Origin: a virus
DNA length: 44,549 bases
IMG/VR virus record: IMGVR_UViG_3300027362_000003
Direction: 5' to 3' (one strand)
Shown here: positions 1-44,549 of the stretch, one piece after another
How positions within the stretch are numbered: the stretch's first letter is position 1
Layout of the letters: the number at the start of each line of letters is the position of its first letter
Translations under genes and position numbers: made by a program
Notes under the pieces: generated by a model
The model's database searches: none
The model's input: only the letters and a program-made list of their open reading frames with translations
Told to the model about the DNA's origin: nothing

Positions 1-127
1 CTCCTATACCAGCATCATAATTAGTATTGTCATAAGGAGTAGCTAAAGTAACGGTGATTAAACAATTATCAGTAATGGTAAAACTGGTTCCATTAGCAGT
101 ATTGGAGTTTACTATATAACAATTCCC
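1..127. repeat. Terminal direct repeat, copy 1 (identical to 44423..44549); marks circular closure of the contig
   Basis: Base-by-base comparison shows 1-127 equals 44423-44549. The repeat lies inside an uninterrupted minus-strand reading frame. Confidence 0.95.
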
Positions 128-598
128 AGGACCGTTATCCATTATAGAGAAATAAAGGGCTGAAGTATTTACTGATCCATTGGCAGTTATATTACTAAAG
201 TTGGAGTATTGTTTCTCTCCCACTTTAGGAACAATCTCAGCACAGACAAAGTTAACACCATCGGATCTTAGAACCTGTCCAGCGAGGCAGGAGTTTACTG
301 GAACTGAATAAGCGGTTTGCTTTAGCAGCTTCCCATCTAAAGTGGCATATAAAGCCACATGGTCTACGTCTGAAACAGGAGGTCCGGCTATATCCCCTTT
401 TCCTATCTGAACCCATGATGTCCCATTCCAGTTTTCATATTGGGATAAATCTTTGTTCCAAATCATTACCCCTGGATCTAAATATTGTAACGAGTTTCTC
501 TCACTTTGGGTTAACGGGGAGATTAGTACCCCATTGAAACCTATTGTATCGTAGGCTTGAGCAGCTATCATCCATAATAATAGAACTAGCTTAATCAT
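1..598 (-). CDS. 5' portion (first 199 codons) of a ~1012-aa collagen-like fibre/adhesin gene that continues across the circular junction into 41982..44422
   Basis: ATG at 598-596 overlaps the TGA of the upstream gene (ATGA). I checked every in-frame triplet from 598 to 2 and found no stop. The frame matches ORF 41982..44363 once position 1 is equated with 44423. N-terminus is [18 protein letters not shown]. Confidence 0.85.
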
Positions 599-2037
599 AT
601 TGTTCTCCAAATTACCATCTCCATAGTACCTGTATAGTTGGTACCTGCCATCGTGTCGGATTGGTAAGATAACTGCCCTGTAACTGGATCTACTAATAGG
701 GTAATGCCGTCTGATCCACCAGTAAATCCTGAAGTTTGTACTTTATTTACTTTCCAAGTAGTGTAATCCACTTGGGCTGCCACCCATTTTATATAGTGGT
801 TCCTACTGCTTCCATCCACCTTTCTAACTGAAAAGGCATCAATGGTTACCATGCTCTCACCTTGGGCTCCCATAATAGCCCCATTGATATTTCCGGTGGA
901 ATTGTTTCCAATGGATGTAGTGAAATACTCAGACCCTTTTCCTGGGGGTCCTTGGATACCTTGGGGTCCTTGAGATCCTGTAGGTCCAGCAGGTCCAGTT
1001 AATCCTATATCCCCTTTAGCTCCTGTAGGTCCCTGAGGTCCGGCAACACCTGTAGCTCCTGTAGGTCCGGCAGGTCCAGTATTTCCTATAGGTCCTTGAG
1101 GTCCTTGTGGTCCAGTAGGTCCAGCAGGTCCTTGAGGTCCAGGGTTTCCTAGGGGTCCTTGTGGCCCAGTGGCACCAGGAGGTCCAACAGGACCTTGAAC
1201 CCCAGTACTACCTTGTGGACCAGGAGGACCAGGAGGACCTATATCCCCTGGCTCACCTTTTACTCCGGTGGCTCCCGTAGGACCAGGATCACCTTGAGGA
1301 CCAGGAGGTCCTTGAGGTCCCGTAGGACCTGGATCAGTACTGGCAGGTCCCATAGGACCAGTAGGACCAGGAGGTCCTGCATCCCCTTTAACACCTTGTA
1401 CTCCTCCTATTGAAACCCACTCTCCTAGAAGAACTTCATTTTGAAATGAATTATAGGTAGATATGAAAGCTACCCTATTTTCTCCAGATGCTCTTCCGAA
1501 ACATAGCCAAAGAACTCTTTCTTTAACGACAACATCGTCTGGATAATAGGTATTCCCATCCTTGTACATCATGGGAGCGGTGCCTGTTATCCAAGCTGTC
1601 CCAGCATTATTTCCAATGGCATATTGATTGGCTTTTATAGTAGGTAGGGGTGGATAGGATTCAATGAAGGAAGTTATATCCTGAGACACCTCTTGAACTT
1701 CCAGAGTCAGCTTATCCAAAGCATTCTCTATAGGGAGTCCATCATAGGTAGTGGTGTTGCTTAAATCCGCATCTTGGTAGAAATCACTTCTTCTGTATAC
1801 TTTTACTTTAACTAAATTAGCAGGGGCGGTTATAAAGGAAACCGAGAACCCCTGAACTATACCATCGTTTTTCGTCCCTTCTATAATACTATAGCCAGAG
1901 GTTTGTAATACATCGTCTTTGAATACTTGAATTATTGATTGTCCGTCACCTTGAAGGAATTGAATTGTATATTGGAAAACCTTGGCTACCCCATCAGCTA
2001 CTTGGGTCTGAGTTACCGTTCTGTTAGATATGGTCAT
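595..2037 (-). CDS. Tail fibre protein with a central collagen-like (G-X-Y) triple-helix region
   Basis: 480-aa ORF. SD-like AAGGGGA lies 5 nt upstream of the ATG. It sits directly after the internal virion protein genes, as the fibre gene does in T7-like modules. About 50 Gly-X-Y triplets span aa 211-368. Confidence 0.8.
934..1407 (-). repeat. Collagen-like G-X-Y coding repeat tract, Pro-rich, with one interruption (GPASTDPG)
   Basis: The translated tract runs [17 protein letters not shown]...[12 protein letters not shown]. On the plus strand it shows as 9-nt periodic ggtcc/aggtcc repeats. Confidence 0.9.
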
Positions 2038-4437
2038 TTACATCCCCTTCGCAGCTTCAGTTAATTGCATTTGCAAATAATCATAAAAGGATTGAACATA
2101 GAAAGCATTATTAAACGGCATCATCCTCCTTCCTTGCCCTACATATTTTTCTATCTTCACTCCACTAAAACTTTGTTCTGAGGCCACCGTCATGGCATCC
2201 GCTAGAAGCCCTTTAACCGTTTCTACCCCAGAGGACACTTCACCTATAGCAGCCCCACCAAATCTCTCCGATAAGGTTCTATTGGAGAGTGCTCCCCCTC
2301 CTATAATATCTCCTGGTACCCCAAGGATACCAGAAGAGGTCAAAGAATCTATGGCTAATAATCCCATATTAGTGGCAAATTTATCATTGGTATAATCGTA
2401 CCTATCCGCCAGTTTTTCACCCTGAGGAGTCTCCATCATTATGGAAGGAATCCTTGTGGCATCTTTAAGCATTTGGGTTCCAGCACCTACAATCATCATG
2501 GACCCAGATAGTTTAGCTAAATGCTTTAGAGATTCGTTGGCAAATAGCCTCCCCTCTAGATTGGAAGATCTTAAGGACTCTTTGGCACCTACCCATATCT
2601 GGGCTACTGGTCCTTTATATTTTAGGAAAAATTCTGCTGCGGTTCCTACCTTAGTGGAGTTGTCTAGCATCTGCCAGGCTGCTCTAGTCCTAGGGGTAGC
2701 CATAGGAGAAGCCTTAGAATACTCCGCCACGGTTAATCCTAGTTTCTGCCTCAACTTAGTGAGAGCTACTTTCTCTGCTGCTGTCTCAGCATCTCGGATA
2801 GCATTGTCCACAAGGAATAGATTGAAGTCCCTGCCTCCAGGCATGAAGTCTACCTTCCCACCCTTATCCATAATCCCTGCTACCTGTCTCCATTCAGCTT
2901 CGGAAAGACCACTGGCTTTTAAAAAATTCTGTTGGAAATTATTTAAGGACTTACCTTTCATTATAGTATCTACAAAGGTAGCTAGTTCATGCCTTACTGC
3001 CGACATCCCTGCTCTTTTGGATCTACCTATCATATAATCCAGTCCGGTGGTCTTAGCTAATACCCCTACCATCCTGTCCGACATCCCCTGTTTACCTTCC
3101 ATGAGTAGACGATTACGAATCATCATTTGTTCTGATTCCATCATCACCCCAAGTTTGGCTACATCTTCAGGAGAGGAGTTTTTTATAAAGGAACCCATCA
3201 GATCCACCATGGACCCTATAAAACTGCCACCATTTATATTGTGAATCTTCATGGCCATTGAAGGCCAATCAAGAACGATAGATAGTGAAGCCTTACCTAA
3301 CTGGGCTAGAGCCATGTAATTATTTACCCTTCTCTTCCAAGTAGATGCTGAGGATTCCCTATACCCTGGAGTTTCACCATTCCCCATGAAATAATTCATA
3401 AGGCCACGGATCTCATGTTTATCTCCAGCAGGAATGACTTGCCCCAAGGAATGCATATCTTTAAATAAAGTTTCCAGATTCTCTTCTGGTTTGTTGCCAA
3501 ATATCTTTATCAGTCCAGCCTTCTTAGCCAGTCTGTCTATGGAATTTAGCTGGGATAGATATAAGGTTTGGGCATCCCCAAATTTCATATTGTAGTCGTA
3601 GGCATCTTTCCCAGTCTTGAAGTGATAAACCCTTTCACCAGAGCCCAGGGAAAGACCATTCATAGCCTGTTTATCCCCTTTCTCTATTCTATCGTAGGTG
3701 TCTCCCAGGAACTCGGTAACTATAGTATCGTCAGTGGTATTGAAGGATCTCTCCCAATCTACCGCTTCTTTTATATGAGCTACCCATTCTTCTTTAGGCA
3801 CCGCTAATATCTTTTCAAAATCATGGACTGTAGTTCTTACATATTTCTTCAAAGCCTGGACGTGCATTAGGGCTTGTTGTTTAACTTCAAATTGTACGGC
3901 ATTACTTTTCTTTATGGCTTCAGCATAAGCTAGAGCCTCTCCAGTAAGTTCCTTATTGTCATATATATGTTCATAGACATCCAGGTCGTATCTCCCATCT
4001 TCAGCCCGTTTAAGTAGACCCAATTTACCTTCAAAGGCTCTGCTGAAACTATGGTACATGGCTTGGGCATGAGCCCTTATAGCATTGTCGATGGTATTAT
4101 ATTTGTCTTTTACATTGTTGGTGGTGTAATCAAATAGGTTCTTTATCCCTTCCACTGGATCAAACTTCTTACTTTCTTTCCAGCCTTTCTCAGACCAGAA
4201 GGAATCAAACCCTACCCGATAATCATTGTTCATTACCCTGGCAAGATTCTCACCACGAACCACATAGTTCTTGGATTCGTTTAAAGCCTTAAGGACCTCA
4301 GCGTGTTCCAGCCCAGCCATCTCTGACATTATCTCGTCAGGAGAAATCATTCTCTTGGCATACTTCTTATGGAGCCCTTCCAATTTAGCCATGGCTTCTT
4401 CACTAAGTTCAGGGAAATTTAATCTACACTCAGTCAC
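2038..4437 (-). CDS. Large internal virion / ejection protein-like (assignment by position)
   Basis: 799-aa ORF with a GTG start directly after the upstream TAA. It is the last of four genes between tail tubular B and the fibre, the position of T7 gp14-16. I recognised no catalytic motif. Confidence 0.6.
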   Translation of the reverse strand: MTECRLNFPELSEEAMAKLEGLHKKYAKRMISPDEIMSEMAGLEHAEVLKALNESKNYVVRGENLARVMNNDYRVGFDSFWSEKGWKESKKFDPVEGIKNLFDYTTNNVKDKYNTIDNAIRAHAQAMYHSFSRAFEGKLGLLKRAEDGRYDLDVYEHIYDNKELTGEALAYAEAIKKSNAVQFEVKQQALMHVQALKKYVRTTVHDFEKILAVPKEEWVAHIKEAVDWERSFNTTDDTIVTEFLGDTYDRIEKGDKQAMNGLSLGSGERVYHFKTGKDAYDYNMKFGDAQTLYLSQLNSIDRLAKKAGLIKIFGNKPEENLETLFKDMHSLGQVIPAGDKHEIRGLMNYFMGNGETPGYRESSASTWKRRVNNYMALAQLGKASLSIVLDWPSMAMKIHNINGGSFIGSMVDLMGSFIKNSSPEDVAKLGVMMESEQMMIRNRLLMEGKQGMSDRMVGVLAKTTGLDYMIGRSKRAGMSAVRHELATFVDTIMKGKSLNNFQQNFLKASGLSEAEWRQVAGIMDKGGKVDFMPGGRDFNLFLVDNAIRDAETAAEKVALTKLRQKLGLTVAEYSKASPMATPRTRAAWQMLDNSTKVGTAAEFFLKYKGPVAQIWVGAKESLRSSNLEGRLFANESLKHLAKLSGSMMIVGAGTQMLKDATRIPSIMMETPQGEKLADRYDYTNDKFATNMGLLAIDSLTSSGILGVPGDIIGGGALSNRTLSERFGGAAIGEVSSGVETVKGLLADAMTVASEQSFSGVKIEKYVGQGRRMMPFNNAFYVQSFYDYLQMQLTEAAKGM

Positions 4438-6291
4438 TTATCCCCCTATTAAACAATCAAAGAACCCTTGTAAATCCTTGGGCATCTTGGATTTAACATA
4501 GGCTAATGTCTCTTTTATCTTCTGTCCCTCTTTCAGCCTTTCAGTGTACAAGGCTTTCTGTTCTGGAGGAACTTTATCCAATAGCGTTTTATCTGCTTCC
4601 ATCCTTTTAGCGAAGTCGTCCATTTGTTCAAATTCACCTTTTATCTCCTCGGTTTCTATTCTGGTTAATTCTTTCTTACTACTCTCAGCAGCTATCTTGG
4701 GATCATCTTCTACTTTCAACTTATCCGCCCTATCCACCATTGCCTGGGTATGTTTTTCAGGATTAAAGGGTTTGGCATCAGTAGCAGGGTCCTGCATATG
4801 GGTTATTACTTTCTTAGGGTTCTTGGTGTTGGGAAGAGTTTCATCTATCCTGGCATTAGGGTGGGTGGATATATCCATAGGGTCAGACACCATTATGTTC
4901 TTATCGTCTATGATATGAAGGGCTTGGTGGTAGGTTTCATTGGAAGCCTTCTTACCTATCTCCTCTCTTCCTCCCTCATAACTATAAGCCTTTATTCCTT
5001 CCTTCCTCATTACCGCATTTAGTTTTTCAACTAACTCACTTCCCTCGCTACCATCTCTGGCAGCCAGTATTTCTAAAATTTCTCTATAGGTAGCAGGGTC
5101 AGCCCTATCCTTCAGCCTATCTAATATGTAAGCGGCATTATCAGAGTTAAGTTCCCCTGATCCATGAGCAGCTTTAACAAAGGCTACTAGCTTACTCTTA
5201 TAGGTTTTAACTGGAGCTTCTATATTTAAGACTCTGGCCGATCCAGGCATATTAACTTTTACTACCGCTCCCTCACTAGGGTTAATGGTATTTCTAGCGG
5301 TGTTCTTTGCCACATGGTCATGGGCTGTAACGGTTATTCCTTCACCATAAGCACTATCCAGTACCCTATGGTTGTGATTGGAAAGATTACCAGTGGGGGA
5401 TTCTTTTACTGCATATAGGGTAGGGTGATTGGTTTTCAAGGAAGCGAAATCCACTACCTCTCCTTGGACTGGAACCCTATCAGGAGCCCCTATAGGCTTC
5501 TCCCTATGAAGCCATTTAGTCCTTTCAGACTCATTAACTGCTTGTAGGGGGTCTATTGTTTTGCCTTCATTATGTTGTGTAAGGACCGTTTCCACTCCTG
5601 CTGCCTTCTCTGCATCCGTAGATTTTAGGTAAGCTTTGGCTTTAGATCCCAGCTTAGATAAAAGGAAGTGGATAGAAGTTCCGGCTGCGGTGGATATGGC
5701 TATGTTTTGTATGGAGTCTATAGTTGGAGTCTCTTCTCCAAATACTTGCTTTCTCTTATGGATTGCCGCTATCTCCTGGACTGTATTCTCTCCTATGTTG
5801 GAGAGTAAGGTGGTTAAGAGGGCTCTCTCTGCTAAAGCAGGAACTGTTCCTAGTAACCCCCCAGAAGCCATAGATAAAATCCCACCCAAGGGATCTAGAG
5901 CACCTTTAGCTAAACTCCCTAGCAATGGATATAGACTAGTTCCAAAAGCACTACTATCCACTCTGGCTAGAGTTTCATCCATGGCATTTTTACTATGCTG
6001 TTGTAGGGATAAATATTCAGCTTCATTAAGGGTTACCGGACGATCCACTTTTATATTGAATTGTAGGGCAGCTTCTTCAGCAGTAAGTTGAGGGGATTTA
6101 TCTTTACCCACTTTAGGCAACCAACTAGCTGCTGAAGTGGTTAAGTTTTCTGTTTGCTTATAGGCGGAAGTAAACATGGTAAACCCTGGAGTAGTAGGAG
6201 CAAATGCTTGAGCCGCATAAGTCTGAGCCGCCCTATTCCCCATTTCCTGGTGAAGGGCTTCGGGGCTGAATGGGTTTATAGGTAATGCCAT
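4438..6291 (-). CDS. Internal virion protein-like (assignment by position)
   Basis: 617-aa ORF. Its start overlaps the upstream stop as TAATG. Confidence 0.6.
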   Translation of the reverse strand: MALPINPFSPEALHQEMGNRAAQTYAAQAFAPTTPGFTMFTSAYKQTENLTTSAASWLPKVGKDKSPQLTAEEAALQFNIKVDRPVTLNEAEYLSLQQHSKNAMDETLARVDSSAFGTSLYPLLGSLAKGALDPLGGILSMASGGLLGTVPALAERALLTTLLSNIGENTVQEIAAIHKRKQVFGEETPTIDSIQNIAISTAAGTSIHFLLSKLGSKAKAYLKSTDAEKAAGVETVLTQHNEGKTIDPLQAVNESERTKWLHREKPIGAPDRVPVQGEVVDFASLKTNHPTLYAVKESPTGNLSNHNHRVLDSAYGEGITVTAHDHVAKNTARNTINPSEGAVVKVNMPGSARVLNIEAPVKTYKSKLVAFVKAAHGSGELNSDNAAYILDRLKDRADPATYREILEILAARDGSEGSELVEKLNAVMRKEGIKAYSYEGGREEIGKKASNETYHQALHIIDDKNIMVSDPMDISTHPNARIDETLPNTKNPKKVITHMQDPATDAKPFNPEKHTQAMVDRADKLKVEDDPKIAAESSKKELTRIETEEIKGEFEQMDDFAKRMEADKTLLDKVPPEQKALYTERLKEGQKIKETLAYVKSKMPKDLQGFFDCLIGG

Positions 6292-9242
6292 TAATCAGTC
6301 CTATTCATAGTGGGGTTAGGTTGATCTCTGGTTATTATGGATTTAAGCCCATACCACATATCTTTGTACATAGGGGTTTTCATATCTTCTAGTTGTTTAG
6401 GGGATATGCCTATGAACCCTTGGTTTAAAGCTGTATTGGGGTCTGCTCCCCTATATTGGGAGGATGAATAGGTGTAATTAGTTCCTTTCTTGGAATTTAT
6501 CCTAGACTCTCTTCCTAGAGTATCCCTCATTACAGGATAAAAAGTTCCATCATGTTCTTGGAATTTGGTAAATACTCTAACCCCTGCCCCTGAAGCTACT
6601 TCGGTCATTACCGCTTGCATTTCATGGTAGGGAATATTTCCTGTCTTATAGTCCATTCTCTGATTGCTAAAAATAGGAGCCATACCCATTAATCCCATAA
6701 TGTTGGTTTTAACTTGTTTGAGTTCAGCAGCAGTAGGTGGATGGTCAAATAAAGTGGTAGCGTGTTCTTGTATCATTCCATCTATTATCCCCCCAACAGC
6801 AGCAGAGCCTCTATCAGGATTAAATGTTCTCAGGACCATTTTTAAAGACAATAATTCTTTGTTCAAAGGGGTTTGATTTTTGGGAGCTAAAGAGGATCTA
6901 AGATACCCTTCAGCAGCCTCATCAAAAAATTTAAAAGTCCCTTTGACATCTCCATTTTGTAAGATGAACTCTGGGTCTTGGGTCATTTGAGAAGCGGTAC
7001 CAATCTTCCCTTTGTCTAGGTTATATTGTTGCATATACTTTTCTGGAATAAGTATTTTAGCGGTAGAGGAAGGACCGGAGTAACTCTCCAAGTGAGCTTT
7101 CCCAAAGACCTCTTCAGTGGCTCTTTGAATGGCTACTTGTTTATCCGCCCCATTTCTAACCAAGCTAGTAGCTCTGTCCATTATGGCATTCATATAAGCC
7201 CCAGCCATTCCTGGATTTTTTGTCTGCATATCCCCTATTTGTTTTTGGATATTTTGTTGTAGTAATGGGTTATCATAAAACTTTTTTTCTATACCCGATC
7301 TTAATTCCTTTTGAATAGGGTCCATGGTTTTTCTATAGGTGTTGTTTTCCAACACTGAGGACATTACCGATACCGCCACTACAGGGTCGTCTATCCCTAC
7401 AGCCACCAGATATGTCGGATCAGTGGCGGAAGATCCTCCATAATCCTGGAGCATTTTAGAAAATTCTGCTGGAGGAAGGACTACCGATAATCCTCTTATA
7501 TTATTATAGGCTGTCTGGAAATCCGCTATAGTGGGATTTTGGTTGGCATCAAAGGATGCAGAGGCATCTCTCATAATAGTTTTAATTACTGATTTGGGGA
7601 GAGTTCTTCTATCTACCGCAGGAACTCCAAGACTGTCATATCTGTTATTGGCTATGTTCCTAATGTCCATAGCTCTCTTGGATTTAACATCGGGAGGGAT
7701 ACTGCTATCCCCCATCATGGAGGTATAGTCTTTTACTGCTTGGTCATAGGTCTTATCCCTATTTTGGATATAGGCTCCACCATCTTCTTTAAGCTGGACC
7801 ATATTCGCTTTATGAACGGCATCTACCTTGGCTATTAAGGCTTGTACGGCTCCCTCCCCTCTATAGGGATATAGCTTCTGGGTTTCAGGGGTTATAAGCC
7901 CACTGTCTATCATCATCTGAACCCCATTAGTTTTTATACCTTCTATCCTCTTGGCATAGGTTTCATCAGAATCCCAAGGGATTGCCCTTACTATTTGAGC
8001 AGCAGCTTCTCCTGCATGGGCTTCTATAAGCAGTCTATCTTTTTCAAAAGGCTCTAAATCACTATTTGCTATTTCTGATTTTAGAAACACCCCTTGAGCT
8101 TTTACGGACGGGTCCGCTATATCTACTCCAGTAGTGCCCATATCCAACATGGAAGAATTTCTATCATCCACTAGCCTGGAGAAATCGTTTTGTTTTTGTT
8201 TATTCTTAGCGGTCATTTCTGCCATTAGGGAAGTATAAACCCTAGCCTGAGTATCTGCGTCCAGATAATCTCCTAAGTGTTGTGCTGGAACATCTATCCC
8301 TTTGGTCTTATCGTAGGCGGATAGTCGGGCGGTATTGAAGTCGAATTGATATTTTTTCCCGTCTTTATCCGTGGCCACAATGTGTGCTAAATTCTTGGTA
8401 GGTTGCCCCTTCAACTTTATCTTAGAAGTCTCCACCGAAAGAGTCTTTCCTTCCATGTCTGGCCCCAAAGCAGCCTGTACCGAGGCCAACATCATCTTTT
8501 CATGTTTGGAGTCAAAGAGCCCAAGTCCAGCAGCCACTCCCGAGAAGTTTTTCTGTGCCAGATTCTTATCGAAATATATTTTAGATAGTCCCAATTGGGT
8601 GCCTCTAATCTTGTTCATGGTTTCATCTTTACCAACAGCATCTTTAAACCCATAGGCGGTGGATTGGTTGTATTTTATTCTTTCCATGGTTAGGTCTAGA
8701 TCAGATATTTTACTATCTTCAATATTGTTCTGTAATATTTTCAAAGAGGCGTAATCGTCTTGTTTGGTTAAATCAGCATTTATCTGTTTGAACCTATTGT
8801 CCATCAAGGTTCTTCTACCTTCTTCATGTTTGGATATAACATGGGTCCTGTCCTCCGCTTGCCACATTCTATAGGCAGCAGCACTAGGGGCACTCTTTTG
8901 CATATCCGAATCGAACTTCTCATTATCTGCTTGCATATCCTGGGTAAAGGTTTTCCCATTCTTCATCTTGAAGGTGAACGGGTCAGCTTGTTTTATTTTT
9001 TGTTCGTATTTTTCATCTCTTTTAAGTCGGGAGAAACTAGTGGCGTTTAATGCCCATGATTTGTTTTCTACGTCCAACATCTTTTCACCGTAGTCGGACA
9101 ACTTCTTGCCAAAGTTACCTACACTTGCTGCTAAATCCCTATCAAATCCTAGCAGAATGGGGCTGCTGGCATCTTGAATGTCCGCTTTTCTGACATTCTC
9201 ATTTGCCGCTCTTATAGGTCCTGGAATATTTATCTTTCCCAT
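6291..9242 (-). CDS. Large internal virion protein-like (assignment by position)
   Basis: 983-aa ORF with a GAGGA SD upstream of the ATG at 9242. Confidence 0.6.
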   Translation of the reverse strand: MGKINIPGPIRAANENVRKADIQDASSPILLGFDRDLAASVGNFGKKLSDYGEKMLDVENKSWALNATSFSRLKRDEKYEQKIKQADPFTFKMKNGKTFTQDMQADNEKFDSDMQKSAPSAAAYRMWQAEDRTHVISKHEEGRRTLMDNRFKQINADLTKQDDYASLKILQNNIEDSKISDLDLTMERIKYNQSTAYGFKDAVGKDETMNKIRGTQLGLSKIYFDKNLAQKNFSGVAAGLGLFDSKHEKMMLASVQAALGPDMEGKTLSVETSKIKLKGQPTKNLAHIVATDKDGKKYQFDFNTARLSAYDKTKGIDVPAQHLGDYLDADTQARVYTSLMAEMTAKNKQKQNDFSRLVDDRNSSMLDMGTTGVDIADPSVKAQGVFLKSEIANSDLEPFEKDRLLIEAHAGEAAAQIVRAIPWDSDETYAKRIEGIKTNGVQMMIDSGLITPETQKLYPYRGEGAVQALIAKVDAVHKANMVQLKEDGGAYIQNRDKTYDQAVKDYTSMMGDSSIPPDVKSKRAMDIRNIANNRYDSLGVPAVDRRTLPKSVIKTIMRDASASFDANQNPTIADFQTAYNNIRGLSVVLPPAEFSKMLQDYGGSSATDPTYLVAVGIDDPVVAVSVMSSVLENNTYRKTMDPIQKELRSGIEKKFYDNPLLQQNIQKQIGDMQTKNPGMAGAYMNAIMDRATSLVRNGADKQVAIQRATEEVFGKAHLESYSGPSSTAKILIPEKYMQQYNLDKGKIGTASQMTQDPEFILQNGDVKGTFKFFDEAAEGYLRSSLAPKNQTPLNKELLSLKMVLRTFNPDRGSAAVGGIIDGMIQEHATTLFDHPPTAAELKQVKTNIMGLMGMAPIFSNQRMDYKTGNIPYHEMQAVMTEVASGAGVRVFTKFQEHDGTFYPVMRDTLGRESRINSKKGTNYTYSSSQYRGADPNTALNQGFIGISPKQLEDMKTPMYKDMWYGLKSIITRDQPNPTMNRTD

Positions 9243-9249
9243 ATTTCCT

Positions 9250-9822
9250 CTACAATATACTCATTGCTATGTTAGATGCGGTCCCACCTATAGCCAAAGC
9301 AGTTTTTAAGAACCCTGTGGATTTCTTTGCCTTGGCCCTTATATCCGAAGCCTGTTTTCTTAAATCTTGTTCTTTCTGTCTGGACAGAGAGTTGTTATAA
9401 TCCCTCTCATGTTCCGCCCTAAGTTCCATGGTTACCTGGGTTCTAGCAACACTATCCATAGCTGCCAAGGAAGTTTCATCATTTACTGAAACACCCCCAC
9501 TAGCTGTTTCCGCTCTATTGGCTCCTTGTATGGCATGGGTCTGTCCTCTGGCATCACTGATGTTTTGCCATATCCTACCCGTGTATTCATATCTTTGGGC
9601 TATCTCAGCATCGGCTTCCCTTACTAATAGATCAGCTTGCCTATAAGCATCTTTCTTTTTAGCATGGGCATCCATAAGGTTGCCAATAAGTTCAAAAGTA
9701 TTTCCAGCAGCCGAAGCCCCTTTAGCCCAATTGGATCTTTCATTGGACCCTTCATTTTTATAAAAACTATTCTTTTCTGGAGGAGGGACAGGTGTTGGAG
9801 GTTTAGGTATTACTACTCCCAT
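9250..9822 (-). CDS. Small internal virion protein-like (size and position of T7 gp14)
   Basis: 190-aa ORF coupled to the upstream gene by TAATG. It has a C-terminal hydrophobic segment (ALAIGGTASNIAMSIL). Confidence 0.6.
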   Translation of the reverse strand: MGVVIPKPPTPVPPPEKNSFYKNEGSNERSNWAKGASAAGNTFELIGNLMDAHAKKKDAYRQADLLVREADAEIAQRYEYTGRIWQNISDARGQTHAIQGANRAETASGGVSVNDETSLAAMDSVARTQVTMELRAEHERDYNNSLSRQKEQDLRKQASDIRAKAKKSTGFLKTALAIGGTASNIAMSIL

Positions 9823-12488
9823 TATAATTCTCCCGTGTCAGCACGGACAAATAGTCCGGTTATACCAAATGGTATCCCACTATCGACTTCTATGCACACC
9901 TGTTGTTTTTCGCCAGCAGAAGAATCAAAGTTCATAACCACATCCCCAGTATACATTTTTAAGATAGTGGGGTCTGGTACTGGAACCTCCATAGAATATA
10001 AATTTTCAAAAGTATTTCCAGCCTTCCCTCGGTAGGATTTATATAGTTTAAATAATAGTTTATCAAATCTCTTAAAGACCATTTGTAAGTTTCCAAATGC
10101 CCCTGTAGCTGGGGGTTCTAGATTCAGGGTCTTTAATCTACATTTATAGGAATACCCATAATTCAATTGTTCGTAGTAGTCAGGAAGTATGATGGCTCCA
10201 TTGGTCCAATCAAAATTCCCCACTTCTTCATAATATCCACTTAAGTAATCCTTAACCCCAAAGACAGTGGTTTGCCCAAAACTGGAAGGTAGTCCAAATC
10301 TGTTTTGGATGGCATTGATCCCCTTGGAGAGTAGCCATCCTATAGACCCTGGAGCAGGGAGAGTTACCCAAGTTCCAGCTATGGCATTGGCTAAAGAGGT
10401 AGCGAACCTCACCTGGGTTTTAGAATAGTATATTGCCCAGAACTGGGTTCCTGTAGGGTAAGCCCCCCAGGGAGCAGAGGTGGATAACTGAACTCTTTGT
10501 AGGGGAACTATAGGAGGGAAATTTGGGGTATTGGCCCAATTGAAAGCATTATTAACCGCATCCCAATTGGCGGTACTTATGGTCCAACCGAAATTGGTAG
10601 CGGTAGTCTGTGCAGCCCGATCTATTAGTACGAAATCTAATTGTCTAAGCTCTGAAGGGTGTTCCCATAATTCCCCGATAATGGGTTTTATATCATAGGA
10701 GTCCGTATTCTTCCCCCGTATCAGAACATGGTATTGGGTATCGCTGTATTTATCTACTACCCATAATTCCCGTTTATTAATCATAGGGTTTAGATAGACA
10801 AAAATATCCATTATATTTTTAGCCGTGGTAACATATTTACACCAGGAAGCTACCCCATAAGCCTCATCCAATATCGCTCCTATTAGTTCCCCATTACTGA
10901 GGAGAATAGGAACAAAGGAATCTTCTGACAGGATATCTATCTTTTTTATAAATACCCTTTCTCTGGAAGTAATATCTGTTATGGGATTTTTTATAGCATC
11001 AGTAACATATTCCTGGGACAACAAACTTATGGCTTTGGTTATATACCCTTGGGCTTCCCCACTGAAGGATAATTGCTTTAGTTCTATTTCATCGTTACCT
11101 ACGAATAATATATTTCTATCTTGGACAATAGCTTTATATCTAGCTCCCCCATGTTTGGAGTTGAATACAACTTCCCGATTTAGAGCTCCAAAAGCTGAGT
11201 CCCCTGTGCCTCTGATTAAATGCTCTCCCACTGAGGTCCCAACCAGTAATACGGTTTGGGATACAAGCCACTCTATTTCCTGTATTTCAGAACTGGATAT
11301 ACCTATAGAGAAAGCATCGTCATTGGAGAGAGCTCCAAAGTACCCCAATTGGGATAAATCCGTGGTAGAGGCTGCATCCTGGGTTAATTTATTTACTGTT
11401 AAAATAAAAGGATCTCCAGTCCTACTCAACCAAATGGTAGAAGGGTTTCCCTTAGTAGTAGCGAAGATTAATCTCTGCTGGAAAGTGTTTACCAGCTTAG
11501 GATAGCCAGCAGTTTTGTTCCAACCAGAAATAAAAAATATGGAAGAGGCTTGAGTGGTTTCCACCCAAGTGGCTGTCTGTCCTCTCATCTTAACTGCGGT
11601 AACATAAGGGGGTACCGCTCCTGCTCTGGGGGTGAACCCTGTTATATAAAATCCTAGTTCAGTGGAAGTTCCAGCAGGAAGTATCCTGATGAAAGTTCCT
11701 ATGGAATCTATAGTAAATAGATCGTCCGCATTGGCTTCCAGGGTATGAACAGTATCCGCTCCAACGACTGTAGGGGCTGCCTTATTTTTTATGGTTAAGG
11801 TTGAGTCCCTGTTTTTTACATAGGGATAACCCAACAAATAGGCTTTATAGTGAATCTTTGGGGTTTTAGTGGAGAGCAATCTGGTATTTATAAATTCTGT
11901 TATTTTCCACTCCCCAGCAGGTACCGCAGTAGTAGGGTAGAACACCAATGCCAATGGCTCTATATCACTACTGGAATTAGTTATTATAGCTTCCCCTCCA
12001 GATATAAATATATTCCAGGTATCCACTGAGGGTTGAACTGCTGTAGGAAAAGCATTAAATTTAGAATGGGGTTGAGGGAACTCGTATAGGATATCAGCAT
12101 TCAAACTGGTGACATTTTTAAATACCGTGGTATCCGTTATAGATACCCCATTTTGAATCTTATTTTTAATATAGGCATCCAGGGTAGCCACATAAAAAGG
12201 GGAAGCATTTATCTGTCCCGATATTATAACCAATAAATATTCCACCCCTTTGTACACATAGGGAATTGCCCTAAGTCCTGGGGCTTCCCCACTGGCGTGT
12301 TTTACCGGAATAGTTATCTTTTGGTATAATCTAAAACCAGGTCTGGTCTGGGCTCCACCCGTTCTCTTGGAGTGGAAATTAGTCATTTCCTCCAGACCGT
12401 TTTTAAATTGTTCTATCTCTGTCCTGGAGTCCGCTTCCCTTCCAAGAAACCCTGATCCGAAGTTGTTCTGAGCCTGAAAGTATCTCAT
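9822..12488 (-). CDS. Tail tubular protein B-like (nozzle)
   Basis: 888-aa ORF immediately after the gp11-like adaptor, joined by an ATGA overlap. Size and order match T7 gp12. Confidence 0.65.
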   Translation of the reverse strand: MRYFQAQNNFGSGFLGREADSRTEIEQFKNGLEEMTNFHSKRTGGAQTRPGFRLYQKITIPVKHASGEAPGLRAIPYVYKGVEYLLVIISGQINASPFYVATLDAYIKNKIQNGVSITDTTVFKNVTSLNADILYEFPQPHSKFNAFPTAVQPSVDTWNIFISGGEAIITNSSSDIEPLALVFYPTTAVPAGEWKITEFINTRLLSTKTPKIHYKAYLLGYPYVKNRDSTLTIKNKAAPTVVGADTVHTLEANADDLFTIDSIGTFIRILPAGTSTELGFYITGFTPRAGAVPPYVTAVKMRGQTATWVETTQASSIFFISGWNKTAGYPKLVNTFQQRLIFATTKGNPSTIWLSRTGDPFILTVNKLTQDAASTTDLSQLGYFGALSNDDAFSIGISSSEIQEIEWLVSQTVLLVGTSVGEHLIRGTGDSAFGALNREVVFNSKHGGARYKAIVQDRNILFVGNDEIELKQLSFSGEAQGYITKAISLLSQEYVTDAIKNPITDITSRERVFIKKIDILSEDSFVPILLSNGELIGAILDEAYGVASWCKYVTTAKNIMDIFVYLNPMINKRELWVVDKYSDTQYHVLIRGKNTDSYDIKPIIGELWEHPSELRQLDFVLIDRAAQTTATNFGWTISTANWDAVNNAFNWANTPNFPPIVPLQRVQLSTSAPWGAYPTGTQFWAIYYSKTQVRFATSLANAIAGTWVTLPAPGSIGWLLSKGINAIQNRFGLPSSFGQTTVFGVKDYLSGYYEEVGNFDWTNGAIILPDYYEQLNYGYSYKCRLKTLNLEPPATGAFGNLQMVFKRFDKLLFKLYKSYRGKAGNTFENLYSMEVPVPDPTILKMYTGDVVMNFDSSAGEKQQVCIEVDSGIPFGITGLFVRADTGEL

Positions 12489-13099
12489 CGGGACCCTCTG
12501 ACGAATACGAAGTCATTTGGGTCTACCGAGATATCGCTGCTGTCTTGAGAAGCTTCGATACTTCTGGCCACAGCTAATACTTCTTCTTTTTCTTTCCTGA
12601 TGTCCCCTAGAATACTTATACTTTGTAGAATGGAGAAACAGCATTCTGCCGCCAGTTCCAGATAAAAAGCTTTCGTAAAATACGGGCTAAATAGTGTCGT
12701 ATCAATGCAATCATAGACATAGTTAATACTGACAACACCCATATCTGTAGCAATCTTATCGCCCTCTATTTCATATAACTTCTTCTCGCCATAAGTCGGG
12801 TAAATATAATTAGGGATATTTCCTTGAAGCTCATATATCTCCACTAATCGGAGATAGTCGATGGGTAGTTGAAAGTAATGGCCATAGCCGAACAAAGGTG
12901 GCGGTAACACTTCTGAAAGAGCCACTCGCTTTAAAGAGAAACCCCATTGATGATCTTCCAGGACTCTTCTCCTGCAAACATCGTACATGGTTTTCATTAT
13001 TTTGGCACGTTTAGCCTCATCGTCAATAGATGAAATCCGCTCTACCCCTAATCGGACTAGAGCGGAATTAATGATCTGTATAGAAGAAAGTCCAAGCAC
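12485..13099 (-). CDS. Tail tubular protein A-like (adaptor/gatekeeper)
   Basis: 204 aa with a GTG start 5 nt after AGGAGG. The N-terminal pattern IINSALVRLGVERISSIDDE....W.F is typical of T7 gp11-like adaptors. Confidence 0.7.
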   Translation of the reverse strand: MLGLSSIQIINSALVRLGVERISSIDDEAKRAKIMKTMYDVCRRRVLEDHQWGFSLKRVALSEVLPPPLFGYGHYFQLPIDYLRLVEIYELQGNIPNYIYPTYGEKKLYEIEGDKIATDMGVVSINYVYDCIDTTLFSPYFTKAFYLELAAECCFSILQSISILGDIRKEKEEVLAVARSIEASQDSSDISVDPNDFVFVRGSR

Positions 13100-13137
13100 A
13101 TTACCCTCCTAAAGAGGGAACATACCCCCTCTAACTT

Positions 13138-13659
13138 TTAGTCTGACACATACAGTATACAGACTTCTAGAACGGCAACAGTAGCATTAGCTCCTCCTGC
13201 CGTAATAACTTTAATGTCTGTTCCTGTATCGTTATCAGGCTTCCCCAACCTTTTCATTATCATAGGAGATGCTACCCCTACTGCCAATATTCCGGTTGAA
13301 TTGAAGTTAGTTCCAGCCGCATCCCAAGCTTTAGCAGGAAGAAGATCTGAAGTAGTCCCTTCCGCTATAAGTGCTCCAGGACTTGCCTCTGAAGTGGCTT
13401 CTAACCTGGTGGCTGCAAGCCTTAGTGCCAAGGTTACTCCTGTCCCAATAGGGGCTGAAGTTTTCATGGAGGCGGATAAAATGGTACAATTTGGTGGAAG
13501 TTTCCCTCCAACAAAAATTACATCACCTATCGACTCTGTTCCCATAGTATATCTGTCTATCATACAATGGACTTTTCCAGCGATTTCGCCTTTTTTAGCC
13601 ATCTGTGTTGGATAGGACTGATATACTGCTGCGTAGTTTTCACCATATTTATTGGCCAT
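13138..13659 (-). CDS. Hypothetical structural protein downstream of the capsid gene (possible head decoration or minor capsid protein)
   Basis: 173-aa ORF with an AGGAG SD. The antisense ORF 13214..13615 is judged a shadow. Confidence 0.6.
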   Translation of the reverse strand: MANKYGENYAAVYQSYPTQMAKKGEIAGKVHCMIDRYTMGTESIGDVIFVGGKLPPNCTILSASMKTSAPIGTGVTLALRLAATRLEATSEASPGALIAEGTTSDLLPAKAWDAAGTNFNSTGILAVGVASPMIMKRLGKPDNDTGTDIKVITAGGANATVAVLEVCILYVSD

Positions 13660-13661
13660 CT

Positions 13662-14642
13662 TTATGTCTCCTTACAAATTAATTCTACTACTTTCACTTC
13701 ATCCATTCTAGTACAACCTACAGTGCAAGCACCATAGACTTGATAGGCATAATGTTTAGTAGGAATTTCGGTTATTTTCCCGTTAAATAATCTTGGAAGG
13801 GCACATATGATTGCTTCATTTGCGGTAAACGCAAAAGTCCTTCTTCCTGCTCCTGCTGGTATGGTACCGTCTGCACCTGTAGCGGTGGTTCCAGTTACTA
13901 CCCCAGTATCCTTGTTATAGACAACTGCTGCGGCTTCAAAAGGAAGTAGTTCTGTTCTTACAAACTTAAAGCCCATGAAGGTATCAACTTCCCCTTGTAC
14001 TAAGGCTTTAACGGTATTGTAATCAGCACTAGTAACCTCAGTAGTAGCTAACAAGTCGTCTATCTGTTTTGCAGTACAGACATAGATTATCGGCTGATAA
14101 TCGTCTACCGCTTCTGCTTGTTTCATTTTTAGCTTCACTTTACGAAGCCCTTTAAGTGTCAGGGCATTCCCTGTTCCAGCAGTATCCAATGCGGCTGTTG
14201 AAGCAACAGAAGCTATTTTTTGGGTATTGGGAAGAGGAATTATTACATCCCCTTTCTTACCACCTCTGGCACTACCTAAGGCGGCTGCTATGATTTCCCT
14301 GTCTATTTGTCTACCGAAGCCCATACCCATAGCTTGGGCATATGAACTTTCTAGGTTCATAATGACTCGGAGTTTGTCCTCTTGATCCACCATATCAGCG
14401 TCATAGAAGTCTGACATTGTATTGGCTCGTCTAGAGTGTGGGGTATCTACATAAAGCACGTCTGAATGCCGACCTTCTTTACGCCTTGGATCTCTTACTC
14501 CAATTCTTTCGTAATAGGCGGTCTCAGCGTGTTGCATTTCTTGTCTCATATACGGTCGTAAACGAGACATCTTTTGTTGTGCTAGGAAATATACGTTGGC
14601 CGAGAACTGGTCGACCATCGCTGTTGTTACTTGAAATGACAT
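13662..14642 (-). CDS. Major capsid protein
   Basis: 326 aa with a GAGAGG SD, preceded by a near-consensus promoter. It lies between the scaffold and the adaptor. The N-terminal FSANVYFLAQQKMSRLR....ERIG pattern resembles podoviral HK97-fold capsid proteins. Confidence 0.8.
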   Translation of the reverse strand: MSFQVTTAMVDQFSANVYFLAQQKMSRLRPYMRQEMQHAETAYYERIGVRDPRRKEGRHSDVLYVDTPHSRRANTMSDFYDADMVDQEDKLRVIMNLESSYAQAMGMGFGRQIDREIIAAALGSARGGKKGDVIIPLPNTQKIASVASTAALDTAGTGNALTLKGLRKVKLKMKQAEAVDDYQPIIYVCTAKQIDDLLATTEVTSADYNTVKALVQGEVDTFMGFKFVRTELLPFEAAAVVYNKDTGVVTGTTATGADGTIPAGAGRRTFAFTANEAIICALPRLFNGKITEIPTKHYAYQVYGACTVGCTRMDEVKVVELICKET

Positions 14643-14767
14643 ATTAACCTCTCTTATTGCAATTAGTTTTTACTTATTGTTCTTCGAGAGATTGTCCACA
14701 GCGTGGATCACTCTAATACGAATATTTTTGTGGATCGGTTAAGATTGTCCTATCCGTATTTATTCAA

Positions 14768-14795
14768 ATTATACAACGGCAAAGTTTACTGTCAA
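14768..14795 (-). promoter_or_regulatory. Near-consensus sigma70-type promoter (TTGACA-N16-TATAAT) upstream of the capsid gene
   Basis: The minus strand reads TTGACAgtaaactttgccgttgTATAAT. The -35 begins 3 nt after the stop of the lipoprotein gene, and the promoter is about 120 nt upstream of the capsid ATG. Confidence 0.55.
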
Positions 14796-14798
14796 ATA

Positions 14799-15098
14799 TT
14801 ATTTACGGAAACCTTCTACACAGTCGTAGTAGGCTTGCCCGTCAAAAGCAGCACACACGCTGTCGTCCACAGCCCCCATAAGATGATGACCACCATGTCC
14901 GCCTCCTCCGTGTCCTGGGGAGCCGTGTCCTCCGCCTCTTGGACGGGAATGTCCTCTGGAGGGTCCAGGATGTCGATTGGGATACCCCCGATTAACCACT
15001 ACAGTGGGTCCATCTGGAGTTTGACTCTGACTTTGAGTCTGACTTCCAGGCTGTCCACAAGATAAAACCAATAATAAAGAAACCAATATCAATTTCAT
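14799..15098 (-). CDS. Small His/Gly-rich lipoprotein (moron-like) inserted between scaffold and capsid genes
   Basis: N-terminus MKLILVSLLLVLSCG has a signal peptide and lipobox-like LSC. It is followed by RGGGHGSPGHGGGGHGGHH and a Cys-containing tail. An AAGGA SD lies inside the end of the upstream gene. Confidence 0.7.
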   Translation of the reverse strand: MKLILVSLLLVLSCGQPGSQTQSQSQTPDGPTVVVNRGYPNRHPGPSRGHSRPRGGGHGSPGHGGGGHGGHHLMGAVDDSVCAAFDGQAYYDCVEGFRK

Positions 15099-15100
15099 GC

Positions 15101-16105
15101 TTATTCCTTTGGTTCAGGGGTGATTCTACCCCTCATTGCAAATAATTTAGTCATAAACTCAGTGGCTTTTTGGTGATTTGGATGATTCCTATCGTGATAG
15201 GGGTGTTTTTGGTCCCCGAATATGGTATTTATCTCCAATTCAGCCTCGTGTGGAGTCATATAGGTCATTCCAGAGCTATCTTTCCCTTGAAATGTATCTT
15301 CTCCGAAAATAGTAGCCCCCAGGTTAGATAAGAACTTAGTTAAGTTTACATCATTTTTGATGGGAGAGTTATTTAAGTATTCTATGAACTCGGGAGGGGC
15401 AAATTTGTCTATTACCGTCCTCGCCATCTCTAATCTTTGCTTAAAAGCCGCTCCCCATTCTTTTTGTAGGGAGGTTATAGCCAAATCCTTGTTCCTGGCT
15501 AGCTCTTGCTCCTCATTTTTCATGTTTTCAGCTACTGCTTCAGACATATGGGTAAGCATATCTTGTACTAAGGCAGGAGGATATTTCTGTTCATGGGCGT
15601 GTTTCACCAATTTCTCCACAAAGGCATCTTCTAGTGGAGACTTCTCTGGGTCATATTCTATCTTTTGGGTGTAGGCATCGAAATCGGTATCATATCCAAA
15701 GACCTTGGTATGGAAATCTACCCACTCAGACTCGGTAGAGTCCTGGTGAGGCATTACTATCCTATCCTTACCCATAGTCTTTTGACTGTGGACCAAAGAT
15801 TTAAGGGCATTTCCTACATTAACTTTGCCATCAGGACCGATATAGGGTTTTAGGGAGAGTTCGGTTTTGATCTCATCTGGGGTTCCTTCTGGCCATTGAA
15901 CATCTGCTCCTCCAAATACGTTGTCGATTTTTTTCGGTGGTGCAGAAGCAGGACTTGGAGGAGCACTAGGGTGTACAGTACCAGTATTACCCAGTAAACC
16001 AGTGGATTGTGTTCCTTCAGTAGTACCACTACCGCCCACGCCAGGAGCATTATGAGTATCAGTATTAGTACTTCCATCCGTTGTTCCAGTTGCTGTTTCA
16101 GACAT
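15101..16105 (-). CDS. Putative scaffolding protein (assignment by position)
   Basis: It lies between portal and capsid. I prefer the ATG at 16105 (MSETATG...), which follows GAGGA by 5 nt and sits just after the upstream TAA. The track start at 16135 would overlap the upstream gene by 29 nt. Confidence 0.6.
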   Translation of the reverse strand: MSETATGTTDGSTNTDTHNAPGVGGSGTTEGTQSTGLLGNTGTVHPSAPPSPASAPPKKIDNVFGGADVQWPEGTPDEIKTELSLKPYIGPDGKVNVGNALKSLVHSQKTMGKDRIVMPHQDSTESEWVDFHTKVFGYDTDFDAYTQKIEYDPEKSPLEDAFVEKLVKHAHEQKYPPALVQDMLTHMSEAVAENMKNEEQELARNKDLAITSLQKEWGAAFKQRLEMARTVIDKFAPPEFIEYLNNSPIKNDVNLTKFLSNLGATIFGEDTFQGKDSSGMTYMTPHEAELEINTIFGDQKHPYHDRNHPNHQKATEFMTKLFAMRGRITPEPKE

Positions 16106-16106
16106 A

Positions 16107-16364
16107 TTATTCCTCGGGGTTTGCCATACTTTCAAGCATTTTTCGATATTTTATTACATCGGTATTTATCATAGTCAGTATTTCAAATATCACGCTTCTC
16201 CGGCCTTCATTGTAATACATTTTGTAAGGATCTTCGGAGAAGGTTCCGTCTAGTACATGGCAATTACCCATCAATTGTTCTAGTACTGCCTCTCCATCTT
16301 TATTTTCAAAAACTTTCTTAAATAACTTTATAGTTGTTATTTGGTCGTCTTCTTCGTGATTCAT
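16107..16364 (-). CDS. Hypothetical protein
   Basis: About 85-aa ORF. The ATG at 16364 overlaps the portal stop (TGATG). A GTG at 16367 is an alternative start. Confidence 0.6.
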   Translation of the reverse strand: MNHEEDDQITTIKLFKKVFENKDGEAVLEQLMGNCHVLDGTFSEDPYKMYYNEGRRSVIFEILTMINTDVIKYRKMLESMANPEE

Positions 16365-18019
16365 CACATCTGTTGCCCTTTATTTACGGCAGTTACCAGA
16401 GGAGCGATATTGGAAGCGGCTTGGGTTTGTTCCGCAGCCATCTGAGCATCTTGCTGTTGAGCCATCTGCTCTGCTTTCTGTTGCCTTATCTCTGCTACAG
16501 CATCTTCTGATTTTAAATATCTCTCGTCAACCCCAAAGGCATCAAAGGATAGTCTCAAGATAGCGTCCCCATCTATGTTATCCATGATATCGGGCTGACT
16601 CTGTACGATAGGAAGCACTTGCGAGAGGGCTCTTTGGAAGCCTTCCTGCTCTCCGGTTATCTGGGCTCTGGCTAAGGTGGAAGTGTATTTAATCAACACC
16701 GCCCCTCCTGCCGCCTCTATCTCTTTAGGGGTAGGAGGAAACATTCCAGCCCTGAAACAAATACCAAACACCCTGTTTATAACAGGGGATAATAATTCAT
16801 TTTGAAGTCTACCCAGGATTCCACCCAATGCCCTTAACTGCTCATCCCTTCTTTGGATTACTTCAGTGGCGGTCATACGATCTTGTTGGACCGTTTTTAA
16901 GGCATTGATGTAATAGCCGTCATGGATAGCCAGTCCAATTTTATCCAGAAGCTCATAGCCCAAGTCTGGTCGGGCTCCAGTGGCTATTGGTTCTATCTTA
17001 TCCGAACCAGGCCTTCTGTAATTTATGCCAAACGGCTTAAATTTGAGTGGTCGTAACATAGAGTTATCAGCGATCTGCAAGGGTGGAGCTATTGCTAACT
17101 GGGCCCCTTGCAAGATCACCTTTTTCATGGCATTAATAGTACGGATATCCGGCAACACGTCCATCCCTGGACTCCGGCCATAAATCTCCCCTGCCAATTT
17201 AGACCAACGAGGTACCGCATACGGAAACTCATGGAACCCCTTCCTGGGGTCATTTAATAGTCTAGGAAAATTTGTTAAAACATGGGCGGAAAAATAAGGG
17301 TGCTTTAAACCCTTTGGCAGTATCTCAGCAACCGCTAGATCCTCTATCGGACCTACGGCATGAAGTATTTCATATTCAAATGAAGGATCGTTCTTAAGCT
17401 TATCCGCCATCTCCCTATTTAATACTTCCCCTCCGAATTGCTGTACTATAGCTCTCACAGAGAACTTATATTTTCTGATAATAAAATCTATCTTGCCTCT
17501 TGCATTTTCATCAATATAACATTTATAAATGGGTCGAGCCTGGCACCTGATAACGTCTATCGGGTCCTCTTCAATCCTGAAAGGAGCAGTCCCAAATGAT
17601 CCTAAGTCCTGATATACTTCTAGGATTTCTTCTTGAAAGTTTGAGTTTCCTAATACTCGCAACATTATGGATACTATTTCTTGATTCCATTTCCTAACAC
17701 TGGATAATGTATCTATATCCCTAATCCCAGTGGATAGTTCAAACCATCTAGTGGTTGGGTTGGTGAGCATTGAGTGTAGGGCATTGGAGAGTTCGTTACA
17801 ATACCTCTTGGCGGATGAGTCGTAGAGGTGTTCAGTTTTATCCTCTCCTGGAGTGGCGTTATCCCATATGTCGTCCTTATTGGGGACTATATATCTGGAT
17901 ATCTGTTCCCATAAAGATTCCCAATTAACTCGGGAGCCCTTCATGGTGGCGTACCTCTTTACTATGTATTCAGCTAGAGGATCTCGGGAAAAGTTCGGGT
18001 CTGGTGTCTTTGTTGCCAT
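16364..18019 (-). CDS. Portal (head-to-tail connector) protein
   Basis: 551 aa, downstream of the large terminase and upstream of scaffold and capsid. Size is similar to T7 gp8, and it has a Gln/Ala-rich C-terminal tail. Confidence 0.8.
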   Translation of the reverse strand: MATKTPDPNFSRDPLAEYIVKRYATMKGSRVNWESLWEQISRYIVPNKDDIWDNATPGEDKTEHLYDSSAKRYCNELSNALHSMLTNPTTRWFELSTGIRDIDTLSSVRKWNQEIVSIMLRVLGNSNFQEEILEVYQDLGSFGTAPFRIEEDPIDVIRCQARPIYKCYIDENARGKIDFIIRKYKFSVRAIVQQFGGEVLNREMADKLKNDPSFEYEILHAVGPIEDLAVAEILPKGLKHPYFSAHVLTNFPRLLNDPRKGFHEFPYAVPRWSKLAGEIYGRSPGMDVLPDIRTINAMKKVILQGAQLAIAPPLQIADNSMLRPLKFKPFGINYRRPGSDKIEPIATGARPDLGYELLDKIGLAIHDGYYINALKTVQQDRMTATEVIQRRDEQLRALGGILGRLQNELLSPVINRVFGICFRAGMFPPTPKEIEAAGGAVLIKYTSTLARAQITGEQEGFQRALSQVLPIVQSQPDIMDNIDGDAILRLSFDAFGVDERYLKSEDAVAEIRQQKAEQMAQQQDAQMAAEQTQAASNIAPLVTAVNKGQQM

Positions 18020-18480
18020 TATCCGAACAATCCACCAAAGGGCGAGGACTTAGCGTATTGTCCCATCCAACCCATGTTCTTACCTCCACCAGCTTGCATT
18101 CTACTGGTTGAAGCGACAACGTCTCTTCGGGCCCTGATGGTGTTAGCGGCTCTTTCAACATCCCATGCTCCCTTGCTACCAGGGGCTGCTGATACAACAT
18201 TGGTTCCCTGATTGGTGATATATTTCTCTCCAGCTTGTTGCCTGGATAACAAATCCTCGGCAAAGCCTTTTCCATATTTGGCTTCTATGTCCTCACCATA
18301 TCCTGACTCACCTTGGGTGTTGGTATATTCCTGTCCATATTGTCTTGGTGGTGGGGGTGGTGGAGCAGGTTTCTGACCAATCCCTAATGACTTACTCTTA
18401 AACTTTATTCCAAAAATACCATCATTATTCCCCAAGACATGGGATTTAAAAAATCTTAAAAAAGATAATAAGTACTTCAT
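18019..18480 (-). CDS. Hypothetical protein with hydrophobic N-terminus and a poly-Pro tract
   Basis: I prefer the ATG at 18480 (MKYLLSFLRFF...), which lies 6 nt after AGGAGG and just downstream of the terminase TAG. The track start at 18528 would overlap terL. Confidence 0.6.
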   Translation of the reverse strand: MKYLLSFLRFFKSHVLGNNDGIFGIKFKSKSLGIGQKPAPPPPPPRQYGQEYTNTQGESGYGEDIEAKYGKGFAEDLLSRQQAGEKYITNQGTNVVSAAPGSKGAWDVERAANTIRARRDVVASTSRMQAGGGKNMGWMGQYAKSSPFGGLFG

Positions 18481-18490
18481 GCCAGTCCTC

Positions 18491-19858
18491 CTAAAATTTA
18501 AACGGATCATAGCTGTGATCCGACTCATCCTTCATATTAAGTATCGCTTCTGGGATGTTTCCCCCCATACCAGGTTCATAAGCTTCTCCAAAAATTCTAA
18601 AAGCATCTGCCCCATGAGAAGCCCAATTATGTAGAGGATGCTCAGAATAAACTTTAAGCTTTGGATCATATTTCCTCTCATAACTCATCAAGGCTTCCAC
18701 CCCCATCTTACAATTATTAGCATCAAAGAAGCAACGAGGTAATAGCGTTCTTACCGCATGAATCCCATCCGCTACCGTTTTGGGTTTCGGTAATACTATT
18801 ATAGACCCTAATCCCATATTTTCCATAAATTCTTTTCGGGTTCTGCCAGTACTTATTTCAGCCGAGCCTCCATCGTGGGGGATGTAGTGGTTGCCATAGA
18901 CATAACCATGGGAAGTGGAGAGTTTTAAAATCTCTGGAACATAGTGGTCCAGCCCCAATCCGTGGTTCTCCATATAGTTTATAACTCTAATCTCCCTTCC
19001 CACCTCCTGGATAAACCAGATGGCACAGGAATCAGAGAAGCCCAAATCCCAGAAAGTCATAACTCTAGCATTGGTTTCATGGGGGACTTCCGCTATCTGC
19101 TTCTTCTCCTTAAGCTCCATCATATATTTCTGGTAGTACTTATTAGAAGGGGCGGCATTGAAGTCGCACATATACTCTTGGAGCCAGGCTTCTTCAGTCA
19201 TTGAGGCTTTAAGGTCCTCCTGTTCAGTCTTTTCTATCAGGTCGGTATCTTGTACCGTCATTAACTTAGTGAACCATCCTGGGTGTCCTCTTCCAAAGTC
19301 GTAGATTCGCTTGAAAGCATTATCCCCTTTAGGCGTTCCGATGATGAGCTCCCACCCAAGTCTGTCCGAAAGAGTAGGTAATAGCACCTTATCCCTAACA
19401 TCAGGGTGCATATCAGCAAATTCATCAAGAACATATCCGTCAAGATAGATGCCTCGTATAGAGTCATAGTTCTCGCCTCCCAATAAGAATATCGTACATT
19501 TGCCATGTCTATGAGGGAAAGTTATCCTAAGCTTGGCTTCATTGAACTCCACATAAGGAATGTCCTTTAAATAATGCTTAAAGTAGTTCCAGGCTATTTT
19601 CTCCACTTGTCCTACAGTGGTGGCGATAAAGGCATATTGTGGATTGGCTAATGGTAGTCCGGTAAGGCGGTCTTTCTTATCAAATCTCCATGCTTGGTCA
19701 AGAATCTCATTAACCCCAAATACAGATTTACCTCCCCTTCTATGGAATACGAGGACATTATGTCGGGTAAGTTCGGAATGGGTTTCTCTTTGCCATTGTC
19801 TGGGGATGTAGCCAGTGGAGTAGACTGTTTTATTGTGGGGAGCGTTTTTGCCATACAT
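18491..19858 (-). CDS. terL: Terminase large subunit
   Basis: Walker A-like HRRGGKS and Walker B YVLDEF are present. The C-terminal nuclease half has WDLGFSDS, IPHDG and HGADAFR motifs. Confidence 0.9.
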   Translation of the reverse strand: MYGKNAPHNKTVYSTGYIPRQWQRETHSELTRHNVLVFHRRGGKSVFGVNEILDQAWRFDKKDRLTGLPLANPQYAFIATTVGQVEKIAWNYFKHYLKDIPYVEFNEAKLRITFPHRHGKCTIFLLGGENYDSIRGIYLDGYVLDEFADMHPDVRDKVLLPTLSDRLGWELIIGTPKGDNAFKRIYDFGRGHPGWFTKLMTVQDTDLIEKTEQEDLKASMTEEAWLQEYMCDFNAAPSNKYYQKYMMELKEKKQIAEVPHETNARVMTFWDLGFSDSCAIWFIQEVGREIRVINYMENHGLGLDHYVPEILKLSTSHGYVYGNHYIPHDGGSAEISTGRTRKEFMENMGLGSIIVLPKPKTVADGIHAVRTLLPRCFFDANNCKMGVEALMSYERKYDPKLKVYSEHPLHNWASHGADAFRIFGEAYEPGMGGNIPEAILNMKDESDHSYDPFKF

Positions 19859-19861
19859 AGC

Positions 19862-20137
19862 CTAGAGGCTAGCTTCTTCGATGTGATTTTGCAATTTAGT
19901 TATCATTTGATCTCTAGTGGCCCGATTTGAGTATTTAATGCCCTTCTCGGTAGCGAACTTGCGTAAATCCTTTAGCCCCATTTCATGGATTTGCTGTAAA
20001 GCTTTACCCTCTATAGTTTCTTCATTGTTGATTATTTCGGGAATTACCTTCTTAGGGACTCCGCATTCCCTCATTTCATCATCATACTTCTTTGCATCAA
20101 CGTAATGACCATCTACTAGATAAACTTTATTAATCAT
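19862..20137 (-). CDS. Small protein with C-terminal SAP/Rho-N-like helix-extended-helix motif; candidate small terminase or DNA-binding partner of TerL
   Basis: I prefer the ATG at 20137 (MINKVYLVDG...), which lies 5 nt after AAGGAG. The C-terminus LKDLRKFATEKGIKYSNRATRDQMITKL resembles SAP/Rho-N motifs. It is adjacent to terL. Confidence 0.6.
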   Translation of the reverse strand: MINKVYLVDGHYVDAKKYDDEMRECGVPKKVIPEIINNEETIEGKALQQIHEMGLKDLRKFATEKGIKYSNRATRDQMITKLQNHIEEASL

Positions 20138-20362
20138 AATTCTCCTTGGCATAAAGTAGAAATACCTCACTCCGAGCGATAATACAATAGAAGCCCTCGA
20201 ATAAACAAAATTACTCAAGTATTTCTATATCTATTCTCTGGGTAAGAAGGGTCCGATCCCCAAATGCGTTAAATGTACTTGGGGGGACTACCCTCTTAGA
20301 TAGAACATAAAATCATGATATATAGATAGGAGATTATTTTGTGATTATAGATAGATATATCA

Positions 20363-20385
20363 AGGGTATTATACTATAATACCCT
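20363..20385. repeat. 23-bp perfect palindrome AGGGTATTATA-C-TATAATACCCT
   Basis: The arms at 20363-20373 and 20375-20385 are exact reverse complements. It lies in the non-coding gap upstream of the packaging genes. Confidence 0.9.
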
Positions 20386-20398
20386 GATATTGTATTGA

Positions 20399-20423
20399 TA
20401 TAATGTAAAGACTTTACATTATA
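20399..20423. promoter_or_regulatory. 25-bp perfect palindrome TATAATGTAAAG-A-CTTTACATTATA overlapping the -10 box and predicted start of the adjacent promoter (operator-like)
   Basis: The arms at 20399-20410 and 20412-20423 are exact reverse complements. Confidence 0.6.
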
Positions 20424-20445
20424 ACTCTGATTCTAGTTTGGTCAA
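20418..20445 (-). promoter_or_regulatory. Sigma70-type promoter TTGACC-N16-TATAAT reading toward the packaging and structural operon
   Basis: The minus strand reads TTGACCaaactagaatcagagtTATAAT. The TAA stop of the RHH gene lies inside the -10 hexamer. Confidence 0.45.
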
Positions 20446-20610
20446 CGCTTCTCTTAATTCTTTAATTCTCTTTAATTTAATATCTTTAACAGTTTGACCT
20501 TTGAGTAATATCTGAATACCTTTGCTCATGCTACCATTCCCTAACAATGCTATCAATTCCCTTTGCTGAGGTGTTACCCTAGTGGATATTGTTATTTTTG
20601 TTATTTTCAT
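20419..20610 (-). CDS. Ribbon-helix-helix (Arc/CopG-like) DNA-binding protein
   Basis: 63 aa. The N-terminal beta-strand-like KITISTRVTPQQRELIALLG is followed by helices. Confidence 0.6.
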   Translation of the reverse strand: MKITKITISTRVTPQQRELIALLGNGSMSKGIQILLKGQTVKDIKLKRIKELREALTKLESEL

Positions 20611-20816
20611 TTGATATATCCCTCAAGTAAATAGTGGTGAATATTCAATCCAGTACAATAATATATATCATCGTTTGGCTCATGTTCTTTACATTCCCCC
20701 GATATATAGAATTTAATTCCAGTATTAAATCCAATACTAGGCATTGTAAAGTAAAGTCCAATTAAAAATAAAACAATGCAACCAATAACAAAAATAAATC
20801 TCTTTACATAAAACAT
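20607..20816 (-). CDS. Small membrane protein
   Basis: 69 aa with a GGGGGA SD 4 nt before the ATG. It has one strong TM segment (FIFVIGCIVLFLIGLYF). Confidence 0.6.
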   Translation of the reverse strand: MFYVKRFIFVIGCIVLFLIGLYFTMPSIGFNTGIKFYISGECKEHEPNDDIYYCTGLNIHHYLLEGYIK

Positions 20817-20860
20817 AAAATCCCCCGTTTATGATTGACTGTATAAGTCAATCGGTTATT

Positions 20861-20915
20861 AAATTAAAAACAGTTTACACAATGGATTAAATTAAGTCAA
20901 CCCATTGTGTAAACT
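20861..20915 (-). terminator. Intrinsic terminator after the lipoprotein gene (14-bp perfect stem, 16-nt loop, T-rich tail)
   Basis: AGTTTACACAATGG (20872-20885) pairs with CCATTGTGTAAACT (20902-20915). On the minus strand the stem is followed by GTTTTTAATTT. The hairpin starts 5 nt after the stop at 20921. Confidence 0.5.
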
Positions 20916-20920
20916 TTACA

Positions 20921-21301
20921 CTATCGCTGATATTGATAGTATTGTATCGGTGTTATATCACTATATGCATTGTATTTTGAGATTGTACAATATCGGTTAT
21001 ATGCAGATTCTAGGAATTGTGCAATACAACTAGGGTATTTATTGTTTTGTTCAACCATCAAACTACCACAATGTTTATATGCAATTCTATCAATGCAATT
21101 GCATATAAGTTGACCTTGTAAACTATCACAAGTATCAATCTCAATAACTGCCTTAGGTGATACCCATAAATCGGCCTCTTGATTTAAATCAATTAAATCA
21201 GCATTATTTTTATGGCCACAACCTGTTAAAAATAAAACACTTAATAAACTCAATAAAACAATACTAGTACAAAATTTAAAAACCACTTCAAATAAATTCA
21301 T
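20921..21301 (-). CDS. Cys-rich lipoprotein
   Basis: It has a signal peptide with a classic lipobox (LFLTGC), multiple Cys in the mature part, and a GGGGGA SD. Confidence 0.7.
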   Translation of the reverse strand: MNLFEVVFKFCTSIVLLSLLSVLFLTGCGHKNNADLIDLNQEADLWVSPKAVIEIDTCDSLQGQLICNCIDRIAYKHCGSLMVEQNNKYPSCIAQFLESAYNRYCTISKYNAYSDITPIQYYQYQR

Positions 21302-21310
21302 ATATCCCCC

Positions 21311-21342
21311 GTTTAAAAATATCCCCTCAATTATTTGAGGGG
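21311..21342 (-). terminator. Intrinsic terminator hairpin CCCCTCAA-ttat-TTGAGGGG with T-rich flanks on both strands
   Basis: 8-bp GC-rich stem at 21323-21330 and 21335-21342. The minus-strand tail is ATATTTTTAAAC. It lies 18 nt after the stop at 21360. Confidence 0.55.
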
Positions 21343-21359
21343 ATTTTAATTTAATTTAA

Positions 21360-21779
21360 TTATTGGTTATTTACCAATTGTGTTAAGTCCTCATGTTTTG
21401 TATTCCAATTGTTTTTAATATCCAATGCTGATAGAACTTTGTAATATCCTTTGTGGGTATTACTGTAAATTCTATATTCTTTTCCGTTTACCAATGTAAA
21501 TGCCATTTTATCACCCTGTTCTAAAACATCTCGGTGAGTTAAATACAATCTATCTCCACTACCTGTAAAGATGGTATAAGACTTATACCCTTTGATTGTA
21601 CTTGATTTACTCACCACAAAACAATAAGACTCAACTACACTACAACCAATTAAATTACCACTAGTCAATTTTTGTGCCATTGGTTGTTTTTTTTGTGGCA
21701 TTACTTGACTAATGGTCATTGCAACCATTTGTGCCATCTGTTGCATTTGAACTTCACTAAACCCTTGAACTTTGCTCAT
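21360..21779 (-). CDS. Hypothetical protein
   Basis: 139-aa ORF with a GGAG SD upstream of the ATG at 21779. Confidence 0.65.
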   Translation of the reverse strand: MSKVQGFSEVQMQQMAQMVAMTISQVMPQKKQPMAQKLTSGNLIGCSVVESYCFVVSKSSTIKGYKSYTIFTGSGDRLYLTHRDVLEQGDKMAFTLVNGKEYRIYSNTHKGYYKVLSALDIKNNWNTKHEDLTQLVNNQ

Positions 21780-21956
21780 AAAATACTCCGTTTTTTTCTT
21801 TGCATTATTGCATCGAATTGAGCGGACTTTACACTACAATTTTTTTTTGTGCAACACAATTTGTGCAACCATGTATTTTTTACAATCCGCTCAAAAAACC
21901 CACAATAATGTAAATTTTACAATTCAAGCTATCCTGTAAATTTTACTCATATAAAC

Positions 21957-22002
21957 TTTACACTATAAATTTTACCCTATAATTTTTACACTATAAATTT
22001 TA
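21957..22002. repeat. Two exact copies of the 18-mer TTTACACTATAAATTTTA, 28 bp apart
   Basis: The copies are at 21957-21974 and 21985-22002. TGTAAATTTTAC is also duplicated nearby at 21909-21920 and 21935-21946. Confidence 0.9.
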
Positions 22003-22033
22003 TATCTATATATTTTATAGGCTATAACCAATA

Positions 22034-22061
22034 ACTATAGACTATAGACTATAGACTATAA
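22034..22061. repeat. Tandem heptamer array ACTATAG x3 plus one imperfect copy
   Basis: The sequence reads directly as actatag actatag actatag actataa. Confidence 0.9.
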
Positions 22062-22210
22062 CTATATAGATAGATCAATATAAGGACCGTTTTTATGTAT
22101 AGTGTCAAGGAATTTGAAGCTATTAGAAGCCATTAGAAAGCATTATTTAGGCTAGTCCTTATTCTTTATAGGACCGATTTTGGGAATATTTAGGTATTTG
22201 GATTTTAGGC

Positions 22211-22262
22211 GAAAAAAAACCTACTATGGGATAAACGGTGTATTTAAATTCCCATAGTAGGT
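22211..22262 (-). terminator. Strong intrinsic terminator closing the Ubl-conjugation cassette
   Basis: 12-bp perfect stem, ACCTACTATGGG at 22219-22230 and CCCATAGTAGGT at 22251-22262. On the minus strand it is followed by a run of 7-8 T. It starts 18 nt after the E1-like stop codon. Confidence 0.65.
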
Positions 22263-22280
22263 CTAACAGAAGTTTACTTG

Positions 22281-22949
22281 CTAAGATAAGTAGACATTCG
22301 TTACTTTATAATATGCAGAGTCTAGTTTTTTGGCAAGGATATTTTTAAATTCCCTTACCATATAGCCCCCTGCTATTATAGAACAATATCCTGTACTCTT
22401 AGCGGTGCAAGGCACTCTATCTATATCTTCAGAATTATAATTTAATGCAGTATCTAAATAGTCTTTCATGGAATTAGGACCGACAGTATATACACTCAAT
22501 TCTTCAGCCCCCATTCTAGATTCAATAATCCATGAATCAGGTAACCAATTTTTAAAGTGTTTAGCTACTGCTTTCCTAGTTGCCATATTATCAACACAAA
22601 CAAAATAATAGGTACTTTGAGTGCCATATATACTTATGGCCTTACTACTTTCCCATTTACATTGATTTGCTACTACTTTACAGCCTGTTCCTATTTCCCA
22701 TAGTTTTTTCTGTAATATCTGTGCTTTGTTAAATCCAATATCTATTGTCCTAAATCCTTGGCAACTTATATTTTCAGCACTAACTTCATCATTGTCCCAT
22801 ATAACCATATTGCTAACGCCTAATCTAACTAGCCATTCAGCAGTAGCAGTACCAATACTGCCACAACCTATTACATGGACCATAATATCTTCAGGAACAT
22901 CAATTATATCCCTATGCCTAGCAAACATTTCTGATCTAGATACCCTCAT
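22281..22949 (-). CDS. ThiF/MoeB-family E1-like adenylyltransferase
   Basis: Rossmann motif VIGCGSIGTATAEWLVRLGV is followed by IWDNDEVSAENISCQGF and CVDNMATRKAV, the hallmark ThiF/E1 pattern. A Cys pair (PCTAKSTGYC) lies near the C-terminus. Confidence 0.8.
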   Translation of the reverse strand: MRVSRSEMFARHRDIIDVPEDIMVHVIGCGSIGTATAEWLVRLGVSNMVIWDNDEVSAENISCQGFRTIDIGFNKAQILQKKLWEIGTGCKVVANQCKWESSKAISIYGTQSTYYFVCVDNMATRKAVAKHFKNWLPDSWIIESRMGAEELSVYTVGPNSMKDYLDTALNYNSEDIDRVPCTAKSTGYCSIIAGGYMVREFKNILAKKLDSAYYKVTNVYLS

Positions 22950-23808
22950 ACATTCCCCCCATAGTATACTGATTTTGATTTATTGGAGTGCCTTCATCTA
23001 GTTCAACCATATAATCCATTAAATCATCTACTGTTTCAGGTAAAGACCTAGTGAAATTTATATAGCTTTCTAGACCATCTCTAATATGTACTTGGCTAGC
23101 CCCTTCTTTAACTGTTAAATCCATTAATTGTCTAAGTTGATTTTTTTCTTTCTTAGGTAGAAACTTAAAAACTTCAGGTAATGTAACAAAACTAGGTTTT
23201 TCATCTACTAGTTTGGTTATATCAGTTTCAAATTTAAAGGATTTATCTTCGGTTGGCTTGTGTCTAACATCGGCCCATTTTATCCCTTTCTTATCTAGAA
23301 CAGTAGCAACCACTTCAGGCCGTTTATATTTCTCAAATTCACTATTCCATAACTCTACTGCAACACTATTTAGAATAGGTCTTATTACCACTTCTACATT
23401 AGGGATAAACACTCTAGGTCTACCATCTTTAGGAGCTTGATAGTAGCTACCTAACATTTCCCCTTTATCGTTAAATACGATAGCACATATCCAACCAGCC
23501 CCTCCAGTTTCCACTATGGTATCTATATCAGTACTGCTCCAAAAAACACCCATTGTAGGGTGAGTATGAATCCAACATCTTAAATTGTGTCTAGTGGACC
23601 AATTTGTATTTCGCAGTTCTTGTAATTTCTCAGCATCAATACTTGTACTAGCACTAGTTCCACCACTATCTAATAGGTGAAATTTGTTAATTACTAGCAA
23701 TTCGTCCATTACTTCTACTTCTCCAAATCCTGATAACTCTTTAGGCGTGGCCTTTTTCATAAAATATTTTATTTTTTCATGAACATCAGGCAAAACTACT
23801 ATTTTCAT
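22936..23808 (-). CDS. JAB/MPN (JAMM) metallopeptidase with ~140-aa C-terminal extension
   Basis: Conserved Glu context ELSGFGEVEV, plus an exact JAMM motif H-T-H-x7-S-x2-D (WIHTHPTMGVFWSSTD, nt 23527-23568). GGAGG SD lies 6 nt before the ATG. Confidence 0.85.
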   Translation of the reverse strand: MKIVVLPDVHEKIKYFMKKATPKELSGFGEVEVMDELLVINKFHLLDSGGTSASTSIDAEKLQELRNTNWSTRHNLRCWIHTHPTMGVFWSSTDIDTIVETGGAGWICAIVFNDKGEMLGSYYQAPKDGRPRVFIPNVEVVIRPILNSVAVELWNSEFEKYKRPEVVATVLDKKGIKWADVRHKPTEDKSFKFETDITKLVDEKPSFVTLPEVFKFLPKKEKNQLRQLMDLTVKEGASQVHIRDGLESYINFTRSLPETVDDLMDYMVELDEGTPINQNQYTMGGMYEGI

Positions 23809-25214
23809 TCTATACCTCCGTTTTCTTCAGTTGATGTATCAAACATAGCCCAATTTACTGGACTAATAGGTAATATAGGTTCATCTATATATACTGTTTC
23901 TTCGTCTACTATTTCTTCTTCTTCATCACTATATAATTCCTCATCATGGACCTCTATATTAGGTTCAATTCCTGCATTATCTCTAATGGCAATCGCCCTA
24001 AGTAACTCTATAGTGTCTTTTATGGAATCAAATGGCAGTTTGCTTAAATCCTGTCTAGAAAATATAGCTTCTAATGTAGTAGCACTTATTCCTTCATGGG
24101 ATTCACCTAAATAAGTGGCTTTTTTGTCGTACATTGGAACAGTATATAAGGCTACTTTGATTCCCCTAAGCAACTTGTTTATTCTAATGTAAGGCGTTCC
24201 ATTTATAGGAGCGGTGGTTAGAAGGGTATCTACATTGATCAAATATGTAGCTATATCGCCTTCTCTTTTCTCACCTTTACTATCTATAGAGGGAGCAATT
24301 GAACCAAAACATAAATCATGGCTGTTACTTACATAAGGGTGAAACTTATTATCGAATATATGGTTACAAAATAGCGGATAAACTCGGCATCTTTCCCTTT
24401 GAGTAGTTATATCCAACACTATAATAACGGCCCCTAAATTGTATATTTTCTGGTTGTTATTAGGTGATGGGACATAAACTTTAGGTTTTATCCATCTTAT
24501 AAGATGTTTGTGATTTGCCATTGGACCTATATATATCCAACCTCTCTTATCCATTTCAGCTTTTGCCCTATCTAGATTCTCACATAAATCACTAAACCAT
24601 TTATCCCTAGCTTCTGCTTCAGTTTCAGTTAATTGCTTTTCTAGAATCTTTTCCAACTTATCTTTATAGGCATTTATTTCAGCATCGGTTTTAGATATCA
24701 TGGCGGTAAAGTGAACTATCTCTCTTTCAGAACTTTTTATATTCTCATCTAGATTGTCCAGTTCTTGTTTATGTCTAGCTAGAATACTTTCCCTACTTAA
24801 GGTATCGTTAAATAAAAAGTTAGTTTCATTTTCTAAAGACCTTGCTGAATCCCTTCTACTGTTTCTCAAGAACTCTAATTTCTCTCTAATAGGGTCGGTT
24901 ATTTCCCTAGAAAAACATTCCATTATTTCAGGAGTTTTTTCTAAATCCTCTTTAGGTAAAACTAAGTCTTTAATGTTTTGCATTTCTAAAATAGCTTCGG
25001 TTATATCCCCTCTACTTAGGATTGTTGCTCTACCTATAGATCCAAAATTAGGAAAGAATTTAACTTCATAAAGCCAATTCATTATTCTACATTTGTTGGC
25101 CAAGTATTGTATTGATTCGCTATTGTCTTTAAATAACTTGTTTCTAGCTTTTAAGGCTTCTCTAACAGTTATATTAGATAGGTGCGAAATGGACCTTCTT
25201 CTACTTCTACTCAT
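23805..25214 (-). CDS. E2 (UBC)-like protein: N-terminal domain and charged coiled-coil-like region, UBC-like core, acidic tail
   Basis: aa ~255-305 read YNLGAVIIVLDITTQRERCRVYPLFCNHIFDNKFHPYVSNSHDLCFGSI. This matches the UBC signature (beta-meander, YP, HPxV flap, catalytic Cys about 10 residues later). The Cys302 codon is at 24309-24311. Confidence 0.65.
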   Translation of the reverse strand: MSRSRRRSISHLSNITVREALKARNKLFKDNSESIQYLANKCRIMNWLYEVKFFPNFGSIGRATILSRGDITEAILEMQNIKDLVLPKEDLEKTPEIMECFSREITDPIREKLEFLRNSRRDSARSLENETNFLFNDTLSRESILARHKQELDNLDENIKSSEREIVHFTAMISKTDAEINAYKDKLEKILEKQLTETEAEARDKWFSDLCENLDRAKAEMDKRGWIYIGPMANHKHLIRWIKPKVYVPSPNNNQKIYNLGAVIIVLDITTQRERCRVYPLFCNHIFDNKFHPYVSNSHDLCFGSIAPSIDSKGEKREGDIATYLINVDTLLTTAPINGTPYIRINKLLRGIKVALYTVPMYDKKATYLGESHEGISATTLEAIFSRQDLSKLPFDSIKDTIELLRAIAIRDNAGIEPNIEVHDEELYSDEEEEIVDEETVYIDEPILPISPVNWAMFDTSTEENGGIE

Positions 25215-25368
25215 CTTTTACCCCGTTTTTAAATAGAGTTTCCTTAAGCCACTCTAAATCTTCTATGTTATTTGCCATTTCCTGTTTAATTTCACTATCT
25301 ACAAATTCCTGATAGTGGGCCAAATCTTCAATGGCCCTAGTTAGTCTTTCTCTAATTTCTTCATTCAT
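25207..25368 (-). CDS. Unlisted 53-aa acidic helical ORF between the Ubl and E2-like genes
   Basis: MNEEIRERLTRAIEDLAHYQEFVDSEIKQEMANNIEDLEWLKETLFKNGVKDE. GGAG lies 6 nt before the ATG at 25368. Its stop overlaps the E2-like start by 8 nt. It is below the 60-aa cutoff of the ORF track. Confidence 0.5.
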   Translation of the reverse strand: MNEEIRERLTRAIEDLAHYQEFVDSEIKQEMANNIEDLEWLKETLFKNGVKDE

Positions 25369-25423
25369 TTTTCACTCCGTTTTAAAATAAAAGGGGATAT
25401 AATGATATATCCCCTAGTGTTAT

Positions 25424-25630
25424 TTAGATTCCACCATCTTTCTTATTGGCAAAATCTACTTCATCTTTATGGGCTACTACTGTTTCCATAGTAGCAGGAC
25501 GACCATTTACCGAAGGTAAAAAAGTCCCCTCTAATCCCATAGCTTCATAAACTTGCTTTACAGTAGCACCATCAGCTACTTCAAAAGCCTCTAAATCTCC
25601 ACCAGTAACAGTACCAAATACTTTAATCAT
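25424..25630 (-). CDS. ThiS/MoaD-like beta-grasp ubiquitin-like protein ending in Gly-Gly-Ile
   Basis: 68 aa. The pattern MIKVFG...EVADGATVKQVYEAMGL......VNGRPA......DEVDF.....GG is that of ThiS/MoaD/Ub-like proteins. The GG is at aa 66-67, followed by one residue. A GGAG SD is present. Confidence 0.8.
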   Translation of the reverse strand: MIKVFGTVTGGDLEAFEVADGATVKQVYEAMGLEGTFLPSVNGRPATMETVVAHKDEVDFANKKDGGI

Positions 25631-25774
25631 AACAGAAACTCCTATTTAAAATGGATAAAGCGTTATTGCGTTATCCCTACATTAGTTTTAAAGTTATATA
25701 ATTGTTCTTGAGCGTTAACATATTCTGTACAAATTTCTCTTTTCTCTTCATAAGACATAGGGTAAATATTCACC

Positions 25775-26071
25775 ATGCTATTTACACAATTACCTACTTT
25801 CAATTTAAAAAGCCAAAATAAAATGATTCCCATAAAAAATCTCCAATTATTAGAAAGTGTTTACACAAAATTTGAATCGACAAAATATCTCAGCGTAAAG
25901 TCAATGGCAACACAAAAATTGAAAGTTAACGCAAAAAATCAAAAAAGTCAATCTTTTCAACGCTTTACGACTTTACGAAATGCTGTAAAAAATGTATATA
26001 GAAGAGGGATTTTTGCATCAAAAAAATGGCACAAAAAGTTAATAAATTGCATCATAAATCGGAGGAAATAG
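25775..26071 (+). CDS. Doubtful Lys-rich ORF in the AT-rich divergent control region
   Basis: 98-aa ORF with no SD and low-complexity, basic composition. It contains promoter-like elements and a tandem CTTTACGA x2. It may be a leader or promoter region rather than a gene. Confidence 0.25.
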   Translation: MLFTQLPTFNLKSQNKMIPIKNLQLLESVYTKFESTKYLSVKSMATQKLKVNAKNQKSQSFQRFTTLRNAVKNVYRRGIFASKKWHKKLINCIINRRK

Positions 26072-26074
26072 AAT

Positions 26075-26329
26075 ATGGATACCATAACTTGTAACAAATG
26101 TTTTAAAGCTTATCCGCTATCAAAATATGATCTAAAGGATAATGGTAGATTGGTAAGACTATGCTGTAAACAATGCCATAGTGATAGGGTATATGAAGCC
26201 CAAAATAAGAGGAAATTAGAAAAATATCCTAATATTTATAGCTATTGCATCAAATGTAAACATATCTATAATAAGAAGCATCAAAGCTGTCCTAACTGTA
26301 AAGTAGTAAATATAACGGATTGTCTATGA
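26075..26329 (+). CDS. Double zinc-ribbon protein
   Basis: 84 aa with four CxxC pairs (CNKC, CKQC, CIKC, CPNC). A GGAGGA SD lies upstream. Confidence 0.75.
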   Translation: MDTITCNKCFKAYPLSKYDLKDNGRLVRLCCKQCHSDRVYEAQNKRKLEKYPNIYSYCIKCKHIYNKKHQSCPNCKVVNITDCL

Positions 26330-26470
26330 TGGATTATCTATGATTTTATACTTAACTAGGTATAAATTGATACAAAACAGGGAAATTATACCTTTTAATG
26401 GATAGTTATAGCGACTTAACTTCCAAATAAGAGAACTGCGTAATATGGACCCAAAGGACCGTTTTTTATC

Positions 26471-26905
26471 CTATAGGTCGTCAGCAGGGTTATGTACCAC
26501 CCTGGAGGGCACTACTACGTCCGGTAATTTCTTTTGCTTGGTACGGTCTATCCCAGTGTCTATGGTAAGATATACTGCCCCACTACCGCTTATTCTAATG
26601 TCCGTTGGGGGTGGTCTATCATCATAGTCCTCCCTGAACTGTGCCCGAAGCTTAAATACAATGAGTTCAGCTTCCCCACGGATCTTCTTGGTAGAGGCAT
26701 CATGCAATATGGTTTCCCAATAGAGGAGAGATTTAGAATTACCTATCTTCCTGGCTTCTTCAAATTCAGGGTGTTCTTCCGTCCACCGCATCATGGTATC
26801 CCTATGGACACTTATAACGCCACCAAAGGAAAAGAAGGAATGACCCTTGCCCATATGCTCTACCAATTCAAAACAATAAGCTTCTTTATATTTGACTGAT
26901 TCCAT
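26471..26905 (-). CDS. HTH protein resembling terminase small subunit / DNA-packaging HTH family
   Basis: The N-terminal pattern KEAYCFELVEHMGKGHSFFSFGGVISVHRDTMMRWTEEHPEFEEARKIG matches the common phage small-terminase HTH signature (...G.S...f....gvs..T...W...hpeF.eA...). It is the only minus-strand gene inside the plus-strand arm. Confidence 0.55.
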   Translation of the reverse strand: MESVKYKEAYCFELVEHMGKGHSFFSFGGVISVHRDTMMRWTEEHPEFEEARKIGNSKSLLYWETILHDASTKKIRGEAELIVFKLRAQFREDYDDRPPPTDIRISGSGAVYLTIDTGIDRTKQKKLPDVVVPSRVVHNPADDL

Positions 26906-27152
26906 AGACCCACTATAGCCTTAAAGGACCGAACTTTACAACATAATATTGGCATCAATTTATACAGAGTATCTAAAGATAGATACTAGCAATGGGTGTC
27001 AAGAAGGGGCCGTAAGGCCCTTTATGTATATATGCGGTTCGTTGCACAGTCTCTCTATATATTATAAGAAGAAAAAGAATATATATATATCTATTTTTTT
27101 TTCCTCTAAGGACCTGGCCCCTTTGCAGGGGTTTGTTTGAGATACCAAACAA

Positions 27153-27186
27153 AAAAGCCCCTAAAGTGTAAACAATAGGGGCTTTT
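27153..27186. terminator. Bidirectional intrinsic terminator-like hairpin with no annotated gene to terminate
   Basis: 11-bp perfect stem, AAAAGCCCCTA at 27153-27163 and TAGGGGCTTTT at 27176-27186. It has an A-run upstream and a T-run downstream. The minus strand reads stem + TTTTTTGTTTGG. Confidence 0.5.
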
Positions 27187-27284
27187 CCTGCTAAATTCAA
27201 AAAATGGATATCGTGATTGACAAGATAACAGTTACTATCCCAAAATACAAGCTGCTAATTTAAAAAATAAAAAAAAGGATATCT

Positions 27285-28730
27285 ATGAAGGACGAAATTG
27301 TCAGGAAGGCATTAACTTCCATTGAATTGGTCAAAAAGGGTAAAAAACTGTACATTGGAGATAGGGAAGTATCTCTTACTATAGTGTATGCCAAGATTGA
27401 AAAGGCTTTAAATGAGCTTATCGAAACTACAGAAAATACAAAGGTTCTTAGAACCACCAATCAATTATTCTCTTTATCTTCTTCTGAAAGGAATACTCTT
27501 TATAAATCCCTTATTAATGATTTAGAGGAAGGAGAAGAGGAGATAAAGCTTCCTAAGATTCTCCAAGGCAAAGAGATATTTATCCACTCAACCCCTAATA
27601 AAGATCCAATGTATTATTCTTACGACCCACAAACGGAACAGATTATGCGGATTTCCTCCAAGTGGCTGGGAAAATATTTTCCTCCCCCTGGGGTCCTGGA
27701 ATATAAGCCACACTCCCCTAAGGTAATTGAAGTGGAGGGAGGAAATATCTATAATTTATGGTCCCCTCCCAAAGCTGTACTGGAAGCTCCTTATAGTGGA
27801 GAGGGATTACGTCCCGAAATGGAGGCTCTATTAAATATCTTTGTAGGGGATTCCAGGAAAGCCATGGAACATTGGGCTTATCGGGTGATTACTTCCAGGA
27901 ACAATTGGGTTCCGGTAATTTTAGGTAATAAGGGTATTGGTAAAGGGTTATTTGTAGACTCGGTAGGGGCGTGTATTGGACAGGACAATGTAGCCAAAGC
28001 CCATAACAAGTTTGGATCTGACAACTTCAACATCGAAATGTTCAGGTGCATGGTTTATGTGATGGACGAATTAACCATCACTGGGTACCGATACAATTCC
28101 CTTAAAGCAATGATGGCTGAGTATATGTCGGGTACTTCCAAAGGGGCAGACTCCAATGCCAATATGAAGATCTTCTGTAGCCCTATAATTACCTCCAACA
28201 ACTTTAAGGATAACTACACCGAGTGTCCCGAGCGAAGGACCGCCTATGTAGATACTGTCAGAGAAACTTTCCCCCCCAAGTATGCCCATGCTGTTGCCAA
28301 GGGAATGAAAGACCCTAAGTGGGTGAGGATATTGTTGGAATATCTCAAACACCCAGATAGGGAATGGATGAAACACGACCATATCCCCTACCAGGGAGAA
28401 GTCTATTGGGAATGTCTGCACTATTGGCAAGAACATGAAAACAAAATAGTATTGGAAGCTTTAGAGAGATCCGCTAGACATGACCAGGGGGATTTTATAA
28501 GTTTGGATTATCTTAAACAACAATATAAAAGAGTACACCGCCCAAAGGAAGGCTTCAGGGATATTCCCTCTTTAAATGGATTCCTAGATCGCCATAAATA
28601 TTTTGGTGAGCCTGTTGGAGAGTATATAGAAGGAGAAAATCCTGGAATATATTTTTTTAAAGGAGCCTTGGCTCGAGCCAAAGAAAGAGTGACAAAAAAT
28701 ATAGAAAAAAGTTTGGGGGATTTATTATGA
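27285..28730 (+). CDS. SF3 (D5/P4-type) replicative helicase; N-terminal ~200 aa unassigned
   Basis: Walker A GNKGIGKG, Walker B VYVMDE and motif C IITSNN are present in the spacing typical of SF3 helicases. An AAGGA SD is present. Confidence 0.8.
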   Translation: MKDEIVRKALTSIELVKKGKKLYIGDREVSLTIVYAKIEKALNELIETTENTKVLRTTNQLFSLSSSERNTLYKSLINDLEEGEEEIKLPKILQGKEIFIHSTPNKDPMYYSYDPQTEQIMRISSKWLGKYFPPPGVLEYKPHSPKVIEVEGGNIYNLWSPPKAVLEAPYSGEGLRPEMEALLNIFVGDSRKAMEHWAYRVITSRNNWVPVILGNKGIGKGLFVDSVGACIGQDNVAKAHNKFGSDNFNIEMFRCMVYVMDELTITGYRYNSLKAMMAEYMSGTSKGADSNANMKIFCSPIITSNNFKDNYTECPERRTAYVDTVRETFPPKYAHAVAKGMKDPKWVRILLEYLKHPDREWMKHDHIPYQGEVYWECLHYWQEHENKIVLEALERSARHDQGDFISLDYLKQQYKRVHRPKEGFRDIPSLNGFLDRHKYFGEPVGEYIEGENPGIYFFKGALARAKERVTKNIEKSLGDLL

Positions 28731-28752
28731 CCGCATCTAAAGAGGTTTTAAA

Positions 28753-29091
28753 ATGAACGGCAAGGGAGCAAGACAAAAGGGACTTAGTTTTGAACGGGCT
28801 ATGGCTAAGGATCTTCGAGCCGTATACCCTAACGCCAAAAGGCACTTGGAGTTTCAAATGGACGAAGCTTATGGAAAAGACCTGGAAAATACTGGACCCT
28901 TCGTATTTCAATGCAAGCGGCTTAAAAAATATGTGCCTATTTCTACATTCAAGGAAATTACTTGTGGACAATATGAAATCCCTGTACTAATTTCTAAGGC
29001 TGATAATGAGGCAACGATGGCAGTTCTTAAATGGGAACATCTATTGACCCTCATAAAAGTTTATAATGAAAATTGCATATCTGGACTTTGA
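28753..29091 (+). CDS. Small PD-(D/E)XK-like nuclease (Hjc/resolvase-like)
   Basis: 112 aa. GARQKGLSFERAMAKDL ... DL ... FVFQCK resembles archaeal-type Holliday-junction resolvase motifs. An AAGAGG SD is present. It overlaps the polymerase start by 26 nt. Confidence 0.55.
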   Translation: MNGKGARQKGLSFERAMAKDLRAVYPNAKRHLEFQMDEAYGKDLENTGPFVFQCKRLKKYVPISTFKEITCGQYEIPVLISKADNEATMAVLKWEHLLTLIKVYNENCISGL

Positions 29092-31003
29092 ATTTAATAA
29101 TACTACTAGCTCTAAAGTTAACTTGGTATGTGTAAACATACTGAGCGGTGTCCCTTTATCCTCCAAGAGTTATTGGTTAAACCGCCATTTGACCAATAGT
29201 TCGGACCTGGGCTTATTACTCAGTACGATGAGGGACACCGTTTTTTTATCCTATTCGGTGGAGGCTGAGGCTAGATGCTTCAACTCTTTAGGCTTAAATC
29301 CCCTGGACTTCAAATGGATTGACCTCTACCTAGAATATAGAATGTTACTCAATCACAATAATGAACTCTCCTATGGAAAGCAGTTGATAGATGGGAAGGT
29401 AAGGGTTACTCACCCACCGGAAAGAGGATCTTCCAGGCTATTGGATAACTCCCGTCCGTCTTATTCATTAGCGGCTGCTCTTTATAAGATGCTTAAGATT
29501 AGGATAGATACCGAACATAAAGAGGTTATAAGAAATATCATTATCCATAAGCCTTATGAAGTGCTCGAGGAGAATAAGGATGCCATTTTAGCGTACTGTG
29601 AATCCGATACCAAATATCTGCCTCTGTTATGGGAGAAGATTAAGAATAAGAACTTTAATCTTTTTGGTCCCACTTATATTGTAGAAGCCATGAACCGTGG
29701 GATGTACGCTGCCATCACCGCTCTAAGGACTGACTTCGGCTACCCTGTGGATCTCCATGCAGTTAAGTCTTTAGTCATTAACAGCCCTCTGATACTTCAC
29801 GATGCGGCTGTGGATTTCAATAAACAGTTCCCTGATAAGAAGGTCTATTTGTGGAATAAGCGGACCCAGAGTTTTACCAAGAAAATAGCTCCCATTGTAA
29901 ACTACATAGTTGAGAATAAATTACACGAAACCTGGATGAAAACCAAGACTGGAAGATTGTGCCTCGACCAAGAGGCTATGGAAAAGGGTTTCCCTTATGA
30001 AACTCCCTATCCTAGAGGGGTTTTTGGGGCTCAACTCCTGGAACAGGGTAGGATTAGAAGGAACTTAAATGGATTCCTCCCTGCTAACAAGGAGAAATCT
30101 TTCCTGGACTATGTGGGTCCCGATGGCAGAGCCAGACCGTTTATGGGAATATTCGGTACCATGACTGGCAGGTCCGCACCTAAGGCCACTGGATTCATAC
30201 CATCCAAATCCAGGTGGATGAGGGTCCTTATCAAGCCACCTAATGGCAGGTTTCTATGTGGCATAGATTACTCTTCACAAGAGTTCTTAATTGCAGCCCT
30301 CCTTGCACAAGACGATTCAATGTATAAAGCTTACCATTCAGGTGATCCATATCTGTGGATGCTGAGGGAAGTGGAGGGACCAGGGAAGGATCACCTTCGC
30401 CCTAAGTATAAACAAGCCATGCTATCTCTCATGTACGGAATAGGACCAGGAGCCATGGCGGATAATTTAAAAATTACCAGAGAGGATGCCGAAACCCTTA
30501 TCAATAATATCTTAGGGGTGTTTTGGGTCTTTGATGATTGGAGAAATGAAATCAGGTCCGAGTACATCCATAACGGCTATTTAAAGATAGCGGACGGTTG
30601 GACAGTATGGGGCGATAATCCTAACCCCCTATCTGTGGCTAACTTTCCGGTACAAGGAACTGGTGGGGCGATCATGCGGAAAGCGGATGAACTTTGTTGG
30701 AAGAGGGGACTTAAAATCCCTTTCACTTTGCATGATGCCCTTTATATGGAAGCCGACACCGCCAAGGTGGAAGAAAATATTTTACTATTTAAAAAATGTA
30801 TGGAAGAAGCCTTTATGCATTTCTTTCCTGGAGAACTTATTCGGGTGGAAGGAATGGCTTGGAGTCCTGAGTTTACCCTGGGACATCCTAATATGGGAGA
30901 GTGGATAGAGTTTCTACCAGAGTACTCTGAGAAACAGATAGAAGAAGAAATTATAAATTACAAAAAATATTTAAACGCCTGTGAGGGCATAACATCTCTG
31001 TAA
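29066..31003 (+). CDS. Family A DNA polymerase with N-terminal 3'-5' exonuclease
   Basis: Exo I is DFE at aa 7-9. Motif A is DYSSQEFLIAALLAQD, motif B is RPKYKQAMLSLMYGIG, and motif C is LHDALYME. Confidence 0.9.
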   Translation: MKIAYLDFEFNNTTSSKVNLVCVNILSGVPLSSKSYWLNRHLTNSSDLGLLLSTMRDTVFLSYSVEAEARCFNSLGLNPLDFKWIDLYLEYRMLLNHNNELSYGKQLIDGKVRVTHPPERGSSRLLDNSRPSYSLAAALYKMLKIRIDTEHKEVIRNIIIHKPYEVLEENKDAILAYCESDTKYLPLLWEKIKNKNFNLFGPTYIVEAMNRGMYAAITALRTDFGYPVDLHAVKSLVINSPLILHDAAVDFNKQFPDKKVYLWNKRTQSFTKKIAPIVNYIVENKLHETWMKTKTGRLCLDQEAMEKGFPYETPYPRGVFGAQLLEQGRIRRNLNGFLPANKEKSFLDYVGPDGRARPFMGIFGTMTGRSAPKATGFIPSKSRWMRVLIKPPNGRFLCGIDYSSQEFLIAALLAQDDSMYKAYHSGDPYLWMLREVEGPGKDHLRPKYKQAMLSLMYGIGPGAMADNLKITREDAETLINNILGVFWVFDDWRNEIRSEYIHNGYLKIADGWTVWGDNPNPLSVANFPVQGTGGAIMRKADELCWKRGLKIPFTLHDALYMEADTAKVEENILLFKKCMEEAFMHFFPGELIRVEGMAWSPEFTLGHPNMGEWIEFLPEYSEKQIEEEIINYKKYLNACEGITSL

Positions 31004-31033
31004 AACCAGAGAATAAATTAAGGAGTTTGTTTT

Positions 31034-31408
31034 ATGTACAAAGAAATCACCGGATCACGTCAGTACCGTCCATGGAAAAAATGGAACCCAGGGGATGAGT
31101 TCGTGGGAGTCTACAAGGAACAGAAGGAAGATAACTATGGAAATCCTTCCTACATCTTTGAAGTAATCTCTACCGCTTTTTCCAAGAAAGAGGACAACCT
31201 AAATCCGGGAATGGTGGCAGGGCTTAATAGCTCTGGAGGTTTTAATGTGAAAATGGATCAGGTCAATGTAGGGGATACTGTCAGAGTACTTTACAATGGC
31301 GTGATTATTCTTACCAAAGGAAAATACAAGGGAGCCAGATCTCATTCTATCAACGTTGGTGTTGGGGCTAAGGATATCACCACCGAAGATGCAGGAGCGG
31401 ATCTATAA
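31034..31408 (+). CDS. Hypothetical protein
   Basis: 124-aa ORF with an AGGAG SD. Confidence 0.7.
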   Translation: MYKEITGSRQYRPWKKWNPGDEFVGVYKEQKEDNYGNPSYIFEVISTAFSKKEDNLNPGMVAGLNSSGGFNVKMDQVNVGDTVRVLYNGVIILTKGKYKGARSHSINVGVGAKDITTEDAGADL

Positions 31409-32301
31409 TGGCACTAATGTCTTACAGTTCCCTTAAACTGATTCAAAATTGTCAGCAGAAGTATGTACATCACAAGATACTGGAAACTCCTAGTGATTCT
31501 GATTACACGCCTTCTGACGCTTTGGATGTGGGAACTATATTTCATAGGATCATGGAAATCTCCCACCACGGGACCAAGGGTACTTTGGAAGCGGCTTTTA
31601 ACAAGGCTGTGGAAGAAACCCCTTGCCCCGAGGGGTGGTGGCAAAAACTACACGCCATGATTAGAGCGTATGCCCTTACCCATAAATTTTCAGGGTTAAT
31701 GGTTACCGCCTTGGAACTAGAAATCCAGGACGGGGAATATATAGGATATGTGGATGCCATTATGTCTGAGCCTTCAGGCAATTGGTGGATAGTGGATTTG
31801 AAAACCACTTCCAGGTTTGAAGATCATCTTCTCACCTCACTCCCCTACGATTTGCAGATGGCAGCTTACTCTTCCAGGTATTTGAAGATAGCCCAGATGC
31901 TTACGTTAGATCCTAATAAGTTCAAAGGGTGTAGGTACAGAACAGTTACCAAGCCTGGTCCCTATAAGATGGGCAAGAATGAGGATGAACAGTCTTTCAT
32001 CGACAGGATGATGAACAACATCACTTGTACGGATATAGAAATCCCTAAAGCTACCCTGGCTTTAATGTGGGATGAATATGTCCAGATGGAGAATGAGGCT
32101 ATATCCAAAGCTCTTGCCTTTGCCAAAGGTTCCAAGGAAAACCCTCAGAGTGTTCCTCTTAAAAACAGGAACGCTTGCATAGAGTGGGGGAAGCCTTGCC
32201 AGTTTTGGTCCAAGTGCCACCATGGGGTGGAGTTTTCAAACAGTAAAAAATTAACTTATAGGGATGGATTTTCCTATAGATCAGAAGGAGAAATACTATG
32301 A
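31408..32301 (+). CDS. Cas4/RecB-like PD-(D/E)XK exonuclease with four-Cys cluster
   Basis: GYVDAI...WWIVDLKTT provides the D...D/ExK motif. One N-terminal Cys (NCQQKY) plus the C-terminal CIEWGKPCQFWSKC triad matches Cas4/AddB Fe-S nuclease topology. It is coupled to the upstream gene by TAATG. Confidence 0.75.
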   Translation: MALMSYSSLKLIQNCQQKYVHHKILETPSDSDYTPSDALDVGTIFHRIMEISHHGTKGTLEAAFNKAVEETPCPEGWWQKLHAMIRAYALTHKFSGLMVTALELEIQDGEYIGYVDAIMSEPSGNWWIVDLKTTSRFEDHLLTSLPYDLQMAAYSSRYLKIAQMLTLDPNKFKGCRYRTVTKPGPYKMGKNEDEQSFIDRMMNNITCTDIEIPKATLALMWDEYVQMENEAISKALAFAKGSKENPQSVPLKNRNACIEWGKPCQFWSKCHHGVEFSNSKKLTYRDGFSYRSEGEIL

Positions 32302-32936
32302 AAAAAGATTTCACAGAGCTATGTAAAAAGATGGAAGATATCTATGGGCAAGTCCGAAAGATAGAAGAGATTGCCCTTAGCAGACCCTCCATTGAGATTG
32401 TCCATGCCCTAGAGGATAAGCTTAACAAGAAGTACCAATTTAAGATTAGGATTTTTACCGAGACTCTATCGGTATCCACTTTCTTTGAGTCTGCCGCTAA
32501 AACATTAGAGGAAGCTCAAGACGAGTGTATCTACAATGCCCAAATTCACTTTCACAACTATGTGTATGGGAAGGAAGAATCTAAACCCCAGGCATTAGCT
32601 CCTACGTCAACCCCCGAGGAAGCTACAGAGCCTAAGGAAGAGGCTCCTCCCGTTGCAAAGAAAGCTAAGAAAGTGGCTGAGAAAAAAGTTGAGGAAGTAA
32701 AGGTAGAACCCCCTAAGGGTGTTGTCTATGACAGGACAGTTGACCTTCATAGGAACAAACTAGGGTCTTTGCTCTCTCAAATTTGCCCCGACTGGAATCA
32801 GGACCCCGATAAGAAAAAGGCTGCAATTGATTTTTCTCTTTCCCAAAATGGAAAGATTTTAATCTTTGACGATATGGGTGAAATTCACCCTGCCTTTGAG
32901 TCGGCTCTAGAAACCGCTATGGGGTCAGTCCACTAA
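32298..32936 (+). CDS. Hypothetical protein with Lys/Glu/Pro-rich linker
   Basis: 212-aa ORF with a GGAG SD and an ATGA overlap with the upstream gene. Confidence 0.7.
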   Translation: MKKDFTELCKKMEDIYGQVRKIEEIALSRPSIEIVHALEDKLNKKYQFKIRIFTETLSVSTFFESAAKTLEEAQDECIYNAQIHFHNYVYGKEESKPQALAPTSTPEEATEPKEEAPPVAKKAKKVAEKKVEEVKVEPPKGVVYDRTVDLHRNKLGSLLSQICPDWNQDPDKKKAAIDFSLSQNGKILIFDDMGEIHPAFESALETAMGSVH

Positions 32937-34249
32937 TGGAACTTTTAAAACTTCCGTTACTGCCGTTCCAAAAGGACGGCAGTTCTTTTATCCGAGAACA
33001 CAAATATATTCTAATCGGTGATGATATGGGTCTGGGTAAAACCGTCCAAGCCATAGCCGTAGCCTTAGAGAGGATCTTCCTGAGGAAGGAAAGGGTACTG
33101 ATTATCTGCCCTCCCCATTTAAGGAGGAATTGGGAAAAGGAGTTTTTAAAATTCTCCACCCAGCCTCTTAAATTCCATGTGATAGAAAGAAATTATCATT
33201 ATAAAAATATCCCCAAGGATAGGGATGTCTATATCACGTCCTACTCTATGCTCAAGCAGGGGAAGGAATTATATAAAATCTGTAACTATGTAGTCTGTGA
33301 TGAAGCCCACTATTTGAAATCCCATAAGTCTTTCAGGGCACAGTATATGTACGATCATTTGGTGGAAGGGAAACCAGAGTTCCTGGTAATGCTTTCAGGT
33401 ACACCGCTTAGAAATAGGGTGGGAGAGTTCTATGTACCCCTTACTCTCCTGGGCATCTGTCCAGACCAATGTAATGGAGTGGATCTTCGGAAGATCTATC
33501 CCACCTGGTATCAGTTCTGTGATAAGTTTTCCTTTAGGGTGGCTATCCACAGAACCACTAACAACAATCAGATAATAAAATATGAAGGCTTCCGTAATGG
33601 GGAGCAATTAAAGGAGGCTCTTACTGGTAAGTATATCAGAAGGGAGTCTGCCGAGGTATTGGACCTTCCTGAAATGTTAGAGAAGGAAGTATATGCCAAT
33701 TCCGGTAGCGATACTGCGTTATCCATGGAATGGCAGGAATATGAACGGACCACTAGACTTACGGAACACATCTCCACCGCTAAACGAGCCCATGCCTGTT
33801 TTAAAGCCAAGTTCACCGCAGAGTATGTCAGGGCATTATTACTGGATGGGGAGGGGCCCATATTGGTTTATAGCGACCACCCTGATGCCGCCTTGATTAT
33901 CCAGTCTGAATTAATCAGGCAAGAAGTTAGGTGCATCCACGGCAACACGACACAAAAAGAAAGGGCAAAATATATAGAAATGTTTAAAGAGGGTAGGCTA
34001 GAGGTTCTAGTAGCCACTCTAGGAACGCTTAGTGAAGGAGTTACTTTAGTGAACTCCCATAATCTGGTATTCAATGATCTTAATTGGTGCGGACCAGTGA
34101 ATGAACAGGCTAAGAAAAGAATCCATAGGATTGGCCAAGATAGAAAATGTGTTATCCACTATATGCTATCGGGAGCTATGGATGCTAGAATTGTTCGTAC
34201 TTTAAATAAAAAAGCCAAAGATATTTCTGAAGCTATTAATTTATTGTAA
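32936..34249 (+). CDS. SNF2/DEAH-family helicase
   Basis: Motif I is GDDMGLGKT, motif II is VCDEAHYLK, motif III is LSGTPLRNR, and motif VI is KRIHRIGQDR. Confidence 0.9.
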   Translation: MELLKLPLLPFQKDGSSFIREHKYILIGDDMGLGKTVQAIAVALERIFLRKERVLIICPPHLRRNWEKEFLKFSTQPLKFHVIERNYHYKNIPKDRDVYITSYSMLKQGKELYKICNYVVCDEAHYLKSHKSFRAQYMYDHLVEGKPEFLVMLSGTPLRNRVGEFYVPLTLLGICPDQCNGVDLRKIYPTWYQFCDKFSFRVAIHRTTNNNQIIKYEGFRNGEQLKEALTGKYIRRESAEVLDLPEMLEKEVYANSGSDTALSMEWQEYERTTRLTEHISTAKRAHACFKAKFTAEYVRALLLDGEGPILVYSDHPDAALIIQSELIRQEVRCIHGNTTQKERAKYIEMFKEGRLEVLVATLGTLSEGVTLVNSHNLVFNDLNWCGPVNEQAKKRIHRIGQDRKCVIHYMLSGAMDARIVRTLNKKAKDISEAINLL

Positions 34250-34258
34250 GGAGTTGCC

Positions 34259-34501
34259 TTGAAACACAATGGATTATTTATAGGGTTTGGCATAATCATT
34301 TTTGCCAGGGACTATGAACTACTGCCTACGGGATTCTTTCATGTCAAAGGTGCCATGATCTTTGAAGCAGAGGTTACTACCTTATTGATGGACAGAGGGG
34401 TCCTAGAGACCTTGAAACGTATGCCTTATCTTGCTTTAGAAGAAGGTTGGCTAAACAAAGACCATATTAAAGGTTACAGGGAGTTATTAGGTGGAATCTG
34501 A
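34259..34501 (+). CDS. Hypothetical protein (TTG start)
   Basis: AAGGAG lies 5 nt upstream of the TTG at 34259. The ORF is 80 aa. Confidence 0.55.
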   Translation: MKHNGLFIGFGIIIFARDYELLPTGFFHVKGAMIFEAEVTTLLMDRGVLETLKRMPYLALEEGWLNKDHIKGYRELLGGI

Positions 34502-34811
34502 AAAAGTATCTGACGGTTATGCCTTATTCAATCTAGTGCTTAGTAAATGCGATTTCTCCAAGTGCGATAGCTATATGGATGCCATGAGGCTGATGTACGC
34601 CAACCTTATGCCCTCTATTAATGGGCTAATAGCGGACAACCTGACCATGAAAAAATATTTAAAGGAAATAGGCTATTCAGAGGCTGCGGAGATAGAAGCG
34701 GTGGTAAAGAAAGAGGCTAACATCTACCTGGTGGCTAAGAAGGAACTGGAAAAAGATAAAGCCAATTTAATGACTAAGGCTAAACTGGAGAGAGGTCATA
34801 AGATAAGGTGA
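34491..34811 (+). CDS. Hypothetical protein (GTG start)
   Basis: 106-aa ORF. AGGGAG lies 7 nt upstream of the GTG. Confidence 0.55.
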   Translation: MESEKVSDGYALFNLVLSKCDFSKCDSYMDAMRLMYANLMPSINGLIADNLTMKKYLKEIGYSEAAEIEAVVKKEANIYLVAKKELEKDKANLMTKAKLERGHKIR

Positions 34812-35035
34812 TAGTAGCGGAGAAAGAGGAACAGATTGTTTACTTTGTCCTGAAATATTCCAATGTATTAAAAATAATCCAAGTACAAAAATTACCTAAA
34901 GGACCGTTGATATTCGCTGAGAAGATCAAATGGTATCCAGATAAAGGGTCAGGGGACTTTTTATCCTTGAGACTTTTATCGGTAGGGGATAGGTATGCCA
35001 TCTATGTAGAGGACACACCCTACCGTGAGCTTTAG
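34808..35035 (+). CDS. Hypothetical protein (GTG start)
   Basis: 75-aa ORF with a 4-nt overlap with the upstream gene. It is the last gene of the plus-strand arm. Confidence 0.5.
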   Translation: MIVAEKEEQIVYFVLKYSNVLKIIQVQKLPKGPLIFAEKIKWYPDKGSGDFLSLRLLSVGDRYAIYVEDTPYREL

Positions 35036-35106
35036 TAAGCTTCTTTTTTGTCTTTGGTTTTTCCTTTCGCAGGTTTCTTTTTTGTTTTACCCATGGCTTC
35101 CTCCTT

Positions 35107-35829
35107 TTATTTGTTAGGGATCTTCCCCTTGTTTTTCTTAGCTACATATTTATTGAAGTCGTGAATGTCTTGATTTACTTGGGCATTGGTCTGGGCTTCT
35201 TTCTGTTGATCCACTTGGACTGGACTGGGACCAGTAGGAGCAGCCCCTCCAGGGGGTTTAACTTTAGATTTAACATACTCCATAAGATTGGCTTGAGATA
35301 CGGGGGTAGCCCCTTTTACTATAGGAGCTACTCCAGCTATATCTCTTTGTTCTCCAGCTAAAGGTCTCCAGGATTCTTTCCCTTTTAAATCAGGCTTAAG
35401 GTAATTGGTGGTTGCTTCATAATCTTTTATCCGTTTTATGATGGGAGCATTTTCTTCTACTAAGGATTTACTTACTCCCCCTATATAGTCTTTTATATGT
35501 GGAGAAAGGTTATCATACCCCCCCTTACTTGCTTTATATTTATCGTAGATCCCTTGGATATTAGAAGCCTTGGCTTTTTGTTTCTCATTAAGGGCTGTTA
35601 ATTCCCTAAACTCTTGTGCTTGAGTATTTACTGAAGGTTTTTCAAAATATTTATCATCGGCTGTTTGGGTAGGACCTTCTTTCTTAAATTTAAGTATTCT
35701 TTTTAGAGTAGCTTCCCCCTTGGTAAAATGGGGAATAATCTTTCCTGCTGCATCTTTAGTGCCTTGAGGTTCAACCTTCTTGGCAGGAGGTCCAGTTTTC
35801 TTTCCACCATAGACTGTAATTTTTGCCAT
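35107..35829 (-). CDS. Lys-rich hypothetical protein, last large gene of the minus-strand arm
   Basis: 240-aa ORF with an AAGGAAA SD. Confidence 0.65.
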   Translation of the reverse strand: MAKITVYGGKKTGPPAKKVEPQGTKDAAGKIIPHFTKGEATLKRILKFKKEGPTQTADDKYFEKPSVNTQAQEFRELTALNEKQKAKASNIQGIYDKYKASKGGYDNLSPHIKDYIGGVSKSLVEENAPIIKRIKDYEATTNYLKPDLKGKESWRPLAGEQRDIAGVAPIVKGATPVSQANLMEYVKSKVKPPGGAAPTGPSPVQVDQQKEAQTNAQVNQDIHDFNKYVAKKNKGKIPNK

Positions 35830-35942
35830 CTTATTTTCCTTTTTTCTTAGGGAATTTACCTTTTTTTATTTTACTTCCATGTTCATTGGACCATCTACTG
35901 GCAATATCGGGGTGCTTTTTCCATAAGAACCTTCTCTGTTTT

Positions 35943-36473
35943 TCACTTTGGAATGGCATGGTCTTTCTCCAATATTACATCTTCAAAACCTTTAACTCCT
36001 AGGTTATTTATATCACTTTTCAATACGAACCTGGAACTTTTTTTAATTGCCTCAAATATAAACTCGGTACATTTAACTTTCCGTTTTAGTATATTGAATG
36101 GGTTATTAATTGTTTTCTTAAATAACTTAAACATCATCCTGGAATACATTATACCGAACAACTCCATGAAGGCATAAGGTACCCCTATTGACCCCTCACA
36201 AAAACTCTGCACTTTATCGAAATCCTCTCTGGTTACATAAGCATTGTACCGTACACTTATCTTATTCTTCCCACGCCATTCGTAGAAGGAAATCTTCCTG
36301 ACTCCCAGGAAGAAAACCGCTTCGTATATATAATCGCCAATCCTAAGAGCTACATGGGAACTATGATAAAGCGTTGGTCGATTAGTGGACTCCATAAATC
36401 TTATGAACCAAGACAATGGCCACCAAAATATATTCTTAGGAGTAGAAAAATAAACTGAAATTATCAAAAGCAA
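35943..36473 (-). CDS. Putative cell-wall hydrolase of the permuted NlpC/P60 (YiiX/C92-like) papain fold, with hydrophobic N-terminus
   Basis: His-first then Cys order: SSHVALRIGDYIYEA...GV...W, followed by KVKCTEFIFEAI. The N-terminal segment is LLIISVYFSTPKNIFWWPLSWFI. The start is uncertain, either TTG at 36473 or ATG at 36395. Confidence 0.5.
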   Translation of the reverse strand: MLLIISVYFSTPKNIFWWPLSWFIRFMESTNRPTLYHSSHVALRIGDYIYEAVFFLGVRKISFYEWRGKNKISVRYNAYVTREDFDKVQSFCEGSIGVPYAFMELFGIMYSRMMFKLFKKTINNPFNILKRKVKCTEFIFEAIKKSSRFVLKSDINNLGVKGFEDVILEKDHAIPK

Positions 36474-36703
36474 TCCCTCACTTTACCAATTAGACTATCG
36501 TGAGCATTTTTAACTTTCATACCTGAATCCGTATATGATCTACAGGTAGTATAGAGTCTACCATTCATATCATACCCCTTATACTGCCAGCCTACAAAAC
36601 AGTTCATTTTGGGACACTTCCCTTCATTGCAAAGTAGAGGATTGGTCGATACAGTAATCGGTTGAACCGATATAAATAATGCCATTAAAATTGCTGGTAT
36701 CAT
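36464..36703 (-). CDS. Small Cys-rich protein with N-terminal TM/signal segment (possible lysis accessory)
   Basis: 79 aa. GGAGG lies 4 nt before the ATG. The N-terminus is MIPAILMALFISV. Confidence 0.65.
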   Translation of the reverse strand: MIPAILMALFISVQPITVSTNPLLCNEGKCPKMNCFVGWQYKGYDMNGRLYTTCRSYTDSGMKVKNAHDSLIGKVRDCF

Positions 36704-36713
36704 AAAACCTCCA

Positions 36714-38480
36714 TTAATATATTCTTAGGCCAAAAAATTCGCCTGTTAATTGTTGGTAATTAGATAACTCAGTAGCATTTACATCATAATTATAAACTAT
36801 AAATTCTGCCATAAAACCCCTATATCTTTGTCCAGCAGCAGTTGGTCCACCACTCTGACCTATATGAAAATTCTCATTACCAGTATATCTCTGGCCAGTT
36901 ACAATCTGACTGGTGCAGCCTAATATTTTGCCCCAATATACTTGGCTTCTATCTGCCCTTTTAACCATGGACCAAACCTTCCAAGTATCATGTGGAGTTG
37001 TAGTTCCAGTATGGCACCTTTGTGTGTTTAAATTTCCCACATCAAAATAAATTTCTCCAGCATTGTAGGCTTGTCCACCTTGATAAGGAAAATGTGCCAT
37101 CCACCTATTAGAAGCACCATCATTAGCAACTCCAAAGGTCCATGCATTTGAGTTACCACCAAATGGTCTGGCAACTATTAAGACTGTTCCCTCATTCCCA
37201 GCATTGGTTATTGATTGAGCACCTTGGTTGCTATCAAACCAAGTAGCACCGTCTAAATACATATGGGCAATATTAGAATTAAGTTCTGAGTCTACTATAC
37301 CAGCATTTACAATTCTCGGTTGAGCAGCAGCAGTTGTTTGTGTAGCATTTGGATAGGCGGTGTTCTGATTATACCAAATTGTTACATAGCCACTAGTAGT
37401 TCCAACAAAGGCTTTTAGAGCAGTTATATCTGTATAATCTCCACTAAGGCCTATATCCCTTTCTTGGTTATCAGATGACCTTCTTACCCTAAAGAGAGGT
37501 CCAGTATAACTGTCTATTAACTTTCTAAAACTAAAGGCCGCTCTAGGTAGGGCCCCTGTAAACATTGAGAGTCCATTATTTGGAACAGTATAAATAACCC
37601 TAGATAAATTAACAGCACTAAATAATCCTGCAACATCAACAGGATTTGGAGCACCCATACCATCATCATTATTTCCATCACCACCACTACCAGATGCACC
37701 TATACTGGCCCCCGGAGTTCCATCAACATCACCTGAACGTCCAGCCGCAGTTCCCCCTAGTAAGCACCCATCATAAGTTCCAGAACAAGCCCCTCCAGCA
37801 CTACTTGTACCACTATTATATCTTCCAGCAGTACCGCCACCAGCCGTTGTAGTAGTTGCACCTATAGTAACACTTGTCGTTCCACCATCAGTTCCAGCCG
37901 AGCCAGCCGTTGTCTGAATAGGTATTCCACCTTTTCCAATAGTCATATTGAGGACTAAACCAGCAGCAGAGCCTATGGTTCTATGGGCAGTCGCACCAGC
38001 ACCACCGCCACTAGAGGCAGTTCCATCATTAGTGCTGGCTGTTCCTCCACTTCCTCCGCCACCCGTTGCCCAGAATCTAATAGTATCTACTCCAGCAGGA
38101 ATAGTTTTACTTCCACTTTGTGTATATATTTCTGAGCCAATAACACTACCAGTAGCAACTCCTCCAGGCCCAAAATATTGTATTACTACAGTTCCATTTC
38201 CTCCTGCTCCACCGATAATAGAGCAAGCACCATAACCACCTACTCCGCCACCGCCTCCGCCTCCAATCCAATATGCATCACCACCACTTCCACCTGCCCA
38301 TCCTGATGAACCACCACCAGCACCAAAACCAGTAGCGGTCCTTCCAGGATCACAGTTATTAGAGGTTGCACCTGTTCCACCACAACAAGTCGGAGGTCCT
38401 ATCGTTGGAGTAGTATAACCAGTCTGCCAAACCCATTGAGCAAATAAATTAAATGAGATAAGTAATAGGATTAACTTCAT
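36714..38480 (-). CDS. Glycine-rich protein with C-terminal carbohydrate-binding-like (AbfB/LamG-like) domains; candidate receptor-binding protein
   Basis: Hydrophobic leader MKLILLLISFNLFAQ, then long GGxGG-rich beta-helix-like stretches. The pattern AFSFRKLIDSYTGPLFRVRRSSDNQERDIG....WYNQ and the C-terminal F.GFMAEFIVY resemble lectin-type jelly-roll domains. Confidence 0.65.
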   Translation of the reverse strand: MKLILLLISFNLFAQWVWQTGYTTPTIGPPTCCGGTGATSNNCDPGRTATGFGAGGGSSGWAGGSGGDAYWIGGGGGGGVGGYGACSIIGGAGGNGTVVIQYFGPGGVATGSVIGSEIYTQSGSKTIPAGVDTIRFWATGGGGSGGTASTNDGTASSGGGAGATAHRTIGSAAGLVLNMTIGKGGIPIQTTAGSAGTDGGTTSVTIGATTTTAGGGTAGRYNSGTSSAGGACSGTYDGCLLGGTAAGRSGDVDGTPGASIGASGSGGDGNNDDGMGAPNPVDVAGLFSAVNLSRVIYTVPNNGLSMFTGALPRAAFSFRKLIDSYTGPLFRVRRSSDNQERDIGLSGDYTDITALKAFVGTTSGYVTIWYNQNTAYPNATQTTAAAQPRIVNAGIVDSELNSNIAHMYLDGATWFDSNQGAQSITNAGNEGTVLIVARPFGGNSNAWTFGVANDGASNRWMAHFPYQGGQAYNAGEIYFDVGNLNTQRCHTGTTTPHDTWKVWSMVKRADRSQVYWGKILGCTSQIVTGQRYTGNENFHIGQSGGPTAAGQRYRGFMAEFIVYNYDVNATELSNYQQLTGEFFGLRIY

Positions 38481-40840
38481 ATTCCAACACTCCAGCCTAC
38501 GAATAGATGAGCACCTGCTTTTACGAGAGAATAGACTGTATATTTAGAAGCGGTAGCAGCACCATGATTTAAAGGATAATGTACGGTTGTAACTCCGGTA
38601 TGATTAAAAACACAAGTAGTTGCTGTACCACCTTGAGTAATTATAAGCGTATAATTTCCACCGTCATTCATGTTTTGGAGATTAACAGTTCCGCAACTTG
38701 CCGAAGTAATTTGAGTATTTCCAGCATTGAAATCAATAGTTATATCTGTATCTGAATTTAAGGTAGACCAAATCTGCCCTACGGCTGATATGTTTCCCGG
38801 TGTAGAAATATTATTTGAATCATCTATTAATACTCCAGAGTTTTGAATTGTTTTTCCATTAAGGTTATATCTAGCTATAGCATTATCTGTTCCAGTTGTG
38901 GGTCCTACTACATCACCAGTTCCTACTGTTGCCCAGCTAGTAGTACCAGCACCATTTGTGGTTAAGGCTTGTCCTGAAGTACCCCTATCAGTTGGGAGGG
39001 CTATAGAGTTACCTTCGTTATTTATTGTTAATTGGCCCCCGACTTTTACAGGCCCATAGTTATGTAAAATATTTGGGGTTTCCCAATAGGCATTAGAACC
39101 TTCCAAGTGTTTACCATCTGTGTTCCATTTAGGGATATTGTTTACTGTGCTTCCACCTGATCCAACTGAGGATATTACATCCCCTGTAGCTACCGTTGGA
39201 GTAGTCCAAACCATATTAACATTCTTTCTAAAGGAGTCTGCGGTATCCACATTGTTTACGGTTAATACTTGCCCTGCCGTTCCTGCGGCTTGAGGAAGTC
39301 CTATTACATAGTTTTCAACATTTGGCCCTGCCATGGTATTGAATCCAAATCCATTGAAGTAATAAGGAGAGCCTTGTTTAAACATACGAATATCACCAGC
39401 ATTTAAGGTGAATCCATTCTGATATCCCATGTAGATACTTCCGCCTAGTCGTAGATCATTTCCATCAGCAGTTGAAATTGCCTGGGCATTATCGAATCCT
39501 GATATAACCTTTCCTGTAGTGCCAGAATACCAAGCCAGACCTCCGTTTTTAACAACAGTAGGTCCACCGAATTTAACATCACCTGAGCCTCCGCCACCAG
39601 AGCCAGTTCCAATCTTATCGCAACCAAATGGTTCACATACAGTTATAGGATTATTGGATAAGTCAGTATCCCCTTTTTGAAATACAAAATAGGCGGAGAA
39701 TTTAGTTAGTTCCAGGTCTATTGGTTTAATAAAACTGCCTGATAAAACAGCAGCTTTAGCTAGATCCTCACTAAGATAGGAAGCCTGGGCATACATCACA
39801 TAATCATCTTCTCCTAGAGAAGAATATATTCTAGCAAAGCCCCAACCATTACCAGGAATAGCAACTAAACCAGTACCATCATCGTAAACACCAGTTTTAA
39901 AAGTATTTAGTTTTGTTTGAGAAACAGGACCTTCTCTATAGAACTCATAAAAGCTAACAGGAATTGCTGGTGGGGCAGTTTTAGTATTTGGGCTATAAGG
40001 GGAATCGGGGTCAGCACCCCAAAAATAAAGCTCATGGGCACTTCTATCTAATTGCAGTTTATTTGTGGCGTTTGCCGTATAGTTAAGACCTTTAGTCATT
40101 CCTCCAAAGAAGAAGGCTAGACTTCTTAACTGTCCAACAGGATTGGTAGGAAAGGTTTTTCTATCATATATCTTATCTAGGTTCATATCCACTACAGCAA
40201 CAGAGATTAATAAATCTTGTGGTGCTTGCCCTGGAGAACCAGAAATAGTTTGTAATATCCCATTCTCATCTATTACTAGAGTGTGGACCCCAGTTGGCGG
40301 CATAGTTTTTGTTTGCGTTGCCCACTCTACAATGGTTATCCTTGGAAAGGCAGATGCTTCTTCTCCATATCTGGCTATGTAACCAGTACCACTTGCAACA
40401 GTAGCTACATCATCAAGCAGCGAAACTTCTCCACCGTCCTGTACCCCTGTAGTTATAATAGGTGGCGAGATAGCCAACAATTTACCTGCCCTCATGTCAG
40501 CAGGTACATTTACAGAGGTATGGTCTTGAACTACTTTAAAGAACCAGTTCTTATCTGATCCTGTATTTTTAGTCTCACCTATAACATAGTTCTTACCTGC
40601 TACCCACTCCTCTAATAATCCAGTTCCAAAGGCTTGCCATAAAATCCCATCATTCCACTCAAACTTCTTTAAGGTTGTATTAAACCCAAAGCATCCGAAG
40701 CTAGAGGGGCAAGTTGGTCTGGCAGCAGTTGTGAACTGTGGGGGTTTGAATACTGGGTCAAGTAAGATAGTATCGGCTTTTGCGATATATCCGAACAACA
40801 TATAAGAAATAATCAAAAAATTCATCATATCAAACCTCAT
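38477..40840 (-). CDS. Tail fibre/adhesin-like protein sharing modules with the junction-spanning fibre
   Basis: 787 aa. Leader MRFDMMNFLIISYMLFGYIAKA. The module [32 protein letters not shown] and the GQALTTNGAGTTSWATV motif are shared with 41982..44549. Confidence 0.7.
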   Translation of the reverse strand: MRFDMMNFLIISYMLFGYIAKADTILLDPVFKPPQFTTAARPTCPSSFGCFGFNTTLKKFEWNDGILWQAFGTGLLEEWVAGKNYVIGETKNTGSDKNWFFKVVQDHTSVNVPADMRAGKLLAISPPIITTGVQDGGEVSLLDDVATVASGTGYIARYGEEASAFPRITIVEWATQTKTMPPTGVHTLVIDENGILQTISGSPGQAPQDLLISVAVVDMNLDKIYDRKTFPTNPVGQLRSLAFFFGGMTKGLNYTANATNKLQLDRSAHELYFWGADPDSPYSPNTKTAPPAIPVSFYEFYREGPVSQTKLNTFKTGVYDDGTGLVAIPGNGWGFARIYSSLGEDDYVMYAQASYLSEDLAKAAVLSGSFIKPIDLELTKFSAYFVFQKGDTDLSNNPITVCEPFGCDKIGTGSGGGGSGDVKFGGPTVVKNGGLAWYSGTTGKVISGFDNAQAISTADGNDLRLGGSIYMGYQNGFTLNAGDIRMFKQGSPYYFNGFGFNTMAGPNVENYVIGLPQAAGTAGQVLTVNNVDTADSFRKNVNMVWTTPTVATGDVISSVGSGGSTVNNIPKWNTDGKHLEGSNAYWETPNILHNYGPVKVGGQLTINNEGNSIALPTDRGTSGQALTTNGAGTTSWATVGTGDVVGPTTGTDNAIARYNLNGKTIQNSGVLIDDSNNISTPGNISAVGQIWSTLNSDTDITIDFNAGNTQITSASCGTVNLQNMNDGGNYTLIITQGGTATTCVFNHTGVTTVHYPLNHGAATASKYTVYSLVKAGAHLFVGWSVGI

Positions 40841-41943
40841 AATAATGACTTATCAAAAAAGTAAAGCGACCCTGAATCGGTAAAACCCTCATCCTCAAGA
40901 AATCCACTAACTAGAGCATCCCCCAAATAGTTTAAATCTACAAAGTAACCGAATCTACCACCGCTTACCTGATGAGTTCCTTCTAAAGTTTTAGAAGCCA
41001 CTAATAAATTGGTAGATATATTATAGGAAAAAGAACTTCCTCCTGAATTTGTAGCTGCAAAATAACTATAAGAACCCACTAAAGCCTTATTTTCATCACC
41101 GCTAATTGCAACATCCCTTCCAAAGTTATCTCCAGAAGTAAGCGTTTTGGTGTCTATAATACTCCACGAACTACCGTTATATCTTAAAAGATATGCAGAA
41201 TAACTTATACTATGTCCTGCCATTCCTTTTGTTGTTCCTATATCTAAAGAAGTAGGCCAAGTAGATTGGCCTGAGGGTGGAGAGATAGTTCCCTCAGTTG
41301 TTGCACTCGTAATATTATTTTTAAATATATAAATCTTATTAGCTACTCCAGAGCCACCCTTACAAGCTATTTTAGTTCCATCATAAGATATGCTTAAAGT
41401 AGCACCAAAATTAGCTGATGTTACCTTATCGTCTGCTTGTCGGTCATAAGACCTAACAGGGGCGGCTCCAGTCCAAGTAAAAAAAGAAAATATACCAGTA
41501 TTAGAAGCATAATCTGTTTCTGAAGTTACAAAACTTCCATTTGATGCCATATCGCAAGTACTACCAAAAATTGGAGTTCCCCCAACAGAACTTACCTGAC
41601 CCCCTCTAGTTACGGTATCTCCACTCCTTGTAAAATAATGAACTGCCGCTACGTCACCAGCTATTAATTTTGTTCCATCACTATTTATTCCTACGCATCT
41701 TGCTCCGCTTGCTCCAGGTAGAGTATAGGTATATATTAAGGTCCAAGTTGGAGCAGTTTTCTTATATACAAATATTTTACTTGCCCCAACATGGCCCACA
41801 ATAAGAAATAATCCATCCCCAGAAAGTCTAGGTCTGTTACCAAATTGCTGGTTAGCTGGTTGGGGGCTCTCTATATAATAAATGGTGGCTGGCGGTCCTG
41901 CTGATTTTAAAAAAGCAAATGGAATGGGGAACATCCCTACCAA
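40837..41943 (-). CDS. FG-GAP-like seven-bladed beta-propeller protein
   Basis: It has six clear repeats and one degenerate repeat of FG..(v)..s.DG..l..G....(i)y.F, for example FGNRPRLSGDGLFLIVG, FGATLSISYDGTKIACKG, FGRDVAISGDENKALVGS. The start is uncertain (TTG at 41943), and the frame stays open up to an ATA at 41985. Confidence 0.7.
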   Translation of the reverse strand: MVGMFPIPFAFLKSAGPPATIYYIESPQPANQQFGNRPRLSGDGLFLIVGHVGASKIFVYKKTAPTWTLIYTYTLPGASGARCVGINSDGTKLIAGDVAAVHYFTRSGDTVTRGGQVSSVGGTPIFGSTCDMASNGSFVTSETDYASNTGIFSFFTWTGAAPVRSYDRQADDKVTSANFGATLSISYDGTKIACKGGSGVANKIYIFKNNITSATTEGTISPPSGQSTWPTSLDIGTTKGMAGHSISYSAYLLRYNGSSWSIIDTKTLTSGDNFGRDVAISGDENKALVGSYSYFAATNSGGSSFSYNISTNLLVASKTLEGTHQVSGGRFGYFVDLNYLGDALVSGFLEDEGFTDSGSLYFFDKSLL

Positions 41944-41981
41944 TAGAAACCAAGAGAATAAGAAGAATGTTAAGATAGTTC

Positions 41982-44549
41982 TTATTTTAAATCCTCCACG
42001 CCAGTGATTAGATATTTTCCTCCACTATATAATACTGTGAAAACAACAGTAGAACCTGCTTTTGTCGTTGTTATCTTAGTTCCTCCAGGCCAATAGGTGG
42101 TTCCTGCCCAAGCAAGAGTTTGAGCATTGGTAGTAGTAATTACTATGTTAATTATTCGTCCATTAACACCACCAGAAAGTGTGATAGTATAGGTAGAAGC
42201 AGCTCCTGTTATAGAATAATCAAAGATATGATTTGTTGCCATATCTATGCTTATTGAAGTTGAAGGAGTTGCGGTTATATACCCCATGTCTACACAACTT
42301 AAAGTAGTACCATTACCTGTAACTCTCTGAGAACCTAAACAGGTAGGAATTACAGCAGTATCAGCTTGAAAGGTTACATTGGTACCATCTGATTTTAATA
42401 CCAACCCATTACTTCCCACCGTAGTAGGAACTGTCCATCCCGTTTCAGATAAGACCTTGCTGGCTCCAGCAGCTACCACCACCCTATTAGCCGTACTAAA
42501 ATTAGTAGGCTTGGTAACCAAGGCAAGTGCGGCTATACCAGAATCCACCAGAGTTTTAGATCCATTGGAGTTCATCACGTTTCCAGTAATAGCGGTAGCC
42601 CCCATAGTAGCTACGTTGGCTACAGGGATTCCAGCATCCGACAATAATCTACTTGCAGTAGAAGTTTGTATCAGGTTTCCTGCACCACCATTGGCTGACA
42701 TGGTAGGAACGTTTGCAGCAAGGATTAATGAGTCCTGAATTATCTTTCCAGTGGTACCATTAAAAGAAGCTAGATTTCCAGAGACTACCGTACCTGCTGG
42801 ACCTTGAACATCTAAAGCTCCTTGAACGGAATCTGCTTGCCAAGTAGCTACTCCTGTAGATGCCATCTTAAGGGCGTATCCAACTGTTCCGTCTGTGGTT
42901 GGAACAGTATAAGAAGTTTCAGTTAAAAGCCTATTAGCACCAGCAGCTAGAGCCACTCTATTAGCGGCAGTAAAGGTACCAGCCTTAACCACAACCGTTG
43001 AAGCTAGTACTCCAGAGTCTGCTAGTACCTTTCCATTGGCATTGTTGAACATAGCTATATCGCCCACTGTAGCAGATCCAGGTCCTGTTACATCCCCTCC
43101 TGAGGCTGTAGACCATGATGTAAGACCAGCCCCATTAGTAGTTAAAACCTGTCCCGTTGTTCCTCTATCGTTTAAAGGAAGTTGGTAATAAAGAGAGGTA
43201 GAACCTATCCTTACTCCACTTGTACTTATATCCAAAATCCTAGAAAGAGAACCTACTGTAGCACCTTGAGTAGTTCCACTCATGGCCTGAAAAGATAGAG
43301 AGTTATTACTTTTAGTTAGTATAAATTGATTACCAGAAGTAACCGAACTAAAGATAAGTCCATCTGCTGGGTTCCTATAACAATCAAAACAAAGTTCTCC
43401 TGCCCCTGCAACCTGAGCACCTATTGATAAAGCAGGGTATCCTAAAGAAGTATTGGTAAATTCTATATAGGGGGCATTTGCTAGAGTTCCACGACCAACA
43501 ATCTGTAAAGGAGCAGAACCTCTGCTTCCTGCTGTAGCATCCCCGATTTCAACTCGGTCATTAATAGCATCTACAGAAAAAGTGGTTGTATCTGCTATTA
43601 ACCCAACAACCCCTGACATATTATTTAAATTGTCAATTAATACACCAGAGTTTTGAATTACTTTTCCAGTAGCTAAATCAAATCTGGCAATAGCATTATC
43701 AGTTGAAGTTCCAGGACCATTCACATTACCTGTACCAGCAGGTCCTTGAATACCTTGGGGTCCAGTGGCTCCTGTAGCACCTGTAGCTCCAGTATCTCCT
43801 TTAACACCTTGGGCTCCAGTGAGTCCTGTAGGACCTATTGGTCCTTGGATACCTTGAATACCTTGGGCACCAGTAGCACCCGTAGCACCTGGAGCTCCAG
43901 TATCTCCAACAGGACCTTGGATACCAGGAATACCCTGGGCACCAGTGGCACCTGTAGCTCCAGTGGAACCTGGTAAACCTTGAATACCTTGATCCCCTTT
44001 ATCCCCTTTTATACCTTGTACACCTTGGGCTCCAGTAGCACCTGGGGCTCCAGTAGCCCCAGTGGAACCTGTATCTCCTTTAATCCCTTGAATACCTTGG
44101 GCTCCTTGCACACCCGTAGCACCAGTATCTCCTTTAGGTCCTTGAGGTCCTGTGGGTCCTGCAATACCTGGAGTACCCTGGGCTCCTGTAGGTCCAGGAG
44201 AACCAGATTGCCAGGCTATTATGGACATATAGGAAGTATCTAGAGTGGGATGGGTTAAATTATTCTTCCCCATAGCATAGAAGGTCTGCCCGATAACAGG
44301 GACATAAGAGAAAGTACAAACAGCTAATCCTCCTTGTATACTTATATTGTATATACTGCACATCTTCTGAATTCTAGGGAGGGCTTTAAAATCAGTGGTT
44401 AGATCGAAAGCAGTAGGATCTACTCCTATACCAGCATCATAATTAGTATTGTCATAAGGAGTAGCTAAAGTAACGGTGATTAAACAATTATCAGTAATGG
44501 TAAAACTGGTTCCATTAGCAGTATTGGAGTTTACTATATAACAATTCCC
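41982..44549 (-). CDS. 3' portion of the junction-spanning ~1012-aa collagen-like fibre/adhesin gene (starts at 598)
   Basis: The frame is open from 44549 down to the TAA at 41982-41984. The ATG at 44363 given in the track is internal. It has a collagen tract, tandem ~100-aa repeat modules and a C-terminal beta-rich domain. Confidence 0.85.
43728..44207 (-). repeat. Collagen-like G-X-Y coding repeat tract (about 53 triplets, Thr/Ala/Gln-rich)
   Basis: The translated tract is [31 protein letters not shown]...[12 protein letters not shown]. Confidence 0.9.
44423..44549. repeat. Terminal direct repeat, copy 2 (identical to 1..127)
   Basis: Established by direct comparison with the window start. 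Confidence 0.95.

Follow-up and report, generated by a model that had tools for sequence, protein, structure and literature searches.

The window, a stretch of 44,549 nucleotides of viral DNA (IMG/VR virus record IMGVR_UViG_3300027362_000003), encodes a T7-type portal, TerL, a major head protein, DNA polymerase A, a helicase, a tail protein and tail fibres, and no integrase was detected among its scanned ORFs. Because the same phage was recovered by exact-protein look-up on contigs of 44,545 and 44,563 bp, the window probably represents an entire genome. Its carrier resembles a virulent phage in gene content, in agreement with the lytic podovirus suggested by the original prediction. Five tightly packed minus-strand genes span positions 22281–25630, as had been described. 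They encode a 68-aa ubiquitin-like protein (Ubl) ending in KKDGGI (25424–25630), a 53-aa ORF predicted to be helical (25207–25368), a 469-aa E2-like protein with a UBC-like core (23805–25214), a 290-aa JAB/JAMM metallopeptidase (22936–23808) and a 222-aa minimal E1 of the ThiF/MoeB type (22281–22949). From the 53-aa ORF onwards, consecutive genes overlap by 8, 4 and 14 nt. The motifs quoted for these proteins are all present, namely YP...FHPYVSNSHDLCFG in the E2-like protein, H81-T-H83-x7-S91-x2-D94 in the peptidase, and GCGSIG and DNDEVSAEN in the E1. The cassette is closed by a minus-strand intrinsic terminator (22211–22262) with a 13-bp stem (ACCTACTATGGGA/TCCCATAGTAGGT), a 14-nt loop and T8. 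This strong terminator, which had also been predicted, is real by direct reading of the sequence; the automatic scan missed it only because its loop is long. The divergent control region proposed upstream was not established, as promoter-like matches occur at background frequency (35 found, 36 expected). A 56-aa minus-strand ORF (25663–25833) lies immediately upstream of the Ubl gene.

The identification of a minimal ThiF/E1-like enzyme is borne out by Pfam (ThiF, E=3.2e-18; 66 bits, cut-off 28). In PADLOC it matches CBASS E1-E2 models with E-values down to 2e-14, Cap2 models being the best matches, and in the PDB it matches ThiF (1.8e-9) and UBA5, MccB, Uba1 and Cap2 (~1e-5). The protein is a single adenylation domain without CxxC zinc-site pairs or a separate CYS domain. 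Its ATP/Mg site is intact, with R11, GxGxxG, D52xD54, N60, Q64, K75, D120 and R125 invariant, although the Arg usual in the NLxRQ motif is missing from the family. A conserved Cys181, in the motif CTAKST, aligns with Cys184 of E. coli ThiF (hhalign, 98.5%).

The JAB protein carries a JAMM domain (~1–135; E24, S26, H81, H83, S91, D94) followed by ~155 aa outside it. The predicted HxH-x7-S-xx-D motif is exact, and the catalytic residues are all invariant among relatives. Family matches are to Pfam Prok-JAB (E=0.003, under the cut-off) and PADLOC JAB (3.6e-4). JAMM deubiquitinases (AMSH-LP, Sst2, Rpn11) take all the top places among the PDB matches, with the motif aligned but at weak E-values (best 0.0035). 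By blastp, the protein matches the JABs of two related loci, L009 (1.5e-18) and L011 (3.5e-13), and a crAss-like JAB (2.7e-8).

The Ubl precursor ends in ...KKDGG-I, leaving a single residue to be cut off to expose Gly-Gly. Its counterpart in L011 (33% identity) ends in KGGL, and the C-termini of ~50 family members consist of GG or GA plus 0–20 residues. Alone, the window Ubl matches Pfam ThiS under the cut-off (E=0.0035). As a family, the Ubls align with ThiS/SAMP2/TtuB-type proteins up to the terminal GG (hhalign, 96.3%, P=1.7e-9; score 43.1 against ThiS-like proteins, null 7.5±1.5), with MoaD-like proteins at 91% and with ubiquitin far more weakly (40%). The single-sequence AF2 model shows the order beta-beta-alpha-beta-beta at a pLDDT of 52, and Foldseek returned nothing significant for it, the top matches being ISG15, ubiquitin, SAMP2 and SUMO. 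The beta-grasp assignment of the original prediction thus agrees with the profiles but lacks structural confirmation.

In sequence, the Ubl is nearer to ThiS than to ubiquitin, and the E1 is nearer to ThiF than to Uba1. This affinity, ThiF as the top PDB match of the E1, the alignment of Cys181 with the ThiF cysteine and the ThiS/MoaD, JAB and E1 triads documented in sulfur assimilation (PMC1779556) could point to a sulfur-carrier pathway. On this view the JAB would trim the Ubl, the ThiF-like enzyme would adenylate it, and the thiocarboxylate so formed would supply the sulfur for a cofactor or for a tRNA or DNA modification of use to the phage, with the Cys-containing protein serving as a persulfide relay instead of an E2. 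Taken as a whole, this scheme has a low probability in our view. Rhodanese, cysteine desulfurase, PP-loop ATPase, ThiG, MoaE and CysM-like genes are absent from the cassette and from the commonest neighbours of its relatives, and among the proteins conserved in the cassette is one whose active site is of the UBC HPx-Cys type. The homologues, moreover, are found in phage replication modules and integrative elements, and not in the thiamine, molybdopterin or cysteine operons that had been named as evidence against conjugation.

The E2-like protein comprises a helical/coiled-coil N-terminus (~1–215), the UBC-like core (~225–360) and an acidic tail ending in ENGGIE. Within the core lie His292-Pro-Tyr, Cys302 (the catalytic candidate), Gly304 and Pro341-Tyr342. 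The window protein alone has no Pfam, PDB or PADLOC family match and is an orphan by sequence search, so family profiles are the basis for assigning it. Positional homologues in L011 (HVHPNISTYGSICWGN) and L009 (EHPHINQQMEVCLGN) match it by blastp at 9e-7 and 0.029, respectively, and the latter matches Pfam UQ_con at E=0.14 (positions 71–135 of 140). UBC E2s are the top PDB profile matches, in register, and the family consensus is HPHIxxxGxiCxG...PY. Against canonical UBC proteins, hhalign gives P=1.3e-4 for a 5-sequence family alignment and 2.2e-5 for the 50-sequence one (76%, in register), and the observed score of 32–34 is ~10 SD over shuffle nulls that never rise above 23. Cys302 is present in 50 and Gly304 in 49 of the 50 aligned sequences, an alignment picked in part by motif regex and hence favouring the motif columns. 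Lengths range from ~300 to 655 aa, with widely varying appended domains around the conserved core. The UBC-like core proposed for the 469-aa protein is therefore supported by the profile match (P=2e-5) but not by structure, as the AF2 model of the core is unusable (pLDDT 37).

A contrary reading is that the 469-aa protein is something other than an E2, that the arrangement is a chance association or degenerate remnant, and that only the ThiF-JAB pair works, for example with the peptidase stripping the Ubl or cGAS conjugates that Bil or type II CBASS systems of the host produce. The orphan status of the window protein would fit, as would ten related viral loci with JAB and E1 only and the best PADLOC scores of the E1 and JAB, which are to CBASS Cap2 and Cap3-type JAB models. 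This reading is nevertheless highly improbable, given that most loci hold, at the same position, a protein in which Cys-x-Gly is invariant and preceded by HPx, and that its UBC profile match lies so far above the null. The Ubl gene is likewise conserved with its GG terminus kept, and contig ends cut most of the JAB-E1-only loci.

E1 relatives are encoded on ~400 IMG/VR viral contigs. The order Ubl-E2-JAB-E1 is found in 54 of the 88 non-redundant loci examined (the window and related loci) and in 36 of 57 MAG loci, a recurrence that places the arrangement far beyond chance. In viral loci the cassette usually adjoins replication and recombination genes, with an ERF recombinase, DnaB-like and D5 primase-helicases and AAA_24 downstream. 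The crAss-like phages, including the cultured crAss001, encode more distant JAB and E1 relatives and a motif-level E2 match in a module between primase and UDG. Xanthomonas jumbo phages carry a related E1 beside an E2-like gene, and no JAB was detected there. The cassette is rare in cellular genomes; in Planctomycetota MAGs it lies beside integrases, DUF2958 and other mobile-element genes. Judged from sequence and synteny, the window cassette belongs to an extensive family found on phages and mobile elements. The search of phage and metagenome databases suggested in the original prediction thus shows the four-gene order to be widespread, without the 53-aa ORF. The prediction had also named no described complete set on such a phage; no description of the phage cassette was found in the searchable literature, but the cassette itself is common in viral contigs. 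The family appears undescribed there, whereas the only role known for similar bacterial systems is defence against phages.

The 53-aa ORF has a GGAG ribosome-binding site, overlaps the E2 start by 8 nt and is called as a gene on related contigs. It has no significant family match. Relatives have no counterpart of it, and in most of them the Ubl-E2 gap leaves no space for one. The ORF that had been counted as part of the cassette thus exists but, from these comparisons, is lineage-specific and outside the conserved unit.

Among known systems, type I and type II Bil (BilABCD), bacterial operons for antiviral ubiquitination, share four separate genes in the order Ubl-E2-JAB-E1, a Ubl with a conserved C-terminal Gly and a few further residues cut off by the JAB peptidase, and the lack of an encoded E3, the E2 being the presumed target selector. 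The likeness to BilABCD that had been predicted holds for gene order but not for membership, because a lone adenylation domain makes up the E1 here and the E2 motif is the classical HPx...Cys, with HPx upstream, whereas Bil E2s are of the CEHH type with a conserved His downstream of the Cys. No similarity was detected between E. aridi BilB and the phage E2. Bil is located in bacterial defence islands, in contrast to the phage genomes and integrative elements that carry the present family. Class 6d of Iyer, Burroughs and Aravind (2006) has the order small Ubl, alpha-helical protein, E2-like, JAB, E1-like, with a standalone ThiS-like Ubl ending in a C-terminal Gly and separate enzyme genes; the window also has a small helical ORF between its Ubl and E2 genes, although this one is not conserved in relatives. 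As described, class 6d E2s have a downstream and no upstream His and the JAB has a JAB-N domain; the class was described from bacterial genomes, not phages. Type II CBASS resembles the cassette in its single-adenylation-domain E1 (ThiF/Atg7-related) with a JAB partner, but Cap2 is an E1-E2 fusion acting with Cap3, the CD-NTase C-terminus serves as the 'Ubl' and an effector gene accompanies them, features that the window cassette does not show.

Archaeal sampylation (SAMP1/2-UbaA-HvJAMM1) and the bacterial ThiS-ThiF and TtuB-TtuC systems share a terminal-GG ThiS/MoaD-like modifier, together with a JAMM peptidase and a minimal E1 of the ThiF/MoeB type. They lack an E2 and are also sulfur carriers, whereas the window cassette has a conserved UBC-like E2 and no sulfur-acceptor enzymes nearby. 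Bub I/II (6E, DUF6527) systems have a Ubl, an E2-like protein, a JAB and a single-domain E1 without a separate CYS domain. Unlike in the window, their proteins are fused (Ubl-E2, JAB-E1 or E2-E1), the E2 uses Ser/His instead of Cys, the E1 crossover loop has Tyr instead of Cys, and a DUF6527 serine protease always accompanies them. In tail assembly, lambdoid and T1-like phages pair TAPI, a ThiS-like Ubl ending in Gly, with the JAB peptidase TAPK (PMC1779556), but without E1 or E2, inside the tail gene cluster and with the Ubl fused to another domain.

On balance, the phage region probably encodes a complete, minimal ubiquitin-like conjugation cascade. Its gene content, catalytic residues, homology and distribution are observed, whereas each biochemical step, the targets and the role are inferred. 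The JAMM peptidase would trim the last residue of the Ubl precursor, and the E1, which probably forms homodimers as ThiF and MoeB do, would adenylate the exposed Gly-Gly terminus with ATP. The Ubl would then pass, probably through the crossover-loop Cys181, as a thioester to Cys302 of the E2, which would hand it to lysines of target proteins. As no E3 is encoded, targets may be picked by the variable non-catalytic parts of the E2 (in the window, the N-terminal coiled coil and acidic tail). The peptidase may also undo the modification.

What such a cascade would act on can be suggested only tentatively. Its usual site among early/middle replication and recombination genes favours an early, host-directed role over virion assembly, and takeover of, or counter-defence against, the host is a possibility, though a less than even one. 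With the same chemistry, the cassette could instead serve in superinfection exclusion or inter-element competition, tagging structural proteins of rival phages and blocking their assembly, much as Bil puts its Ubl on phage central tail fibres (10.1101/2023.09.04.556158; 10.1101/2023.09.26.559546). The shared gene order, the variable E2 appendages (consistent with an arms race) and the integrated elements of Planctomycetota, where host protection makes sense, are in its favour. It remains unlikely, since the window phage and many relatives, including crAss-like and jumbo phages, look virulent and would have little time to exclude competitors, and neither E1 nor E2 is of the Bil type. Conjugation might also mature or regulate the phage's own replication, recombination or virion proteins, by analogy with the lambda Ubl-JAB pair. 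The window cassette runs in the same direction as the packaging and structural genes and lies directly upstream of them, and ERF or primase genes abut it in many loci. A self-directed role is nonetheless unlikely: the genes downstream of the cassette lie beyond a strong terminator, the lambda system has neither E1 nor E2, and no co-inherited target is apparent, because no single phage gene family is common to the podovirus-like, crAss-like, jumbo and integrative-element carriers.

The conjugation cascade may also be tuned at the level of expression. In 54 cassettes the median Ubl-E2 gap is 107.5 nt, against 0.5 nt for E2-JAB and -4 nt for JAB-E1, so that E2, JAB and E1 are translationally coupled, and the spacer that keeps the Ubl gene apart from them could raise substrate over enzyme. 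In the window, a minus-strand, terminator-like hairpin with a 10-bp stem and T-run (25392–25415) lies directly 3′ of the Ubl stop codon and may act as an attenuator or mRNA 3′-end stabiliser, giving a surplus of Ubl over the enzymes. Terminator-like hairpins occur in 11 of 41 unique Ubl-E2 spacers.

The window is a phage genome. Its genes include a T7-type portal, a large terminase, a major head protein, a family-A DNA polymerase, an SNF2-type helicase, a tail protein and two collagen-like tail fibres, and no integrase was found among the window ORFs scanned. The two tail-fibre genes are paralogous and lie at opposite ends of the window (595-2037 and 41982-44363), which would fit a circularly permuted complete genome. 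Many metagenome contigs carry this phage as well, and the two longest measure 44,545 and 44,563 bp; the window has no nucleotide match to deposited phages, near or distant. Over positions 20000-26000, which span the cassette and its flanking small ORFs, the GC content is 0.30-0.34 compared with ~0.42 elsewhere in the genome; this low GC suggests an accessory or horizontally acquired region.

The cassette comprises five minus-strand ORFs, all exactly where the original prediction had placed them: a 68-aa ubiquitin-like protein (Ubl) ending in KKDGGI (25424-25630), a 53-aa ORF (25207-25368), a 469-aa E2-like protein (23805-25214), a 290-aa JAB (22936-23808) and a 222-aa E1 (22281-22949). The overlaps of 8, 4 and 14 nt agree with these coordinates. 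The predicted terminator at 22211-22262 is also present, as a 13-bp stem followed by T8, and was missed by the consensus scan solely because of its long loop. Promoter-like matches in the window occur at background frequency, and therefore no promoter is claimed. The observation on which the prediction was built is confirmed, and the core of its interpretation, a ubiquitin-like conjugation pathway, is supported by the evidence from the individual proteins.

The E1 matches Pfam ThiF with 66.2 bits against a cut-off of 28.1. Its best solved relative is ThiF (1.8e-9), followed by UBA5, TcdA, MccB, Uba1 and Cap2, and in PADLOC the match is limited to the E1 part of the CBASS Cap2 models. The protein consists of one ThiF adenylation domain, lacks both CxxC zinc-site pairs and an inserted Cys domain, and aligns end to end with relatives of 215-235 aa and with residues 28-185 of ThiF. 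Residues R11, GxGxxG (G28/G30/G33), D52xD54, N60, Q64, K75, D120 and R125 are invariant among the E1 relatives. At residue 63, the phage family lacks the Arg that is canonical in the NLxRQ ATP-binding motif of ThiF/MoeB; relatives have Cys, Asn, Thr, Pro or Gly there, and the remaining adenylation residues are invariant. A further invariant residue, Cys181 in the motif CTAKST, aligns (hhalign 98.5%) with Cys184 of E. coli ThiF. The domain score and the presence of the GxGxxG, DxD, Lys and Mg-binding Asp residues identify a predicted ThiF/MoeB/E1-type adenylating enzyme, in keeping with the minimal E1 first proposed.

The JAB scores below threshold in both Pfam (Prok-JAB, 17.9 against a cut-off of 25) and PADLOC. 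In the PDB, every one of its best matches is a JAMM deubiquitinase, with the HxH...S..D residues aligned and at weak E-values (best 0.0035). Residues E24, S26, H81, H83, S91 and D94 do not vary among four phage JABs, so the HxH-x7-S-xx-D motif noticed initially extends to a predicted JAMM zinc site of the form E...HxH-x7-S-xx-D.

The Ubl reaches E=0.0035 against Pfam ThiS, with a score of 18.3 that lies under the cut-off of 22.5. A clearer signal comes from the family: the profile of the Ubl proteins from related loci matches a ThiS/SAMP2/TtuB profile with an hhalign probability of 96.3% (P=1.7e-9) and a score of 43, compared with 7.5+-1.5 in the column-shuffle null. The corresponding probabilities are 91% against MoaD-like proteins and 40% against ubiquitin/NEDD8. 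In the ~50 unique family members, a GG or GA lies 0-20 residues from the C-terminus. A single-sequence AF2 model (pLDDT 52) has the secondary-structure elements in the right order, and a Foldseek search of it against the PDB returned nothing significant (E>=2.5), the top matches being almost all ubiquitin-like beta-grasp proteins; this is weak evidence, consistent with a beta-grasp fold. A ThiS/MoaD-type beta-grasp modifier with a terminal Gly-Gly is the predicted identity.

In related cassettes, the median gap between Ubl and E2 is 107.5 nt, compared with 0.5 nt between E2 and JAB and -4 nt between JAB and E1. A hairpin with a T-run is found in 11/41 unique Ubl-E2 spacers, including that of the window at 25392-25415. 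The 53-aa ORF occupies this spacer only in the phage lineage of the window, and was rejected as a counterpart of the class-6d alpha-helical protein because it is not conserved in relatives.

The E2-like protein is a sequence orphan. Alone, it matched no Pfam, PDB or PADLOC family, and protein searches using the 469-aa sequence, whether word-indexed or exhaustive, returned only itself, its own fragment and two internally repetitive proteins judged to be spurious. Positional homologues from two related loci, L011 and L009, carry the motif as HVHPNISTYGSICWGN and EHPHINQQMEVCLGN, respectively, where the window has FHPYVSNSHDLCFGS. By blastp, the L011 protein matches that of L009 at 9e-7 and that of the window at 0.029, and the L009 homologue matches Pfam UQ_con at E=0.14 over positions 71-135 of 140. 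The top PDB matches of a five-sequence E2 profile are UBC E2 enzymes, aligned in register at E=0.3-1.2. With hhalign, the family aligns with four canonical UBCs at P=1.3e-4, and a 50-sequence family alignment reaches P=2.2e-5 and 76% over 74 columns, extending into the beta-sheet. Although these probabilities (50-76%) are below the level usually accepted in database searches, the observed scores of 31.8 and 34.2 exceed column-shuffle nulls with a mean of 10-11, an SD of 2 and a maximum of 22.7 in 750 trials. Cys302 is conserved in 50/50 sequences, Gly304 in 49/50 and Pro293 in 43/50, while position 292 is His in 30, Phe in 12 and Asn in 8; these counts are biased upward because the sequences were chosen by a motif regex. 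The spacing of 10 from His292 (His292-Pro-Tyr...) to Cys302 is the same as that between His75 and Cys85 of UBE2D2. The UBC/E2 superfamily is marked by an HPN-type motif, a catalytic Cys ~10 residues on, and then a helix and a Pro-containing loop, and the window protein conforms in its motif and spacing. An AF2 model of the E2 core from an alignment of seven sequences had a mean pLDDT of 37 and was discarded. The designation E2-like is well supported by sequence, and a UBC fold for the core is putative.

Two features lie outside this core. The C-terminus of the window protein (encoded at 23805-23830; ...STEENGGIE) resembles the Ubl end ...KKDGGI and is not conserved in the L009 and L011 homologues. 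The resemblance may be accidental, or the tail may mark a site of self-processing or auto-modification particular to this lineage; it was rejected as a substrate of the JAB or the E1 because relatives do not conserve it. In four other related loci (L040:2621-4393, L049:3435-4772, L050:3435-4772 and L068:2977-4254), long Cys-rich tails with many CxxC pairs are fused to the UBC-like core, and may serve in target recognition as E3-like modules of a zinc-finger or RING-like kind.

The ubiquitin-like conjugation systems characterised to date in bacteria either provide anti-phage host immunity (Bil and type II CBASS) or are without a known role (Bub). The original prediction likened the cassette to the antiviral BilABCD operon, and its unfused genes do follow the Bil order Ubl-E2-JAB-E1, which also comprises four separate genes (10.1101/2023.09.26.559546). 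This order would fit a rival explanation in which the phage uses the cassette for Bil-like exclusion of competitors. BilD is a multidomain IAD-AAD-CYS E1 (PMC11601596), whereas the cassette E1 has a single ThiF domain, and the cassette therefore lacks a defining feature of Bil. In BilB, which belongs to the CEHH type, a conserved His follows the conserved Cys, whereas the phage E2 family has an upstream HPx; this classical motif also departs from the class 6d pattern. A direct hhalign comparison of the phage E2 family with E. aridi BilB gave 0.3% but has little power, since canonical UBC itself scores only 1.7% against BilB. Furthermore, Bil is found in bacterial defence islands and shields the cell from phage, whereas the cassette lies in a phage genome and its relatives in viral contigs or integrative elements. 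Type II CBASS includes a CD-NTase, an effector and a fused E2-E1 (Cap2); neither of the first two was detected in the window cassette, where E1 and E2 are separate genes. Bub systems encode the DUF6527 protease BubE, fused Ubl-E2/JAB-E1 or E2-E1 proteins, and a Ser-His E2 (PMC11601596), whereas the cassette genes are unfused, their E2 has a conserved Cys, and none of their products matches DUF6527. The cassette is not a member of Bil, CBASS or Bub, and combines an archaeal-SAMP-like or ThiS-like modifier with a minimal E1 and a UBC-like E2.

A ThiS-like modifier next to a ThiF-like enzyme could instead serve as a sulfur carrier, a possibility that the original prediction had raised against itself. 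Against this rival, sulfurtransferase or acceptor genes (rhodanese, IscS, ThiG/H, MoaE, CysM, TtuA/NcsA) were found neither among the cassette proteins of the window nor among representatives of the largest neighbour clusters in viral or MAG loci.

The closest E1 relatives share 30-37% identity, and their contigs share the cassette layout. A scan of IMG/VR with the window E1 alone found nothing, whereas a five-sequence E1 alignment found related E1 genes on 402 viral contigs. Eighty of these loci were retrieved, and HMMs from the family alignments were iterated over their ORFs; together with the window and seven related loci (L006-L012), they form a set of 88 non-redundant loci. The order Ubl-E2-JAB-E1 is found in 54/88, two of which have two E2 matches. 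The others have E2-JAB-E1 (16), JAB-E1 (10), Ubl-JAB-E1 (1) or E1 alone (7, mostly at contig ends). Co-directional downstream neighbours in the viral loci are ERF recombinase (25), DnaB-like helicase (10), reverse transcriptase (9), AAA_24 ATPase (7) and D5 primase-helicase (6). The reverse transcriptase (Pfam RVT_1) lies at most three genes downstream of E1, at L082:6960-8345 and in eight further viral loci.

More distant, partial relatives occur in deposited phages of two other groups. CrAss-like phages have the arrangement primase - L7/L12-domain protein - E2-like - JAB - ThiF - ... - UDG, and 45 phage records contain the E2-like gene of this type. Among them are those of the cultured phages crAss001 and DAC15, in which the annotation of these genes goes no further than 'ThiF', 'metalloprotease' and 'hypothetical protein'. 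Adjacent to this trio, no Ubl gene was detected. In crAss-like phage cr126_1 (L006:263-1189), the gene just upstream of the E2-like gene has a ribosomal L7/L12 C-terminal domain (Pfam 5e-12). In Xanthomonas and Erwinia jumbo phages, an 892-aa protein with IHPHM...GSLCLGS is encoded immediately upstream of E1, and the JAB profile found no JAB in these loci.

A scan of 185,579 species genomes yielded only 57 matching loci; nearly all belong to Planctomycetota MAGs, and the full cassette is present in 36. The version with a CTAKST-type E1 is almost confined to this phylum (Phycisphaerae, Gemmatales and Planctomycetaceae; L093-L149), and one Gemmatales MAG holds four copies. Neighbouring integrases, DUF2958, DNA ligase and group II intron reverse transcriptases point to integrated mobile elements. 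In several of the Planctomycetota loci, the cassette is followed at a distance of 2.6-4.5 kb by a second E1-like ORF with a weaker match (L095:9447-10634, L098:5441-6919, L107:8605-9252, L117:10132-10773 and L142:6877-7521).

The best-supported reading is that the cassette encodes a complete minimal Ubl-conjugation cascade, every step of which is inferred from homology. The JAB would strip the residue(s) after the Gly-Gly from the Ubl precursor; the E1 would adenylate the Ubl, probably with Cys181 as a relay, and hand it on to Cys302 of the E2; and the E2 would move it onto lysines of targets picked by its variable appendages. The JAB may also reverse the modification. Such a cascade could modify the phage's own proteins, a rival to action on the host. 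The role is less certain than the chemistry. Action on host proteins, for takeover or counter-defence, is tentatively favoured because the cassette is associated with early/middle DNA-metabolism genes and is spread across unrelated phages and integrative elements, and, jointly with this context, because it lacks a co-inherited partner gene and has highly variable E2 appendages. A broader proposal, offered tentatively and considered less likely than not, is that phages and integrative elements have their own widespread, unrecognised ubiquitination-like class, made up of a minimal ThiF-type E1, a classical HPN-Cys E2, a JAMM peptidase and a ThiS-like Ubl, and deployed as a weapon at an early stage of infection, tagging proteins of the host's defence or central machinery.

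No description of a phage-borne Ubl-E2-JAB-E1 system was found in the literature searched, which omits most subscription papers. If the module is active, bacterial viruses also use protein tagging; the conflict between phage and host would then have a new layer, and infection would involve a new class of post-translational modification. Offensive tagging of the host, if true, would be the viral mirror of bacterial Bil and of ubiquitin manipulation by eukaryotic viruses. The family is large (~400 IMG/VR contigs with a related E1), and the idea is directly testable in human-gut-relevant systems, since a remote branch is present in the cultured Bacteroides crAss-like phages crAss001 and DAC15. 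A virus-borne E2 family could also bear on the origin of classical E2 enzymes, because these E2s keep a eukaryote-like HPN motif. A 222-aa E1 with a standalone classical HPx-Cys E2 would rank among the simplest complete E1-E2 cascades known, a simplicity that would help mechanistic and evolutionary studies and might lend itself to a compact tool for protein ligation.

Several small ORFs and hairpins flank the cassette in the window. Immediately upstream of the Ubl gene is a 56-aa minus-strand ORF (25663-25833), which some related contigs list as a gene, whereas on others the gene call is an overlapping 98-aa plus-strand ORF. Further upstream, on the plus strand, an 84-aa ORF (26075-26329) has four CxxC pairs and is zinc-ribbon-like. 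Downstream, a 126-aa minus-strand ORF (20921-21301) has a lipoprotein-type signal sequence (…LFLTGCGHKN) and could encode a spanin or a lipoprotein for surface exclusion. The gaps between the small ORFs on this side hold palindromic hairpins flanked by T-runs, at 21321-21344, 20872-20915 and 20363-20385, and the first of these has a terminator score on both strands.
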